Source of the DNA: Bacillota bacterium
GTDB lineage: Bacteria; Bacillota; Clostridia; Tissierellales; Tissierellaceae
Length of the DNA stretch: 64,000 bases
Assembly: GCA_051744365.1 (NCBI GenBank)
Contig: JBNJCX010000005.1
Location: forward strand, 2,217-66,216
Direction of reading: 5' to 3'
The notes beneath the pieces are model-generated. The model did no database searches, was not told where the DNA came from, and worked only from the letters and a program-made list of their open reading frames with translations. A program made the translations under genes and the position numbers. The stretch's first letter is position 1; every line of letters starts with the position of its first letter. This document shows, piece by piece, positions 1 through 64,000 of this stretch.

Positions 1-1
1 A

Positions 2-145
2 GAGGATGAAACTCTACTTACAATGGACGATTTATCAAACGTATACAATGAGGTAGTAAAAATAGTATCAAGGAACGGAATGAGACTATATAAGGATGCC
101 TACTGGAATGGATTGAATGACAGGGTCCTTAAGAGATATCGATAG
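2..145 (+). CDS. 3' end of an unidentified CDS entering from upstream (partial)
   Basis: Frame 2 is open from the window edge to TAG 143-145 (...YKDAYWNGLNDRVLKRYR*). A hairpin/T-run terminator follows. Product not recognised. Confidence 0.35.
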   Translation, partial: EDETLLTMDDLSNVYNEVVKIVSRNGMRLYKDAYWNGLNDRVLKRYR

Positions 146-176
146 GGCAATTATAAAATTATGAATACGTGGATTA

Positions 177-208
177 CCCTCTGACGAATAAATCAGTCAG
201 AGGGTTTT
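177..208 (+). terminator. Rho-independent terminator
   Basis: ccctctgac (177-185) pairs with gtcagaggg (196-204), followed by tttt. Confidence 0.7.
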
Positions 209-281
209 AAATTCTGGTTCTTATTTTTGTGGCAAGTATGGTACAATAGATGAAGGATTAACACATGAGAAGAGGTGCATT

Positions 282-776
282 ATGGTGATTTTGGGAGTTG
301 ACCCTGGTATAGCCACAGTAGGCTATGGGGTTTTAGAATGTATTGGAAATAAATTCAGGGTAATTGACTATGGAGCCATAATAACACCTTCTGGAGATCT
401 TTTTCCCGACAGACTGAGAGCCGTATACGATCAGCTAAATGACATTATCATAAAATTCAGGCCCGATGAGCTTGCAATAGAAGAGTTGTTCTTCAACAAG
501 AATGTTAAGACTGCAATTATGGTTGGGCATGCCAGAGGTGTTGAAATACTGGCAGCTGTAAATCATAATCTTGATGTTTATGAGTATACCCCATTGCAGG
601 TAAAACAGGCCGTGGTGGGATATGGAAGGGCTGAAAAAAGGCAAGTGCAGGAAATGGTAAAGATACTTCTGAACCTGGATAAAATTCCAAAACCAGACGA
701 TGCTGCAGATGCACTGGCTGTAGCAATATGTCACGGAAGCTCCCTGAAATTCAAGGAATCATTTAAAATGAGATAA
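282..776 (+). CDS. ruvC: Holliday junction resolvase RuvC
   Basis: N-terminus [19 protein letters not shown] is typical of RuvC. An SD (gaggtg) lies upstream and ruvA/ruvB follow. Confidence 0.95.
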
Positions 777-790
777 GTGGGTGAAAATTT

Positions 791-1375
791 ATGATAGATT
801 ACATAATAGGTAAAATCAGCCATGTTGGAGAAGACTATTTCCTTTTGGAGAATCACGGTATGGGCTATAAAATAAACACTTCGACAAATACACTGGTTCA
901 ACTGTTGATGGGCGATGAGAGACAGCATATATTTACTGATATGATTGTACGGGAGGATTCAATAAGCTTATATGGGTTTATAAGTGAAGATGAAATAAAA
1001 ATGTTCAAGCTGCTGCTAACGGTTTCCAAAATTGGACCTAAAGTAGCCTGTGGAATTCTTTCCGCATTGAAACCTTCACAGATTCAAAAGGCTATTATGT
1101 TTAAGGATGTAAGTACTTTGTGCAAAGGCCCTGGTGTGGGTAAAAAGACTGCTGAAAGGATAGTGCTTGAGCTGAAAGACAAGGTCAAAGGTGGATTTGA
1201 GGATGATGGCTTCTTTGATGATGAAATAATCCCCCTTGACAATGAAGCGGTCGAAGCTCTTATTGCATTGGGTTACAGCAGATTTGAAGCTCAGAAGGTG
1301 TTCCAGGGGACTGATCTATCGGGAATGGGTGTAGAGGATATGATAAAATTAGGATTGAGAAGGCTTTCAAGGTAA
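791..1375 (+). CDS. ruvA: Holliday junction DNA helicase subunit RuvA
   Basis: MIDYIIGKI... N-terminus and the HhH region (GPGVGKKTAERIVLELKDK). Sits between ruvC and ruvB. Confidence 0.95.
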   Translation: MIDYIIGKISHVGEDYFLLENHGMGYKINTSTNTLVQLLMGDERQHIFTDMIVREDSISLYGFISEDEIKMFKLLLTVSKIGPKVACGILSALKPSQIQKAIMFKDVSTLCKGPGVGKKTAERIVLELKDKVKGGFEDDGFFDDEIIPLDNEAVEALIALGYSRFEAQKVFQGTDLSGMGVEDMIKLGLRRLSR

Positions 1376-1461
1376 GGCTTGGATGTTCGTCTTGCTTTGC
1401 ATAATCGTAGAATGTTGTTATAAAAGGCTTCATTAAAATCTTGTTATAAGGAGATTAAATA

Positions 1462-2475
1462 ATGGATGAAGAAAGAGACAGAATATTAGCAAGACATATG
1501 CATATGGACGATGTGGAAAATGAAGCAACCCTAAGGCCTAAGTGGCTTGATGAATACATTGGGCAGGATAAGGCAAAGGAAAAGCTTGATATTTTTATCA
1601 AGGCTGCGAGGGGTAGGAGTGAGTCTCTTGATCATGTACTGTTATATGGTCCACCTGGGCTTGGGAAAACCACGCTTGCAAATATTATTGCAAATGAGAT
1701 GGGAGTAAATATAAGGGTGACGTCAGGACCTGCAATAGAAAGAGCTGGAGATTTGGCGAGTATTTTGACCAATCTTTCTGATGATGATGTGCTGTTTATA
1801 GATGAGATACACAGAATCAACAGAACCGTAGAGGAGGTATTATATCCTGCAATGGAAGACTTTGCCCTTGATATTATTATTGGTAAAGGGCCTTCAGCAA
1901 GGTCTGTTAGGCTTGACCTTTCGAAGTTCACCCTAATAGGTGCAACAACAAGAGCAGGACTACTGACATCGCCTCTACGTGATAGATTCGGAGTAATGCT
2001 GAATCTGGATTTATATAATCCTGAAAATCTTATGGAGATAGTCACCAGATCAGCAAGGATACTTGATATTGAAATTGATCCTATGGGCGCATATGAAATA
2101 GCAAAAAGATCAAGGGGAACTCCCAGGATAGCCAACAGACTGTTAAAAAGGGTCAGGGACTATGCACAGGTCATTGAGAACGGTGTAATAACAGAAGACA
2201 TAGCCAAAAAAGGCCTAAAGGTTCTTGAGGTAGACCAACTTGGTCTGGATGCAGTGGATAGAAAACTGATTCTTACATTGATAAATAATTTTAAAGGCGG
2301 ACCGGTCGGAGTGGATACTCTGGCGGCAGCTACAGGAGAAGAAAGAGTTACAATTGAGGATGTATACGAGCCTTTTCTTCTTCAGATGGGATTTCTGAAC
2401 AGAACTCCAAGAGGTAGAATGGTTTCTGAGAAGGCTTATAGACACTTTAACATACCTCTTCCAACAGAGGAATAA
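1462..2475 (+). CDS. ruvB: Holliday junction DNA helicase RuvB
   Basis: Walker [20 protein letters not shown], and the [10 protein letters not shown] motif. Confidence 0.97.
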
Positions 2476-2499
2476 TCTAACAATAGGCTGGTGAATTTA

Positions 2500-3879
2500 A
2501 TGAAGAGGATTTTTATTTTTTTTATAGCTTTAATAATTGCTGTTTTCCCGGTTGCTTCACATGGAAGGGAAAGCATTGAAGTCGATTATATAGACGTAAG
2601 AATCGGTAAAACATATTCATCTCTGGAACGTGTCAAGCTAACTTCAGAGGATGGTTATATTCTATTCCAGAAAAATGACAAGGATGAGGAACTTTTGTTA
2701 ATTCCAGCGGACACCCTTTATATCAGCCTTTCTCTGGGAAGATATGATGAAATTGATGTGTATGATGAATCAAATACATATGTAACCACGTTGCCTGCTA
2801 ACGGGTCAGTTCTGTTTGGTGGCGAGGAGTATGATGGTAATATAATTGATGTAAACGGAAAGGGTTACAGAGGATATATTTCATTCCTTGGAAGCAGAAA
2901 CGGACTTAGTGTGATAAATCATATAGATATTGAAAGCTACCTCTATGGCGTTGTTCCAAAAGAAATCCCTGCAATGAGCGGACATGAAGCATTGAAGGCG
3001 CAGTCTATTGCAGCGAGAGGCTATACGTATTCGACCTTGATGAGGCATGCAAATGAGGGCTACAATGTATGCGATACCACTCATTGTCAGGCATACGGCG
3101 GATATGAATCGGAGCATTACAACACAAGCCTTGCAGTCGATGATACAAGAGGACTGGTAGCATCCTATGATGGAGTAGTTGCCAATACTGTATTCCACTC
3201 TTCATCAGGAGGTCATACTGAAAGCAGTGAAAATGTCTGGGGAGGAAAGGTTCCATATCTGGTAGGTATAGAAGATAGTTTCTCCTTGAATACTGTCAAC
3301 AGCAATTGGACAGTTCAGACAGATGTGAATGAGCTAAACAATAAACTTCTGGCAGGCGGAATAGACGTTGGAGAAATTGAAAATATTGAAATCGCAGAAA
3401 AGTCAGATTCAGGAAGAGTCGTTCAGATGGTTTTCATCGGGTCCAGTGGAGATGTGGCAATAACAGGTGACAGGTTCAGAAGTATTCTTGGATCCACCAA
3501 TATAAAGAGTACACTTTTCAATATTGAAGGCTCATCAGATCAAAATGACAGTGACGATGTAGTGATATATGCAACCACAGACAGTAGAATACAGAGATTG
3601 GATATTGACAGGGTTGATATTAGTATCATATCAGGAGATGGAAGAATCAGAAGTTATAGAAGCGATAGTCTAAGTGTAATCGGTAATGGTGGAATTATTG
3701 CATACAGTTCTCCTGAAACCATTGACATTTCACGAGGTGGTATTGTAATATCTGGAAGGGGTTACGGACATGGTATAGGCATGAGTCAGTACGGAGCCAT
3801 TGAAATGGCAAAGCTTGGCTATGACTTTGAAGAAATCCTGAAATATTATTACACTGGAATAGAAATTACCAAATACTAA
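2500..3879 (+). CDS. spoIID: SpoIID/LytB-domain protein (stage II sporulation protein D-like)
   Basis: Signal peptide [22 protein letters not shown] and SpoIID-type motifs [16 protein letters not shown] and [18 protein letters not shown]. The start could also be GTG 2491. Confidence 0.85.
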
Positions 3880-3895
3880 ATTAAGGAAGTTGTAT

Positions 3896-4921
3896 ATGAA
3901 AACAAGTGAATTTTATTATAATCTACCAGAGGAGCTTATAGCACAGCATCCCCTGGAAAACAGGACCAGTTCAAGACTTTTAGTTTTGGACCGCGAGAAT
4001 AAAAAGATAGATCATGGTAGTTTTGTGGATATTCTTGACCATATTCAGCCTGGGGACGGGATTGTGCTCAATGATTCCAGAGTGCTTCCTGCAAGGCTAT
4101 TCGGGAACAGACCAGGCAAAGAGGAGAAGCTTGAGGTACTTTTATTGAAAAGGGCTGAAAAAGATGTCTGGGAATGTCTGGTAAGACCTGGAAAGAAAAT
4201 GAAGGCAGGCGGTAGAATAGAATTTGGGGGGGGAATCCTCAAAGGCACCGTCTTAAGAATTGGTGAGGATGGAACAAGATTTATAGATTTCAAACATGGA
4301 GGGATTTTTGAGGAAATCCTGGACCAGCTTGGAGAAATGCCCTTACCCCCATATATTACTGAGAAGCTGGAGGATGGAGAGAGATATCAGACTGTGTATT
4401 CCAAAAATCCAGGCTCAGCAGCAGCCCCTACGGCAGGTCTGCACTTTGATAATGAGCTCTTGGGTGAGATTCGCAATAAGGGAGCTGAAATCGTGTATTT
4501 GACCCTCCACGTAGGACTTGGTACATTCAGGCCAGTAAAGGTTGAAGATATAAATGATCACATAATGCACTCTGAGTTCTATCAAATCAATGAAGAGGCA
4601 GCAGAAGCAATAAACAGGATAAAATCTTCAGGCAAAAGGATTATATCTGTTGGAACTACTTCAACGAGGACTCTTGAGACCATTGCAGATGATAATGGTT
4701 ATGTAAGAGCTGGGTCAGGCTGGACTGACATATTTATTTATCCAGGCTACAGATTCAAGCTTGTGGATAGTCTGATTACCAATTTCCATTTGCCTGAATC
4801 TACCCTTATGATGCTTGTAAGTGCCTTTGCTTCCAAAGATTTCGTTATGGAAGCCTATCAGGAGGCGATTGACCAAAAGTACAGATTCTTCAGCTTCGGA
4901 GATTCAATGTTTATAAAGTAA
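3896..4921 (+). CDS. queA: S-adenosylmethionine:tRNA ribosyltransferase-isomerase
   Basis: [19 protein letters not shown]-terminus. ATG 3896 follows aaggaag; the track start, TTG 3890, has no SD spacing. Confidence 0.95.
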
Positions 4922-4934
4922 CCGGGAGGTATAA

Positions 4935-6047
<1,113 letters not shown>

Positions 6048-6116
6048 TTAGATTAATTGGTGATTTTTGCGCCATTTGATGTATAATATTAGATAAAGAA
6101 AAGGAGTGATATTTTA

Positions 6117-6416
6117 ATGGAGCAACTTCAAGCGTTTATTCTTCCAATTGGACTTTTGGTAATATTTTATGTATTTGCCATTAGACCGCAGAAGAAAAAG
6201 GAAAAGGAAATCAAGGAAATGAGAAGCAGCCTTAGGGTAGGAGACGAGGTAGTAACAATCGGCGGCGTTTATGGAAAGATAGTAAAGGCCAAGGATGACG
6301 TACTTACTTTAGAGGTAGGTTCAGCAAAGACAAAGCTTGATGTAACAAGATGGGCTGTTGGTTCTGTTATTAACAGCAGCGGAAGAAACAACAGGACTGA
6401 TGAAGCAGCTGAATAA
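6117..6416 (+). CDS. yajC: Preprotein translocase subunit YajC
   Basis: Single TM segment followed by IRPQKKKEKE...LRVGDEVVTIGGVYGKIV, the YajC signature. Conserved position after tgt. Confidence 0.9.
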   Translation: MEQLQAFILPIGLLVIFYVFAIRPQKKKEKEIKEMRSSLRVGDEVVTIGGVYGKIVKAKDDVLTLEVGSAKTKLDVTRWAVGSVINSSGRNNRTDEAAE

Positions 6417-6426
6417 TTAAGAATTA

Positions 6427-6455
6427 AACTTCCTGTAATGGGAAGTTTTTCTTTT
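6427..6455 (+). terminator. Rho-independent terminator after yajC
   Basis: aacttcc (6427-6433) pairs with ggaagtt (6441-6447), followed by a T-run. Confidence 0.7.
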
Positions 6456-6458
6456 GGG

Positions 6459-6486
6459 TTGGAATACTTAAAAATTACTTTATAAT
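6459..6486 (+). promoter_or_regulatory. Candidate sigma-A promoter for scfA
   Basis: TTGGAA (6459-6464), a 16-nt spacer, then TATAAT (6481-6486). A second extended -10 (tgatataat) lies about 20 nt downstream. Confidence 0.45.
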
Positions 6487-6548
6487 GCTTTTTACATATG
6501 ATATAATCAATCCATTAAAACCTGTTGACCAGGGATAGGAGGAAGGAA

Positions 6549-6689
6549 ATGAAATACATAAAGACATTGACAAAGAGCAGACTTAAGGATACTCTTTCCT
6601 ATGCCGGTTGTGGTGAGTGTCAGACATCTTGCCAATCAGCATGTAAGACATCCTGTACTGTTGGAAATCAGAAGTGCGAAAATAAGTAG
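6549..6689 (+). CDS. scfA: SCIFF six-cysteine ranthipeptide precursor (46 aa; too short for the ORF track)
   Basis: Translates to MKYIKTLTKSRLKDTLSYAGCGECQTSCQSACKTSCTVGNQKCENK. This has six Cys and the GCGECQTSCQSACKTSCTV core characteristic of SCIFF. An SD (aggaggaagg) lies upstream. Confidence 0.93.
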   Translation: MKYIKTLTKSRLKDTLSYAGCGECQTSCQSACKTSCTVGNQKCENK

Positions 6690-6698
6690 CATAATAGA

Positions 6699-6727
6699 GA
6701 GTGGTGGGTTTATCCACTGCTTTTTAT
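6699..6727 (+). terminator. Weak intercistronic hairpin with T-run between scfA and scfB
   Basis: A gagtgg..ccac(t) stem (about 5-7 bp including wobbles) followed by tttttattt. Confidence 0.45.
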
Positions 6728-6754
6728 TTGAGATAAATACGAGGAGGAAATAAG

Positions 6755-8113
6755 TTGAAACAGACCTTGATACATAAGTTTTACTTGAATGAAAAGTATA
6801 TGGCACTTGATGTCAACAGCGGGTCAGTACATGTTGTTGATGAGCTTGCATACGACATCCTGGACTATCATGGAGCCAAAAGCACAGAGGAAATTGTAGC
6901 AGCATTAAAGGACAAGTATGATGAAACCAATATAGTTGAAGCCTGCGGAGAGATAGATTATCTTGTGGAAAACGGAATGCTGTTCTCCGATGCTGAGGAT
7001 ATTGAACACCTTAAATACAATGAAGACAATGTTGTAAAGGCAATGTGTCTGCATGTGGCACATGATTGCAACCTTAAGTGTGATTACTGCTTTGCATCCC
7101 AGGGTAACTTCAAGGGCGAAAGGTCAATGATGAACCTTGAGACTGGAAAGAAAGCACTTTTATATCTTGCACAGAATTCCGGTAATAGGAAAAATCTGGA
7201 GGTTGACTTCTTTGGTGGTGAACCATTGATGAATTTTCAGATTGTAAAGGATCTTGTAGCCTACGGAAGAAGCATTGAAAAGGAATACAAAAAGAATTTC
7301 AGGTTTACTATCACTACCAACGGAGTACTCCTTGATGATGATAAAATTGATTATATAAACGAGAATATGGATAACGTTGTTTTAAGCCTCGATGGCCGAA
7401 AAGAAGTAAATGACGCTATGAGACTTACTGTCAGTGGTGATGGAAGCTATGATGTAATTCTTCCCAATATAAAGAAAATGGTGAAATCAAGAGGTGACAA
7501 GGATTATTACGTCAGGGGAACCTTTACCAGTAAAAATCTTGATTTTGGAAAGGATGCAATAAATTTCCATAATGAAGGCTTTAAAAAAATCTCCATTGAG
7601 CCAGTTGTGGCACCTGAAGAGATGGATTATGCCATTAGGGAAGAGCATATTGATGCAATATTAAAGGAGTATGAAAACTTCTCAAAAGAGTACATCAGGC
7701 TGACTGCTGAGGATAAGGAATTTATGTTCTTTCACTTTATGATTGATCTCGAGCAGGGACCATGCGTGGTAAAGAGAGCCGTGGGCTGTGGAGCAGGAAG
7801 CGAGTATCTGGCTGTAACCCCGGAAGGCGAGCTGTATCCCTGTCACCAGTTTGTGGGTGAGAAGGAATTCCTGTTGGGAACATTGGAGACGGGAGTAGAG
7901 AATACTGAGTTAAGGGACAAGTTTAAGGTTGCCAATGTATATAACAAGGAAGAGTGTAGGAATTGCTGGGCAAGATTCTATTGCAGTGGAGGTTGTCATG
8001 CAAATGCACACTATTCCCATGGTGATATAATGAAGCCCTACGAAATCGGATGTGAGATGGAAAAGAAGCGCATAGAATGCGCACTTTCAGTTCTTGCCAA
8101 TCAAGAGGGTTAG
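6755..8113 (+). CDS. scfB: SCIFF radical SAM/SPASM maturase
   Basis: Radical SAM CNLKCDYC, and SPASM Cys clusters CGAGSEYLAVTPEGELYPCHQF and CRNCWARFYCSGGCHANA. Lies directly downstream of scfA. TTG start 8 nt after AGGAGG. Confidence 0.92.
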   Translation: MKQTLIHKFYLNEKYMALDVNSGSVHVVDELAYDILDYHGAKSTEEIVAALKDKYDETNIVEACGEIDYLVENGMLFSDAEDIEHLKYNEDNVVKAMCLHVAHDCNLKCDYCFASQGNFKGERSMMNLETGKKALLYLAQNSGNRKNLEVDFFGGEPLMNFQIVKDLVAYGRSIEKEYKKNFRFTITTNGVLLDDDKIDYINENMDNVVLSLDGRKEVNDAMRLTVSGDGSYDVILPNIKKMVKSRGDKDYYVRGTFTSKNLDFGKDAINFHNEGFKKISIEPVVAPEEMDYAIREEHIDAILKEYENFSKEYIRLTAEDKEFMFFHFMIDLEQGPCVVKRAVGCGAGSEYLAVTPEGELYPCHQFVGEKEFLLGTLETGVENTELRDKFKVANVYNKEECRNCWARFYCSGGCHANAHYSHGDIMKPYEIGCEMEKKRIECALSVLANQEG

Positions 8114-8123
8114 GAGGAAGAGA

Positions 8124-9389
8124 ATGAAATCGAGAAGTATAGCCATACTGGCAGTTATTGTTGCAATAGTTGCAGGACTTGCATTATCTGCTATAAACGG
8201 AATAAATATCGGAGGAACCCAATACAAGAATGCCAAGGATTCCATACATCTGGGGCTTGACCTTGCTGGTGGGGTATATGTTGTTCTTGAAGCAGATACT
8301 GATGCTACGGGGGAAGAACTCCATAGAATGATGGAAGAAACCAAAGCGATAATAGGACAGCGTGTTGATGGGCTTGGAGTGTCTGAACCTAATATTGCAA
8401 TTGAAAATGAAAACAGGATAAGAATAGAACTGGCAGGATTGAGTGACCCTCAAGAGGCAATTGAGTTGATAGGGAAAACTGCTTTGCTTGAATTCAAGAC
8501 ACCCTCGGGGGAAACTGTTATTACAGGTAGACATATAGCTGATGCAGGTGTAATAATGAATCCCAGGCAGTTTGGCGGAGAAGATCCTGTTGTTAACCTA
8601 GAGTTCAACGAGGAAGGTACTGAGCTTTTCAGAGAAGCCACAGCAGCTCTGGCTGCTGAAGAAAATCAAATGGATAAAATATTGTATATTGTATTGGATG
8701 GCGCTGTTATTTCAAGCCCAATTGTGGATGAGGTTATAAATGACGGAAGGGCAATAATTACGGGGGGATTTACAGTTGAAAGCGCAGGGAACCTTGCCAC
8801 ACTTATCAGAGCAGGTGCTCTGCCGGTTGAAATGATTGAATTGCAGACATCTGTAATAGGTCCTACATTGGGACTGGAGGCATATGAAAGAAGCATTATG
8901 GCTGCTGCTGTCGCACTTTCGCTGATCTTCGCATTTATGATCCTGGTCTATAGGGTCCCTGGTTTTGTAGCTTCAATCGCATTGATTGTGTATGTTTTGA
9001 TTGTAGTGGGGGCAATGGTGGGAATCGGTGTCAAGCTAACACTGCCTGGAATTGCAGGCTTGGTGTTGTCAATTGGAATGGCAGTGGATGCAAATGTGCT
9101 GATATATGAGAGAATTAGGGAAGAAATCCACGAGGGCAAAAGCATTCGTGTATCAATTGATTCCGGATTCAAAAGGGCATTGACTTCAATTCTGGATGCC
9201 AACATAACAACACTTATTGCTGGCGTTGTGCTATATAACTTCGGTACAGGACCAATAAAAGGATTTGGAGTAACCCTAATGATCGGTATAGGAGCATCAA
9301 TGTTGACAGCGATATTCTTTACCAAATATGTTCTGAGATTGATGGCTCACATAACCGGTGGCAAGAATAAGAAGCTCTATGGTGCATAG
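8124..9389 (+). CDS. secD: Protein translocase subunit SecD
   Basis: LGLDLAGGV motif and a C-terminal 6-TM region. ATG 8124 follows taggagga; the longer 8094 start overlaps scfB and has no SD. Confidence 0.93.
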   Translation: MKSRSIAILAVIVAIVAGLALSAINGINIGGTQYKNAKDSIHLGLDLAGGVYVVLEADTDATGEELHRMMEETKAIIGQRVDGLGVSEPNIAIENENRIRIELAGLSDPQEAIELIGKTALLEFKTPSGETVITGRHIADAGVIMNPRQFGGEDPVVNLEFNEEGTELFREATAALAAEENQMDKILYIVLDGAVISSPIVDEVINDGRAIITGGFTVESAGNLATLIRAGALPVEMIELQTSVIGPTLGLEAYERSIMAAAVALSLIFAFMILVYRVPGFVASIALIVYVLIVVGAMVGIGVKLTLPGIAGLVLSIGMAVDANVLIYERIREEIHEGKSIRVSIDSGFKRALTSILDANITTLIAGVVLYNFGTGPIKGFGVTLMIGIGASMLTAIFFTKYVLRLMAHITGGKNKKLYGA

Positions 9390-9399
9390 GAGGATGAAA

Positions 9400-10257
9400 A
9401 TGAACATAATAAAAAATAAAAAATACTCATATATGATCTCCCTGGTCATAATCCTCACTGGTCTGGTTATGTTTTTTGTCAATGGTTTGAATTACGGGAT
9501 AGATTTTACCGGTGGAACAATGGTGCAGCTTAACATCGGCTCATTTGTAACGGTTGAAGATGCCAGAAATATTATGGATAAATTTGATGATGATGCCAGC
9601 ATTATCCATGCAGGACCGGAAAAGCACGAACTTTTCATCAGGAGCTCCCTTGACCTTGGGAATAATGAGATAAATCAGATTGTGGATGAATTCGTTGAAG
9701 AATTTAATATGGACCCAGAAAATTACCAGGCACAGAAATTTGGGGCTTTTATGGGCAAGGAGATCAGAAACAGGGCTATCATATCCGTAGGCGTAGCAGC
9801 ATTGCTGATGCTTGGATATATCAGTTTCAGATTCCAGTTCAAATTCGGAGTGGCTGCAATAGTGGCGCTAATACATGACATACTAATAGCATTGGCTATA
9901 TATGCTATTCTAAGACTTCCCGTCAACAGCTCATTTATTGCTGCCATGCTTACAATAGTTGGTTATTCAATAAATGACACTATAGTTATATTTGACAGAA
10001 TTAGGGAGGAACTTAAATTCAACGATAAAAAGTCCCTTGAAGAAATCATAGAGGGAAGTGTAAAATTGTCACTAAGGAGAACCATAAATACGACCATTAC
10101 AACTGTAATAGCAGTTGGTTCCCTGTATATTTTGGGTGTTGAGGATGTTAAGGTTTTGGCCTTGCCACTTCTTTTAGGCATGCTTTCCGGAACTTATTCA
10201 TCACTGTTTATAGCTACTCCTGTATGGTTTAGCCTAAAAAAGGGTAAAACTATATAA
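9400..10257 (+). CDS. secF: Protein translocase subunit SecF
   Basis: GIDFTGGT motif and a TM-rich C-terminus. ATG 9400 lies 6 nt after AGGAGG (9388-9393). Confidence 0.93.
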   Translation: MNIIKNKKYSYMISLVIILTGLVMFFVNGLNYGIDFTGGTMVQLNIGSFVTVEDARNIMDKFDDDASIIHAGPEKHELFIRSSLDLGNNEINQIVDEFVEEFNMDPENYQAQKFGAFMGKEIRNRAIISVGVAALLMLGYISFRFQFKFGVAAIVALIHDILIALAIYAILRLPVNSSFIAAMLTIVGYSINDTIVIFDRIREELKFNDKKSLEEIIEGSVKLSLRRTINTTITTVIAVGSLYILGVEDVKVLALPLLLGMLSGTYSSLFIATPVWFSLKKGKTI

Positions 10258-10280
10258 AGATTAATTGGGGAGGGAATAGT

Positions 10281-10643
10281 ATGCAAAAGAGTTTCATATT
10301 TATTTTAGTTCTGGCAATTATAATAGGAGTTTTTGCATTAAGCAACAGTGACGTAGTGGAAATAGACTTTGTTTTTACAAGGGTGATGCTGTCACAGGCT
10401 ATAGTGATATTTATTTCTGTCTTGCTAGGAGCAGCAGTTGCAACATCCTTCGGCGTAATTAGGGAAATGAATCTCAAGAAACAGATCAAGGATCAAAGAA
10501 ATGCTCTCGAGACGCTTAAATCTGAGAATCAGACTCTTGTTGGAAGAGTGGAAGAAAAGGAAAAACAGTTGAAACTTCTCTATGGAAGAAATGAGGAATC
10601 GCCATCTGAGACAACGGATGACAATGATTTATCTGGATATTAA
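10281..10643 (+). CDS. LapA-domain (DUF1049-like) small membrane protein with coiled-coil tail
   Basis: Two TM helices (FIFILVLAIIIGVFAL and AIVIFISVLLGAAVA) followed by a charged coiled coil. SD is ggggaggg. Confidence 0.6.
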   Translation: MQKSFIFILVLAIIIGVFALSNSDVVEIDFVFTRVMLSQAIVIFISVLLGAAVATSFGVIREMNLKKQIKDQRNALETLKSENQTLVGRVEEKEKQLKLLYGRNEESPSETTDDNDLSGY

Positions 10644-10655
10644 GATTATAAAGTG

Positions 10656-10694
10656 GTAGAATTTAGATAATATTATCTAAATTCTACTATTTTT
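10656..10694 (+). terminator. Rho-independent terminator
   Basis: Long perfect palindrome gtagaatttagat..atctaaattctac followed by tattttt. Confidence 0.8.
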
Positions 10695-10710
10695 AATTGG
10701 AGTGATTTTT

Positions 10711-12489
10711 TTGGAAAAGTGGTTTATTAAAAACAAACTTGGGGATGTAACCAGGACTGCAGTGGAGAATAAAATTTCAGAGCCTCTGGCAAAACTTCTT
10801 ATAAATCGAGGATTGACCAGTACGAAAGATATTGACGAATATCTGGAACCCAATATAGACAGACTTCATAATCCTTTGCTATTGCACGATATGGATGCAG
10901 CTGGACGATTGATAAGGGGGAAAATCCAGGAAGGAAAGAAAATCCTTATTGTAGGTGATTTTGACGTGGATGGGATAATGTCCACATATATACTCTACAG
11001 TGTCCTGAAGAACCTGGGGGCAAAGGTTGAATATACGATTCCGGACAGAATTCAGGATGGATATGGCATAAACAATCAGATTGTACTGAATGCAAAGGCA
11101 TCGGCTGTGGATACAATAATAACATGTGACAATGGAATAGCGGCCTTCGAGGCCATAAAGACAGGCAAGAATATGGGAATGACTATGATTATAACCGACC
11201 ACCACGATATACCTCATGGTGAGAAGAATGGAAAGTCTGTAAGCATAATGCCTGAGGCTGACTGTATAATAAATCCCAAGAAAAGTATTTGCGAGTATCC
11301 GGAAAAGAACCTATGTGGAGCAGGTGTAGCTTTTAAACTTGCAGAGCATTTGGCAGCAGGCTATAAGATAAAAATAGATTCAAAGCCGTTGCTGGAGATG
11401 GTTGCCATAGCTACAATATGTGATGTAGTAGACTTGGTAGGTGAAAACCGAATTTTTGTCACTGAAGGGTTGAAAAGACTGAACAACACCTCGAATATGG
11501 GATTGAAGGCATTATTCAGTGAATCGGGGCTGGAGGACAAGAAAATCACCGTGTACCATGTGGGATTTGTCATCGGACCTAGTCTAAATGCTTCCGGAAG
11601 ACTTGACAGTGCTCTTCTCGGCCTGCAGCTTCTGTTGTCTGAAAATAAATCAGAAGCAACTGAAATCGCCATGAAGCTTAGAAAACTCAATGAACAAAGG
11701 AAAAATCTAACTGAAAAAGGAACTACGGAAATTGATGCAATGGTAGAAAGAGAATATAAGACACACAAGGTGCTTGTGGCTTATTCCCCTGAAATACACG
11801 AAAGTGTTGCAGGAATCATTGCAGGCAGGATAAAAGATAAGTATAATAGACCTACGATAGTTCTTACCAGGGGTAGAGAAGGTGTAAAAGGCTCTGGCAG
11901 GTCCATAGAGAACTATCATATATTTGAAGAATTATCAAAATGCAAGGCTCTACTTGGAAAATTTGGTGGCCATCCAATGGCAGCAGGCCTTTCCCTTGAG
12001 GAGCAGAATATTGGTAAATTGAGAGAATGTCTGAATCGCAATACAATTTTAAAGAATGAAGACCTTATTCGAAGGGTATATATAGATATGGTGATTTCAC
12101 TGGATAGGATAAGCTACGGATTTATTGAGGATATCTCAAGGTTGGAACCATTCGGCAAAGGTAATCCAAAGCCTGCCTTTGGACTCAAGGGTCTTAATCT
12201 TTCAAAGGCTTCTGTTCTTGGGGCCAAAAGAAATGTTGTAAAATTAGCTTTCAGCAATTCAGCGCCCGACCAGTCAGAAGCAATTATATTCTGTGATGGT
12301 GACAAGTGGCTGGAAGAGGTTGAGTATAACTACGGTTCGAAGGAAAAGCAGAAGCTTTTGTCAGGAATAGCAAACAACATCATGCTGGATGTAATCTATT
12401 ATCCTTCTGTAAACGAATACATGGGAAGATCTTCCATACAAATTGTTATAAATAACTATCGATTCGATAGATCCAGACCAAGAGGGTGA
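10711..12489 (+). CDS. recJ: Single-stranded-DNA-specific exonuclease RecJ
   Basis: DHH-family motifs (VGDFDVDGI, ITDHHD, GGHPMAAG). The start is uncertain: TTG 10711 follows ggagtga, and the track start is GTG 10702. Confidence 0.92.
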   Translation: MEKWFIKNKLGDVTRTAVENKISEPLAKLLINRGLTSTKDIDEYLEPNIDRLHNPLLLHDMDAAGRLIRGKIQEGKKILIVGDFDVDGIMSTYILYSVLKNLGAKVEYTIPDRIQDGYGINNQIVLNAKASAVDTIITCDNGIAAFEAIKTGKNMGMTMIITDHHDIPHGEKNGKSVSIMPEADCIINPKKSICEYPEKNLCGAGVAFKLAEHLAAGYKIKIDSKPLLEMVAIATICDVVDLVGENRIFVTEGLKRLNNTSNMGLKALFSESGLEDKKITVYHVGFVIGPSLNASGRLDSALLGLQLLLSENKSEATEIAMKLRKLNEQRKNLTEKGTTEIDAMVEREYKTHKVLVAYSPEIHESVAGIIAGRIKDKYNRPTIVLTRGREGVKGSGRSIENYHIFEELSKCKALLGKFGGHPMAAGLSLEEQNIGKLRECLNRNTILKNEDLIRRVYIDMVISLDRISYGFIEDISRLEPFGKGNPKPAFGLKGLNLSKASVLGAKRNVVKLAFSNSAPDQSEAIIFCDGDKWLEEVEYNYGSKEKQKLLSGIANNIMLDVIYYPSVNEYMGRSSIQIVINNYRFDRSRPRG

Positions 12490-12493
12490 GACT

Positions 12494-14656
12494 ATGCTAG
12501 AGAATTTATTGATGAGAATTGAACAATATAATCCACAGGCCGACATGGAATTGATAATCAAGGCATACAATTTTGCAGAGTCTGCCCATGAAGGACAAGT
12601 GAGAAATTCAGGTGAAAAATATTTTGTTCATCCTGTCCATGTTGCTATGCTCCTTGCCGATCTAAGTATGGATACACCTACAATAATTGCAGGACTTCTC
12701 CACGATGTAATTGAAGATACCAATGTGAGTTATGACAAGATCAAGGAGGAATTTGGCGAAGAGGTTGCCGATCTGGTCGATGGTGTAACAAAATTGAAAA
12801 AGCTTCACTACAAGACCAAACAGGAAAACCAGGCTGAGAATCTCAGAAAAATGGTCATAGCTATGGCAAAGGATATACGTGTGATTATTGTCAAGCTTGC
12901 CGATAGACTTCACAATATGAGAACCCTCGAGTATATGACTGATGATAAGAAAAAGGAAAAAGCGTTGGAAACCCTTGAAATATATGCTCCTATAGCTCAC
13001 AGGCTAGGGATATCCAAGATAAAGTGGGAATTGGAGGACTTGTCTTTAAGGTATCTTGACCCTGAAAACTATTACGACCTGGTTGAGAAGGTATCAAAGA
13101 GAAGACTTGAAAGAGAGGCCTATATAGATCAGATAATAGGCGTTTTGCATGAAAAGCTCGATGATATGAATCTCAAGGCTGAAATAAATGGAAGGCCAAA
13201 GAATTTCTACAGCATATATAAGAAAATGATGTATCAGGGCAAGGCTTTCGAGCAGATATATGATTTAACAGCTGTTAGAATATTAGTTGATAATATAAAG
13301 GACTGTTACGGAGCCCTTGGGATTGTCCATACTCTATGGAAGCCACTGCCGGGAAGATTCAAGGATTACGTGGCTATGCCCAAGCCAAACATGTACCAGT
13401 CACTTCATACAACAGTAATGGGCAATAAAGGTGAGATTTTTGAAGTCCAGATAAGAACCTATGATATGCACAGAACTGCTGAATACGGAATAGCAGCACA
13501 CTGGAAATACAAGGAAGATAATTTCAAGACAGACAGTTTTGATGACAAGCTAACTTGGTTGAGACAACTGATGGAATGGCAAAGTGATCTTAATGATCCC
13601 AAGGAATTCATGGAAGCCTTGAAGATTGACTTCTTTACAGACGAGGTATTCGTATTTACACCAAAAGGTGATGTTATTAATCTTCCTGATGGTTCGACTC
13701 CAATCGACTTTGCTTACCGCGTCCATACAGATGTTGGTAATAAATGTGTCGGAGCAAAGGTCGATAACAGAATTGTACCATTGAATCATAAGCTCAGAAA
13801 CGGTAATATAGTTGAAATAATAACAAGTTCAAACAGCAGCGGTCCCAGCAGGGACTGGTTAAAGATTGTTAAGAGTAATCAGGCTAAAACCAAGATCAAG
13901 CAATTCTATAAAGTAAAGGAAAGAGACAAAAATATTTCCAAGGGCAAGGAATACCTGGAAAAAGAGATTAAAAGATTAGGCTACAAACCATCGGTGATTT
14001 TGAAGGATGAATGGCTTAAAAATATTGCTACAAAGGTGAGCATCAACTCAATAGAGGATTTGTACGCATCCATTGGGTATGGAAGCATAACGATGAATCA
14101 GGTGATAAATAAACTCAAAGAGATGTATAGTGAGCATTTCAAGCCAGAAGAAAAGGATATAGTCGAAAGCAATATACAGAAAACCTCAAGGAAAGCAAAA
14201 CCAAAGCAAACACAGGGGATTAGAGTCAAGGGAATCGATAATATCAAAGTCAGGTTTTCAAAGTGCTGCAACCCTGTACCTGGAGATGATATAGTTGGTT
14301 TTATAACCAGAGGAAGAGGAGTATCGATTCATAGGAAGGATTGCCCAAACATCAAGTCCGAACTCACAGAAGAGGAAAGACTAATAGAAGTATCCTGGGA
14401 TTTCGAGAAGAAGTCATCATATAATGCCGAAATTCAGGTCAAAGCAGCTGACAGACCAGGATTATTGGCAGAAATAGCTCTTAAGATAAATGATGCCAAT
14501 ATTGGACTGGTTTCATTGAACGCAAGAACAAACAAGGACAAATTAGTAATCATAACCATGGTACTTGAAATACATGACAAGGAGCAGCTTATCGATTTGA
14601 TGAAAAAGGTAAGAAAGATAGGAAATGTATTTGAAGTATACAGAGTGACAGCATAA
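12494..14656 (+). CDS. relA: Bifunctional (p)ppGpp synthetase/hydrolase (long RSH)
   Basis: HD hydrolase (HDVIEDT, RLHNMRTL), a synthetase domain, and TGS and ACT-like C-terminal domains. Confidence 0.96.
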   Translation: MLENLLMRIEQYNPQADMELIIKAYNFAESAHEGQVRNSGEKYFVHPVHVAMLLADLSMDTPTIIAGLLHDVIEDTNVSYDKIKEEFGEEVADLVDGVTKLKKLHYKTKQENQAENLRKMVIAMAKDIRVIIVKLADRLHNMRTLEYMTDDKKKEKALETLEIYAPIAHRLGISKIKWELEDLSLRYLDPENYYDLVEKVSKRRLEREAYIDQIIGVLHEKLDDMNLKAEINGRPKNFYSIYKKMMYQGKAFEQIYDLTAVRILVDNIKDCYGALGIVHTLWKPLPGRFKDYVAMPKPNMYQSLHTTVMGNKGEIFEVQIRTYDMHRTAEYGIAAHWKYKEDNFKTDSFDDKLTWLRQLMEWQSDLNDPKEFMEALKIDFFTDEVFVFTPKGDVINLPDGSTPIDFAYRVHTDVGNKCVGAKVDNRIVPLNHKLRNGNIVEIITSSNSSGPSRDWLKIVKSNQAKTKIKQFYKVKERDKNISKGKEYLEKEIKRLGYKPSVILKDEWLKNIATKVSINSIEDLYASIGYGSITMNQVINKLKEMYSEHFKPEEKDIVESNIQKTSRKAKPKQTQGIRVKGIDNIKVRFSKCCNPVPGDDIVGFITRGRGVSIHRKDCPNIKSELTEEERLIEVSWDFEKKSSYNAEIQVKAADRPGLLAEIALKINDANIGLVSLNARTNKDKLVIITMVLEIHDKEQLIDLMKKVRKIGNVFEVYRVTA

Positions 14657-14669
14657 AGGAGGTCAATGA

Positions 14670-15119
14670 ATGAGGGCGGTTGTTCAGAGAATTACATCCG
14701 GAAGGGTTCTTGTAAATGACGAGGTTGTGGGAGAAATAGGAAATGGTCTATTGGTTTACCTAGGTGTAGGTGGAAATGATACTGATTCTGACCTTGAATA
14801 TATGGTAAATAAAATTACAGGACTTCGAATCTTCGAGGATGAAAATGAAAAGATGAATCTTTCAGTACAGGATGTTGAAGGAGAAATACTCGCAATATCT
14901 CAGTTCACACTTTATGGTGATGCCAGGAAGGGCAAACGTCCAAGTTTTACCGATGCGGCTTCACCGGATATGGGAGATGATTTTTATAAAAAGTTTATTC
15001 AAAAAACAAGCGAAATGGGAATTAATACACAATCAGGTGTTTTCGGAGCACATATGAAGGTAGATTATGTCAATGATGGCCCTGTTACAATTCTATTGGA
15101 TAGCTCCAAGCAATTTTAA
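14670..15119 (+). CDS. dtd: D-aminoacyl-tRNA deacylase
   Basis: MRAVVQRI... and [17 protein letters not shown]. Conserved position after relA. Confidence 0.95.
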
Positions 15120-15134
15120 GGAGGAAGAGGATCA

Positions 15135-15764
15135 ATGATGATAAAGAGACTACAGGCCGGAATATATGCAGCCAACTGCTATATCATCCATTCTGAGGAT
15201 GGATATTCAGTTGTGGTTGATCCAGCTGGCGATGTTAGTGACATAATGGCTTATATTGGCGACAATAACCTTAAGGTGGAGGCAATCATACTGACTCATG
15301 GACATGGTGACCATATAGGAGGAGTTGTAGAATTAAGAAATAAACTGAAGGTACCAGTTATGGTTCATGCGGATGATGAAGACATGTTAAAGGATGGGAA
15401 TTTAAACCTTTCAAGCTCAATGGCAATGGGAGATGTGAGCTTTGAACCTGACAGGTTACTTCAGGATGGGGATATTGTAACAATCGGAAAAAAGGAATTA
15501 AAGATAATTCATACTCCAGGGCATACAAAGGGAGGCATATCCCTGCTGGTTGAAGATATTCTTGTTACAGGTGATACATTGTTCCAGGGTTCAATAGGCA
15601 GGACTGACCTTTATGGAGGAGATTTTGACACACTGATGGATAGTATAATTAACAAGCTTATGGTTCTTCCTGATGAAACAAAAATATATCCGGGACACGG
15701 AGCTCACTCATCCATCGGAGCTGAAAAAATGAAAAACCCTTTTATAAAGGGTAGATTAGAGTGA
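15135..15764 (+). CDS. MBL-fold metallo-hydrolase
   Basis: THGHGDH metal-binding motif and TPGHTKG. Confidence 0.88.
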   Translation: MMIKRLQAGIYAANCYIIHSEDGYSVVVDPAGDVSDIMAYIGDNNLKVEAIILTHGHGDHIGGVVELRNKLKVPVMVHADDEDMLKDGNLNLSSSMAMGDVSFEPDRLLQDGDIVTIGKKELKIIHTPGHTKGGISLLVEDILVTGDTLFQGSIGRTDLYGGDFDTLMDSIINKLMVLPDETKIYPGHGAHSSIGAEKMKNPFIKGRLE

Positions 15765-17269
15765 TAAAAATGGTTAAAATTCTATGTGAGGACGTTAACA
15801 TAAAAACACATGACCCTTACGAACTGGTAAGGGCTTTTTATAGCGAGGAAGAAGTGCAGGTTGTGGATGACAGAACATTTATAACTGAAGAAAAAGATGA
15901 AGACGCTGTACGGATATCCATGGATAATAATATTTACAGAGTCTCACTTCTAAGGGGAAATGAAATCGTAGATACTGAAGAGATTCCATATTCGAAACTT
16001 GATTTTTACAGAAATGAGCGAGCATCAAGAAACAATACAGTAAAACATCTAATATATAAAGTTCTTGATAGGAATCTAAAAACAAATCTTCCTTGGGGTA
16101 TACTAACTGGAACTCGACCAGTGAAGATTGCAAAGATTCTAATGGATAAGGGACTTGATATTGATGAAACCCTAGATACTCTAACAGAAGCATATCTACT
16201 GAGACCTGACAAGGCAAGACTTATAATTCAGGTTTCTATTGGACAGAAGAAAATTCTGGAATCAATAGAAAAAAACAGCTACAGCATATACATTGGGATA
16301 CCCTTCTGCCCGACAAGATGTTTTTATTGTTCATTTCCAACATTGAATGCAGATAAATATGGAAGCTCTATGGAAAGGTATGTGGAAAACCTGATCCATG
16401 AGCTGGAAGACAATGCCAGTATGATGGAGAAGTGGGCAATAAATACTATATACATTGGTGGAGGAACTCCTACATCACTACCTGTTGAACTAATGGAAAG
16501 ACTGCTTAAATATATAGATAAAAAGTTTATAGGAGTAAATGAGCTTACAGTTGAGGCAGGTCGGCCGGACACCATAAACAGCGAGTATCTTGAGCTTTTC
16601 AAGCGGTATAATGTCGACAGAATAAGCATTAATCCCCAGACTATGAACGATGATACGTTAAAGATAATAGGTCGAAGGCATTCATCAGAAGATATTCTGA
16701 CCACTTATAAATTGAGCAAGGATATCGGAATTGAGACTGTCAATATGGATTTGATTGTAGGTCTTCCTAGTGAAGACAGGAAGGATATTGAAGATACGTT
16801 AAAGAAACTTGAACCCTTGCAGCCTGACAACTTGACTGTGCATACTCTTGCAGTTAAGAAGGGCTCTGATTTTATTGATGATCGAAAGAATTATTCCATG
16901 GCCTCTGCTGAAGAAATTCAGGAGATGCTAAGGCTTACAGCTAAATATGCAGAAAAGAACAATTTGATCCCCTATTACCTGTATAGACAAAAACAGATAA
17001 TGGGCAATTTCGAAAACATTGGGTACAGCAGACCTGATAATCCATGTCTATATAATATTTCCATAATGGAGGAGAAGGAAACAATCATAGGCATCGGGAT
17101 GGGTTCTACCACCAAGCTATACAACAAGTTGGAAGATAGTATAGAAACAATAGCAAATTTCAGGAATCTTAAGGAATACATGGACAGGTTGTCAGAACTT
17201 GAATTGAGAAAAAGGCAGAAAATCAAGGGAATTGAGGATTCATGGAGCCAGATTCAGCTTGACACTTAG
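15761..17269 (+). CDS. HemN/HemZ-like radical SAM protein (coproporphyrinogen dehydrogenase family)
   Basis: GIPFCPTRCFYCSF radical SAM motif. GTG start overlaps the upstream stop. Confidence 0.82.
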   Translation: MIKMVKILCEDVNIKTHDPYELVRAFYSEEEVQVVDDRTFITEEKDEDAVRISMDNNIYRVSLLRGNEIVDTEEIPYSKLDFYRNERASRNNTVKHLIYKVLDRNLKTNLPWGILTGTRPVKIAKILMDKGLDIDETLDTLTEAYLLRPDKARLIIQVSIGQKKILESIEKNSYSIYIGIPFCPTRCFYCSFPTLNADKYGSSMERYVENLIHELEDNASMMEKWAINTIYIGGGTPTSLPVELMERLLKYIDKKFIGVNELTVEAGRPDTINSEYLELFKRYNVDRISINPQTMNDDTLKIIGRRHSSEDILTTYKLSKDIGIETVNMDLIVGLPSEDRKDIEDTLKKLEPLQPDNLTVHTLAVKKGSDFIDDRKNYSMASAEEIQEMLRLTAKYAEKNNLIPYYLYRQKQIMGNFENIGYSRPDNPCLYNISIMEEKETIIGIGMGSTTKLYNKLEDSIETIANFRNLKEYMDRLSELELRKRQKIKGIEDSWSQIQLDT

Positions 17270-17287
17270 GCAGTATTATTTTATAAT
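17259..17287 (+). promoter_or_regulatory. Consensus sigma-A promoter for the aspS leader
   Basis: TTGACA (17259-17264, inside the end of the upstream CDS), a 17-nt spacer, then TATAAT (17282-17287). Confidence 0.7.
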
Positions 17288-17293
17288 TATGTA

Positions 17294-17522
17294 AATTAAA
17301 TAAACAGACTTTGATAAGGAAGAGTATCAGAAATTATTGGGGCAAGAGAGCTGAAGATGGTGGGAATTCAGCACCAATATTCTGTGAAGACACCTTTGAG
17401 TCAGCAGTATATCTGCTCGTGAAATACGTTATAAATTGAGTGAGGAAAACCTAATTAGGGTGGCACCGCGAGATAAGCCTCTCGTCCCTGAAAATCAGAG
17501 ATGAGAGGTTTTATATTTTTTT
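17294..17522 (+). promoter_or_regulatory. T-box leader (Asp specifier) with terminator
   Basis: T-box sequence aattagGGTGGcACCGCG (17453-17470) and an AGAGA stem-I element. The candidate specifier is GAC-A at 17389-17392. Terminator: cctctcgtc (17478-17486) pairs with gatgagagg (17500-17508), followed by a T-run. Confidence 0.9.
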
Positions 17523-17536
17523 AAGGAGGTATAATT

Positions 17537-19321
17537 ATGGGAGAAAAAATGGGAAATCTTAGACGTACTGCCATGTGTGGAAATCTTAGGATGGATGATG
17601 TGGGAAGTGATGTGGTACTGATGGGCTGGGTCCAGAGAGAGAGGAACCTGGGGGGGTTGTTATTTATAGACCTGAGGGATACAACTGGCTTGGTACAGAT
17701 AGTATTTGACGATAAAGCACCTAGAGATATGGTGGAAAAAGCCGAATCTGTAAGAACTGAGTACGTATTGGCAATCAGAGGTAAGGTAAGGGAAAGACAA
17801 TCCAAGAATCCTAATATGCCAACAGGGGATATTGAGATTCTGGCAGAGGAAATCAAGATACTGGACGAAGCACAGACGCCTCCTATATATATCAAGGACG
17901 AAGACAATGTAAGCGAAACAATGAGGCTGAAATACAGATATCTTGACTTGAGAAAGCCTTCAATGCAGAAAAATTTGAAGTTAAGGGCAAAAATTTCAAA
18001 GGTGGTCAGGGACTTTTTTTACGAAAATGATTTTGTAGAGATAGAGACTCCTATGCTTACAAAACCTACTCCTGAGGGAGCAAGGGATTATCTGGTGCCC
18101 AGCAGAGTAAACCCTGGTCAGTTCTATGCACTTCCACAGTCTCCTCAATTGATGAAGCAGCTTTTGATGGTATCTGGCATGGACAGGTACTATCAGATAG
18201 TGAAATGCTTCAGGGACGAGGATTTAAGAGCCAACAGGCAGCCTGAATTCACTCAGGTGGATGTAGAGATGAGCTTTGTGGATGTTGAGGATGTTCTAGA
18301 TATTAATGAAAAGCTTATGCAGAGACTTTTCAAGGAAATCAAGGGAATAAATTTGGAGCTTCCTTTGATGAGAATGTCATATAATGATGCTATGGACAGG
18401 TATGGAGTGGATAAACCAGACCTGAGATTCGAACTTGAGCTTAAGAATGCATCAGAATTATTGAAAGCTTGTGGCTTCAAGGTGTTCAGTGACGCCATCC
18501 AGTCAGGTGGAGTTGTAAAGGGAATCAACGTAAAAAATGGAGCAGACAAATTTACACGTAAGGACATATCAAAGCTTGAGGATTATGCAAAAACCTATGG
18601 TGCAAAAGGGCTTGCCTGGATGAAGCTGACTGATGAAGGAATCAGTTCACCTATTGGAAAGTTCTTCGACGATAAAGAAATAAATAATTTAACAGAGTTT
18701 TTTGAAGCGGAAAAAGGTGATATGCTACTTTTTGTAGCTGATACCATACAAGTTGCAAACGATAGTTTAGGAAATCTTAGAAATGATATTGCAAGAAGGA
18801 TGGATTTGATTTCTGATGAAGATTTCAAAATACTTTGGATTACAGATTTTCCGTTGTTTGAATACGACGAGGAAGAAGAAAGATATGTGGCAAAGCATCA
18901 TCCATTTACTCATCCAGTAGAAGAAGATATCCCATTGCTTGAAACTGAGCCTCATAGAGTAAGAGCAAAAGCTTATGACCTGGTGATAAATGGAGATGAA
19001 ATGGGAGGAGGAAGTATCAGGATAAACAATTCCCAACTTCAATCCAGAATGTTCAGTGCACTGGGATTCAGTAAAGAAGAGGCTCAAGCAAAGTTCGGAT
19101 TTCTGCTTGAAGCGTTTAAGTACGGAACACCTCCGCACGGCGGAATAGCCTTTGGTTTGGACAGACTTGTCATGTTGTTTTCAGGACGTTCGAACATAAG
19201 GGATGTAATTGCTTTTCCAAAAACCCAATCAGCTACCTGTCTTATGACAGATGCACCTACAGAGGCTTCGCCTAAACAGCTGCAAGAGGTTCATATAAGG
19301 GTTGATCTGAAGAATGAATGA
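17537..19321 (+). CDS. aspS: Aspartate--tRNA ligase
   Basis: Class II aaRS motifs (FRDEDLRANRQPEFTQVD, GGGSIRI, GIAFGLDR). AAGGAGG lies 7 nt upstream. Confidence 0.97.
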   Translation: MGEKMGNLRRTAMCGNLRMDDVGSDVVLMGWVQRERNLGGLLFIDLRDTTGLVQIVFDDKAPRDMVEKAESVRTEYVLAIRGKVRERQSKNPNMPTGDIEILAEEIKILDEAQTPPIYIKDEDNVSETMRLKYRYLDLRKPSMQKNLKLRAKISKVVRDFFYENDFVEIETPMLTKPTPEGARDYLVPSRVNPGQFYALPQSPQLMKQLLMVSGMDRYYQIVKCFRDEDLRANRQPEFTQVDVEMSFVDVEDVLDINEKLMQRLFKEIKGINLELPLMRMSYNDAMDRYGVDKPDLRFELELKNASELLKACGFKVFSDAIQSGGVVKGINVKNGADKFTRKDISKLEDYAKTYGAKGLAWMKLTDEGISSPIGKFFDDKEINNLTEFFEAEKGDMLLFVADTIQVANDSLGNLRNDIARRMDLISDEDFKILWITDFPLFEYDEEEERYVAKHHPFTHPVEEDIPLLETEPHRVRAKAYDLVINGDEMGGGSIRINNSQLQSRMFSALGFSKEEAQAKFGFLLEAFKYGTPPHGGIAFGLDRLVMLFSGRSNIRDVIAFPKTQSATCLMTDAPTEASPKQLQEVHIRVDLKNE

Positions 19322-20027
19322 TAGATTTGCAAGAACAAGCATTCTCCTTGGAGAGAATGCAATGAAAATATTGAAGGAGTCTACCGTGGCGGTCTTCGGA
19401 ATTGGAGGTGTGGGCTCCTATGCCGTGGAGGCTCTTGCCAGAACAGGAATAGGCAAGCTTGTCATAGTGGACTATGATATAATAGATATATCAAATATAA
19501 ATCGACAGGTACATGCTTTGACAAGTACAATCGGACAATTCAAGGTCGATGCAATGAAAGAAAGACTTTTGGACATTAATCCTGAGCTGAAGGTTGTTGC
19601 AGTCAACGATAAGTATAACAGTGAAACAAGGGAAAAACTGTTATCAAATGAGTATGACTATATTGTAGATGCCATTGATATGGTTTCTTCAAAGTTGGAT
19701 TTGGTTACATCAGCATCCTCAATGGGTATACCAATAATAAGCTCAATGGGAGCAGGAAACAAATTAAATCCTACCGGTTTTATGGTTAAGGACATTAACA
19801 GCACAAAAGTCTGTCCTTTGGCTAGAGTTATGCGCCAGGAGTTGAGAAAACGCGGAATAGAAAACCTGAAGGTAGTATACTCAGAGGAAGAGCCATTGAA
19901 GATAAATCTTGGGGAAGGCGAACGGCGGAAAGCCATACCGGGAAGCATTGGATTCGTACCACCGGTAGTTGGCTTGATTATTGCGTCGGAAGTAATAAAG
20001 GATTTAACATCACAGGAGGAGAGATAG
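19314..20027 (+). CDS. tcdA: ThiF/MoeB-family tRNA threonylcarbamoyladenosine dehydratase
   Basis: VFGIGGVGSY nucleotide-binding loop and NRQ motif. The size fits TcdA/CsdL-type E1-like enzymes. Confidence 0.75.
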   Translation: MNDRFARTSILLGENAMKILKESTVAVFGIGGVGSYAVEALARTGIGKLVIVDYDIIDISNINRQVHALTSTIGQFKVDAMKERLLDINPELKVVAVNDKYNSETREKLLSNEYDYIVDAIDMVSSKLDLVTSASSMGIPIISSMGAGNKLNPTGFMVKDINSTKVCPLARVMRQELRKRGIENLKVVYSEEEPLKINLGEGERRKAIPGSIGFVPPVVGLIIASEVIKDLTSQEER

Positions 20028-20028
20028 C

Positions 20029-20451
20029 GTGGATCAAATAGGATTTGTGATAAAGAAAGTTGGTGACCAGAAGGTACAACTGGAAGTTAAAAGACCATCA
20101 GGATGAGGCAGCTGTAGTTCCTGCGCAAGTTCTTGCGAAGTTAAGCCTCACTATGTTACAGTTAACAACAATATCGATGCGAAGCCTGGTGATTTTGTGG
20201 AGCTTCAGGCTATTCAAAAAAATATTATGAAGTATGTGACAATAATATATATGATTCCTTTTGCTTTCTTAATATTGGGAATCTTTGTCGGAAACAGTAT
20301 GTTCAAAGGAATGGAGACCGCCAGCCACGAGCTTCTGATTTTTGGTATGGGAATTGTATTCCTGGCAATATCATTTGTGATTGTGAGAATTATTGACAAA
20401 GTATTTGCAAAGAAAGATGAGAATATAATCGTTATGACAAGAAAGCTTTAA
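20029..20451 (+). CDS. RseC/MucC-family small membrane protein with a single in-frame TGA (candidate selenocysteine at codon 26)
   Basis: GTG 20029 lies 9 nt after AGGAGG (20014-20019). The frame reads MDQIGFVIKKVGDQKVQLEVKRPSG-TGA(20104-20106)-GSCSSCASSCEVKPHYVTV...PGDFVELQAIQ and runs straight into the tracked 84-aa ORF (20197..20451), which carries 2 TM helices. The track's GTG 20197 has no SD. Confidence 0.6.
20105..20149 (+). promoter_or_regulatory. SECIS-like hairpin immediately 3' of the in-frame TGA
   Basis: GAGGC (20105-20109) pairs with GCCTC (20145-20149), and AGCT (20110-13) pairs with AGTT (20139-42). The upper stem is CGCAA (20124-28) with TTGCG (20133-37), capped by the loop GTTC (20129-32). 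Confidence 0.45.
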
Positions 20452-20463
20452 GGAGGGGTGGTT

Positions 20464-20718
20464 TTGGCAGAGAAGGATGCAATAATCGTACGATTAAGAA
20501 GAGTAGAAGGTCAGATAAAGGGTATACAAAAAATGGTGGATGAGGACAAGTTCTGTGGAGATATATTGATTCAGATATCAGCTGCAAGAAGTGCCCTGAA
20601 TAATGTTGGAGGGCTCATTCTTGAGAATTATATGAAGAATTGTCTATTGGAGGCACCGGATGGTTCTGAAGAGGAACTTGACAAGCTGATTGAGATTATG
20701 CTTAAATACACCAAATAA
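20464..20718 (+). CDS. CsoR/RcnR/CstR-family metal- or thiol-sensing transcriptional repressor (DUF156)
   Basis: RLRRVEGQIKGIQKMVDEDKFCGDILIQISAARSAL is the family signature. TTG 20464 is correctly spaced from AGGAGG (20451-56), whereas the track's GTG 20458 is only 1 nt from it. Confidence 0.85.
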   Translation: MAEKDAIIVRLRRVEGQIKGIQKMVDEDKFCGDILIQISAARSALNNVGGLILENYMKNCLLEAPDGSEEELDKLIEIMLKYTK

Positions 20719-20789
20719 TCCATGAATTCATCTGGGAATCATCCTGAAAAAAAGGTATCAAAATTTAATAATTTGAAAGGAGTCGGAAT

Positions 20790-22019
20790 ATGAATTTTAA
20801 TAATCTTAAGGAAACAGACAAGGCGGTAATGGAAATTGTTAATGAGGAGATTGCCCGTCAGAATAAGCACATTGAACTTATAGCATCGGAGAACTTTGTT
20901 TCTGAGGCTGTAATGGAGGCAATGGGAAGTCAATTGACAAATAAATATGCAGAAGGGTATCCTGGCAAGAGATATTACGGAGGATGTGAAGTAGTAGACA
21001 AAGCGGAGACACTTGCCATTGAAAGACTTAAAGAGCTTTTTGGTGCTGACCATGCTAATGTGCAACCACATTCAGGATCAAATGCTAACCTTGCTGTATA
21101 CTTTGCTTTTTTAAAGCCGGGAGACAAGGTTCTTGGAATGAAGCTGTCACAGGGAGGACACCTTACCCACGGAAGTCCTGTAAATATTTCAGGAGTGTAC
21201 TTCAATTTTGTAGAATATGGTGTTGACCCGGAAACTGAAACCATAGATTACGATGAAGTAAGAAGAATAGCACTTGAAGAAAAACCAAAGATGATTGTAG
21301 CTGGCGCAAGTGCATACGCAAGAAAAATTGATTTCAGAAAATTCAAGGAAATTGCTGATGAAGTGGACGCATATCTAATGGTTGATATGGCTCATATAGC
21401 TGGATTGATTGCGGCTGACCTTCATCAGAACCCAGTACCATATGCCGACTTCGTAACAACTACCACACACAAGACTCTGAGGGGACCTAGGGGAGGAGCT
21501 ATACTTTGCAAGGCTGAGTATGCCAAGGCAATAGATAAGGCAATTTTCCCTGGAATACAAGGCGGCCCGCTGATGCATGTTATTGCTGCAAAAGCAGTTG
21601 CATTTGGAGAAGCTTTACAGCCTGACTTCAAGGTTTACCAGAAACAGGTAATTGTTAATACCAATACTCTTGCTGAGGCATTGATAGAAGAAGGATTCAG
21701 ACTTGTTTCAGGTGGAACGGACAATCATTTGATTTTGATTGATGTAAGAAATAAAGGCTTGACAGGAAAAGTTGCAGAGACTATGCTAAACAATGTAGGT
21801 ATTGCAACCAACAAGAATACAATACCAAATGATCCTGAAAGTCCATTTGTTACAAGTGGTGTCAGAATTGGAACTGCTGCAATGACTACAAGAGGTATGA
21901 ATGAAGCTGAGATGAAGGAAATTGCAGAGCTGATAGCAAGGGCTCTGGAATCTGATAGTGATAAAGAAGCTGTAAAACAGAGAGTATACACTCTGTGCGA
22001 TAAGTTTCCGCTTTATTAG
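20790..22019 (+). CDS. glyA: Serine hydroxymethyltransferase
   Basis: [13 protein letters not shown] (PLP-binding Lys) and ELIASENF. Confidence 0.97.
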
Positions 22020-22029
22020 TTCAGTAAAT

Positions 22030-22053
22030 AAGCCTACAGCAAGCTGTAGGCTT
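22030..22053 (+). terminator. Perfect 10-bp hairpin after glyA (no clear U-tract)
   Basis: aagcctacag pairs with ctgtaggctt across the loop caag. The downstream tail is aactaat, so terminator function is uncertain. Confidence 0.4.
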
Positions 22054-22082
22054 AACTAATGTATATAGACAGGTGGTTTATT

Positions 22083-23420
22083 ATGGAAATAACAAACATT
22101 AAGGAATCCAGAAATATAATTGAGGATATAGAACTGGGTAGTATAGCTGACGAATTGGAACTGGATCCAGGGGATGTCTTATTGAGCATCAACGACAGAA
22201 AGGTAAAAGATGTCATTGATTACAAATATATGATGGCGGATGAATATCTGGTAATCGAGATTGAGAAGACAAATGGAGATATATGGGAGCTTGAAATTGA
22301 AAAGGAGCCCGGTGAGGATTTGGGGATTATATTTACCAATCCGCTGATAGACAGAGCCAGGAGCTGTAACAACAAATGCATGTTCTGTTTCATTGACCAG
22401 TTACCGCCAAATATGAGAGATACATTGTACTTCAAGGATGATGATTCCAGACTGTCATTTCTTCAAGGAAATTTCATAACGTTGACCAATATGAGCGAGG
22501 ATGAAATTCAGAGGATAATTGACTACAGACTAAGTCCGATAAACGTATCTGTTCATACAACTAATCCTGAGTTGAGAGTAAAGATGTTGAGAAATAAAAA
22601 TGCAGGTAAAATATTTGAAACTCTCAAAAAATTTCATGAAGTCAACATTGAGATGAACTGCCAAATAGTACTGGTTCCTGGAGTAAATGATGGGGAGGAG
22701 CTAATAAACACCATAGCAGATCTTTCCACATTATATCCATCCATACATTCTGTCGCTGTGGTACCTGTCGGCTTAACAAAGTACAGACAAGGTCTTGATG
22801 AGCTTCAAATTTATGACAATATAAAAGCAGCTACGGTGGTTGATGAAATTCATAGGATGCAGGAGCATTACCTAAAGACAATCGACACAAGATATATTTT
22901 TGCATCCGATGAGTTCTATGTCGTTTCCGGAAAAAAGCTGCCTGAAGAAGAAGAGTATGAGGGTTATCCCCAATACGAAAATGGTGTGGGACTTCTAAGG
23001 TCTTTTAGTAAGGAAGTTGAGGATGCACTTCTAAAATCAAAGAAATATGAATCCAGTAAAAAAATTGTATTTGCAACTGGTACATTGGCCTTTGATTTTA
23101 TGAAAGAAATTGCAGAGTTGATTACGAAGAAATATGATAACCTTGTTATAGAGGTTGTTCCTATCAAAAACCATTTCTTTGGAGAGACAATAACAGTATC
23201 AGGTCTGGTAACAGCCGTGGATCTTGTGGAACAGACTAAAGTGTATAAGGATTTTGATGAGGTCGTTATCCCAAGATCCATGCTGAAGAGGGATGAAGAT
23301 ATCTTCTTGGACAATATAACCCTGGAAGAGGCGTCGAGAAAATTGGGAATGAATATTATTCCATCCAAGGTGGATGGGTATGAATTAATTAATATAATTG
23401 AGACAGGGGTGAGGTCGTGA
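22083..23420 (+). CDS. DUF512 radical-SAM-like protein with N-terminal PDZ domain
   Basis: [18 protein letters not shown] Cys motif. Conserved neighbour upstream of der in Firmicutes. ATG 22083 follows aggtgg. Confidence 0.8.
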
Positions 23421-24733
23421 GTAGACCGATTGTATGTATAGTAGGTCGTCCTAACGTTGGTAAATCAACGTTATTTAACAAGATTGCCGGTAGAAGGATA
23501 GCGATAACTGAAGATACGCCTGGAGTTACCAGAGATAGGATATATGCCGAGGCGGAATGGCTGGGAAATAACTTTACTATTATCGACACCGGGGGACTAG
23601 AGCCGGAAAATGAAGATGTGGTAATGAAAAACATAAGAAAACAGGCTGATATTGCCATTGATACTGCTGATGTAATATTGTTTGTAGTTGATGGAACTGT
23701 CGGCCTCACAACCACTGACAGGGAAATAGGAGATCTGCTGAGAAGATCAGGCAAGAATGTTGTACTGGCAGCCAATAAGATTGACACAAGAAAGACTCCT
23801 GAAGAAATATACGAATTTTATGAATTGGGGCTGGGCGAGCCAATGATTATTTCGTCGGAGCAATCCCTTGGCCTCGGAGATTTGCTGGATGAGCTTGCAA
23901 AATATTTCCCGGATGAAAAGGACATGGGAGATGAGGAGGATACGATAAGAGTAGCATTTATTGGAAGACCAAATTCTGGCAAATCATCATTGATTAATCA
24001 TATCCTAGGGGAGGAAAGAGTAATAGTCACTGACATTCCAGGAACTACCCGTGATTCGATTGACAGCCACTTTATTGTGGGAGAAAACAATTACGTATTT
24101 GTAGATACTGCTGGTTTAAGAAGAAAGAGATACATTTCAGAAAAAGTTGAGAGATATTCTGTTGTAAGGACTCTTGCTGCCATAGACAGAGCTGATATAT
24201 GTGTAATGGTTATAGATGGAACAATGGGACCGACAGAACAGGATACAAAAATTGCAGGCTATGCCCATGATAACGGCAAGGGGATAATTCTTGCAGTCAA
24301 CAAATGGGACATTGTTGACAAAAATGACAAGACTTACTTGTCTTTCGAGAAAGACCTGAGAGAAACCTTTGGATTCCTCAATTATGCTCCCATACTCTTT
24401 ATTTCTGCAATCACAGGTCAAAGAATTAATAAGCTTCTGGAGACCATTAATATTGTAAACAACAACTATAATATGAGGATAAGTACTGGAGTATTGAACG
24501 ATATTCTCAATCAGGCAGTTCTTATGAACCAACCACCTTCAGATAAGGGAAGGAGAGCAAAAATATACTATGGTACCCAGGTATCTGTAAGACCGCCAAA
24601 ATTTGTAATATTTGTAAACTCCAAGGAACTGATGCATTTTTCATATGTAAGGTATTTGGAAAACCAAATTCGAAACCATTTTGGATTTATGGGGACACCA
24701 ATTAGATTTGAGCTCAGAGAAAAGGGAGAATAG
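23417..24733 (+). CDS. der: Ribosome biogenesis GTPase Der (EngA)
   Basis: Two G domains (GRPNVGKST and GRPNSGKSS; DTGG and DTAG; NKID and NKWD). Confidence 0.96.
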
Positions 24734-24735
24734 AT

Positions 24736-25323
24736 ATGAAATTGCTTTTAGTACTGATACTTTCATACTTGATTGGAAGCTTTTCTTCAGCATATGTCGT
24801 GGGGAAAGCATTCAAGCAAATTGATATCAGAAACCATGGAAGTGGAAATGCAGGAGCAACCAACGCATTGCGTATAATGGGAAAGAAACTGGGCGTTCTT
24901 ACTTTTCTTATGGATTTTGTAAAAGGAACTGTTGCAGTATTAATAGGCCTTAATCTGGGAGGATATAACGGAGGCCTGATTGCAGGTCTGTTCGCAGTGA
25001 TTGGTCACAACTGGCCAGTCTTTTTCAGATTCAAGGGAGGCAAGGGAATAGCTACAACGATAGCTGCAATGGCTGTTATACAGTTTCCGATAACTCTTAT
25101 CAGTGTTATTTTGGGTGTGGCAACAGCCATTATTAGCAAATATGTATCCCTTGGTTCATTGGTATTTTTAACAGTACTATTTGTACTTACGTTTACTGGT
25201 TTGTCTGATGGCAAGACTAGCACATCCATCATGACTTTTCTTTTAATGATTCTTGGATATTTTAGACACAGGGAAAATATAAAGCGCTTGGTTAAGGGAA
25301 CAGAAAATAAAATTGGCAGGTGA
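24736..25323 (+). CDS. plsY: Glycerol-3-phosphate acyltransferase PlsY
   Basis: GSGNAGATNALR motif in a polytopic membrane protein. Confidence 0.94.
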   Translation: MKLLLVLILSYLIGSFSSAYVVGKAFKQIDIRNHGSGNAGATNALRIMGKKLGVLTFLMDFVKGTVAVLIGLNLGGYNGGLIAGLFAVIGHNWPVFFRFKGGKGIATTIAAMAVIQFPITLISVILGVATAIISKYVSLGSLVFLTVLFVLTFTGLSDGKTSTSIMTFLLMILGYFRHRENIKRLVKGTENKIGR

Positions 25324-26357
25324 TTTCATTGGAAACCAGAGTCGTAGTTCTAGGCGGAGGAAGCTGGGGGACAGCTTTATCAGTACTTCTGACAAAAAAA
25401 GGGATTAAAACTGACTTATGGGTCAGATCTGATGAACAGGCAAAGATTATGGCTGAAAACAGAATGAATAAGAGGTATCTGCCGGATATTGAGTTACCGG
25501 AAGAACTCTCCATAGGTTCAGATCTTGTGACCAAAATAGATCAAAGCAATATTGTTGTTCTGGCAGTCCCGACTCACAGCATCAGGGCACTTCTAGAGCA
25601 GTTGAAAGGTGCAGTAAAGTCTGATCAGATAATAGTGAACGTAGCCAAGGGAATCGAGAACACTACAAAGAAAAGGATATCAGAGATTGTTTATGAATAC
25701 TTTCCTGAGAACCAATTTGTTGTCCTTTCAGGGCCTTCCCACGCAGAGGAAGTAGCCTTGGAAATACCTACAACTGTTGTTTCTGCATCTAAAAGCAAAA
25801 ATGTTGCGGAATATATCCAGGATGTATTTTCATGTCCTACATTCAGGATATACACTAATCCTGATGTCATTGGTGTTGAACTGGGTGGTGCCCTTAAGAA
25901 TATAATAGCCTTGGGAGCAGGAATATCCGATGGACTTGGGTATGGTGACAATACAAAGGCTGCATTAATGACGCGGGGAATCTATGAAATGTCAAAACTA
26001 GGGGTGGAATTGGGAGCTGATGCCGATACATTTTCAGGACTTTCAGGAATAGGTGACCTTATAGTTACCTGTACAAGTATGCATAGCAGAAATAGAAGAG
26101 CAGGAATTCTGATAGGAAAGGGTTATTCCATGGAAGATGCAGCAGATGAGATCGGCATGGTTGTGGAAGGTATAAAGACAACAAAATCCACAATTGAACT
26201 TGCTGGAGATATCGGGATAGATATGCCCATAACAAGGGAGATATATAATGTACTTTACAACGGAGCGGATGTAAGGGATTCTGTTGGAAAGCTTATGGGG
26301 AGATCCATGAAACATGAAATGGAAATTGTAGCAGCAAATAAAAAGATAAGCTGGTAA
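25320..26357 (+). CDS. gpsA: NAD(P)H-dependent glycerol-3-phosphate dehydrogenase
   Basis: VLGGGSWGTALS Rossmann loop and GALKNIIALGAGISDGL. GTG start overlaps the plsY stop. Confidence 0.95.
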   Translation: MISLETRVVVLGGGSWGTALSVLLTKKGIKTDLWVRSDEQAKIMAENRMNKRYLPDIELPEELSIGSDLVTKIDQSNIVVLAVPTHSIRALLEQLKGAVKSDQIIVNVAKGIENTTKKRISEIVYEYFPENQFVVLSGPSHAEEVALEIPTTVVSASKSKNVAEYIQDVFSCPTFRIYTNPDVIGVELGGALKNIIALGAGISDGLGYGDNTKAALMTRGIYEMSKLGVELGADADTFSGLSGIGDLIVTCTSMHSRNRRAGILIGKGYSMEDAADEIGMVVEGIKTTKSTIELAGDIGIDMPITREIYNVLYNGADVRDSVGKLMGRSMKHEMEIVAANKKISW

Positions 26358-26386
26358 CCTAGAAGGTTGCCAGCTTATCTCTTATT
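26344..26386 (+). terminator. Strong hairpin terminator overlapping the gpsA stop
   Basis: 16-bp stem: agataagctggtaacc (26344-59) pairs with ggttgccagcttatct (26365-80), with one G-U pair. The tail is cttatt. Confidence 0.7.
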
Positions 26387-26440
26387 GGTCGGAGTGATAG
26401 GATTTGAACCTACGGCCCCTAGTCTTCCAGAATAGAGTAC
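26384..26440 (-). repeat. Displaced 3'-half copy of tRNA-Pro (left direct repeat, att-like)
   Basis: 26384-26424 is identical (41/41) to 28014-28054, which covers the acceptor 3' strand, T-arm and variable loop plus 2 flanking nt. The next 16 nt match 10/16 (degenerate anticodon arm). There is no 5' half. Confidence 0.85.
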
Positions 26441-26674
26441 TGCTTTTTGTGGTTTGTGGTAACTCTTGTATCCATTGGTATTACTAGGTTATATGGGTAT
26501 GGGATATTTCAACTTTTGGTAAAATAACGCCACTTTTTGTATTAATAGTTGGATTGTTTTCCAGGAATTGACAACTCTAATTATTAATAATAGTATTAAA
26601 GTAATAAAGCACTAGTGGGGTGATTTAATTGTTGCATGAAAATAGAAAGATAAGGGAAAAAGGGGAAAGTTTAA

Positions 26675-27109
26675 CTTAATATCCCTAGTAATTATGTAGT
26701 AGTAGATATCGAAACTACAGGACTCGATTCGAGGTTTGATGATATCATAGAAATTGGAGCTTTGAAAGTTTCAAACTTCAACATTATCGAAGAGTTTCAA
26801 ACGCTTATTCAACCTCCTTATTATGAAGAAGTGAATGGTGAAGGAGAAAATGAGAAATATTTTGTGAGCGACTTTATAACTGAATTGACAGGAATAACAA
26901 ATGAAATGTTGGAAAACGCTTCTACAATAGATCAAGTAATGCCAGGTTTTATTGATTTTATTGGAGGAGATATACTTGTTGGACATAATATACACTTTGA
27001 TTTGAATTTCCTTTATGATATTACAATTAATGAACTTAATCACAAGTTGAATAATGATTTCATGGATTTATTGCGGATATCCAGAAGAGTTGGAAGAGTA
27101 ATTAAATAA
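26675..27109 (+). pseudogene. DEDDh (DnaQ/PolC-epsilon-like) 3'-5' exonuclease remnant
   Basis: Open frame from the stop at 26672-74. Exo I (YVVVDIETTGLD, 26693-) lies upstream of any ATG/GTG/TTG, and the first candidate start is TTG 26762. Exo II (LVGHNIHFDLNFL) is present. Exo III (HxAxxD) is absent because the frame ends at 27109. Confidence 0.6.
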
Positions 27110-27128
27110 AATATAAGGGGGTTGTATT

Positions 27129-27599
27129 ATGCACGGGAAAGGACTAATTAATATTAATCAATTTAATGAAGAATACAAAGAAGACATAATGGATATGTTA
27201 CCGGAATTTGACATTGACAAAGGAATTGAAGAGTTAGTAACCGCAATTAATGAAATCGATATATTTTGTTCAGCTGGTTCATGTCAAGGCGAATTAATAC
27301 CGGAAGAAAGTGGTGGGCATGTTCAAATGACTTATGTTGATTTTTATGTATTGTACCATCAATATGATGTAGCAAATAATTTACTTAATCGGTTAGTGCA
27401 TAAATTTGGATCCGTCCTTAATTGTCAAATATGGTTTGAGGCAGGTTTTGACTTTATAGGAGAAAACGAAATAAGGGATAACGGGCGAATTGAATTAAGA
27501 TACAGAATTGAGATATATGCGAATGACTGTATGGAACCAATGAAAACATATAAAGACATAGTAAGGGAAGTTAAACAATATAAGGGGGCTATATTATGA
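27129..27599 (+). CDS. Hypothetical protein (156 aa), family not recognised
   Basis: ATG lies 7 nt after aaggggg. The frame is uninterrupted, with no recognisable motif and no TM segment or signal peptide. Confidence 0.5.
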   Translation: MHGKGLININQFNEEYKEDIMDMLPEFDIDKGIEELVTAINEIDIFCSAGSCQGELIPEESGGHVQMTYVDFYVLYHQYDVANNLLNRLVHKFGSVLNCQIWFEAGFDFIGENEIRDNGRIELRYRIEIYANDCMEPMKTYKDIVREVKQYKGAIL

Positions 27600-28015
27600 C
27601 CATAGCAAAGAAGCTTTAAAATCTTCATTGTGGTAATCATTATATCATTTTTCGGATGGTTGATAATTACAACAATAATGGGTGGATTTATACAAATAAT
27701 ATTTATAATGATGTTGATATTTAAGGATATTTTTAAAAGTATTGTGTATTCTATTAAAATGGAAAAATAACATAAAATCAAGGGTTCCAGAGATTATCTG
27801 AGACTCTTTTTTTTGTTTCTGAAATCATTACATCTGGACCTTAGTCTCTTTTGATGTTTTTGGGGTATATTTAGAAGTAGAATATTGGAAAATAGCCATT
27901 TGAAGAATGAGTATCGAAAACTGCAAAAAAACGGGAGTAGTTGGATTTTTGTAGGGAATAAGAAAATGCCAAAAAATAGAAAATGCTGAAACCGTACAGA
28001 TTTCAACATTTGCAT

Positions 28016-28092
28016 TGGTCGGAGTGATAGGATTTGAACCTACGGCCCCTAGTCCCCCAGACTAGTGCGCTACCAAGCTGCGCCACACCCCG
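28016..28092 (-). tRNA. tRNA-Pro (anticodon GGG), CCA encoded
   Basis: The reverse complement is CGGGGTG-TG-GCGC-AGCTTGGTA-GCGC-A-CTAGT-CTGGGGG-ACTAG-GGGCC-GTAGG-TTCAAAT-CCTAT-CACTCCG-A-CCA. It folds as a full cloverleaf with T33, anticodon GGG at positions 34-36 and G37. Confidence 0.9.
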
Positions 28093-28103
28093 CCACAAGC
28101 TGT

Positions 28104-28132
28104 ATTATAACTGATAAATTTCATTTTGTAAA
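28104..28132 (-). promoter_or_regulatory. Consensus sigma-A promoter for tRNA-Pro
   Basis: On the minus strand: TTTACA (28132-28127), a 17-nt spacer, then TATAAT (28109-28104). The -10 lies about 11 nt upstream of the mature 5' end. Confidence 0.7.
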
Positions 28133-28194
28133 GTGGTTTAAAAAGAGTAAAAATTATGATATACTGATTTTAATTATAGATTGGAGGATTATGC

Positions 28195-28569
28195 ATGTTT
28201 GAGTTTCTGATGGCAATTTCAGGGATGGCTCTTTTTGCCGGGATACTGGGTTATACTCTTGTTGTTCTCAAGGAGAAATTTTATCTAAAGAACAACATTA
28301 TATTCATAGACAATAGATATATTTCACAGGATGAGATAGAGGACACCGATATGCAGGAATTCTTTCTTGATGGAACCAAAGTGAAAGCTGGTGATGAAAT
28401 CAGTATAATGACAAAATCCAAGGAAAAGTTCAAGGGAATTCTTATCGGAGCTATTCACAGTGACCAGTCAATAAAAATGGTGACATATGCCAACGAAGTT
28501 ATAAAGCTTAAGATAGAAAGTATAAATCAATTTAAGATAATGAGTAAATATGGCAAATTTTTTAGTTAG
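28195..28569 (+). CDS. Hypothetical small membrane-anchored protein
   Basis: N-terminal TM segment (MAISGMALFAGILGYTLVVL) followed by a soluble domain. SD is ggagga. Family not recognised. Confidence 0.55.
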   Translation: MFEFLMAISGMALFAGILGYTLVVLKEKFYLKNNIIFIDNRYISQDEIEDTDMQEFFLDGTKVKAGDEISIMTKSKEKFKGILIGAIHSDQSIKMVTYANEVIKLKIESINQFKIMSKYGKFFS

Positions 28570-28580
28570 GTGTGACTTAA

Positions 28581-29840
28581 ATGATAAGATATCAGGGAGA
28601 CATAAAAAGAAAGTTGATTCTTTTCATAGGATTTATTGTCCTGGTGCTCCTTGCATTGAATATCCTTCCAAGATTTTTTAGTGATGATGACCTCCTCGTT
28701 CTGCCGGAGGAATTCGAGTATCTGGTAGAAATACCAGCGAAAGGTATTCTGGTAAGAGATGAGGAGTTGTATTATTCAGAAGTAGATGGCGACATATATA
28801 AAGTTGCCGCTGAAGGAGAAAGAGTAAGGGTTGGACAAATTGTAGTAGACATACTTCTACAGCAGGACACGACAAACCTCAAAAGTGAGCTTAACAGCAT
28901 TGAGAATATGATTGGTTTCTATAATGAAATTCAGACTGAAGAAGATACTGATGCCACTGTCAGCCTCAATGGAGTAGAGGTATTGGTTTCAAAACTTCAG
29001 AGTCAAATTGCTGCAAGAGACTATCAAGGTGTACATGATTCAAGGGAAGTCCTCCTATTACAGTCCACTACCTTCAATGAGCTTTCTCAGACATATATTT
29101 CAGGTGAAATCACAATGGAATCTCTTCTTGAAAGACGTGAAAGCCTCTACCAACAGATTTCAAAATATGACAAGAAAATCTACTCTAGAAATTCAGGCCT
29201 GGTATCATATAATATAGATGGATGGGAAGAATCTTTGCGTCCGACAAGCCTGAATGAAATAAGTGTCGATATTCTAGATATAGACAAGGAAATAAACGGT
29301 CAGAAAAAAGAAGCGGGAAGTAATCCTGTGTTTAAAATTATTGATGACTATCAGTGGCTTGTTATAGTGAAGGTTGATGGGGAGCTTTACTCAAAATTTG
29401 AAATTGACGACCGACTGGAAATTTCAATTTCCAGTAATGAAGAGCTGCTGGTATCGGCTAAGCTTCCTGTAATTGATACAATTGAAGAAGACAATACTAG
29501 ACTTCTTGTTTTGGAAGGAACCAAATATATTGAAAAACTATATGATAAAAGAAAAGTCGACATAAGCATTGTAACTGTTAAAGAGAACACTCTTAGGATT
29601 CCAGAAAGATCCCTGGTGGAGAGAGATGGTATCAATGGAGTTTTGGTCAAGGAATTTTATGGGGTTGTCACCTTCAGACCAGTTGAAGTAATTGCAAACG
29701 ATGATAGATATGCCTATGTTTCCAAGGGTGACAGCAATGGTTATATAAAATCAGGTGAAGAGTCAGTTAGAACCATCTCAATATTCAGTGAAATAATAAT
29801 TGAGCCTGAGTCTGCCCAGGTTGGTGATATACTAAAGTGA
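28581..29840 (+). CDS. HlyD-like membrane-anchored protein (periplasmic-adaptor-like architecture)
   Basis: N-terminal TM segment, a long coiled-coil middle section and a beta-rich C-terminus. The call rests on architecture only. Confidence 0.5.
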   Translation: MIRYQGDIKRKLILFIGFIVLVLLALNILPRFFSDDDLLVLPEEFEYLVEIPAKGILVRDEELYYSEVDGDIYKVAAEGERVRVGQIVVDILLQQDTTNLKSELNSIENMIGFYNEIQTEEDTDATVSLNGVEVLVSKLQSQIAARDYQGVHDSREVLLLQSTTFNELSQTYISGEITMESLLERRESLYQQISKYDKKIYSRNSGLVSYNIDGWEESLRPTSLNEISVDILDIDKEINGQKKEAGSNPVFKIIDDYQWLVIVKVDGELYSKFEIDDRLEISISSNEELLVSAKLPVIDTIEEDNTRLLVLEGTKYIEKLYDKRKVDISIVTVKENTLRIPERSLVERDGINGVLVKEFYGVVTFRPVEVIANDDRYAYVSKGDSNGYIKSGEESVRTISIFSEIIIEPESAQVGDILK

Positions 29841-29873
29841 GGGGAGGTCTTTAAAATTACCATCAAAGAAAAT

Positions 29874-30542
29874 TTGGAAGAAATTAATGACAGAATCAAC
29901 CTAGCTCTTGAAAAGGCAGGAAGAAAAGACACTGTAGAATTGGTGGCAGTAACAAAGACAGTGCCAGTTGAAAGAATAATCGAAGCTCTTGACATGGGAG
30001 TGGTTGATATCGGTGAAAACAAGGTGCAGGAATTGATAGAAAAGATGGAAATTCTTGAAGAGCGGCCTAGATACCATATGATAGGTCATCTCCAGTCAAA
30101 CAAGGTCAAGTACATAGTTGACAGAATTCACTTGATTCATTCATTGGACAGAGTGTCGCTGGCAAAGGAAATCGACAAGAGGGCTAAGGCAAGTGACCAT
30201 ATTGTTGATACACTAATCCAGGTTAACATAGCCAAAGAGGAGTCAAAATTTGGCATGATGGAAGCAGATGTTTTGCCTTTTATCGAAAAAGTTCTCAAGC
30301 TGGAAAACATAAGAATAAAAGGATTGATGACAATCGCTCCTTTTACAGATGATGAGGCGATCCTTAGAAAAACATTTAGTGGTCTGTATAATTTGAGTGA
30401 AAGAATAAAATCTGAGAATTACAATGGATTAGATATGAACATTTTATCAATGGGAATGACTAATGATTTTGAGATAGCAATTGAGGAAGGCTCAAATATG
30501 ATAAGAATTGGGACAGGTATTTTTGGGAATAGAGATTATTAG
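29874..30542 (+). CDS. yggS: YggS/YlmE-family pyridoxal-phosphate homeostasis protein
   Basis: VELVAVTKTV (PLP-binding Lys), HMIGHLQSNK, and SMGMTNDFEIAIEEGSNMIRIGTGIFG. The true start is probably upstream at a non-canonical codon (ATT 29856); see findings. Confidence 0.9.
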   Translation: MEEINDRINLALEKAGRKDTVELVAVTKTVPVERIIEALDMGVVDIGENKVQELIEKMEILEERPRYHMIGHLQSNKVKYIVDRIHLIHSLDRVSLAKEIDKRAKASDHIVDTLIQVNIAKEESKFGMMEADVLPFIEKVLKLENIRIKGLMTIAPFTDDEAILRKTFSGLYNLSERIKSENYNGLDMNILSMGMTNDFEIAIEEGSNMIRIGTGIFGNRDY

Positions 30543-30553
30543 GAGGGAATGGA

Positions 30554-30988
30554 ATGGGCAATATATTTGATAAATTCAAGTATTTTATAGGTATTGATGA
30601 TTATGATGAGGAAGAGGAGTATATGATGGATGAGTCTGCTGAAGAGCTGGATGCAGGATCACCTCCCCCTACAAAGAAATTCAGCAATAAGGTAGTGAAT
30701 ATTCATACAAACAATAACATGAAGATTGTAGTCCATGAACCTTTAAGCTATGAAGAAGCACCTGCAATAATTGATGATCTTAAGCTTAGAAAAGCAATAG
30801 TAGTAAATTTTGAGCAACTGGATACAAATGTAAAAAGACAGATTTTTGATTTTATCAATGGTGGGCTTTACGCTGTGGAAGGAAAAATTCAGAAAGTTAC
30901 CAAGGATATTTTTATACTTGCTCCAAACAATATAGAAATTGACGGATTAAAGGACGAATTGAAAAATAGGGGAATTTTCCCATGGTAA
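30554..30988 (+). CDS. sepF: Cell division protein SepF
   Basis: DUF552 core (IVVHEPLSYEEAPAIIDDLKLRKAIVVNFEQLD). Part of the ylm cluster. Confidence 0.92.
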   Translation: MGNIFDKFKYFIGIDDYDEEEEYMMDESAEELDAGSPPPTKKFSNKVVNIHTNNNMKIVVHEPLSYEEAPAIIDDLKLRKAIVVNFEQLDTNVKRQIFDFINGGLYAVEGKIQKVTKDIFILAPNNIEIDGLKDELKNRGIFPW

Positions 30989-30998
30989 GGAGATTTGA

Positions 30999-31265
30999 AT
31001 GTATACATTGCTCAGATCAGTAAGGATATTATTTGATTTACTTGAAATTCTAATTATAGTGCGTATTTTTGTAAATATTTTCAGAGTGCCTATGAACAAT
31101 ATATTCGGGAAAGTACTTTACGAGCTGACTGAACCTATTATGGCCCCTGCAAGAGCTCTTCTCGAAAAGGTAGGCGTTGGAAGAGGGTTTATAGATTTTT
31201 CACCATGGGTTGCGATAATATTTTTGAGAGTAATCTATTCAGTAATAATAAATCTAGCAGGTTAA
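30999..31265 (+). CDS. yggT: YggT/YlmG-family membrane protein
   Basis: Small 2-TM protein at the conserved position after sepF. Confidence 0.85.
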   Translation: MYTLLRSVRILFDLLEILIIVRIFVNIFRVPMNNIFGKVLYELTEPIMAPARALLEKVGVGRGFIDFSPWVAIIFLRVIYSVIINLAG

Positions 31266-31268
31266 AAG

Positions 31269-32051
31269 ATGTTGGATAATAGAATATATCTGAATCATAT
31301 AAACGACAATGAGATATTGTTCAAAATGCGTAGACTCCTAGATTTGATACAATCAGTAATAAAGTACCACAAGACGGCAGTCAGTGATTTCATGGATCCC
31401 TATGAAAGAAGGATGAGTGAGTCAATTTTAAATAGATTTCAGGATATTGCATTTGCATATGATGGAGGTCCTGAGGAAGCTGAAAGAAAATGTATCATAA
31501 TCCATCCTGAATACTTGTACATAGGTGACAATGAGAATCCATTGTCTTATTTAAAAGTGACAGGACAGTTGGAAGGCTTGAATCACAAGGATTTTCTTGG
31601 AGCAGTGCTGGGTCTTGGAATAACCAGAGAAAAAATTGGGGACATACTCGTCTATGATGATTGTTCAATTATTATAGTAAAAAAAGAAATTAAAGACTTT
31701 ATTCTTCTGAATTTTGAAAAAGCAGGTAATGCCACCTTGAAAATATCTGAAATCCCAAGGAATTATCTGGAATATCCTGAACCGGATTTCATCGAAACAA
31801 GAAAATTTGTATCATCTCTGAGACTGGATGTATTTTTAAGTGCCGCTTACAATCTATCAAGAAGCGAGAGCATGTCACTGATCAAATCAGGAAAAACCAA
31901 AGTAAACTGGGAGAAAACTGAGAAAGCAGACCGAGTATTGGACCCAGGAGATGTTGTTTCAGTTAGAGGTAAGGGACGAACAATACTATATGGAATTGAA
32001 GGAATATCAAAAAAAGGGAGATATAACCTGATAATCAGGAAATTAGTATAA
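31269..32051 (+). CDS. ylmH: S4-domain RNA-binding protein YlmH
   Basis: C-terminal S4 domain (RLDVFLSAAYNLSRSESMSLIKSGKTKVNW). Synteny with sepF and divIVA. Confidence 0.88.
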   Translation: MLDNRIYLNHINDNEILFKMRRLLDLIQSVIKYHKTAVSDFMDPYERRMSESILNRFQDIAFAYDGGPEEAERKCIIIHPEYLYIGDNENPLSYLKVTGQLEGLNHKDFLGAVLGLGITREKIGDILVYDDCSIIIVKKEIKDFILLNFEKAGNATLKISEIPRNYLEYPEPDFIETRKFVSSLRLDVFLSAAYNLSRSESMSLIKSGKTKVNWEKTEKADRVLDPGDVVSVRGKGRTILYGIEGISKKGRYNLIIRKLV

Positions 32052-32063
32052 TGGAGTGATCAA

Positions 32064-32564
32064 ATGATAACACCACTGGATATTCAGAATAAGAATTTCA
32101 AAAAAAGCATAGGGGGTTTTAGTCCCAAAGAAGTCAATTCATTTCTTGTGGAAATGATAGATGATTACGAGCGAATGTACAAGGAAAACATTGAGTATAA
32201 GGATAAAATCAGCATGCTCACCGATCAGATAAGACAGTTCCAGACCATGGAAGAAGCATTGAAGAGTACTCTTCTTGTAGCTCAACAGGCTGCCGATGAA
32301 GTTACTGTAAATGCAAGAAACAAGGCTGAAATTATCATTGAAAACGCTGAGGATACAGGTAGAAAAATAATCAATCAGTCACGGGAGGATGTTAGAGGAA
32401 TCAAGGAAGAATATGATTATCTGCAGAAAGAGATATTTATCTTCAAGACAAGGTATGAATCATTTCTGAAATCTCAATTATTGTCCCTTGAGGAATATTA
32501 TAACAGTATTGAAAAAAACAAAAATACATATGGGAAAAAGATAGAAGAAGAACATAAGGAATAG
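32064..32564 (+). CDS. divIVA: DivIVA-domain cell division protein
   Basis: MITPLDIQNKNFKKSIGGFSPKEVNSFL N-terminal DivIVA motif followed by a coiled coil. Confidence 0.92.
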   Translation: MITPLDIQNKNFKKSIGGFSPKEVNSFLVEMIDDYERMYKENIEYKDKISMLTDQIRQFQTMEEALKSTLLVAQQAADEVTVNARNKAEIIIENAEDTGRKIINQSREDVRGIKEEYDYLQKEIFIFKTRYESFLKSQLLSLEEYYNSIEKNKNTYGKKIEEEHKE

Positions 32565-32569
32565 ACAAG

Positions 32570-32590
32570 AGGAGCATTGGCTCCTTTTTG
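32570..32590 (+). terminator. Rho-independent terminator after divIVA
   Basis: aggagc and gctcct pair across the loop attg, followed by ttttg. Confidence 0.65.
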
Positions 32591-32626
32591 TTCTGTATAT
32601 TGAATGTAGGGTAGGAGGAAAAAACA

Positions 32627-33095
32627 TTGGGATTTATTTTGGGAGTTCTGATCATTTTATCTGATCAGCTGACTAAATATTTGGCATTGACGTACCTTGT
32701 GAACAGGAAACCGATTGTATTGATTAATAATCTGTTTGAGCTTCATTTTGTAAAAAATTTTGGAGCTGCATTCGGCATCCTTCAGAATCAGAGAATTTTC
32801 TTTATATTCGTAACAAGCCTGGTTTTATTGGGGATGTCAATTTATATGATTAGGAATAGGAAAAAATTGACAGTTGTCGCTAACTTCGCTATGGGATTTC
32901 TTCTTGGTGGTGCACTTGGGAATCTTATTGACAGAGTACGATTAGGTTATGTAGTGGATTTTATCAAGGTCGATCTTGGCAGGCTTTATGACTTCCCTGT
33001 GTTTAATGTTGCAGATATTTTCATAGTTGTAGGCACAGGATTATTGATTTTTATAATATTATTCGATAGGTATGAGAAGAGCACAGGTGATCCAA

Positions 33096-33103
<8 letters not shown>
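32627..33103 (+). CDS. lspA: Lipoprotein signal peptidase II
   Basis: NFGAAFG and FPVFNVADIFI motifs, four TM segments. TTG start follows GGAGGA. Confidence 0.93.
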
Positions 33104-34546
<1,443 letters not shown>

Positions 34547-34551
34547 GAGAA

Positions 34552-36327
34552 TTATTCTCCTGCTTTTTTAATGTTGTCAATTGCTGTTGTTGAGGGTTCC
34601 ACCACAAAGGTCTTTTGATTTTCGTAAACCACAAGACCTGTCTTGCCATTTTTAGGCTTTCTGACATATCTCTTTTCTGTATAGTCAACCTCAACGCTCC
34701 CTGAGTTTCGACCTTTGCTGTAGTATGCGGCTATTGTTCCTGCTTCAACAAGTGTAGTAGGGGGGACAGGGTTACCTTCTGTCCTTATAATTACATGGCT
34801 ACCGGGGATACCTTTTGTATGGAGCCACAAGTCTTCTTTTCGTGCAGTTTTCATTGTTAAAATTTCATTTTGCCTGTTGTTTCGACCAACAAGGATTTCA
34901 AATCCATCGGATGAAATAAATCTGAGTGGACCTGAAAGCTTTTCCTTTTTTTTCTTTCCTTTCATACTTCGCCTTGGGATATAGCCCTCCAATACAAGCT
35001 CTTCCTTTATCTCATCAAGTTCTTGAACTTCTGATGCATTTTCCAGGCTCATAAGTACGTGTTCGATATATGAAATCTCTGATTCAGTTTCTGGAATCTG
35101 CTTAAGTAGCAACTGATTTGCAGTCTTAAGTTTTCCATACTTTTTATAATATCTTTGAGCATTTTCCGCGGGGCTGGATTTTGGGTCCAGTGGGACATTT
35201 AATTCATTCAGATTTTCATCGTAGAAATTTTCTAATATTACATGATCAGCTCCCCTATCTATTCTGTGAAGGTTTGCCTGTATAAGATCTGCATAAATTT
35301 TATATTTTTCCCTTTCCTTGCTTTCTAGAAGCTCATTTTTTTGTTTTGAGAGCTTATTCTGAGCTCTTTCAAGCTTTGTGTGTAGTATTTTTTTCAATGA
35401 CGCTGATTTCTGATTGACTCTGTCTCCGGTATCTCTTGATTCATACACATAGTCCAGCATCTGTGATACGCTCTCATTTGAGACCTGCTTAAGACCACTG
35501 TATTGTGTCAAAGGAAAAGCATAAAATGCAACTACATTTTTATTGTCCCCATCAAGTACATAAACGGGATTGAAGGCTTCTTTTTTTACTTTATCGATAA
35601 ATTCAACTAGTCCATTGAAAAGACGCTCTTTTTCATCTTCTTCCAGACTTAGGATAGTCCTGCCTGAATCCAGTTCTGCTATGCTGCATATCTCTCTTCC
35701 AGCGAGAGGGCTGAGTCCAGTGTAGCTTTGATAAAGAAATTTAAAAGCCTTCTGATTTCCATTGGCCGAGTTCAATAAATCAAAGAAATCTTCTTTACTT
35801 GAATGAAGTGGGTCTGCTTTATCATCAACATCAATATAGGAATACTTTAATCCAGGGAGTATCTGTCTTACCCTTGAAATTTCGGCTGGTATCCTTTTTA
35901 TTGAATCTATAATGGTCTTGGTTGTTTTATCAAGGAGGACAATGTTGCTGTGTCTTCCCATTATTTCGATAATCAGCTCCCTTTCAGTGGGATTGCCAAG
36001 CTCATCTTTGCCTGACAAGGTGAATATAACAACTCTGTCAAGGTTGTGTTGTTCAATGTCCAGGATAATACTTCCAGTAAGATGCTTTCTAAGAAACATG
36101 CAGAACATCGGTGGTGACAATGGATTACTCTTTGGGGATCTTGTTAAATAAAGTCTTGGGTTATTGCTGCTTGCGGACATGAGAAGTCGGTGATTCTTAC
36201 CCTTACTGTAGATTTGAAGTAGTAGTTCATCCTTTTCATGCTGATATATTTTATCGATTCTACCGCCTACTAGAATATCTTTTAATTCAGTTACAACTGA
36301 TCGTGTTACTATACCATCATATGACAT
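34552..36327 (-). CDS. rqcH: Ribosome quality control factor RqcH (NFACT / FbpA-family)
   Basis: MSYDGIVTRSVVTEL NFACT-N start, a coiled-coil middle section and a C-terminal NFACT-R (DLWLHTKGIPGSHVII). The track's 14-codon N-terminal extension is rejected. Confidence 0.9.
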   Translation of the reverse strand: MSYDGIVTRSVVTELKDILVGGRIDKIYQHEKDELLLQIYSKGKNHRLLMSASSNNPRLYLTRSPKSNPLSPPMFCMFLRKHLTGSIILDIEQHNLDRVVIFTLSGKDELGNPTERELIIEIMGRHSNIVLLDKTTKTIIDSIKRIPAEISRVRQILPGLKYSYIDVDDKADPLHSSKEDFFDLLNSANGNQKAFKFLYQSYTGLSPLAGREICSIAELDSGRTILSLEEDEKERLFNGLVEFIDKVKKEAFNPVYVLDGDNKNVVAFYAFPLTQYSGLKQVSNESVSQMLDYVYESRDTGDRVNQKSASLKKILHTKLERAQNKLSKQKNELLESKEREKYKIYADLIQANLHRIDRGADHVILENFYDENLNELNVPLDPKSSPAENAQRYYKKYGKLKTANQLLLKQIPETESEISYIEHVLMSLENASEVQELDEIKEELVLEGYIPRRSMKGKKKKEKLSGPLRFISSDGFEILVGRNNRQNEILTMKTARKEDLWLHTKGIPGSHVIIRTEGNPVPPTTLVEAGTIAAYYSKGRNSGSVEVDYTEKRYVRKPKNGKTGLVVYENQKTFVVEPSTTAIDNIKKAGE

Positions 36328-36638
36328 TATAAACCTCCATAAATATGTTATTATTAAAGTATACCACAAATTCAGAGCATGATAAAATCTACAAAAAAAT
36401 AATCAAATATTAATATTCTGTAACAAACTGTAGATATTTATTTTCATAGATGTATAATAATCTATAGCTCATCGAAAGATGTAATCCACAATAAGAGGTG
36501 TTCAGTTTGTGGGTACTGATTGTATTTACAATAGATAAGCATACTTTAAGACTAGTTGAAACGCTAATTGTAGTTATTTTGTCTTTAGAAATAAACACTG
36601 ATCGATAGCAAGCTATACACTAGCAAGGAGGGATTACA

Positions 36639-37520
36639 TTGATTAGAAGCATGACAGGTTATGGAAAAGGAGAATCAGAGAACGAACTGTATAGACTTAA
36701 GATTGAAATAAAGTCAGTAAACCACAGATATCTTGATGTGAATGTCAAGTTGCCTAGATATCTGATATATCTTGAGGAAAATATTAAGAAGCTGGTAAAG
36801 GAGAAATTAAGCAGGGGGAAGGTCGATATATTTGTTAATTTTGATTTTGCTGAAATATCCGCTGTTGAAGTAAAAGTCGACATTCCTTTGGCAAAAAGCT
36901 TTAAGACCGCCCTTGAGGAATTAAAAATAGAGCTGGATATTGATGACTCCGTAAGGCTCAATACTATTCTTTCAATCCCTGATGTAATCAAAACTGAGAA
37001 AAAAGATTTAGATGAAGACCTTGTTTGGGAAGCCATAAGGGAGTCTACACAAAAGGCTTTGGATAGAATCGTTGAGATGAGGGAATACGAAGGAGAGCAA
37101 CTTAAGGAAGACATTCTCACTAAGCTAATAAAGATTGAGAGCATTGCAGGCAAAATTGAAAGTAGAGCACCTCTGGTTGTTGAGGAATATAGAATAAAGC
37201 TGAATGATAGAATAGATTCAATTTTAGAAGATGGAACATCTGTTGACATGGACAGGCTTGCAATGGAAGTAGCAATTTATGCTGATAAGAGTAGTATAGA
37301 CGAAGAACTAACCAGACTTGAGAGCCACGTTCTTCAGTTAGGAGAGATATTGACGGAGAGCGGTGCTGTTGGAAGAAAACTTGATTTTCTGATTCAGGAA
37401 TTCAACAGAGAGATCAATACCATAGGAAGTAAATCAAGTGACTCCGGCATCGTTAAGTCGGTTGTTGAATTAAAGTCGGAGATTGAGAAAATCAGAGAAC
37501 AGGTTCAAAACATCGAGTAG
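36639..37520 (+). CDS. yicC: YicC-family stress-induced protein (endoribonuclease)
   Basis: [13 protein letters not shown]-terminus and C-terminal [17 protein letters not shown]. Confidence 0.92.
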
Positions 37521-37531
37521 GGGGAAGGAGA

Positions 37532-37789
37532 ATGCTGGTATATTTTATTAATGTGGGCTTTGGAAATGTAGTTGCTTCAAATAAGGTTGTATCTGTTGTA
37601 AGCCCTGAGTCTGCACCTATAAAGAGACTTGTCCAGGAATCAAAGGAGCAAGGTACCCTGATTGATGCAACATATGGCAGAAGAACAAGATCAGTTATTG
37701 TAATGGACAGCGGACATATTGTACTATCCCCTTTGCAACCGGAGACTATAGCTCATAGGCTCCATACCAAAGAGGATGGTCATGAATAA
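37532..37789 (+). CDS. remA: DUF370 protein RemA
   Basis: [31 protein letters not shown] signature. Lies between yicC and gmk as in Bacillus. Confidence 0.9.
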
Positions 37790-37811
37790 TTAAGAAAGTT
37801 GGTGGTAATAA

Positions 37812-38438
37812 ATGGCGAAGGGATTTTTATTGGTACTGTCAGGACCCTCAGGAAGTGGAAAGGGAACAGTAAGTCAGGCGCTTATGAAGAAACGTGATGA
37901 CATAGTGTTTTCTGTTTCTGCAACAACGAGAAAGCCCAGGGCAACTGAAGTTGATGGAGAGAATTACTTTTTCTTTGAAGAGAATAAATTTATGGATATG
38001 GTGGAAAACAGTGGGTTTCTTGAATATGCCTTTGTTCATTCAAACTACTATGGAACTCCAAAAGAGTTTGTGCTCAAACAGGTTGAAAAAGGGGAGATTG
38101 TACTCCTTGAAATAGACGTCCAGGGTGCACTTCAAATCAAAAAGAATTATAAAGAGGCAGTATTTATATTTCTGCTGCCGCCCACTATGGATGAACTCAG
38201 GAGCAGGATAGTAAAAAGGGGAACTGAGACGGAGGAAGACATAAACACAAGATTCGCAAATGCTTTCAAGGAACTGGATTTCGTGGGAGAATATGACTTC
38301 TTTGTTGTGAATGACAAGGTTGATGCAGCTGTTGCTGACATTGAAGCAATTATTCATTCCGAGAAGTTAAGAGTCAAGAGACATAGTGGAATAAAGGAAC
38401 AAGTTACAAGAAAGGGAGGTAGTAATAATGAGCGATAA
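37812..38438 (+). CDS. gmk: Guanylate kinase
   Basis: GPSGSGKGT P-loop and SATTRKPR. Confidence 0.96.
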   Translation: MAKGFLLVLSGPSGSGKGTVSQALMKKRDDIVFSVSATTRKPRATEVDGENYFFFEENKFMDMVENSGFLEYAFVHSNYYGTPKEFVLKQVEKGEIVLLEIDVQGALQIKKNYKEAVFIFLLPPTMDELRSRIVKRGTETEEDINTRFANAFKELDFVGEYDFFVVNDKVDAAVADIEAIIHSEKLRVKRHSGIKEQVTRKGGSNNER

Positions 38439-38634
38439 GATAAAAGAAAATACTTTACCTGAAGAAAATAGATATACACTGGTGATGGTAGCTGCAAAAA
38501 GAGCAAGGCAGCTTGTTGAGGGGTCTACACCAAGAGTGGAATCAAAGGCGAACAAACCTGTGACAATAGCCCTTGATGAAATAACTGCAGAAAAGATAAA
38601 GTTCAGGAACCCTTCAGCAGACAGCTTTAAGTAG
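38428..38634 (+). CDS. rpoZ: DNA-directed RNA polymerase subunit omega
   Basis: NRYTLVMVAAKRARQL motif at 68 aa, positioned after gmk. Confidence 0.93.
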   Translation: MSDKIKENTLPEENRYTLVMVAAKRARQLVEGSTPRVESKANKPVTIALDEITAEKIKFRNPSADSFK

Positions 38635-38643
38635 GTGAATAAA

Positions 38644-39849
38644 ATGCTAAATGACAAACATATATTATTAGGTGTAACAGGTGGGATTGCTGTTTATAAG
38701 TCCGCTGACCTTGTCAGCCGACTGATAAAGGCAGGGGCAAAGGTTGAAGTAGTTATGACAAAAGGAGCAACTGAATTTGTAAGCCCATTAACTTTTCAGA
38801 CTATGTCCCAGAGCAAGGTACACTTTGATTTGTTCGGTCTTGAAAACTATATGGAGGTAGAGCATATATCATTGGCACAAAAGCCGGATGTAATTCTGAT
38901 AGCTCCTGCAACGGCAAATACGATTGGTAAAATTGCCAATGGAATAGCAGATAATATGCTTACAACAGTTGTAATGGCTTCAACAGCGAAAATCATATTT
39001 GCGCCTGCCATGAATACCAATATGTATCTAAACCCCATAACACAAAAAAATATAAAAATTCTTGAGGATTTCGGGCATCGTTTTATGGCCACAGGCGAGG
39101 GAAGACTTGCGTGTGGAGATGTTGGCGCAGGTAAGATGGCTGAACCCATAGACATTGTAAATTACCTTGAGGATTTCTTCACTGAGAAAGATTTCAAGGG
39201 TAAAAAAATAGTTGTAACTGCTGGTCCTACAATTGAATCCATAGATCCCGTCAGATACATTACAAACCATTCCAGTGGAAAAATGGGTTATGCTATTGCC
39301 AGGAATGCTGCAATGAGAGGAGCTGAGGTTGTTCTTGTATCAGGCCCTGTGAATCTAGAACCACCTGCCAATGTACAAATTGTAGAAGTCAAATCTACAT
39401 ATGATATGATGGAAGCAGTGAGAAATCATTTTGAAGAGTGTGATGTATTGATAAAAGCTGCTGCACCATCGGATTTTAAACCGGTGTCAGTCAGTGATAA
39501 AAAAATCAAGAAAAGAGACAACGAATCAAAAACCATGTCCGTTGAGCTTACAAAGAACCCGGACATAGCAGCATTTTTTGGGAAAATCAAGGGAAGTCGA
39601 ATAATGGTTGGATTCGCAGCTGAGACGGACAACATTGATGAATATGCAGAATTGAAGATGAAAGAGAAAAATTTTGATTTTATAGTTGCAAATGATATCA
39701 CAAAAGAAGGAGCTGGCTTCAAAGGTGACACAAATATTGTTACAATCTATGATAAATCAGGACATCGTGAAGAATTCCCGATTATGTCAAAGGATGAGCT
39801 ATCATCTAGGATTCTAGACAGAGTAAAGTCAATGATAGGTGACAGTTAG
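38644..39849 (+). CDS. coaBC: Bifunctional phosphopantothenoylcysteine decarboxylase / synthetase
   Basis: LLGVTGGIAVYK flavoprotein N-terminus and a CoaB C-terminal half. ATG 38644 follows aggtga; the track start is GTG 38635. Confidence 0.95.
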   Translation: MLNDKHILLGVTGGIAVYKSADLVSRLIKAGAKVEVVMTKGATEFVSPLTFQTMSQSKVHFDLFGLENYMEVEHISLAQKPDVILIAPATANTIGKIANGIADNMLTTVVMASTAKIIFAPAMNTNMYLNPITQKNIKILEDFGHRFMATGEGRLACGDVGAGKMAEPIDIVNYLEDFFTEKDFKGKKIVVTAGPTIESIDPVRYITNHSSGKMGYAIARNAAMRGAEVVLVSGPVNLEPPANVQIVEVKSTYDMMEAVRNHFEECDVLIKAAAPSDFKPVSVSDKKIKKRDNESKTMSVELTKNPDIAAFFGKIKGSRIMVGFAAETDNIDEYAELKMKEKNFDFIVANDITKEGAGFKGDTNIVTIYDKSGHREEFPIMSKDELSSRILDRVKSMIGDS

Positions 39850-39882
39850 AAAAAATGCAACTGATATGAAAGGAGTTCCGGG

Positions 39883-42327
39883 ATGAGCTTTGCAGAAATA
39901 ATTATAGACCACAAGTCCTCAAGTGTGGACAAGCAATTTACCTACAGAATACCACCGGAACTGGAGGATGAGGCCAGAACAGGAGTAAGAGTAGTTGTGC
40001 CTTTTGGAAGATACAACAAACCCATGATGGGAATTATGGTCGGAAAGAATAAAGATTCTCATATCTCAAATAGAATTAAGGATATAATCCGGGTTTTGGA
40101 CGATAAGCCGCTTATATCAGAAAAAAGACTGAAGTTGGCTAAGTGGATTAAAGATGAGTATTTATGTACCGGGATTGAATCTTTACAGCCTATCTTGCCA
40201 CCAGGTGATTTTAGAAATATTAATACAATAGTTGAGCCTGGAAAAGCATTAAAAACATACCAGCCTGAATCTGATGATGAAAGGGAAATTATCACAGCTT
40301 TATGGGAGACCGATAGAATTGAATACAGCGACCTGCAGGAGAAGATTAAATGCAGGTATTATCATAAGGCCATCAGAAATCTCGAGGAAGCAGATGCAAT
40401 TAGATTGGTTCTTGATGTTAAGAAAAAAAGTGCAGCCAGGGTTGAAAAAATAGTTTTAAGGAATAGTGATATCCCATACTTGGAAGGTGTTGATATTGCT
40501 GGGAATAATGCAAAAAAACAGCAAAAAATCTGGGATTACATGAAATCAAGAAATGAAATATCGGTAAAAGATTTATTGCAGGAATTCAACACCAGTCTTT
40601 CAGTGCTGAAAGCAATGGAGAAAAAGGGACTAGTATCAATTGTAAACAGAATTATAAATGAAAAACCTGTCTCAAACTCTATACCTATGTACGAAAAAAT
40701 AGAACTCAATAGTAATCAGAAAAAGGTTTATGAAGGAATACTCCACTCAAAGAACAGATATTCATTGATTCATGGAGTTACGGGTAGTGGAAAAACTGAA
40801 ATATATCTTCAACTGGTTGAGAATATGCTCAGTATTGACAAGGATTCAATAATTCTTGTACCAGAGATTGCCCTTACTCCTCAGACTATTGATAGGTTTG
40901 TAGGAAGGTTTGGAAATAAGGTAGCGATTCTTCACAGTAAGCTTACACAGATAGAAAGATTCGATCAATGGAGGAGAATTAAGGCAGGAGAGTACAAGAT
41001 AGTAGTCGGTGCAAGGTCCGCGTTATTTGCACCATTTAAAAACCTGGGACTTGTGGTAATAGATGAAGAGCATGAAAATACCTACAAATCTTCAAACAAT
41101 CCAAAGTACAATACTGTTGATGTCGCCATAAAAATCTGCCAGCTGGATAATTCCAAGCTGGTCCTTGGAACTGCTACACCGTCGGTAGAAACATATTATA
41201 GAGCTGATAAAGGAGAATTTGCATTGTACGAACTTCAATCCAGAGCCACCAGGAATACACTGCCATTTATCCAAGTAGTGGATATGAGGGATGAACTCCA
41301 TGGAGGAAACCGATCGATATTCAGCAGAAGCTTATTCAAGGAAATGAAAAGGACACTTGAAGATAAAAATCAGATAATTCTTTTCCTGAACCGCAGAGGC
41401 TACGCGGGATTTATTACGTGCAGAAGCTGTGGGTATGTTGCAAAATGCAATAATTGTGATATAAGTCTTACCTATCATAGATCAACAAACAGACTTAGAT
41501 GCCATTATTGCGGTGATACTCATACAATACCTAGAGTATGTCCTTCTTGTGGCAGCCAATATTTTAAAAGCTTTGGAATTGGTACTGAAAAGGTTGAGGA
41601 AGAAGTTAGAAAGCTTTTTCCAGATGCCAGGGTACAGAGAATGGACAGCGATAGCGTCAAAACCAGAGATCAGTACGAAAAGGCTTTAGAATCCATGAAA
41701 CACAAAGAGGTTGATATTCTGATAGGAACACAGATGATTTCAAAGGGTCTTGATTTTCCAGGTGTAACTCTTGTAGGAATTATTGCTGCTGATACCACCT
41801 TGAATCTGCCGGATTATAAATCCCCTGAAAGAACATTCCAGCTTGTGACACAGGTGGCAGGAAGAGCAGGCAGGGGAGAAGACCCTGGTAGAGTAATTCT
41901 GCAGACCTACAACCCTGACCATTACAGCATAATATCTGCAATGAATAGCAATTACAAGGAATTCTACGAGCAGGAATCAAGATTGAGAGAAGAATTTGGT
42001 TATCCTCCCTACAAAGTTATGGCGAGCATAACATTATTTGGAGAAAATTATGAACATGTAAAGGATGGCATTGAGATTTCATCTAGAGATCTGGAAGAAA
42101 TGATTAATTCATCAGATACAAAGAGCATAGAGGTTCTAGGGCCTCATCCAGCACCACTTGAGAGGATAAACAATAACTATAGGTGGCAGATTTTATTGAA
42201 ATTCGATTACAATGACAATGAAAGTATAAAGCAAATAATAGACAGGGTATATATAAATGGCAAGGATAAAATCAAGTATGATGATTTAAAGATAAGTATT
42301 GATATAAATCCAAGCAGCATTTTATAA
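39883..42327 (+). CDS. priA: Primosomal replication restart helicase PriA
   Basis: GVTGSGKTE, VIDEEHE, and Zn-binding CRSCGYVAKCNNCD...CHYCG...CPSCG. Confidence 0.96.
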   Translation: MSFAEIIIDHKSSSVDKQFTYRIPPELEDEARTGVRVVVPFGRYNKPMMGIMVGKNKDSHISNRIKDIIRVLDDKPLISEKRLKLAKWIKDEYLCTGIESLQPILPPGDFRNINTIVEPGKALKTYQPESDDEREIITALWETDRIEYSDLQEKIKCRYYHKAIRNLEEADAIRLVLDVKKKSAARVEKIVLRNSDIPYLEGVDIAGNNAKKQQKIWDYMKSRNEISVKDLLQEFNTSLSVLKAMEKKGLVSIVNRIINEKPVSNSIPMYEKIELNSNQKKVYEGILHSKNRYSLIHGVTGSGKTEIYLQLVENMLSIDKDSIILVPEIALTPQTIDRFVGRFGNKVAILHSKLTQIERFDQWRRIKAGEYKIVVGARSALFAPFKNLGLVVIDEEHENTYKSSNNPKYNTVDVAIKICQLDNSKLVLGTATPSVETYYRADKGEFALYELQSRATRNTLPFIQVVDMRDELHGGNRSIFSRSLFKEMKRTLEDKNQIILFLNRRGYAGFITCRSCGYVAKCNNCDISLTYHRSTNRLRCHYCGDTHTIPRVCPSCGSQYFKSFGIGTEKVEEEVRKLFPDARVQRMDSDSVKTRDQYEKALESMKHKEVDILIGTQMISKGLDFPGVTLVGIIAADTTLNLPDYKSPERTFQLVTQVAGRAGRGEDPGRVILQTYNPDHYSIISAMNSNYKEFYEQESRLREEFGYPPYKVMASITLFGENYEHVKDGIEISSRDLEEMINSSDTKSIEVLGPHPAPLERINNNYRWQILLKFDYNDNESIKQIIDRVYINGKDKIKYDDLKISIDINPSSIL

Positions 42328-42338
42328 GGAGGATTGAC

Positions 42339-42812
42339 ATGGCATTGAGAAAGGTAAGATTGGATGGAGATCCAATTCTTAGAAAAAGATCCAGAGAGGT
42401 CACTGATGTAGATAACAGAATACTGGAGTTGATGGATGATATGGTGGAGACCATGAGGCATGAAAACGGTATAGGGTTGGCAGCGCCTCAGGTTGGAATA
42501 TTAAAAAGGATTATCACCATAGATGTGGGGGAAAAACCTATGAAGGCGATAAACCCCGTTATTGAGGAAGAGGAGGGGTCCATTGAAGGAGTAGAAGGAT
42601 GTCTTTCTGTTCCGGATCTGGCAGGTACTGTTGATAGACCTGAAGTTATAACAATAACTTATATGAACGAAGAGGGTCAACAAATCAGGATAAAGCCATC
42701 AGGTTATCTTGCCAGGGTGTTCTGTCATGAAATAGATCACCTTAACGGAGTATTGTACACTGACAAAGCCAAGGAAGTACATGAAAATTTACTTGAAGAT
42801 CAGGAAATATAA
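42339..42812 (+). CDS. def: Peptide deformylase
   Basis: GIGLAAPQVG, EGCLSVP and HEIDHLNG motifs. Confidence 0.97.
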   Translation: MALRKVRLDGDPILRKRSREVTDVDNRILELMDDMVETMRHENGIGLAAPQVGILKRIITIDVGEKPMKAINPVIEEEEGSIEGVEGCLSVPDLAGTVDRPEVITITYMNEEGQQIRIKPSGYLARVFCHEIDHLNGVLYTDKAKEVHENLLEDQEI

Positions 42813-43738
42813 TGAGAATAATTTATATGGGTACCCCTGATTTCGCCGTCAAGGCATTGGAAAGAATCCATGCGGAAGGACATGAAATTCCGCTTGTTAT
42901 CACCCAGATGGATAAGAGAAGAGGAAGAGGAAAAAAGCTCCTGCCGACTCCCGTTAAGGAAAAGGCTTTGGAACTGGGAATTGAAGTTTACCAACCGGAG
43001 GATATTAATTCTGAGGAATCCTACAAAAGACTTGCAGAACTGGAGCCTGACTTTATAGTTGTTGCAGCCTACGGGCAGATTCTTAAAAAAAAGATACTTG
43101 ATTTGCCAAAATATAATTGTCTCAATATCCATGCTTCTCTGCTGCCAAAATACAGAGGGGCGGCACCTATAAACTGGGCGATAATAAACGGCGAAGATAA
43201 TACCGGAATCACCATTATGAACATGGAGGAAGGCCTTGATACTGGCAGTATGATTATAAAATCTGAGATTCCAATACAATGGGAGGATGATTCCCAGATA
43301 ATTCACGATAGGCTTGCTGAGCTTGGCTCTGAACTTATTATTGAAGCAATTGAGCTGATAGTTTCTGGAAAAGCAGAATTTATCCCCCAGAAGCATGAGG
43401 AATCTAGCTATGCACCAGTACTGTACAAGGATGTAGGAAATATAGACTGGACGAAGCCGGGCATGGATATTTACAAAAAAATAATGGGATTGAAGCCATG
43501 GCCTTCTGCATTTACTGATTACAAGGGGCAGAAAATAAAGATTCACAAGGTCTATGTAGAAGAGGAGGAGCATGAAATACAACCAGGTACTGTAGTAGAG
43601 GTTGAACCTGAAGGTATCAAGGTAGCTGTTGCCGATGGTTTTATAATTATACAGGAGCTCCAGTTTCCAGGCAAACGTGCCATGACTGTAAAGGAGTTGC
43701 TGCTGGGAAACACTATAGAAAAAGGATATGTTTTTTAG
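42812..43738 (+). CDS. fmt: Methionyl-tRNA formyltransferase
   Basis: MRIIYMGTPDFAV and HASLLPKYRGAAPI. TAATG overlap with def. Confidence 0.97.
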   Translation: MRIIYMGTPDFAVKALERIHAEGHEIPLVITQMDKRRGRGKKLLPTPVKEKALELGIEVYQPEDINSEESYKRLAELEPDFIVVAAYGQILKKKILDLPKYNCLNIHASLLPKYRGAAPINWAIINGEDNTGITIMNMEEGLDTGSMIIKSEIPIQWEDDSQIIHDRLAELGSELIIEAIELIVSGKAEFIPQKHEESSYAPVLYKDVGNIDWTKPGMDIYKKIMGLKPWPSAFTDYKGQKIKIHKVYVEEEEHEIQPGTVVEVEPEGIKVAVADGFIIIQELQFPGKRAMTVKELLLGNTIEKGYVF

Positions 43739-43753
43739 AAAAGAGGGATATTT

Positions 43754-44437
43754 ATGTATACAGGATTTTATGGAGGGTCATGGATAATATACGTGCTGCC
43801 AGCACTGATTTTTGCTGGTTATGCACAAATGAAGGTAAAGTCAACTTTTTCACAGTATCTAAAGGTGCCAAGTGAATCAGGGATGACAGGAGCGCAGGTA
43901 GCTAGATTCATTTTGGATAGAAATGGACTGCAGGATATTCCAATTGAGGCAGTTAGGGGCAACCTGACTGACCACTATGACCCAAGGAAGAGAGTTGTAA
44001 GGCTTTCCCAGAATGTTTATGGACAAAGCAGCATTGCATCGGTAAGCGTTGCAGCACATGAGGTTGGCCATGCTATACAGCATGCAGAGGGATATTTTCC
44101 TTTGATTATCAGGAATAATATTGCACCTATAGCAAATTTTGGGTCCAAGCTAGTGTGGATATTCATTATTCTGGGATTTATTATCAGTCCGTTTTTTATT
44201 GATGTGGGGATTGCTTTGTTCCTTGCAGCGGTACTTTTTCAGATAGTAACATTACCAGTTGAATTCAATGCAAGCAAAAGGGCAATGGTACACTTGCAGG
44301 AAGGGATGATTCCATCGCAGAGTGTAAAACCTGCAAAAAAAGTATTGAATGCAGCTGCACTGACATATGTTGCCGCAACTATTGTTGCATTGGCAGAATT
44401 GCTAAGACTGTTGGCATTAAGCGGAAGAAGAAGATAA
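43754..44437 (+). CDS. Membrane zinc metallopeptidase (neutral zinc metallopeptidase family)
   Basis: HEVGHAIQH (HExxH) and flanking TM helices. Confidence 0.82.
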   Translation: MYTGFYGGSWIIYVLPALIFAGYAQMKVKSTFSQYLKVPSESGMTGAQVARFILDRNGLQDIPIEAVRGNLTDHYDPRKRVVRLSQNVYGQSSIASVSVAAHEVGHAIQHAEGYFPLIIRNNIAPIANFGSKLVWIFIILGFIISPFFIDVGIALFLAAVLFQIVTLPVEFNASKRAMVHLQEGMIPSQSVKPAKKVLNAAALTYVAATIVALAELLRLLALSGRRR

Positions 44438-44460
44438 AGGGGGAGACCCCCCTTTTTTTT
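44438..44460 (+). terminator. Rho-independent terminator
   Basis: ggggg and ccccc pair across aga, followed by a T8 run. Confidence 0.8.
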
Positions 44461-44473
44461 GGAGGGATTAAAT

Positions 44474-45814
44474 ATGAGAGCCAGGGAGGCAGCTGTTAAG
44501 GTTTTATATGAAATTCAGACTCAAGGCAAATTCTCCAACAAGGTTCTCCAGAGCTATTCCAGGCTGGACATGTCAAATGAAGACAAAAGGCTTCTTAGAG
44601 AGCTTGTTTATGGTGTCCTTGAGAACCTAATGTATATAGATAGTATAATTGAATCTGCATCAAAGGTTAAAATGAAAAAAATCCATTCTATGGTATTACA
44701 AATTCTCAGAACAGGCGTTTATCAGCTTCTATTTATGGATAGGATACCACCAAGTGCCGCTATCAATGAGGCTGTCAAGCTTTCAAAAAAGTACGGGCAT
44801 AAAGGGACTGTTGGATATGTTAATGGCATATTGAGAAACATAGACAGAAACAGCGAAAAAATAAAGCTGCCTGATAATCCTGAAACAAAGGAAGCGTTGG
44901 CAATGCGTTACTCCCATCCTGATTACATTGTTGAAATGTGGACGGAGCAATTTGGATTTACATTCACTCGGGAACTTGTGAAAAGCAATAATTCCACTCC
45001 ATTATTGAATATTAGGGTTAATACACTAAAGACAGATAGAAAAGAACTGGCTGGAATACTTGAAAGCAAAGGATTAAAGTTGATTGAAGGTGATTTATCA
45101 CCTGATTGCATTAAGATTCTCAATCCTGAAAACATTACTGAATTAGATGAATTCAAGACTGGCTTATTTACGATCCAGGATGAGAGCAGCATGTTGGTAG
45201 TGGACGTTACAGATCCATCTGAAAATGATACTGTAATAGATGTTTGCAGCGCGCCAGGAGGAAAAGCTACCCACATTGCCCAAAGGATGATAAACAAGGG
45301 CAAGATAATTGCAAGAGATCTTTATCCAAAAAAAATAGAGCTTGTGTTGGATAATGCCAAAAGACTTGGGATTGAAATTATTGAGGGTCAGGTTCATGAT
45401 GCACTAATATTTGACAAGAGATATAGGAGTTCTGCTGATATTTGCATTGTAGATGCTCCATGCTCTGGATTTGGTCTCTTGAGAAGAAAGCCGGAAATCA
45501 AATTCAACAGGAGACCTGAAGATATAGAATCATTGGTAGACATCCAACTTAAAATACTAGAAACATGTTCAGGTTATGTAAAGCCTGGAGGAAAGCTAAT
45601 TTATAGCACATGCACACTAAATAACAGGGAGAATCTGGAGCAAGTAAGAATATTTTTAAATTCTCATCCAGAATTTAGCCTTACGCCTATAAAATTGGCG
45701 GGTGATGTTGTTGTAAGTAAGACACAAGAGGATGGTTTCATAGAACTCTATCCTCATATTCACGGGACAGATGGTTTTTTTATTGCAAAGATGACAAGAA
45801 ATAGTGATATGTAA
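44474..45814 (+). CDS. rsmB: 16S rRNA (cytosine967-C5)-methyltransferase
   Basis: NusB-like N-terminus followed by DVCSAPGGKATH and a PCSG catalytic Cys. ATG 44474 lies 7 nt after GGAGGG. Confidence 0.93.
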   Translation: MRAREAAVKVLYEIQTQGKFSNKVLQSYSRLDMSNEDKRLLRELVYGVLENLMYIDSIIESASKVKMKKIHSMVLQILRTGVYQLLFMDRIPPSAAINEAVKLSKKYGHKGTVGYVNGILRNIDRNSEKIKLPDNPETKEALAMRYSHPDYIVEMWTEQFGFTFTRELVKSNNSTPLLNIRVNTLKTDRKELAGILESKGLKLIEGDLSPDCIKILNPENITELDEFKTGLFTIQDESSMLVVDVTDPSENDTVIDVCSAPGGKATHIAQRMINKGKIIARDLYPKKIELVLDNAKRLGIEIIEGQVHDALIFDKRYRSSADICIVDAPCSGFGLLRRKPEIKFNRRPEDIESLVDIQLKILETCSGYVKPGGKLIYSTCTLNNRENLEQVRIFLNSHPEFSLTPIKLAGDVVVSKTQEDGFIELYPHIHGTDGFFIAKMTRNSDM

Positions 45815-45941
45815 GGTATTTTCAAAATTGATTTAAATGGAAGGAATAGCTTTATGTTAGGAGCCTGTTCAATGTTTTTTGCACAAATATAAAAAATCCA
45901 TGGGAATCATGTTATAATATGAACGGAGAGAGTTGAGAAGT

Positions 45942-46973
45942 ATGGAATTAAATAGTATGACACACAAAAGCTTAAAAGAATTAGTATTGCTGTATGAAGA
46001 TAAAGGTTTTAGAGCAGAACAGATTTTCAGGTATTTCCATCAGCAGGATGGAGACGATATCATGACACTGGAACAACTACCATTGTCCCTGAGAGAAAAA
46101 TTAAAATCTGAACATACTGTCAATAATATCAAGATACTTCATAAGTTTAAATCCAGTGTTGATGAAACTATCAAATACTTATATTTGTTGCCGGATGGGA
46201 ATATTATTGAAAGTGTGGTCATGAGCTACACTCATGGCTATTCCCAATGTATATCTACCCAAGTAGGTTGCAGAATGGGCTGTAGCTTCTGTGCTTCAAC
46301 AAAGGATGGACTGGTAAGGAACCTTACAGCTGCTGAGATGTCAAATCAGATATACCAAGCTGAAAAGGATTTGGGAATTAGGATTTCCAACATAGTGCTT
46401 ATGGGTAGCGGAGAACCCTTGGACAATTATGAAAATGTAATCGATTTTTTTGATATAATAAATAGCAAGCTTGGAAGAAATATCAGTTTAAGAAACATAA
46501 CATTATCCACTTGTGGAATTGTACCAGGAATATATAAGCTGGCAGATGAAAATTTGCCAATAACTCTATCGATATCTCTGCATTCTCCTTTTGATGAAAA
46601 GAGAGGGGAAATTATGCCCATAGCAAAGAGATATCCACTGGTGGAACTTATGAAATCATTGAAATATTACTCCAAGGCTACTAGTAGAAGAATTACGTTT
46701 GAGTATACGCTAATAAAGAATACTAATGATGGAGAAGAGGAAGCAAAGGAGATTGCCAGGTTATTGAATGGACTACTGGCACATGTAAACCTTATACCTC
46801 TTAATCCAATAAGGGAGTACAGTGAAGGTAGGCCTGACAGGGATCATGTGGTCAAGTTTCAGTCCATGTTAAAAAAGCTTGGCGTTACAACTACAATTAG
46901 ACGTGAAATGGGTGGAGATATCAGCGCATCCTGCGGTCAGCTGAGAAGAAGTGTTCTTGAGGACAAAAAATAA
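45942..46973 (+). CDS. rlmN: 23S rRNA/tRNA (adenine-C2)-methyltransferase RlmN
   Basis: VGCRMGCSFCAS radical SAM motif and C-terminal GDISASCGQL. The start may be 45933, 45942 or 45957. Confidence 0.94.
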   Translation: MELNSMTHKSLKELVLLYEDKGFRAEQIFRYFHQQDGDDIMTLEQLPLSLREKLKSEHTVNNIKILHKFKSSVDETIKYLYLLPDGNIIESVVMSYTHGYSQCISTQVGCRMGCSFCASTKDGLVRNLTAAEMSNQIYQAEKDLGIRISNIVLMGSGEPLDNYENVIDFFDIINSKLGRNISLRNITLSTCGIVPGIYKLADENLPITLSISLHSPFDEKRGEIMPIAKRYPLVELMKSLKYYSKATSRRITFEYTLIKNTNDGEEEAKEIARLLNGLLAHVNLIPLNPIREYSEGRPDRDHVVKFQSMLKKLGVTTTIRREMGGDISASCGQLRRSVLEDKK

Positions 46974-46985
46974 CGAGGTGATATC

Positions 46986-47714
46986 GTGAATTTTGCAGCA
47001 GCTAGTGACATAGGACTGGTACGTGAAACTAACCAGGATAGATTCCATATACCTGAAAATACAAGAATGCCATTATTTATGGTAGCTGATGGCATGGGAG
47101 GTCATAATGCAGGTGAAATTGCAAGTGTTATGGCTATTGATAGTATCATGGAATGGATGGGAGAAAACGGGGATGAGCTGACTAGTATTAAAAAGATCCA
47201 GAAATCCATTGTGAAGAGTATGCAATATACAAATAGACATATCTACAACTATGCAAAAGATATAGACGGCTGCAGAGGTATGGGTACTACTTTGACTATG
47301 GGGTACGTATTTGGGAATAAGATAATAGTTGGGCATGTCGGTGACAGTAGAGCTTATATAATAAAGGATGGGAAAACATCACAAATCACCCAGGATCATT
47401 CCCTTGTTCAGGAGCTCATTCTTGAAGGTAGAATTACCGAGGGCGAAGCAAGGTCTCATCCTCAGAAGAATATAATAACACGTGCTGTAGGAACAGGCTA
47501 TGAAATTAAGGTTGATACCATGGTGGTTAGTGTTGAAAAAAATGATATTATAGTATTTTGTAGCGATGGGCTTACAAATATGATATCAGAAGAGGAATTG
47601 GCGATAATTTTCTGTAATGAATCAGATATCCAAAAGGCTTGCGATATGGCTGTGGAGAAAGCCCGAGTAAAAGGCGGATTTGACAACATTACAGTATTGG
47701 GAATTAGATTTTGA
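46986..47714 (+). CDS. stp: PP2C-family Ser/Thr phosphatase
   Basis: VADGMGGHNAGE, GTTL and SDGL motifs. Paired with prkC. Confidence 0.93.
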   Translation: MNFAAASDIGLVRETNQDRFHIPENTRMPLFMVADGMGGHNAGEIASVMAIDSIMEWMGENGDELTSIKKIQKSIVKSMQYTNRHIYNYAKDIDGCRGMGTTLTMGYVFGNKIIVGHVGDSRAYIIKDGKTSQITQDHSLVQELILEGRITEGEARSHPQKNIITRAVGTGYEIKVDTMVVSVEKNDIIVFCSDGLTNMISEEELAIIFCNESDIQKACDMAVEKARVKGGFDNITVLGIRF

Positions 47715-47727
47715 TAGAGGTGAAAAA

Positions 47728-49698
47728 ATGATAGGGAAAATGCTAGGAAACAGATACGAAATAGTTAAGCAGATTGGCAGCGGTGGCATGGCATATGTAT
47801 ATAAGGCAAAATGTCATCTATTGGACAGGTTTGTTGCAATTAAGATTCTCAAGGAAGAATTCACTAATGATGAAGATTTTATCAGAAAGTTCAGAAGGGA
47901 ATCGCAGGCAGCAGCCAGCCTCTCTCATCCTAACATATTAAATATTTACGATGTTGGGTCAGAGGAGCAGGATTCAAAAAAAATTCATTATATTGTTATG
48001 GAATACATCAAGGGAAAGACCCTCAAAGAGCTAATAGTTGAAAATGGTAGACTTGATATTGACCAATCACTTCTTTATACTTCCCAGATAGCTGAAGCTT
48101 TATCAAACGCTCATAAGAATCATATTGTTCATAGGGATATAAAGCCTCATAATATTATGATAACGGATGACAACAGGGTTAAGGTAACAGATTTTGGCAT
48201 TGCCAGAGCAGTTACTTCTGCAACCATAACAACCACTTCAAGTGTTTTAGGGTCAGTACATTATTTCTCTCCGGAGCAGGCAAGGGGAGGGTATACTGAT
48301 GAAAAGTCAGACATTTATTCACTAGGTATCGTAATGTATGAAATGCTTACAGGAAAGGTGCCATTCAATGGGGATACACCTATAGGCATTGCACTAAAGC
48401 ATGTTCAAGAGGAAATTATTCCTCCCATTGAAGCTTCACCGGACATCCCAAGGGAAATCAATGATATTATAATGAAATGCGTGCAGAAAAGACAAAGTGA
48501 CAGGTATCAGAATGCGGATGGATTACTGAGAGACCTGAGAGCTTATATGGAAACCAGAACAGTGCCTGACAATCAACCAATAGAGGAAACAAGCGATATG
48601 ACGAGGGTTATCCCTGCTGTCAATACTGACAGAGATAGCAACAGAGAGAAGTCAGCATCAAGAAGGAAAAAGAAAAAAGAAAAAAGCAGGATTTTTATAG
48701 TTGTCGCAGCGATATTAGCTGCATTTTTACTGGCTACTGGAATATTTGCGGGATATATGGGTTTGAGAGATAACATATCAGCCGATGGAGATATCTTAAT
48801 GCCATCCTTGATTGGGATGACTCAGGAAGATGCAGAGAGAACAGCCAAGGATGAAGGATTCCAGCTAAATATAGTAGATAGCGTTACAAGCACTGAATAC
48901 GAACAAGGCAGGATAGTCTCCCAGAATGTGGATGAAGGCGTCAGGATTAAGCCAGGGTATCCGGTATCCGTAACAGTGAGTCTTGGGTCTGACCGGGTCA
49001 CAGTACCTTTATTGGTAAACAGAACAATAACAGAGGCAGAAGCCATACTTAAAGAAGCTGGTCTCAGAATGAATGTGGAGTACGACTTCTCTGAGACAGT
49101 GCCAGTGGATGTCGTTATGGAGCAAAGTGTAGAATCCTCCTCGGAGGTAGACCCAAATACCAGAATAGATCTTCTAGTAAGTAAAGGTGAGGAAGTCAAG
49201 GATGTGGTTATGATTCAGCTAATTGGTACACAAATAAGTCAGGCTATGAACGAGATTGTAGCATTGGACCTTGTTGTTGGTGAAGTAACCTATGAACCAG
49301 ACGAGGAAGTACCCGCCAATGTAGTGACATGGCAGTCTTATGATGCAGGGACTACGCTTGAAACAAACACAGCAGTAGATATGTATGTTTCATCTGGACC
49401 TGATCCTACACAGAAGCCTGAGCCAGAGCCTAAGCCTGAGCCACAAAAACCCGATGACGATAAACCACCGACCGGGGAAGAGAGCAGCTTTACATTTACG
49501 CTGACTCCATTTACTGACAGGGAAAAGACTGAGGTAACCATATTCAGAAAACAAGGCGGAGACCCGACTATGGTTTATTCAGCAAAGCATAAGGCAAGCG
49601 ACGGTTCCTTCGAAGTAACCGTTGAAGGATTACCTGGTGCTCAGTTTGAGGTTTATTATGACGGGATATATCAATTTACCAGAGTAAATGAGGGTTGA
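47728..49698 (+). CDS. prkC: PASTA-domain Ser/Thr protein kinase
   Basis: Kinase motifs (GSGGMAYVYKA, HRDIKPHNIM, DFGIAR), a TM segment, three PASTA repeats, a Pro/Glu/Lys linker and a C-terminal beta domain. ATG 47728 follows agaggtg. Confidence 0.95.
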   Translation: MIGKMLGNRYEIVKQIGSGGMAYVYKAKCHLLDRFVAIKILKEEFTNDEDFIRKFRRESQAAASLSHPNILNIYDVGSEEQDSKKIHYIVMEYIKGKTLKELIVENGRLDIDQSLLYTSQIAEALSNAHKNHIVHRDIKPHNIMITDDNRVKVTDFGIARAVTSATITTTSSVLGSVHYFSPEQARGGYTDEKSDIYSLGIVMYEMLTGKVPFNGDTPIGIALKHVQEEIIPPIEASPDIPREINDIIMKCVQKRQSDRYQNADGLLRDLRAYMETRTVPDNQPIEETSDMTRVIPAVNTDRDSNREKSASRRKKKKEKSRIFIVVAAILAAFLLATGIFAGYMGLRDNISADGDILMPSLIGMTQEDAERTAKDEGFQLNIVDSVTSTEYEQGRIVSQNVDEGVRIKPGYPVSVTVSLGSDRVTVPLLVNRTITEAEAILKEAGLRMNVEYDFSETVPVDVVMEQSVESSSEVDPNTRIDLLVSKGEEVKDVVMIQLIGTQISQAMNEIVALDLVVGEVTYEPDEEVPANVVTWQSYDAGTTLETNTAVDMYVSSGPDPTQKPEPEPKPEPQKPDDDKPPTGEESSFTFTLTPFTDREKTEVTIFRKQGGDPTMVYSAKHKASDGSFEVTVEGLPGAQFEVYYDGIYQFTRVNEG

Positions 49699-49701
49699 CA
49701 A

Positions 49702-50580
49702 ATGATTGAAGGAACTATTGTAAAAGGTGTAGGTGGCTTTTATTATGTTGATACTGATGATGGAGTTGTGCAGTGCAGAGCTAGAGGGAATTTCAGAGAA
49801 ACCAAGACGACTCCTATGGTAGGAGACAGAGTGAGTATAAGAATAAGTGAAGAAGATAAAAATGGTTATATCGAAGAAATCTTCGACAGAAAAACTGTTC
49901 TGCTGCGGCCACCTGTTGCCAATGTGACTCAGGCTGTAGTGGTTGCAAGTATCAAAAGTCCAGATCTAAACACGTGGCTGCTTGATAGAATGCTAGTTAT
50001 GGCTGAGGAGCAGCAATTGGATGTATTGGTCTGCATCAACAAGTGTGATTTGGATAGAGAGAGCGCTGAGTCAATGGGAAGACTTTACAGTGATGCAGGC
50101 TATCGGACAATCCTAACCAGTGTCAAGGAAGGGGAAGGATTGTCCGAACTAAGGGATTTTTTGGCAAACCACATAAGTGTCTTTGCAGGACCATCAGGAG
50201 TTGGGAAGTCTTCCCTTCTTAATTCAATAAATTCAAACTATGACCTGGAGATAGGGAAAATTAGTCTGAAAACCTCCAGAGGAAAACATACAACAAGACA
50301 TGTTGAATTGCTTGAACTTGAAAAGGATGCATACGTTCTGGACAGCCCTGGATTCAGTTCCCTTAGTCTGGACTTTATTGAAGATGAAACAGAGCTTAGA
50401 TTCTATTATATAGATATTGATAAGTATAATGGACATTGCAGGTTTTCAAGTTGCATACACCTTAATGAACCTGGATGCGCGGTAAAAAGTGCCGTGGAAT
50501 CGGGTGAATTAAGTAAGGAAAGGTACAATAACTATTTGTCTATGATAGATGAAATCAAGAAAAGGAAAAGGAGATATTGA
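49702..50580 (+). CDS. rsgA: Ribosome small-subunit-dependent GTPase A
   Basis: Circularly permuted GTPase (NKCDL ... GPSGVGKSSLLN) and a Zn-finger CRFSSCIHLNEPGC. Confidence 0.95.
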   Translation: MIEGTIVKGVGGFYYVDTDDGVVQCRARGNFRETKTTPMVGDRVSIRISEEDKNGYIEEIFDRKTVLLRPPVANVTQAVVVASIKSPDLNTWLLDRMLVMAEEQQLDVLVCINKCDLDRESAESMGRLYSDAGYRTILTSVKEGEGLSELRDFLANHISVFAGPSGVGKSSLLNSINSNYDLEIGKISLKTSRGKHTTRHVELLELEKDAYVLDSPGFSSLSLDFIEDETELRFYYIDIDKYNGHCRFSSCIHLNEPGCAVKSAVESGELSKERYNNYLSMIDEIKKRKRRY

Positions 50581-50581
50581 T

Positions 50582-51235
50582 ATGGCAAAATTGGCACCAT
50601 CACTGCTTTCTGCAGATTTTTCCAGGCTGGGGGAACAGATTGGTATTATCGAGAAAGGTGGAGCAGACTACATTCATCTCGATGTAATGGATGGTATCTA
50701 TGTACCCAACATAACATTTGGAGCGCCTGTTATAAAAAAGATAAGAGGAAATACACAATTACCATTTGATGTACACCTTATGGTTGACAGACCTGAAAGG
50801 TTTATTGATGATTTTGTAAAGGCTGGCTCAGACATTATCACTGTCCATCCTGAAGCAACAATTCATCTTCACAGAACATTGCAGTCTATTCGTGAAAAAG
50901 GTGTAAAAGCAGGGATATCGCTTAATCCGTCAACACCATTGAATGTTCTGGAATATGTTATGGACGATGTGGACCTTATCCTTATTATGTCAGTGAACCC
51001 AGGCTTTGGAGGCCAGCGATACATCCCGGTGATGACTGATAAAATAAGAAAGCTTAGAAATATGATTGATTCTTCTGGAAATGAAATAATCCTTGAAGTT
51101 GATGGTGGAATAAAACTCGAAAACGCAAAGGAAATTGTGGTTGCAGGCGCCGACCTTTTGGTAGTGGGATCCGGTATTTTCTCTGCGAAAGATATTGAAC
51201 AAAGAATGATTAGATTTAAGGAAATAATTGAATAA
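50582..51235 (+). CDS. rpe: Ribulose-phosphate 3-epimerase
   Basis: APSLLSADF, HLDVMDG and VNPGFGGQ. Confidence 0.96.
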   Translation: MAKLAPSLLSADFSRLGEQIGIIEKGGADYIHLDVMDGIYVPNITFGAPVIKKIRGNTQLPFDVHLMVDRPERFIDDFVKAGSDIITVHPEATIHLHRTLQSIREKGVKAGISLNPSTPLNVLEYVMDDVDLILIMSVNPGFGGQRYIPVMTDKIRKLRNMIDSSGNEIILEVDGGIKLENAKEIVVAGADLLVVGSGIFSAKDIEQRMIRFKEIIE

Positions 51236-51280
51236 TTTATTCATTTATGGTATTGTTTAACTGTAGAAAAGAATATTTAC

Positions 51281-51407
51281 AGCACTGGGGGAGCGAAAGC
51301 TGAGAGAGATGAATTCTCGACCCTTAAGACCTGAACTAGGTAATACTAGCGGAGGGAAGTGTGTATAGAATTTATACTCATTGCCTTCTGGACAATGAGT
51401 TTTTTTT
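51281..51407 (+). promoter_or_regulatory. TPP (THI-box) riboswitch with intrinsic terminator
   Basis: GGGGAGC...CTGAGA (51300-05)...ACCC...CCTGAACTAGGTAATACTAGCGGAGGGAA matches the TPP aptamer core. Terminator: actcattg (51376-83) pairs with caatgagt (51393-400), followed by T7. Confidence 0.9.
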
Positions 51408-51459
51408 GTACCATCTATTGCTGTTATATTCAAACCAAAACAAGGAGGTTTAATATAAT

Positions 51460-52005
51460 ATGGAACAAAAAAGAAGTAAGGTACTGATGTTGACTGAAGG
51501 GGGCATGATGATAGCTTTATCAGCATTATTAAGCTACATCAGGATTTACCAGGCACCAAACGGAGGAAGCGTTACTGCTGGAAGTATGATACCCATAATG
51601 ATATTTGCCATAAGATGGGGGCTTTTACCTGGAGTTGCTGTAGGCGCAACCTATGGAATGCTGGATTTTATTTTGAAACCTTATTTTGTCCATCCACTAC
51701 AGCTGTTGCTTGATTATCCTCTTGCATTCGGGTCACTGGGTCTGGCTGGGATAGCATATTATCTCACTAAGAAAAAGAAAAGCAGTGGATACGGACCAGT
51801 TATTCTAGGGGTTACAATAGCAATTACAGGTAGGTTGGTTGCCCATGTGCTTTCAGGTGTTGTATTTTTTGCGGAATATGCAGGAGATCAGAATCCCTGG
51901 ATTTATTCAATAATATATAACGCTACCTATCTTGTGCCGGAATTGATAATTTCTCTAGTGGTGCTTGTGATAGTATGGAAACCTATACAAAAATTCATTA
52001 AATAG
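51460..52005 (+). CDS. thiT: ECF transporter S component for thiamine (ThiT)
   Basis: Six-TM protein with the family motifs GGSVTAGSMIPIM and LLDYPLAFG, directly downstream of the TPP riboswitch. Confidence 0.88.
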   Translation: MEQKRSKVLMLTEGGMMIALSALLSYIRIYQAPNGGSVTAGSMIPIMIFAIRWGLLPGVAVGATYGMLDFILKPYFVHPLQLLLDYPLAFGSLGLAGIAYYLTKKKKSSGYGPVILGVTIAITGRLVAHVLSGVVFFAEYAGDQNPWIYSIIYNATYLVPELIISLVVLVIVWKPIQKFIK

Positions 52006-52012
52006 GGATGAT

Positions 52013-52651
52013 ATGATGAAAGGCTTGATTTCGGCGGGAGGAATCGGACTGGAGAAAAATCGTCTATCTTCAATTTGCGAGGATATGGATATCATAGTTG
52101 CAGCGGACAGCGGTGTTAAGCATCTGCTGGAATGTGAATGTAGAATAGATTATCTTGTAGGAGATATGGATTCAATAGATATGAGCATTCTTGATAGAAA
52201 AATTGGCGTAGACACAGAAATAGTAAGATACCCAGTTGAAAAGGACAAGACGGACACTGAGCTTGCAGCAGATCTTTTAATTGAAAAAGGGTGCAATCAA
52301 ATCCTGATAGTTGGGGCCACAGGTAGCAGGATGGACCATGCCTTGGCAAATATCCAGTTGTTGAGGTCACTCCATCTGGAAGGGGTATCTGCAATAATTA
52401 TTGATAATTACAATGAAATATCATATCTTCCACCTGAGATTAGACTTAAGAAGAAATCAGGATATTTTTATTCTATACTTCCCATATGTCAAGAGGGGGT
52501 TAAAGTCACACTGGGAGGCTTTCACTATCCTTTGACAAATACTATTATAACCTATGGATCCAGTCTGGGAATAAGCAATTATCTGGAAGGAGAAGAAGGT
52601 ATTATTATCAGACACGAAGGAGAAGGATTTCTTATAAAGTCAAAAGACTAG
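52013..52651 (+). CDS. thiN: Thiamine pyrophosphokinase
   Basis: VAADSG...YLVGDMDSI and GATGSRMDH motifs. Confidence 0.9.
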   Translation: MMKGLISAGGIGLEKNRLSSICEDMDIIVAADSGVKHLLECECRIDYLVGDMDSIDMSILDRKIGVDTEIVRYPVEKDKTDTELAADLLIEKGCNQILIVGATGSRMDHALANIQLLRSLHLEGVSAIIIDNYNEISYLPPEIRLKKKSGYFYSILPICQEGVKVTLGGFHYPLTNTIITYGSSLGISNYLEGEEGIIIRHEGEGFLIKSKD

Positions 52652-52655
52652 AACC

Positions 52656-52694
52656 AAAAAAGCTTATTATGAATTTTTCATAATAAGCTTTTTC
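52656..52694. terminator. Bidirectional terminator between thiN and rpmB
   Basis: aaaaagcttattatga pairs with tcataataagcttttt, with an A-run on one side and a T-run on the other. Confidence 0.8.
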
Positions 52695-52711
52695 AATCTT
52701 GTAAGTATGGA

Positions 52712-52903
52712 TTAAATGGCTCTTTGTACATGTCCAGATCTCAAGCATCTTGTACATACATTGATTCTCTTGACTGATCCATTTACAACTGCCTTTACTC
52801 TTCTTATATTTGGAGCCCATGTTCTTGAACTCTTTTTATTTGAGAAGGTCACTTTATTTCCAAAAACCTTACTTTTTCCACAGATTTCACATTTCTTAGA
52901 CAT
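52712..52903 (-). CDS. rpmB: 50S ribosomal protein L28
   Basis: MSKKCEICGKSKVFGNKVTFSNKKSSRTWAPNIRRVK is the canonical L28 sequence. Confidence 0.96.
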   Translation of the reverse strand: MSKKCEICGKSKVFGNKVTFSNKKSSRTWAPNIRRVKAVVNGSVKRINVCTRCLRSGHVQRAI

Positions 52904-53151
52904 GAAAACACCTCCTTAATTCCTCATATGCATAATATTTTATATTTTATTCTCAGCAACATATTATATTTTAACACAATATATTGTATTAATGCAACCT
53001 TATATTATGAAATATTATGGATTTAGTTGAACAATTAACCTTAATAATGTAAAATAATATGGATGATACTATAATTATGATAATACAAGTTCCCAGGCAT
53101 CTATGGGTAACGTGATTAGCAAATCATATTATGACACAGGGAGGGATAATA

Positions 53152-53508
53152 GTGCCAGTAAAAATGAGAACAGAGTGTGGAGATCTAAACATAAATGACA
53201 GTGTGATTGCATCCCTGGCAGGAATATCAGCGATGGAAAGTTACGGAATTGTTGGAATGGCTTCAAAGGATGCCAAAGAGGGATTCTTTGAGCTGCTTAA
53301 ATCTGATTCGCTGACAAAGGGAATTAAAGTGTATATCAAGGACAACCTGATTACAATAGATATGTACGTAATATTGGAGTTTGGTGTGAAAATCTCTGTG
53401 GTTTGTAAGAATATAATTGACAGAGTTAAATTCAATATAGAGAACTTCACCGGATTGAAGGTCGACAAAGTAAATGTCTTTGTCCAGGGAATCCGAGTCG
53501 ACAAGTAA
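53152..53508 (+). CDS. Asp23/Gls24-family envelope stress protein
   Basis: IASLAGISAMESYGIVGM motif. GTG 53152 lies 6 nt after GGGAGGG; the track start is ATG 53131. Confidence 0.88.
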   Translation: MPVKMRTECGDLNINDSVIASLAGISAMESYGIVGMASKDAKEGFFELLKSDSLTKGIKVYIKDNLITIDMYVILEFGVKISVVCKNIIDRVKFNIENFTGLKVDKVNVFVQGIRVDK

Positions 53509-53522
53509 TTGGGAGGGCAAAG

Positions 53523-55187
53523 ATGAATACTAGAACTTTAGACGGATATAAACTTAAGGTGATTTTAGAAAGTGCTGCAATAAAGCTCGAAGAAAACAAG
53601 GATGAGGTAAACTCACTAAATGTTTTTCCGGTGCCAGACGGAGATACCGGAACTAATATGCTATTGACCATGAAATCAGCTTTAAAGCAAGGTCTGGACG
53701 TAAAGGAGAACAATGCACACAAGGTTGCCCAGGCAGCTAGTCAGGGTTCATTGATGGGAGCGAGAGGAAACTCGGGAGTTATTTTGTCACAGTTATTCAG
53801 AGGTTTTGCAAATGGACTGGATGAAAAAGAAGAGATTGATATCCCTACTTTTGCACGTGGATTAAAAAAGGCTGCTGATACAGCATACAAAGCTGTTATG
53901 AAGCCTACTGAAGGAACTATTCTTACTGTTGCAAGAGAGTGTGGGGATAAGGCCATGTCAATTTGCAACAACAGTGAGGACATGGGTAAATTCTTGGAAG
54001 AGGTCATTAATTACGGAAACGATGTTTTGAGTAAAACTCCAGATATGCTTCCAGTCTTGAAACAGGCAGGTGTTGTCGATGCAGGCGGCAAAGGGCTTTT
54101 ATATCTGTTGGAAGGCGCATTGGAAGCAATAACAGATGAAAAAAGATCTCTGGTTGCCCCTGAGCAATCTAAGGTTGTATCAGTAGAACAGAAACAAAAT
54201 AAGAGAGAACACATAGATACTGACGATATTCAATTTGGTTATTGCACAGAATTCATGATAAATACTACCTTCGGGGATGTGGATGAATTCAGGGAGAAAA
54301 TAGCAGATGACGGCGATTCTATTCTTGTGGTTGGTGGGGAAGGAATTATAAAGGTTCACATCCATACAAATAATCCAGGTGATGTCCTTCAAAAGGCTTT
54401 AAAGCTGGGAGAACTAAGTGATATTAAGATTGATAATATGAAGTATCAGCATGAGGAGATCCTCCTGAAGGATGAACTTTATCATTTGAATGACCATAAC
54501 AACATTCAGGAGATTAAAGCAAGCGAACAAAAAAAGTATTCAGTAGTTGCTATTTCAATAGGAAAAGGCATTGATGAACTTTTCAGAGACATGAATGTGG
54601 ATGTGATAGTATCTGGTGGGCAGACTATGAATCCCAGTACTGAAGACATTCTATCGGCAATTGAAAAGACTAAAGGCGAACATGTGATAATACTACCTAA
54701 CAACAGCAATATTATTCTGGCTGCTGAGCAGACCAAGCACCTTAGTGAACGAAGCATCAGTATAATACCTACAAAGTCAGTTCCACAGGGTATTTCAGCA
54801 TTACTTGTACTTGATGAAGATGCAGATCTTGAGTCCAATATAAATAATATGATGAATGCCATTGGAGAAGTTATAACAGGACAGGTGACTTTTGCTGTAA
54901 GAGATACAGATTTTAACGGAACAGGAATCAAGAAGGATGACATAATCGGCTTATCAGACAAGGATATTCTTGCTGCCGGAGATGATGTGAATGATGTTTC
55001 ACTGGAGCTTATTCAAAAGCTTGTAAGAGATGATTCATCAATAATTACAATTTTGTACGGGAGTGATATTACAGAGGATCAGGCTAATGATTTAGCCCAG
55101 ATACTTGAGACAAAATATAAGGATCTGGATATCGAAGTTGTATTTGGTGGGCAACCTCTTTATTATTACTTGTTTGCCATTGAATAA
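53523..55187 (+). CDS. yloV: DAK2-domain fusion protein YloV (FakA-like fatty acid kinase subunit)
   Basis: NVFPVPDGDTGTNM Dak2 motif. Conserved asp23-yloV-recG order. Confidence 0.9.
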   Translation: MNTRTLDGYKLKVILESAAIKLEENKDEVNSLNVFPVPDGDTGTNMLLTMKSALKQGLDVKENNAHKVAQAASQGSLMGARGNSGVILSQLFRGFANGLDEKEEIDIPTFARGLKKAADTAYKAVMKPTEGTILTVARECGDKAMSICNNSEDMGKFLEEVINYGNDVLSKTPDMLPVLKQAGVVDAGGKGLLYLLEGALEAITDEKRSLVAPEQSKVVSVEQKQNKREHIDTDDIQFGYCTEFMINTTFGDVDEFREKIADDGDSILVVGGEGIIKVHIHTNNPGDVLQKALKLGELSDIKIDNMKYQHEEILLKDELYHLNDHNNIQEIKASEQKKYSVVAISIGKGIDELFRDMNVDVIVSGGQTMNPSTEDILSAIEKTKGEHVIILPNNSNIILAAEQTKHLSERSISIIPTKSVPQGISALLVLDEDADLESNINNMMNAIGEVITGQVTFAVRDTDFNGTGIKKDDIIGLSDKDILAAGDDVNDVSLELIQKLVRDDSSIITILYGSDITEDQANDLAQILETKYKDLDIEVVFGGQPLYYYLFAIE

Positions 55188-55210
55188 CCCTGCCACAAGC
55201 AGGGTTATTT
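55186..55210 (+). terminator. Hairpin terminator after yloV
   Basis: aaccctgc and gcagggtt pair across cacaa. The T tail (attt) is weak. Confidence 0.55.
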
Positions 55211-55244
55211 CTATGGGACAGTGTGGAGTTTCAGGAGGTGAACT

Positions 55245-57305
55245 ATGTCAGAATTAAACACAGCTGTACAATATATAAAGGGAGTTGGACCAAAGAAAGC
55301 ATTTCGTCTTAAGAGACTTGGTTTGGAAACGGTTGAGGGAGTACTTTATTATTTGCCGAAGGACTATGAGGACAAGAGACGTGTTTACAAATTAGCAGAA
55401 GGAAATACTGGAGATAGAGGGCTCTATAAAGTTAAAGTGAAATCCCTACCGGCCATAACAAGGCCAAGAAGAGGACTTGCCATACTGAAGGTCCATGTGG
55501 AAGACAACACTGGAGATGCTAATCTGGTATGGTTCAACCAGGAATATCTTAGAGATAAATTCATACCTGGGAAGGAGTATCTAGTGTATGGAAGATTAAA
55601 GAAAGATTCATTCGGACTTCAAGTCCAAAACCCTGAATTCAAAGTCTGGGATGGTAATGATGAAAGTCAGGGAATATCTCCTGTATATGGCTTGACAGAT
55701 GGGATAACAAATAAGGAAATGACTAAAATAGTCAGAAGCGCAATCAACGATTATCTAGATGGCATAAATGATATGCTTCCAAGAGATTTGTCAATGAAAT
55801 ATAAATTTCAGGATAAGAAAAAAGCAATTATTCAGCTTCATTTCCCCGACAGTCTCGAATCAATGATAAAAGCGAGAAATCAGCTTGCTTTTGAAGAATT
55901 ATTGATACTACAGCTGGGACTTCTCAAAATGAAAAAAATCAATACGGAACATAGCATCGGTGTAAGCATGCCAAAGCATAAGTCCATAGATAAATTCATT
56001 GATGGACTTGAATTTTCTTTGACCGATGCACAGAATAGAGTGCTGGATGAAATAATGAGAGATATGTACAACAGCTCTCAGATGAACAGACTTGTTCAGG
56101 GAGATGTTGGTTCAGGAAAGACAATCGTAGGGATAATCGCAATGTATAATGCAGTACTGAATGGCTATCAGGCCACTATGATGGCTCCAACAGAAATTTT
56201 AGCAGTACAGCACTATGAATCCCTCCTATCAGTCTTTGGGGATATGGATGTGAGGGTTGGATTCCTCTCTGGAAATCAGACAAAAAAGGAAAGGGGACCA
56301 GTTCTTTCAGATCTTGAGTCCGGGAAAATAGACATAATAGTCGGCACACATGCTCTTATTCAGGAAGAAGTTAGATTTAATAATCTCGGATTGGCAATAA
56401 CCGATGAGCAGCATCGCTTTGGTGTCAGACAAAGATTGACCTTGGCAGGGAAAGGTTATTTTCCAGATGTTATGGTTATGACAGCAACACCAATACCCAG
56501 GACCCTTGCACTGATACTATATGGAGATCTGGATATTTCAATTATTGACGAGTTGCCTCCAGGCAGACAGGAAATCAGGACATACGCTGTGGACAGCTCA
56601 ATGGAAGATAGGATATTTAAGTTTATATCTTCACAGATTAAGGAGGGCAGGCAGGCTTATGTAGTTTGTCCGCTAATTGAGGAGTCAGAGAGTCTTGATG
56701 TGATTTCAGCTGAAGAATTATATTCACGGTTGAGAATCGAAGTATTCCCCCATCATAGAGTTGCTCTGCTCCATGGGAGGATGAACCAGAAGGATAAGGA
56801 TGCGGCCATGCTAGATTTTAAGGATGGGAAAATAAATATTCTCGTTTCGACTACCGTTGTCGAAGTTGGTGTGAATGTACCTAATGCCAGTATAATGCTT
56901 ATAATGAACGCTGAGCGATTTGGGCTTGCACAGCTTCACCAGTTGAGGGGTAGAGTTGGGCGAGGCGAATATCAATCACATTGTATACTTGTGAATAACA
57001 GCGTTACAAAACTCAGCAGGGAAAGAATGAGAATTATGCAATCCACTACTGATGGATTCAGGATCTCAGAAAAGGATCTTGAGCTTAGAGGACCTGGTGA
57101 GTTTTTCGGCACGAGACAGCACGGTATACCTGAGTTAAGGATTGCAAATCTGATCAGGGATATCGATATACTAAAATCAGCTCAGAAGGAGGCCATTGAA
57201 ATCATTTCCCATGATTCCTGGTTAAAAAAAGATGAGTATAGGTCGTTAAGGGATAGAATTGACAGGCTCTTCTCGTTTAAGAGCGATGAAATAATTCTTA
57301 ATTAG
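55245..57305 (+). CDS. recG: ATP-dependent DNA helicase RecG
   Basis: Wedge domain followed by GDVGSGKT, TDEQHRFG, QLHQLRGRVGRG. Confidence 0.96.
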   Translation: MSELNTAVQYIKGVGPKKAFRLKRLGLETVEGVLYYLPKDYEDKRRVYKLAEGNTGDRGLYKVKVKSLPAITRPRRGLAILKVHVEDNTGDANLVWFNQEYLRDKFIPGKEYLVYGRLKKDSFGLQVQNPEFKVWDGNDESQGISPVYGLTDGITNKEMTKIVRSAINDYLDGINDMLPRDLSMKYKFQDKKKAIIQLHFPDSLESMIKARNQLAFEELLILQLGLLKMKKINTEHSIGVSMPKHKSIDKFIDGLEFSLTDAQNRVLDEIMRDMYNSSQMNRLVQGDVGSGKTIVGIIAMYNAVLNGYQATMMAPTEILAVQHYESLLSVFGDMDVRVGFLSGNQTKKERGPVLSDLESGKIDIIVGTHALIQEEVRFNNLGLAITDEQHRFGVRQRLTLAGKGYFPDVMVMTATPIPRTLALILYGDLDISIIDELPPGRQEIRTYAVDSSMEDRIFKFISSQIKEGRQAYVVCPLIEESESLDVISAEELYSRLRIEVFPHHRVALLHGRMNQKDKDAAMLDFKDGKINILVSTTVVEVGVNVPNASIMLIMNAERFGLAQLHQLRGRVGRGEYQSHCILVNNSVTKLSRERMRIMQSTTDGFRISEKDLELRGPGEFFGTRQHGIPELRIANLIRDIDILKSAQKEAIEIISHDSWLKKDEYRSLRDRIDRLFSFKSDEIILN

Positions 57306-57359
57306 GTTTTAATATGGAAAAATCTATGATAAAATGTTACCAAAAGTAGGTGATAAGAG

Positions 57360-57932
57360 GTGCGGGTAATCTCAGGCAGTAGAAAAGGGCATAAATTGAT
57401 TGCTCCCAAGGGTAATTCTGTAAGACCCACTGAGGATCGGGTAAAAGAATCTATGTTTAATATTATTTCACCCTTGAAGGTAGACTCGGTGGTTGTGGAT
57501 TTGTTTGCAGGAAGTGGCGGGATTGGCATTGAATTCTTAAGCAGGGGTTCCAGAAAAGCATATTTTATTGATAAGGACCCAGAGAGCATAAAGACCATAA
57601 AGAAAAATCTTGTGCATACAAAGCTTATTGATAAAGCTGAAATAGTAAGAGGTGATGCCAGAGCTTTTATAAAGCAATTAAAACCTGGCGAACCATGGAT
57701 CGATTATATTTTTATCGATCCACCTTATGCAGATGTTGAATTATTCCATAAAATTTTAAGCCTCGTCGCTGAACAAAGAATATTGTCCCCGGATGGTATT
57801 ATTATTGTTGAGCATGATAAATCTCTTCAATTAAAAAAAAGATATTCCGATATTGAGATATTTGACATCAGGAATTATGGAAGCAAGGAAATGACATATT
57901 ACAGAGTTGAGGGAGTGAGCATATGCAAGTAA
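57360..57932 (+). CDS. rsmD: 16S rRNA (guanine966-N2)-methyltransferase
   Basis: RVISGSRKGHKLIAPKGNSVRPTEDRVKESMFN, DLFAGSGGIG and FIDPPY. Confidence 0.94.
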   Translation: MRVISGSRKGHKLIAPKGNSVRPTEDRVKESMFNIISPLKVDSVVVDLFAGSGGIGIEFLSRGSRKAYFIDKDPESIKTIKKNLVHTKLIDKAEIVRGDARAFIKQLKPGEPWIDYIFIDPPYADVELFHKILSLVAEQRILSPDGIIIVEHDKSLQLKKRYSDIEIFDIRNYGSKEMTYYRVEGVSICK

Positions 57933-58408
57933 TCTATCCAGGGAGTTTCGATCCGGTTACAAATGGACATCTAGATATTATTCGGAGGTGCTCTGACAAA
58001 TTTGACAAAGTAATCATCTCAGTACTTAATAACACCAAAAAAAATAGTGTTTTTTCGGTGCAAGAGAGGATTGAGCTACTAGAGGAAGCTACCAATAACC
58101 TTACAAATATCGAAATTGATTCCTTTACAGGACTGTTGACTGAGTATGCAAAAAAGAAAAAATGCAGTACAATCATAAGAGGACTAAGAGCGGTGTCTGA
58201 TTTCGAGTACGAAATGCAGCTGGCACTCATAAACAGGAAAACATACCCTGAATTGGAGACTCTTTTCATGGTCGCTTCAACTGGAGTATCGTTCCTCAGC
58301 TCTTCTCTTGTCAAGGAGATTGCATCATTTAATGGTGAAATATCATGCTTTGTACCAAAAGTCGTTGAAAAAGCACTTAAAGAAAAATTCAAAGGGGGCT
58401 CTCATTAA
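57923..58408 (+). CDS. coaD: Phosphopantetheine adenylyltransferase
   Basis: YPGSFDPVTNGHLDII and the ISSSLVKE-like motif. Confidence 0.96.
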   Translation: MQVIYPGSFDPVTNGHLDIIRRCSDKFDKVIISVLNNTKKNSVFSVQERIELLEEATNNLTNIEIDSFTGLLTEYAKKKKCSTIIRGLRAVSDFEYEMQLALINRKTYPELETLFMVASTGVSFLSSSLVKEIASFNGEISCFVPKVVEKALKEKFKGGSH

Positions 58409-58854
58409 TGGATTTGTTGAACTTGATTGATGAAGTTGAGGATATAGTGGAAGCAGGAACCAGCGTGCCGCTGACAGGCAAGGTCATGATAGATAGGGAT
58501 GAAATCCTCGATATTGTTAAAGAAATCAGAATAAAGCTTCCGGATGAGATCAAACAGGCAGTATGGATTAAAGAAGAAAGACAGAGAATATTGGATGAAG
58601 CTCAAAAAACTTCTACAGCTATGATCAATGATGCGGAAACGAAGCTTGAAGAGTTGATTGACAGGGATGAAGTAGTCAAGCAGGCAAGCTTGAGGGCTGA
58701 AGAAATCCTCAAAAGGGCTGATTTCAGCGCTGAAGAAATTAGAAATGGTGCACTGGAGTATGCTGATGGACTTCTTTATGAAGCTCAGGAAAACTTCAAG
58801 GAAATAATCCAATTGCTAAATGAGAACAGAAAAGAGTTAAGAAACAAGGAATAG
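58408..58854 (+). CDS. Coiled-coil protein of unknown function (V-ATPase subunit-H-like annotation class)
   Basis: TAATG coupling to coaD. The sequence is highly charged and helical, with no catalytic motif. Confidence 0.6.
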   Translation: MDLLNLIDEVEDIVEAGTSVPLTGKVMIDRDEILDIVKEIRIKLPDEIKQAVWIKEERQRILDEAQKTSTAMINDAETKLEELIDRDEVVKQASLRAEEILKRADFSAEEIRNGALEYADGLLYEAQENFKEIIQLLNENRKELRNKE

Positions 58855-58856
58855 AA

Positions 58857-58880
58857 TTAAGGACCTTCCCAGGTCCTTAA
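58857..58880. terminator. Bidirectional hairpin between convergent genes
   Basis: ttaaggacc pairs with ggtccttaa across ttccca. It overlaps the tmcAL stop. Confidence 0.6.
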
Positions 58881-60127
58881 TCATTTCTCATTATATATGG
58901 ACTATTTAAGTAATCCAGACCTAATTGTGGATTAACAGTATGCAGCCCCAGAAAATAGAGGTCGGTAGCCAACATATCCATCTCTAGCATGGATTTTTCT
59001 TTTTTATTAAGCAAAGCCATCGAATCCGTTACCTTGTTTATTATATGGATTTCTGATTTTTCCTTTATTCTATTGATAATCTGAAAGCCCTTTGAATTAC
59101 TTGCCAAAATTCTAACATACATAGTATTATGGGAGAAAAAATCGTGTATGCTATCCTTTTTCAGGCCAGCAATCATGTGAATCAGAAGCCTTTGAATTCT
59201 TGTCTCTGCATAACGTTTGGTGGCTGCTGAAGTCACTAATTCTGTAGGACGGAAAATAGTTTTTGAGAGATTCTTTATCCTGTTTTCCAGTCCAATTTCT
59301 ACATCAAAGTAATCGGTAATATTTTCAGGAGTTGAAATACAAAGAATGTAGTTGAGAATTGCACTGTAGTTATCCAGCTGGTTTATATTTCCATAATTCT
59401 CAATAAACCTTTCGATTGCAGCATAAGATTCCACAGGAAGATAATCAACAACTGATCCCAACCCACTTTTTTTGATGCTTTGCCTAATGCCAGTTGCTGA
59501 GGCAATTTTACTTTTGATATCCGAATCTTTATACCGGTCTCCGATTCTTTTGATGGTATAGGGTTCCATAAGTGAATCCATCTTGATCAAGGATTTCAAA
59601 TATTCAATTCCAAGAATGTTATTGGACTCCTTGATTGTCTCAATGGAATTTCCCAGGTTGATACCCTTTGTTTGAGCATAGTCACTGAGTGCAAGAGATC
59701 TTGAGGATGAAAATGAGTTGCCTTCATCAAGATATTCTTTTAGCTTAACTTTGAAAAAGGGTGGCTCTTCAACAAGAACTTCAGCTATTCGCATCAATTC
59801 CTCGATTTCACCTGACTCACTTCCGAATACAATGCAATCAACCGCACCTGTGGAGTCAAGGATCTTTGTTGCTCCTGCAGCAAACAGTTCAGCAGTCTGG
59901 ACTGAATATGCAAAAGGAAGTTCTATAACAAGGTCTACTCCATTTTTAACCGCCATTTCAGCTCTTGTCCACTTGTCGACAAGCGCAGGCTCCCCACGCT
60001 GAACAAACGAACCACTCATCACTGCAATAGTGTGGGAAGCATTCGCAACCGTCTTCGCGTTTTCAAGATGTAATTTGTGACCAAAATGGAATGGATTATA
60101 TTCTGCGATCAACCCAGCTACCTTCAT
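58877..60127 (-). CDS. tmcAL: tRNA(Met) cytidine acetate ligase TmcAL (YlbM/UPF0348 nucleotidyltransferase)
   Basis: MKVAGLIAEYNPFHFGHKLHLE N-terminus (HxGH-type). Confidence 0.88.
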   Translation of the reverse strand: MKVAGLIAEYNPFHFGHKLHLENAKTVANASHTIAVMSGSFVQRGEPALVDKWTRAEMAVKNGVDLVIELPFAYSVQTAELFAAGATKILDSTGAVDCIVFGSESGEIEELMRIAEVLVEEPPFFKVKLKEYLDEGNSFSSSRSLALSDYAQTKGINLGNSIETIKESNNILGIEYLKSLIKMDSLMEPYTIKRIGDRYKDSDIKSKIASATGIRQSIKKSGLGSVVDYLPVESYAAIERFIENYGNINQLDNYSAILNYILCISTPENITDYFDVEIGLENRIKNLSKTIFRPTELVTSAATKRYAETRIQRLLIHMIAGLKKDSIHDFFSHNTMYVRILASNSKGFQIINRIKEKSEIHIINKVTDSMALLNKKEKSMLEMDMLATDLYFLGLHTVNPQLGLDYLNSPYIMRND

Positions 60128-60316
60128 ACCATGTAATCCCCCAATCTGTAATATATATATATAGAAATAATATCATTTGTTAGCTATTTCTACAAATATT
60201 ACTGGTAAGTCATTAGTTATTCATAAGATGGTTTAGTAAAGCTTTTACATCTTCTGTTGATTTTTTAACATAAATATAATACTATTGAAATAGAAATAGT
60301 TTTAGGAGGTCTAAAA

Positions 60317-61519
60317 ATGAAAATTTTAGTTATGAACTGCGGCAGTTCCTCGCTTAAATATCAGCTTATTGATATGCAGGGAGAAAAAGTAATGGCAAAG
60401 GGTCTTGTGGAAAGAATCGGAATTGATGGCGCAAGAATAAAACATGATACCACTGGCAAGGAAAGAGTGGTAATTGAAGAGCCAATGAAAGACCACAGGA
60501 AGGCAATTGAGCTTGTACTTAAGGTTATTGTAGATAAGGATCACGGCGCAATCTCTTCCATGGATGAGATTGGGGCAGTAGGGCACAGAGTAGTACATGG
60601 AGGAGAAGACTTTGCAGGATCGGTTATAATAAATGAAGCAGTAATGGATTCATTATATAAAAACATTGAACTTGCACCATTGCACAATCCGCCGAATATA
60701 ATGGGAATCGAAGCATGCAAGGATCTGATGCCTGATACACCCATGGTAGGAGTATTTGATACTGCTTTCCACCAAACAATTCCAGCGGAAAACTACATCT
60801 ATCCAATACCATATGAGTACTACGACAAGTATAAGATAAGAAGATACGGTTTCCATGGAACATCACACAAATACGTTTCACTAAGAGCGGCGGAATTGAT
60901 GAACAAGGATATAAAATCACTGAACATCGTAACTTGTCACCTTGGGAACGGGTCCAGCGTAGCTGCAATCGAAGGTGGGAAATCAGTGGATACAAGTATG
61001 GGCTTTACACCACTTGAAGGTCTTGCAATGGGAACAAGGTCAGGGGATATCGACCCTGCAATAATTCCGTTCCTAATGGACAAGGAAGGAATGTCATTTG
61101 ATGAGGTAAACAACATGCTTAACAAGAAATCAGGGGTACTTGGAATATCAGGGTTAAGCAGTGACTTTAGAGACCTTGAAATTGCTGCAGGTGAAGGACA
61201 CGAAAGAGCAGAATTGGCTCTTAAAGTATTTACCAACAGAGTTAAGAAGTATATTGCTGCTTATGCTGCGCAACTTTGCAGAATAGATGTTCTTGTATTC
61301 ACAGCTGGTATAGGTGAAAATTCAGATACCATAAGAAAAATGGTGTGCGATGGGCTTGAATGTCTGAACATAAGGATAGATGATGAACTGAACAATGGTA
61401 TAAGAGGAAAAGAAGCGGTTCTGAACAAGGATCTTACAAGTGCTACTATAATGGTAATTCCAACAAATGAAGAGCTTATGATAGCAAGAGATACGTTGGA
61501 GTTGGTAAGCGAAAGATAG
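60317..61519 (+). CDS. ackA: Acetate kinase
   Basis: [24 protein letters not shown] and EELMIARDT. Confidence 0.97.
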
Positions 61520-61522
61520 TAG

Positions 61523-61551
61523 TTGACAAAGCGATCACTCATATATATAAT
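61523..61551 (+). promoter_or_regulatory. Perfect consensus sigma-A promoter
   Basis: TTGACA (61523-28), a 17-nt spacer, then TATAAT (61546-51), about 29 nt upstream of the yceD start. Confidence 0.75.
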
Positions 61552-61579
61552 TGTAGTGTTAGTCTAAGAGGTGACAACT

Positions 61580-62095
61580 ATGAAAATTGATTTATCAGAT
61601 TTTCTTGATAGCGGAAATCAGGTTACGAGCTACACGTTTGACATTTCCAAGGACCAGTTGCCTGAAGAGGATTTATCCTCAATTGTGGATACTATCCACG
61701 TGGAAGTAAACTTCTACAAGGTACATGGAGAAATTATCATGGATATAAATGGTAGCTATGTTTACCAGGCTCCATGTGACAGATGTTTGACTGTTAGCAC
61801 CAGTAACATTGAATTCAAGGGATCAGGAAAATTGGTGAAAGAAGAAGCGGGGAACAACGTCGAGGATGAGGAATCTTATGAGATTATTTACTACAGGGAT
61901 GTGTCAGTAGACCTCACTGATTACATTTGGAGTCAGATAACAAGTTCCCTACCGATGAAATTTCTATGCAGCGAGGATTGCAAAGGATTATGTCAAAAGT
62001 GCGGTAAGAACCTGAATGAAGGTACCTGCGACTGTACTATTGAAACAGGAGATTTGCGATTTGAAAAGTTAAGGGAACTTTCTCTAAATGATTAA
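61580..62095 (+). CDS. yceD: YceD-family (DUF177) 23S rRNA accumulation protein
   Basis: C-terminal Cys cluster CSEDCKGLCQKCGKNLNEGTCDC, immediately upstream of rpmF. Confidence 0.9.
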   Translation: MKIDLSDFLDSGNQVTSYTFDISKDQLPEEDLSSIVDTIHVEVNFYKVHGEIIMDINGSYVYQAPCDRCLTVSTSNIEFKGSGKLVKEEAGNNVEDEESYEIIYYRDVSVDLTDYIWSQITSSLPMKFLCSEDCKGLCQKCGKNLNEGTCDCTIETGDLRFEKLRELSLND

Positions 62096-62108
62096 GGAGG
62101 TGTTTTAA

Positions 62109-62288
62109 ATGGCAGTACCAAAAAGGAAAACTTCTAAAGCAAGAAGAGACAAAAGAAGAGCGTCTTCCTATAGACTGAATAAAACCACAGTTGTTGAATG
62201 TCCACAATGTCATGAGTCTAAACAACCACATAGAGTTTGTAGGAGCTGTGGCTATTACAAGAACAGGGAAGTAATTGTAGTCGAGTAA
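62109..62288 (+). CDS. rpmF: 50S ribosomal protein L32 (59 aa; below the ORF-track cutoff)
   Basis: Translates to MAVPKRKTSKARRDKRRASSYRLNKTTVVECPQCHESKQPHRVCRSCGYYKNREVIVVE. AGGAGG lies upstream. Confidence 0.95.
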   Translation: MAVPKRKTSKARRDKRRASSYRLNKTTVVECPQCHESKQPHRVCRSCGYYKNREVIVVE

Positions 62289-62293
62289 ACGAG

Positions 62294-62327
62294 AAAGATA
62301 GTGATTAGCTTCACTATCTTTTTTTTT
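62294..62327 (+). terminator. Rho-independent terminator after rpmF
   Basis: aaagatagtga pairs with tcactatcttt, followed by a long T-run. Confidence 0.8.
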
Positions 62328-62403
62328 ACTTATGTTGAAAGAGTTATTAGGGATGACTTTGATTCAGATAAAAATTGTTAAATACAATTAAAAGAGGGAT
62401 AAT

Positions 62404-63387
62404 ATGAAGATAATAGTAGATGGAATGGGAGGGGACAATGCTCCTGAGGCTACTGTCAAAGGTTCAGTTGAGGCTGTCAATGAATATGGCATAAATATAA
62501 TAATTACAGGACCACAGTCACTTATAGAAGGGCATTTAAACAAGTATGTTTTCCCGACTGATAAAATAGAAGTAATTGACGCACCTGAGGTCATTTCAAA
62601 TGAAGATAACCCAACTTTGGCAATCAGAAGGAAAAAGAACAGTTCCCTGGTTGTTGGAATGAATACTTTGATTGAAGGAAAAGGAGACGGATTTATTTCT
62701 GCAGGCAATACCGGCGCACTTTTGGCAGGAGGGCTATTTATTGTAAAAAGAATAGATGGAATCGATAGGGCTGGCCTAACGGTTATTTATCCAACTCTAA
62801 AAGGAGCCTCTCTCCTAGTTGATGCTGGAGCCAATATGGACACTAAGCCGGAATACCTTGGTCAGTTCGCAATGATGGGCTCAGTATATATGGAAGAGGT
62901 TATGGGAATAAAAAATCCCAAAGTTGGACTAATAAATGTTGGTACTGAAGAATCCAAGGGGAATCAGCTTGCCAAGGATACGTTTATTGAACTAAAGAAT
63001 TCTAATATTAATTTCATAGGGAATATCGAAGCCAGAGATATTCCCTATGGTGTTGCAGATGTTATGGTGTGTGATGGATTTGTAGGAAATGTGGCTTTGA
63101 AGTTGAGTGAAGGAATGGCATCTTCAATTTTCTCATTATTGAAAGAGTCCTTCATGGCTGATACCAGATCAAAGCTGGCAGCGTTTTTGCTGAAGCCCCA
63201 GTTGAAGAAGCTAAAGAAAAGGCTTGACTACAGGGAACATGGAGGTGCGCCTCTCCTGGGTACTAAAATGCCTGTTGTGAAGGCTCATGGAAGTTCAGAC
63301 TACTATGCATTTAAAAATGGTATTGGCCAGCTTAAAACTTTCATTGAAAGTGATGTTATAAGTAAAATAGAAAATAAATTAATTTAA
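62404..63387 (+). CDS. plsX: Phosphate acyltransferase PlsX
   Basis: MKIIVDGMGGDNAP and HGGAPLLG motifs. Confidence 0.96.
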   Translation: MKIIVDGMGGDNAPEATVKGSVEAVNEYGINIIITGPQSLIEGHLNKYVFPTDKIEVIDAPEVISNEDNPTLAIRRKKNSSLVVGMNTLIEGKGDGFISAGNTGALLAGGLFIVKRIDGIDRAGLTVIYPTLKGASLLVDAGANMDTKPEYLGQFAMMGSVYMEEVMGIKNPKVGLINVGTEESKGNQLAKDTFIELKNSNINFIGNIEARDIPYGVADVMVCDGFVGNVALKLSEGMASSIFSLLKESFMADTRSKLAAFLLKPQLKKLKKRLDYREHGGAPLLGTKMPVVKAHGSSDYYAFKNGIGQLKTFIESDVISKIENKLI

Positions 63388-63398
63388 TGGAGGAAGAA

Positions 63399-63629
63399 AT
63401 GATTACTGAAAAAATTATAAATATTGTATCAATACAATTTAATTTGCCGGAAAAAGATATTACTATGGAAACCTCATTCAGGGATGACCTTAATGCAGAT
63501 TCTCTTGACCTTGTTGAATTGATAATGGCTCTTGAGGATGAGTTTGGCCTTGAAGTTGAGGATGACGATGTGGAAATGATTAAAACTGTCGGGGACGCAA
63601 AAAGGTATATAAAAGGGAAAGTGGAATAG
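63399..63629 (+). CDS. acpP: Acyl carrier protein
   Basis: LNADSLDLVELIMALEDEFG (phosphopantetheine-bearing Ser). ATG 63399 follows ggagga; the track start, 63387, contains the SD. Confidence 0.93.
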   Translation: MITEKIINIVSIQFNLPEKDITMETSFRDDLNADSLDLVELIMALEDEFGLEVEDDDVEMIKTVGDAKRYIKGKVE

Positions 63630-63645
63630 GCAAGGAGGTGATTTT

Positions 63646-64000
63646 ATGAACGGATATTCTGATTACAATAAGTTTGATGAGCTACAGAACAGCTTGAAGT
63701 ATCGCTTCGAAGATATCGAATTGCTGCACACAGCTTTGACCCACAGCTCATTTGCCAATGAGCATGGTTTACATGCGAGTAAAAGCAATCAGAGACTTGA
63801 ATTTTTAGGGGATACAGTTCTAGGTTTGGTAGTAAGTGAGTATCTGTTTATAAAATATCCATTTTATCCCGAAGGTGAACTTACTAAAATCCGAGCAAAG
63901 GTTGTATCTGAGCCATCTCTGGCTCTTGCTGCAAGAAGGATAAATCTGGGGAGCTACCTTTTCTTGGGAAAAGGTGAAGAAAATACCGGAGGAAGGGACA
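63646..64000 (+). CDS. rnc: Ribonuclease III (5' part; continues past the window end)
   Basis: ALTHSSFANE and ERLEFLGDTVLG signature. AAGGAGG lies upstream. Confidence 0.93.
   Translation, partial: MNGYSDYNKFDELQNSLKYRFEDIELLHTALTHSSFANEHGLHASKSNQRLEFLGDTVLGLVVSEYLFIKYPFYPEGELTKIRAKVVSEPSLALAARRINLGSYLFLGKGEENTGGRD

Follow-up and report, generated by a model that had tools for sequence, protein, structure and literature searches.

The window analysed here is a 64-kb stretch of DNA, and the parts of the rseC-like gene and its operon described below lie on its + strand. At positions 20029..20451 it carries a complete gene of the RseC/MucC family, 140 residues long, which runs from a GTG start to a TAA stop at 20449-51 and in which codon 26 is a proposed selenocysteine (Sec) codon. 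A Shine-Dalgarno sequence, AGGAGG (20014..20019), is read directly 9 nt upstream of the start codon, and AGGAGG or GGAGG precedes the ATG, GTG or TTG start of all orthologues at a similar spacing. Immediately upstream lies a ThiF-family (tcdA-like) gene (19314..20027; PF00899), whose TAG stop (20025-27) ends 1 nt before the rseC-like start, and downstream is a gene for a repressor of the CsoR/RcnR/FrmR family (20464..20718; PF02583, 97 bits), with its start at TTG 20464 or GTG 20458. The ThiF-family gene is found upstream of the rseC-like gene in most loci, and the CsoR-family gene adjoins it, 10-50 nt downstream, in every locus for which the flank is available, of the Sec as well as the Cys type. 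Two cysteines of the repressor are invariant, and a Tyr replaces the copper-ligand His of CsoR.

A likely operon promoter, TTGACA-17-TATAAT (17259-87; a 12/12 sigma-70 match), stands ahead of a T-box leader (17302-492; Rfam T-box, 109 bits), and no + strand terminator was found from the promoter region to glyA; we infer that aspS, tcdA, rseC and csoR are co-transcribed. The genes of the 64-kb window are all of the housekeeping kind, including ruvCAB, queA, tgt, the SCIFF system, secDF, recJ, relA, aspS and glyA, together with der, priA, fmt, pknB, recG, ackA, plsX and others.

Results

The 140-codon frame that opens at GTG 20029-31 has a single in-frame interruption, the TGA at 20104..20106, which the comparison of TGA- and Cys-type orthologues given below marks as the proposed Sec codon for residue 26. 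Codons 1-25 (20029..20103), which encode the predicted beta-strands 1 and 2 of the N-domain and are under purifying selection, lie upstream of it, and the codons for Cys29, Cys32 and Cys36 (20113..20136) lie downstream and would form with Sec26 the motif U-x2-C-x2-C-x3-C. An earlier note on this DNA had taken an 84-aa ORF at 20197-20451 to be only a part of a larger gene opened in the same frame by GTG 20029, and this reading holds. The distances of that GTG from AGGAGG and from the tcdA stop were rechecked, the frame again contained one TGA and no other stop, with a translation that agrees with the earlier one, and the full family profile is covered only when the TGA is read through. With Cys placed at codon 26, the read-through product scores 99.2 bits against Pfam PF04246 (RseC_MucC; gathering score 24.4 bits) over positions 2-129 of 130, against 47 bits for the 84-aa ORF by itself. 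No ATG, GTG or TTG occurs in frame from the TGA to codon 57 (20107-20196), and GTG 20197 was confirmed to have no Shine-Dalgarno sequence ahead of it. Elsewhere in the window, as the earlier note had also held, TGA functions as a normal stop codon; it terminates 10 of the 41 ORFs that are 200 aa or longer, for example recJ (12487-89) and another ORF (29838-40), and a genetic code that reads TGA as sense (code 4/25) is thereby excluded. A six-frame scan of the window gave no other credible candidate for TGA read-through.

The expectation that the column of codon 26 would hold only Cys or TGA among homologues was borne out. Three lineages contribute 16 distinct orthologues with TGA at codon 26, with identities down to 43%, and the codon is TGT or TGC in all homologues without TGA; among the 150 best family representatives, all 148 rows that cover the column have Cys. 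A protein search returned 140-residue homologues with Cys26, others with Trp at this position, and many that were N-truncated to 79-99 residues. When the Trp-containing and N-truncated calls were followed to the DNA level, all proved to have TGA at codon 26 in an otherwise intact 140-codon gene. Among species-representative genomes, TGA was present in seven Gudongella, and TGT in a Soehngenia MAG, one uncultured Firmicute and two Tissierella. An exhaustive profile search that picked up N-truncated representatives led to the two further TGA lineages, represented by L053 (49% identical) and L054 (43%); L052, considered as a further truncated Sec form, was rejected because it carries Cys together with a TAA stop. 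The 140-codon clade contains four TGT genes, and a neighbour-joining tree places every one of them beside a TGA sister; this nesting implies at least four single-base Sec/Cys switches; L001 and L003 have 93.6% nucleotide identity. The metagenome loci were gathered with a '...SGC' pattern that recovers only Cys-type genes, and they serve as controls only and give no Sec/Cys ratio.

A single stop in a short gene is the commonest form that either a pseudogene or a sequencing or assembly error takes, and both had to be weighed for the TGA at 20104-06. The gene recurs unchanged, TGA included, in an independently assembled MAG of the same species (GCA_964462365.1; 5 mismatches in 3,230 nt), which excludes a sequencing error, and the 16 TGA-type genes, searched for the scattered stops and frameshifts of a decaying gene, were all intact, with no further lesion of either kind. 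Selection was also found to act on both sides of the TGA. Over codons 1-25, the 14 full-length TGA-type genes gave a pN of 0.19 and a pS of 0.70 (dN/dS ~0.11), and over codons 27-41 the pN of the TGA-type genes was 0.07, with synonymous sites near saturation (pS 0.66-0.80 in the 14 genes). Decay or error thus has a negligible probability and can be regarded as already refuted.

The same data bear on a second reading, namely that translation begins at an internal start and yields the C-terminal membrane half alone, and that the upstream part is an untranslated relic or encodes a separate 25-residue peptide. This is what gene callers imply, and in public records (NCBI, JGI/IMG, ENA, Logan) the TGA genes appear as 'RseC' fragments of 66-98 residues or mistranslated with Trp. 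Yet the called start varies in position among orthologues (products of 79, 84, 97 or 98 aa), the strong Shine-Dalgarno sequence and the start are kept at codon 1, and strong purifying selection covers codons 27-56 as it does codons 1-25. The invariant Cys cluster lies between the TGA and codon 57, a segment without a start codon, and can therefore be translated only by read-through from GTG 20029. E. coli RseC, moreover, requires its Cys-rich N-domain for function and interaction. Two-sided selection, together with a cluster that is reachable only by read-through, rules out a pseudogene and makes the internal-start annotation untenable, and we give the latter a very small probability.

A putative SECIS hairpin downstream of the TGA

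A short hairpin that may serve as a bacterial SECIS element is found at 20121..20140, with its loop beginning 22 nt after the UGA. Its core is a five-bp stem, CGCAA/UUGCG (20124-28/20133-37), closed by the loop GUUC (20129-32), which presents G26-U27, and two lower pairs (20121-22/20139-40) lie below a G.A mismatch. In the 14 TGA-type sequences, pairing in this register is retained in 91% of cells, compared with 28-58% when the partners are slid. Changes within the stem in the main clade are all one-sided, C-to-U giving G.U, with zero compensatory changes, and RNAalifold retains just 3 hairpin pairs. Codon usage is also constrained at this place. Across 13 sequences, only five of 62 columns with an invariant amino acid of degenerate codon use a single codon, and two of these five are the adjacent six-fold Ser codons 34-35 (AGU UCU), which build the hairpin loop and closing pair; the six-fold Leu columns, six in number, all use 3-5 codons.

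In the two more distant TGA lineages the hairpin has other sequences, GCUGU/GCAGC with loop AGUA in L053 and GCUGC/GCAGC with loop GGUA in L054, at an unchanged nucleotide distance from the UGA. As the protein motif of both is one residue longer, the hairpin has moved by one codon relative to the protein, with G26-U27 still in the loop. A hairpin in register, with 5 bp or more and with G26-U27 in the loop, was found in 12 of the 16 TGA genes, where it takes three different stem sequences, versus 4 of 23 Cys genes (Fisher p ~7e-4, a value uncorrected for phylogeny). The hairpin is thus not exclusive to TGA genes, and two of the four hairpin-bearing Cys genes are immediate sisters of TGA genes. 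One subclade (L012, L046, L047 and L050) has kept the TGA and has a degraded stem. Hairpin stability is 1-2 sd better than that of shuffled sequences (-1 to -1.9 for 29-nt segments), and the wider region is not thermodynamically significant (z -0.8 to +1.3). We regard the hairpin at 20121-20140 as a likely SECIS, and as likely rather than proven because its stability is modest and its stem is degraded in one subclade. A long-range pairing in the MFE fold, UGAGGC with GCCUCA, was rejected: the third position of the Pro codon opposite the A of the UGA is free (CCU, CCC, CCG or CCA), and the pairing is largely that of GGN (Gly) against CCN (Pro).

The SECIS of the E. coli fdhF type consists minimally of a 17-nt stem-loop placed 11 nt after the UGA, with G23 and U24 of its loop contacting SelB. 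The window hairpin resembles it as a short intragenic stem-loop just 3' of the UGA with an apical G-U at a fixed distance (here G26-U27). It differs in that the loop lies one codon farther away, there is no evident bulged U and the stem has just 5 bp (plus 2 below the mismatch) and is weaker in one subclade; contact with SelB is putative.

The weakness of the hairpin in that subclade and the lack of covariation in the main clade would suit a third reading, in which the UGA is read through without Sec, by near-cognate or suppressor decoding (e.g., as Trp or Cys) or as a leaky regulatory stop. In line with this, no selA, selB, selD or tRNA-Sec gene was seen in the 64-kb window or in the fetched orthologous loci, an absence that carries little weight in sequences of this size, and an Rfam search of the window gave no match to tRNA-Sec. 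Several observations point the other way. The codon-26 position is otherwise an invariant Cys, so that insertion of Trp would destroy the cluster, and Sec/Cys pairs are recognised by just such an exclusive alternation of TGA and TGY where Cys is conserved. A hairpin with a G-U loop at a SECIS-like distance occurs in three lineages, and TGA is otherwise used as a stop in this DNA. Members of the Tissierellaceae also use Sec: C. ultunense has selA, selB and selD with glycine/betaine reductase selenoproteins (PMC5924567), and the selenoprotein GrdB is present in Tissierella creatinophila (Haft preprint); the Gudongella and Soehngenia papers make no mention of selenium. Read-through without Sec is, on balance, highly unlikely, and we conclude from the pattern of sequence conservation that codon 26 UGA is very probably decoded as selenocysteine in a 140-residue RseC/MucC-family protein.

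Family membership and the cysteine cluster

A precomputed PF04246 match is present on all homologues. The NCBIfam equivalog model for the SoxR-reducing-system RseC (NF008115) gave 25.4 bits, below its cut-off of 184; by these profile scores, the window protein is a member of the RseC family and not an equivalog of E. coli RseC. The architecture proposed earlier, a small beta-rich N-domain followed by two transmembrane (TM) helices, is upheld by the PF04246 match and by an AlphaFold model of a 91%-identical Cys orthologue (P0001; mean pLDDT 78). The model has a small beta N-domain (strands 2-10 and 15-21), a Cys loop of low confidence and a C-terminal strand that packs on the N-domain and completes it. 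Carried over from this model, TM helix 1 would span residues ~66-91 (20224..20301) and TM helix 2 residues ~100-128 (20326..20412). A PDB fold search found weak OB-fold-like similarities only (best E 0.065) and no significant solved relative.

The best-studied comparison is E. coli RseC (b2570), which acts in the SoxR-reducing system with RsxABCDGE and shares PF04246 with the window protein (BLASTP, 27% identity, E 2e-7). Common to both are the Cys-rich beta N-domain, the two TM helices, a cytoplasmic C-terminus and a C-S-S-C-A-S core; the BLASTP alignment comprises this core and the membrane half, and the core aligns with C26/C29 of E. coli RseC. In E. coli both termini are cytoplasmic, C26, C29 and C35 reconstitute an O2-sensitive [4Fe-4S]-type cluster, a property known only for E. 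coli N70, and mutating two conserved cysteines abolishes function, with RsxB and RsxD as partners (PMC11729352). From this homologue we infer an N-in/C-in topology for the window protein. The two proteins differ in that E. coli RseC has Cys and not Sec, in the arrangement C-x5-C-x2-C-x5-C as opposed to U-x2-C-x2-C-x3-C, and in that the first Cys of the E. coli protein (C20) is neither conserved nor required, in contrast to the invariant first position among homologues of the window protein. The genetic setting differs as well: E. coli rseC belongs to the rpoE-rseABC operon, and the window gene lies in aspS-tcdA-rseC-csoR, with no rsx/rnf, SoxR or rpoE-rseAB genes in the 64-kb window or the orthologous loci.

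C29 and C32 do not vary among the family representatives, and at position 36 the alignment has Cys in 112 of 151 rows. The spacing U-x2-C-x2-C-x3-C is that of the classical ferredoxin motif. A UxxC redox motif had been proposed for this site in the earlier note; the part of that proposal that places Sec within the Cys cluster stands, but an isolated UxxC pair is less apt than the ferredoxin-like spacing U-x2-C-x2-C-x3-C, and the cluster-binding reading is preferred because the homologous E. coli RseC cysteines bind an Fe-S cluster.

A further RseC of the Firmicutes, that of Clostridium ljungdahlii, is encoded beside rnfCDGEAB, is needed for autotrophy and is a proposed rnf regulator (PMC9124969). 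It too is a small protein of the membrane whose N-terminal part has a Cys cluster, a likeness at the family level only; it is rnf-linked with no Sec form reported, whereas the window gene is not located by rnf and is paired with the CsoR-family repressor. Sec is known from metal or Fe-S Cys motifs in other selenoproteins, for example the Fe-S cluster domain protein NF005503 (UxxC), HesB-like proteins, the CopZ-family 2Fe-2S proteins and HgcB (PMC13188914, Table 1). These belong to different families, and as proposed for the window gene they have Sec in place of Cys, a predominance of Cys homologues and a hairpin after the UGA. The 'UGSC-containing protein' (ABI76733.1) has the motif U-G-S-C-x-x-C in common with the window protein, but at ~170 residues it is soluble and lacks TM helices; homology to its family was rejected, the match being limited to the 10-residue motif.

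Discussion

We suggest that the gene at 20029-20451 is expressed in the manner of known bacterial Sec systems. By analogy with these, the ribosome would initiate at GTG 20029, and the hairpin at 20121-20140, with G26-U27 in its apical loop, would recruit SelB with Sec-tRNA(Sec) at the UGA at 20104; after insertion of Sec, translation would proceed to the TAA ending at 20451. The product would be an inner-membrane protein with a cytoplasmic beta-domain, closed by the C-terminal strand and carrying U26-x2-C29-x2-C32-x3-C36, followed by a two-helix membrane hairpin, and Sec would take the place of the first, invariant Cys of the cluster. Most likely, to judge from a homologue that is 27% identical, the cluster ligates an O2-sensitive Fe-S centre or is a redox-active selenol/thiol site at the cytoplasmic face of the membrane.

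The constant adjacency of the rseC-like gene to that of the two-Cys CsoR-family repressor, and their likely co-transcription, make this repressor a possible electron transfer partner. Speculatively, the RseC-like protein may exchange electrons with it or with a partner complex, and the pairing suggests a concrete and testable role. A more detailed version has Sec26 directly ligating a [4Fe-4S]-type cluster, the protein resetting the two-Cys repressor as RseC/Rsx resets SoxR, and Sec/Cys switching tuning O2 or redox sensitivity in aerotolerant anaerobes; taken as a whole, this analogy is rather unlikely to hold in every part, and we offer it as a conjecture.

Sec-RseC is apparently a selenoprotein family that is uncatalogued in the sources covered. 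RseC, MucC, SoxR and PF04246 are absent from a 2026 review listing over 110 families of prokaryotic selenoproteins (PMC13188914), and they do not occur in the main text of the BSepDB paper, in that of deep-Sep or in its table of families already reported, in the Haft 2022 preprint or in the Peng et al. 2016 supplements. A literature search for Sec-RseC returned nothing relevant, its matches being swamped by organoselenium 'RSeC' chemistry, and there is no dedicated NCBIfam model for it. Given the known bacterial mechanism of Sec insertion and the precedents for Sec in metal and Fe-S motifs, we would regard it as a new family and not as a new mechanism.

With the predicted Sec-RseC, the RseC/MucC family (6,508 clusters at 50% identity) would join those with natural Sec forms. 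The role of RseC is debated, with SoxR reduction, Rnf regulation and thiamine-related phenotypes all under discussion. Sec/Cys pairs usually mark a chemically active residue, so that the pair described here points to the first cysteine in the RseC cluster. The presence of Sec in an RseC protein would be unsurprising to selenoprotein specialists, yet it marks a key residue of a poorly understood protein. The switches between Sec and Cys among near-identical genes, at least four of them independent, would amount to a natural experiment on the benefit of selenium in an Fe-S-type site. Finally, automatic gene calls that place a Trp in an otherwise invariant Cys column, as found for this family, offer a cheap screen for overlooked selenoproteins.

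Results and discussion

The two states of codon 26 in the rseC-like gene, TGA in Sec-type loci and a cysteine codon in Cys-type loci, meet in a closely related pair of sequences: the codon is TGT in L001 (JAGXFX010000021.1, a MAG labelled Soehngenia sp.), whereas it is TGA in L003 (NZ_JBMEMN010000006.1, Gudongella sp. DL1XJH-153). Because the two genes share 93.6% nucleotide identity, the two records do not seem to be assigned to genera consistently. In one subclade of Sec-type loci (L012, L046, L047 and L050), the TGA is kept and the gene is conserved and intact, and the stem of the putative SECIS hairpin (nucleotides +18 to +37 after the UGA) is degraded, with one U.U mismatch, two G.U pairs and z ~0. 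Despite this degraded stem, the loop sequence AGUUCU is unchanged.

The proteins from this same subclade (P0003, P0004 and P0008-P0013) carry tryptophan at the TGA in Logan-derived gene calls, apparently as the product of a code-4 gene model. In collections of this type, a W where Cys is otherwise invariant is therefore a marker of unrecognised selenoprotein genes. Another interrupted homologue, L052 (ENA ERZ27252335 k141_367023, about 30-170 on a contig of 751 nt), was rejected as a Sec form: it is of Cys type, and its Cys cluster is followed at once by an in-frame TAA (…CGRCVGC*VKK…). The gene is either truly a pseudogene or misassembled.

In the window and in every locus of L001-L054 that has a flank, the rseC-like gene is adjoined downstream by a gene for a CsoR/RcnR/FrmR-family repressor (PF02583; 20464-20718 in the window). 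Two cysteines of this repressor are invariant, and the position of the CsoR Cu(I)-ligand histidine is occupied by tyrosine, or by histidine in a few distant members. The resulting 'C-Y-C' signature is suggestive of sensing through thiols, as opposed to canonical copper sensing. At the other end of the cluster, aspS is directly preceded by a T-box leader (Rfam, 109 bits), itself directly preceded by a sigma-70 promoter of perfect consensus, TTGACA-17-TATAAT; promoter and leader together occupy 17259-17492. As the genes of the series aspS, tcdA, rseC-like and repressor overlap their neighbours or are separated from them by 1-12 nt, and no + strand terminator intervenes, the selenoprotein gene may be under tRNA-sensing control.

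Elsewhere in the window, a yajC-like ORF (6117-6416) and a SCIFF system are found, the latter with a precursor of ~46 residues and six cysteines (…GCGECQTSCQSACKTSCTVGNQKCENK; 6525-6689) and, immediately downstream, the gene for its radical SAM/SPASM maturase (6755-8113; TIGR03974, 678 bits). A TPP riboswitch (Rfam, 67.5 bits) lies upstream of the thiamine transporter gene ThiT/YuaJ (51460-52005), which is followed by a thiamine pyrophosphokinase gene (52013-52651), the whole region spanning 51277-52651. A lone minus-strand tRNA-Pro(GGG) gene (28016-28092) is surrounded by + strand housekeeping genes, and the related contig L013 has tRNA-Pro(GGG) at the equivalent place (15840-15916).

Follow-up and report, generated by a model that had tools for sequence, protein, structure and literature searches.

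A probable SECIS element downstream of an in-frame TGA in an RseC/MucC-family gene of Tissierellia

Gene organisation and predicted product

The window analysed here, meaning the whole 64-kb stretch of DNA, carries a gene of the RseC/MucC family whose reading frame contains a TGA triplet, followed directly by a stem-loop (Table 1). Its downstream neighbour, the CsoR/RcnR-family gene, follows rseC in all syntenic loci examined. The first ten large ORFs of the window are housekeeping genes (ruvCAB, queA, tgt, the SCIFF maturase, secDF and recJ).

Table 1. Features of the locus, in window coordinates
Feature	Position	Strand	Remarks
ThiF-family (TcdA-like) adenylyltransferase gene	19314..20027	+	Upstream neighbour, conserved synteny; TAG stop at 20025-20027
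Shine-Dalgarno AGGAGG	20014..20019	+	9 nt 5' of the GTG start; read from the sequence
RseC/MucC-family gene	20029..20451	+	140 codons, GTG start, TAA stop, TGA in frame at codon 26
UGA codon 26, predicted Sec	20104..20106	+	TGA in 27 loci; TGT/TGC in 7 close and all distant relatives
5' arm of lower and middle stem (GAGGC, AGCU)	20105..20113	+	Overlaps the GA of UGA; poorly conserved
Apical hairpin CGCAA[GUUC]UUGCG	20124..20137	+	Proposed minimal SECIS, putative SelB-binding element; MFE folding
Invariant core AGUUCUUG	20128..20135	+	Loop GUUC (20129-20132) and closing A-U pair; Ser34 AGT, Ser35 TCT, TG of Cys36
3' arm of lower and middle stem (AGUU, AA unpaired, GCCUC)	20139..20149	+	Reading, folding
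CsoR/RcnR-family metal-sensitive repressor gene	20458..20718	+	Downstream neighbour, 6 nt past the rseC stop

When the translation was searched with U replaced by C, it matched Pfam PF04246 (RseC_MucC) over residues 9-137 of 140 (E = 2e-28; 99.2 bits against a gathering cut-off of 24.4). This match spans the TGA and the gene is continuous across it; full-length homologues were also found. The score against the NCBIfam equivalog NF008115 (SoxR-reducing system protein RseC) was 25.4 bits, below the cut-off of 184. Judged from its sequence, the window protein is a member of the RseC/MucC family and not an orthologue of E. coli RseC. In the latter, three conserved Cys (CX2CX5C) form an O2-sensitive [4Fe-4S] cluster, and the protein has two transmembrane helices (PMC11729352). 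In Clostridia RseC has been linked to Rnf, and the rseC of Clostridium ljungdahlii is located upstream of rnf (PMC9124969).

The predicted selenoprotein motif in the translation is SG-U26-GS-C29-SS-C32-ASS-C36, and HHalign placed U26, C29 and C32 on C26, C29 and C35 of E. coli RseC. An AF2 model, for which the 91% identical Cys orthologue P0001 was used in place of the window protein, has an N-terminal beta domain and transmembrane helices at residues 66-92 and 100-128. A PDB sequence search returned no solved relative.

Conservation of the TGA at codon 26

The 27 related loci holding TGA at codon 26 represent 21 distinct genes from Gudongella/Soehngenia-like Tissierellia, with DNA identities down to 65% and a median third-position identity of 46%. 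All Cys-type homologues have Cys at position 26, the column is invariant in alignments of 21 and 44 sequences, and the Cys motif is present in 111 of 135 cluster representatives. Sec and Cys alleles separated by one nucleotide occur in near-identical strains, and at least five switches have taken place independently; in one pair of loci (L012 and L013) TGT against TGA is the sole difference. On both sides of the TGA dN is 0.03-0.40 while dS is at least 0.6, and mostly above 1 or saturated. Sequence upstream and downstream of the TGA evolves as protein-coding sequence.

Public gene calls at these loci are 79-99 aa long and N-terminally shortened, or show 'W' in place of Sec, the outcome to be expected when a Sec codon goes unrecognised; one of the shortened calls probably comes from a RefSeq Gudongella genome. 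Taken at face value, the annotated starts past the TGA would agree with a true stop, the locus being either a pseudogene or a split gene for a 25-residue peptide followed by a shorter protein (database calls of 84-98 aa), with the hairpin incidental. The unremarkable folding energy of the hairpin, given below, would fit such a reading as well. Yet the TGA and both of its flanks are conserved across near-saturated lineages with dN far below dS on each side, which argues strongly against a pseudogene or a split gene. Furthermore, the strictly conserved Cys motif sits between the TGA and the called starts, and these starts vary among the orthologues (VTVKNN, MVLKNN, MELQ, MQKN). We regard a genuine stop as extremely improbable.

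A second possibility is read-through of the UGA that does not involve the Sec machinery, by a near-cognate Trp, Cys or Gly tRNA or under a reassigned code, with a hairpin that at most slows termination. This would account for the W given at the codon by some gene callers, and it agrees with the 64-kb window, where neither tRNA-Sec nor sel genes were found. The W calls, however, fail to translate back under code 11. TGA is also an ordinary stop in the window, since 11 of the 58 long ORFs end in it at normal protein lengths, including aspS just upstream, and genetic codes 4 and 25 are thereby ruled out. In addition, the codon aligns with an invariant and probably cluster-ligating Cys and alternates only with TGT or TGC, the classic Sec/Cys signature. 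Read-through of this kind is very unlikely in our judgement. A scan of the window for other in-frame TGA read-through candidates gave none that were convincing, and a GrdA search for Sec use in Gudongella yielded 7923 matches that carried no organism names.

Structure of the hairpin and fit to the bacterial SECIS model

The first-pass annotation had proposed a SECIS-like stem-loop starting at the TGA, and direct reading of the sequence confirmed it as drawn. GAGGC (20105-20109) pairs with GCCTC (20145-20149), and AGCT (20110-20113) with AGTT (20139-20142), including one G-U pair and leaving AA unpaired at 20143-20144. In the apical part, CGCAA (20124-20128) pairs with TTGCG (20133-20137) and closes the loop GTTC. 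The loop G lies 25 nt past the U of UGA, which leaves 22 nt (20107-20128) between codon and loop. The minimum-free-energy (MFE) structure from RNAfold likewise contains the outer and middle stems together with the apical hairpin, plus one further small hairpin within the internal loop. Its MFE is -14.7 kcal/mol for 61 nt and -13.2 kcal/mol for 47 nt.

The agreement with the published description of bacterial SECIS elements that had also been claimed was borne out, on all four of its counts, against the bSECISearch model (Zhang and Gladyshev; summary in PMC13188914, Fig. 2A). The structure lies inside the coding region, directly 3' of an in-frame UGA. The loop of 4 nt and the upper stem of 5 bp, present in both the MFE and the centroid structure, fall within the ranges of 3-9 nt and 4-16 bp, and the spacing of 22 nt between UGA and loop within that of 16-37 nt. 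The model expects a G as first or second loop nucleotide, mostly with G or U after it, and the loop here starts with G-U. The MFE of -13.2 to -14.7 kcal/mol is below the limit of -7.5 kcal/mol, though not better than that of shuffled sequences. As in other Sec/Cys pairs, the UGA aligns with a Cys, C26, which is invariant in the Cys-type homologues.

The further claim, that chance would not produce such a structure in AT-rich DNA, found no support in its stability. The hairpin does not exceed dinucleotide shuffles in stability (z = -0.08 and -0.83; 86 of 200 and 44 of 200 shuffles folded at least as well), and we have set thermodynamic stability aside as evidence. An MFE-based version of the bSECIS model accepts 8.2% of the 2890 TGA triplets of the window, and 2.1% of them are followed, at the appropriate distance, by a stem of 5 bp or more that carries a G[G/U]NN tetraloop; the MFE at the codon-26 TGA is at the 7th percentile. 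The hairpin is thus moderately unusual against the local genome. That it is more than a chance structure is suggested instead by its loop and closing pair, whose synonymous sites do not vary among 21 distinct orthologues.

Conservation of the apical hairpin across orthologues

Alignment columns 28-35, the AGUUCUUG core, are invariant, and the loop starts with G-U in 21 of 21 distinct Sec-type genes. There are 27 amino-acid-invariant columns of at least 4-fold degeneracy, and only Ser34 (AGT) and Ser35 (TCT) are also invariant in their codons; the other Ser codons (24, 28 and 31) have entropies of 1.0-1.8. This codon invariance amid near-saturated third positions is our main evidence for what appears to be selection on the RNA.

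Conservation in the orthologues was thus found for a part of the proposed structure. The apical hairpin is identical in 17 of the 21 distinct Sec-type genes, 95% of its helix cells in the alignment are paired, and the pair probability of the canonical helix is 0.5-0.96 in the window's clade. The lower stem (helix 1) did not hold up, with pairing in 78% of cells. Its A-U pair has been lost from 10 of 17 sequences, and breaks are frequent at pairs 6-48, 9-45 and 10-42 of the lower and middle stem. As far as the alignments indicate, the conserved part is the apical 14 nt and not the whole 45-nt structure. Nor was there compensatory covariation. No apical-helix pair shows a compensatory double change across the orthologues (the shuffle control was not significant), and RNAalifold kept only 3 bp, with covariation that was not significant. 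Codon constraints on Cys and Ala account for most of the apical-helix pairs.

The remaining four of the 21 genes (L020, L024, L025 and L026) belong to a sister clade, and in them the TGA is kept while the apical helix has dG >= 0 and a pair probability of about 0. The helix contains two G-U pairs and a mismatch in these genes (U-U in L020, L025 and L026). The clade-B variant reads UGUGCUAGUUCUUGUGA.

These four genes keep the core without a stable canonical helix, and they bring up the question of whether the UGA encodes Sec but SelB recognises another fold on AGUUCUUG. Such a fold could be a mini-hairpin UUC[UUGY]GAR (20130-20139), competing for the same invariant bases as the apical hairpin, or a longer imperfect hairpin such as the one predicted in L020 and L026, in which case the CGCAA/UUGCG pairing would mostly follow from the codons TGC-GCA...TGC-G. 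In support of this speculation, the alternative pairs reach a probability of 0.88 in L020 and L026, 85% of the cells of the alternative helix are paired, pair 27-42 shows three changes on both sides, and the pairs of the canonical stem are mostly codon-forced. Against it, the alternative pairs have a probability of at most 0.07 in the window and 16 other Sec-type genes, compared with 0.5-0.96 for the canonical ones, and the covariation of the mini-hairpin is likewise not significant. We consider recognition of another fold unlikely.

Taken together, the in-frame TGA and its conservation, its invariant Cys counterpart, the coding constraint on either side, the fit to the bSECIS model and the invariance of the loop codons support the SECIS interpretation. 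The stem-loop is, in our view, very probably a bacterial SECIS within an RseC/MucC-family coding region, with the UGA read as selenocysteine.

Proposed mechanism and implications

By analogy with the established pathway of E. coli and Moorella, we infer SelB binding, Sec insertion and a role of residue 26 as Fe-S ligand. The C-terminal domain of SelB would bind the apical hairpin through the exposed G-U loop bases, so that SelB carrying Sec-tRNA(Sec) is tethered at the hairpin. When the ribosome reaches the UGA, 22 nt 5' of the loop, SelB would deliver Sec and termination by release factor 2 would be averted. The lower stem over the UGA would be melted by the ribosome and is presumably dispensable. 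The product would be a membrane protein of 140 residues, with two transmembrane helices and a beta domain on the cytoplasmic side, in which Sec26 would replace the first of the three Cys that assemble the O2-sensitive [4Fe-4S] cluster in E. coli RseC.

More tentatively, the gene may be the founding example of a Sec-containing RseC/MucC family, membrane-anchored and with Sec as the first ligand of an O2-sensitive [4Fe-4S] or other metal site. Such a family may have arisen from Cys in one lineage of Tissierellia and may still be flipping between Sec and Cys by single-nucleotide changes. The AGUUCUUG core, and not a stable canonical helix, could be its SECIS determinant, given that the four sister-clade genes keep the core with a helix dG >= 0. 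If the core alone were the determinant, the mode of SelB recognition would lie outside the standard bSECIS model.

The Rnf/Rsx electron-transfer complexes have as partners the RseC/MucC proteins, whose conserved Cys bind an oxygen-sensitive [4Fe-4S] cluster. A natural swap of Sec for Cys at a residue aligned with one of these Cys would be a ready system for studying the role of selenium at an Fe-S or metal site, and the coexisting Sec and Cys alleles make the lineage a good natural experiment on what selenocysteine costs and brings. The finding also bears on annotation, given how Sec-type rseC genes are shortened or given a 'W' in public gene calls.

Comparison with known SECIS elements and selenoproteins

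The bSECIS consensus is permissive, with about 8% of the window's TGA triplets passing the version applied here. The present element differs from it in that the lower stem is not conserved and a sister clade holds the UGA with a destabilised helix. An Rfam scan of the window at gathering thresholds returned only T-box, TPP and tRNA and no SECIS family, which we take to be represented by the models SECIS_1 to SECIS_5. An E-value scan of 20060-20220 up to E = 10 returned two chance matches and likewise no SECIS family.

The minimal hairpin of the E. coli fdhF SECIS, known from the work of Bock, Huttenhofer and Fourmy, is GGUUGCA-GGUC-UGCACC. Its loop exposes G-U bases to SelB, and the lower stem over the UGA is dispensable. 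The window hairpin resembles it in having a short helix, a closing A-U pair and a G-N-U-C tetraloop (GGUC in fdhF, GUUC here). It differs in the position of the loop G-U, at 26-27 from the U of UGA compared with 23-24 in fdhF, in having no bulged U in the upper helix, and in its Gram-positive host.

SECIS-directed recoding of UGA is itself a textbook mechanism; what is new is the RseC/MucC host family, along with the faulty public gene calls and the coexistence of Sec and Cys alleles described above. Neither RseC, MucC nor PF04246 has an entry among the 119 families or subfamilies of the 2026 selenoprotein catalogue, and none of the NCBIfam selenoprotein models matches the window protein. The UGSC selenoprotein family (NF041046), considered for the U-G-S-C motif, was ruled out as its model gave no match. 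A literature search for Sec-containing RseC, including the deep-Sep supplements, BSepDB, the Haft preprint and Zhang 2006, found nothing relevant.

With E. coli RseC the window protein shares a full-length Pfam match, the beta domain and two transmembrane helices of the model, and the aligned N-terminal Cys trio. It differs from the RseC/MucC family in its predicted Sec for the first conserved Cys and in an extra fourth Cys (C36), and its gene is not beside rnf or rpoE but between the ThiF-family gene and the CsoR-family repressor. From the catalogued selenoproteins it differs in fold and family, whereas it resembles them in the predicted placement of Sec, in a UxxC-type motif where it stands in for a Cys that ligates a metal or Fe-S site.

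The TGA as a predicted selenocysteine codon

The TGA at the start of the SECIS-like stem-loop described in the first-pass annotation is codon 26 of an RseC/MucC-family gene, whose GTG start lies 2 nt after the stop of the upstream gene (see table). When codon 26 is read as Cys, residues 9–137 of the product align to Pfam RseC_MucC (PF04246; 99.2 bits, E = 2e-28), and the match is therefore continuous across the TGA. The E. coli RseC equivalog model NF008115 gives 25 bits against a cut-off of 184; the protein thus belongs to the RseC/MucC family without being an equivalog of the E. coli protein. The local motif is SG-U26-GS-C29-SS-C32-ASS-C36, U26 being the predicted selenocysteine (Sec), and Cys-type homologues, aligned in sets of 21 and 44, invariably have Cys at position 26. 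HHalign aligned U26, C29 and C32 with Cys26, Cys29 and Cys35 of E. coli RseC. The CX5CX2CX5C spacing and non-conserved C20 of the E. coli sequence agree with the published description, according to which the three conserved cysteines together form an oxygen-sensitive [4Fe-4S] cluster (PMC11729352). An AlphaFold2 model of P0001, a Cys orthologue 91% identical to the window protein, has a mean pLDDT of 79.5 and contains a small beta domain and two transmembrane helices (66–92 and 100–128). The cysteine loop (approximately residues 21–40) is of low confidence, as expected if the loop binds a cofactor that the model lacks.

Genome, metagenome and Logan contigs provided 34 orthologous loci in register. 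Codon 26 is TGA in 27 of these (21 distinct genes) and TGT or TGC in seven, so that the in-frame UGA is conserved at a Cys position. DNA identity among the Sec-type genes goes down to 65%, and third codon positions have a median identity of 46%. Both in the 24 codons that precede the TGA and downstream of it, dN is 0.03–0.40, whereas dS is at least 0.6 and mostly above 1 or saturated. Both sides are therefore translated as one protein, which rules out a pseudogene or split gene. A reassigned genetic code was likewise ruled out, as TGA terminates 11 of 58 long ORFs in the window, among them the neighbouring upstream gene aspS; the standard bacterial code therefore applies in this organism. A genome scan placed the window among Gudongella/Soehngenia-like Tissierellia. 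In Tissierellia such as Tissierella creatinophila the glycine, sarcosine and creatine reductases contain Sec, which makes Sec use plausible in this class. No tRNA-Sec or sel genes were found within the 64-kb window. It is very probable that the UGA at 20104–20106 encodes Sec.

Database entries for these proteins misread the codon in two ways. Trp is printed at the Sec codon in P0003, P0004 and P0008–P0013; for the Logan proteins with a printed W the DNA has TGA and does not translate to the printed protein. Entries P0018–P0039 start after the TGA and are truncated to 79–99 aa. Among them, P0032 (84 aa, NCBI) is probably a truncated call of a gene misannotated in RefSeq Gudongella sp. SC589, which carries locus L004.

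Features in the window and in orthologous loci
Feature	Position	Strand	Remarks
SCIFF-type six-Cys peptide (MKYIKTLTKSRLKDTLSYAGCGECQTSCQSACKTSCTVGNQKCENK)	6549–6689	+	Directly upstream of radical SAM maturase gene
SCIFF radical SAM maturase	6755–8113	+	TIGR03974, E = 5e-204
Sigma-70-like promoter	17259–17287	+	Perfect 12/12; ahead of aspS
T-box leader	17302–17492	+	109 bits; after promoter, precedes aspS
AGGAGG	20014–20019	+	Ahead of GTG start; sequence
RseC/MucC-family reading frame	GTG 20029 to TAA 20449–20451	+	140 codons, TGA = codon 26
TGA	20104–20106	+	Read from sequence
Outer stem	GAGGC 20105–20109 with GCCTC 20145–20149	+	Sequence, RNAfold
Middle stem	AGCT 20110–20113 with AGTT 20139–20142	+	One G-U pair, AA unpaired; sequence, RNAfold
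Apical hairpin	CGCAA 20124–20128 with TTGCG 20133–20137	+	Loop GTTC 20129–20132; sequence, RNAfold
Invariant RNA core AGUUCUUG	20128–20135		
CsoR/RcnR-family repressor	20458–20718	+	6 nt downstream of rseC
tRNA-Pro(GGG)	28016–28092	-	Lone
TPP riboswitch	51277–51374	+	67.5 bits
Sister-clade Sec-type orthologue, L020	352–414		
Sister-clade Sec-type orthologue, L024	1573–1635		
Sister-clade Sec-type orthologue, L025	644–706		
Sister-clade Sec-type orthologue, L026	1073–1135		

The stem-loop and its conservation

Direct reading of the sequence recovered every listed element of the hairpin, and the RNAfold minimum-free-energy structure has the proposed architecture with an additional small hairpin in the internal loop (-14.7 kcal/mol for 61 nt, -13.2 kcal/mol for 47 nt). 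Thermodynamically, the argument against a chance origin of such a structure does not hold, because dinucleotide-preserving shuffles fold as well: at the two fold lengths there was no excess stability (z = -0.08 and -0.83), and 86/200 and 44/200 shuffles folded at least equally well. The published bSECIS model specifies a loop of 3–9 nt on a stem of 4–16 bp, a G at loop position 1 or 2 (usually G[G/U]), a spacing of 16–37 nt and an MFE of at most -7.5 kcal/mol (PMC13188914). The window hairpin agrees with all four. Among the 2890 TGA triplets on both strands of the window (G+C 38.6%), 8.2% pass this model in an MFE-based implementation, and in 2.1% a G[G/U]NN tetraloop sits on a stem of 5 bp or more within the spacing that the model permits. 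The MFE of the hairpin is at the 7th percentile among these triplets, and relative to the rest of the window it is moderately unusual. Searching Rfam, SECIS families included, gave no match to the region at E up to 10.

Seventeen of the 21 distinct Sec-type genes have the same 14-nt apical hairpin, CGCAAGUUCUUGCG, which is predicted with a pair probability of 0.5–0.96 in the clade of the window. Of 27 amino-acid-invariant columns with at least four-fold degeneracy, only Ser34 (AGT) and Ser35 (TCT) are codon-invariant; the other 25 use 2–6 codons each, and the remaining Ser codons (24, 28 and 31) have entropies of 1.0–1.8 bits. These two adjacent, six-fold degenerate codons form the GUUC loop and the closing A-U pair, and their synonymous-site invariance, a constraint on the loop as RNA, is the strongest signal. 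Conservation was found for the apical part and the loop codons and not for the lower stem or as compensatory changes. The apical helix is paired in 95% of cells. Where it varies, the change is on one side only (C to U, giving G-U pairs), and Cys and Ala codons fix most of its positions. The lower and middle stems are paired in only 78%, so that conserved behaviour is restricted to the apical part. Ten of 17 sequences lack the A-U pair that includes the A of UGA, because the base opposite is the third position of a Pro codon and free to vary. With RNAalifold, 3 bp are all that is kept. The search for compensatory base changes in orthologous TGA genes, proposed as a check of the structure, gave no significant covariation against a shuffle control.

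The main rival explanation is that the structure recognised by SelB differs from this hairpin. It draws on a sister clade of four Sec-type genes (L020/21, L024, L025 and L026) that keep the TGA and the AGUUCUUG core, while using TGT not TGC and GCT or TCA not GCA. Here the canonical helix (CGCAA/UUGCG around GUUC) has two G-U pairs and a mismatch and is unstable, with a dG of +0.3 to +0.6 kcal/mol and a pair probability near 0. A competing mini-hairpin, UUC[UUGY]GAR, can be built on the same invariant bases and is favoured in L020 and L026, where its loop is UUGU (probability 0.88). It has only three contiguous pairs, lacks a G at loop positions 1 and 2, and its covariation is not significant. 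In the sister clade, either a weak canonical helix is stabilised by SelB or a different structure is recognised. Comparative and contextual evidence, and not the stability of the hairpin, supports the SECIS interpretation, and the canonical apical hairpin is likely to be the functional SECIS core.

Following the established SelB pathway, a ribosome translating rseC would reach the UGA at 20104, and the apical hairpin, with its loop 22 nt after the codon, would recruit SelB-GTP-Sec-tRNA(Sec) through the exposed G-U loop bases. SelB would then bring Sec into the A site, competing with release factor 2, and translation would proceed through the SECIS, itself encoding C-A-S-S-C-E.

Distribution and evolution of the Sec form

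RseC, MucC or PF04246 has no entry among the 119 prokaryotic selenoprotein families and subfamilies of a 2026 inventory (PMC13188914, Table 1). Furthermore, none of the NCBIfam selenoprotein models matches the protein, and full-text literature searches and further selenoprotein papers and supplements contained no report of a Sec-containing RseC. The SECIS is therefore an ordinary element type in an apparently uncatalogued selenoprotein family.

In a profile search with 135 cluster representatives, the Sec-type entries (8 with W, 13 truncated) each share at least 66% identity with the window protein, and more distant Tissierellia homologues are all Cys; the Sec form therefore originated in this lineage. 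In a neighbour-joining tree, Cys-type genes occur as scattered tips within Sec clades, implying at least five independent switches. Two metagenome contigs, L012 (1501–1923) and L013 (469–891), encode the same RseC protein from genes that differ by one nucleotide, TGT versus TGA. Further Cys-type genes in this polymorphism are L001, L002 and L027–L030. The hairpin is retained in Cys-type L002 and L012, and the AGT TCT loop codons at least in L001 and L027–L029; such retention in most Cys-type relatives fits recent conversion. The most divergent Cys-type gene, L030 (1001–1423), has GCA-GGA-TCC-TGT in place of GCA AGT TCT TGC, and folds with the same helix geometry through an A-U to G-C double change and a GAUC loop. 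This single compensatory change is anecdotal.

Gene neighbourhood

The conserved gene order is aspS, a ThiF-family gene, rseC, a CsoR-family repressor and glyA. L027 (1001–1423), a Cys-type gene 74% identical to the window protein, instead neighbours zinc-ribbon, SHOCT and DUF302 genes; the others lie in this block. As aspS, thiF, rseC and csoR are tightly packed and no plus-strand terminator-like site was found between them, rseC may be co-transcribed with aspS. The repressor gene follows rseC in all syntenic loci. It has Cys33 and Cys62, but Tyr58 at the position of His in Cu-sensing CsoR; this x-C-x-C signature resembles that of persulfide-sensing CstR and not that of copper sensors.

Comparison with known systems

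In Clostridium ljungdahlii, rseC is located upstream of rnf, and autotrophy is impossible without it (PMC9124969). The window gene is instead part of the aspS-thiF-rseC-csoR-glyA block. The poor conservation of the lower stem in the orthologues matches E. coli, where the lower SECIS stem is dispensable. In the minimal SECIS of E. coli fdhF, an A-U pair closes the helix at a GGUC tetraloop, and the G-U occupies positions 23–24. The window hairpin differs from it in having the G-U at positions 26–27 and no bulged U, but both share an A-U-closed helix with a tetraloop that starts with G (GGUC in fdhF, GUUC in the window).
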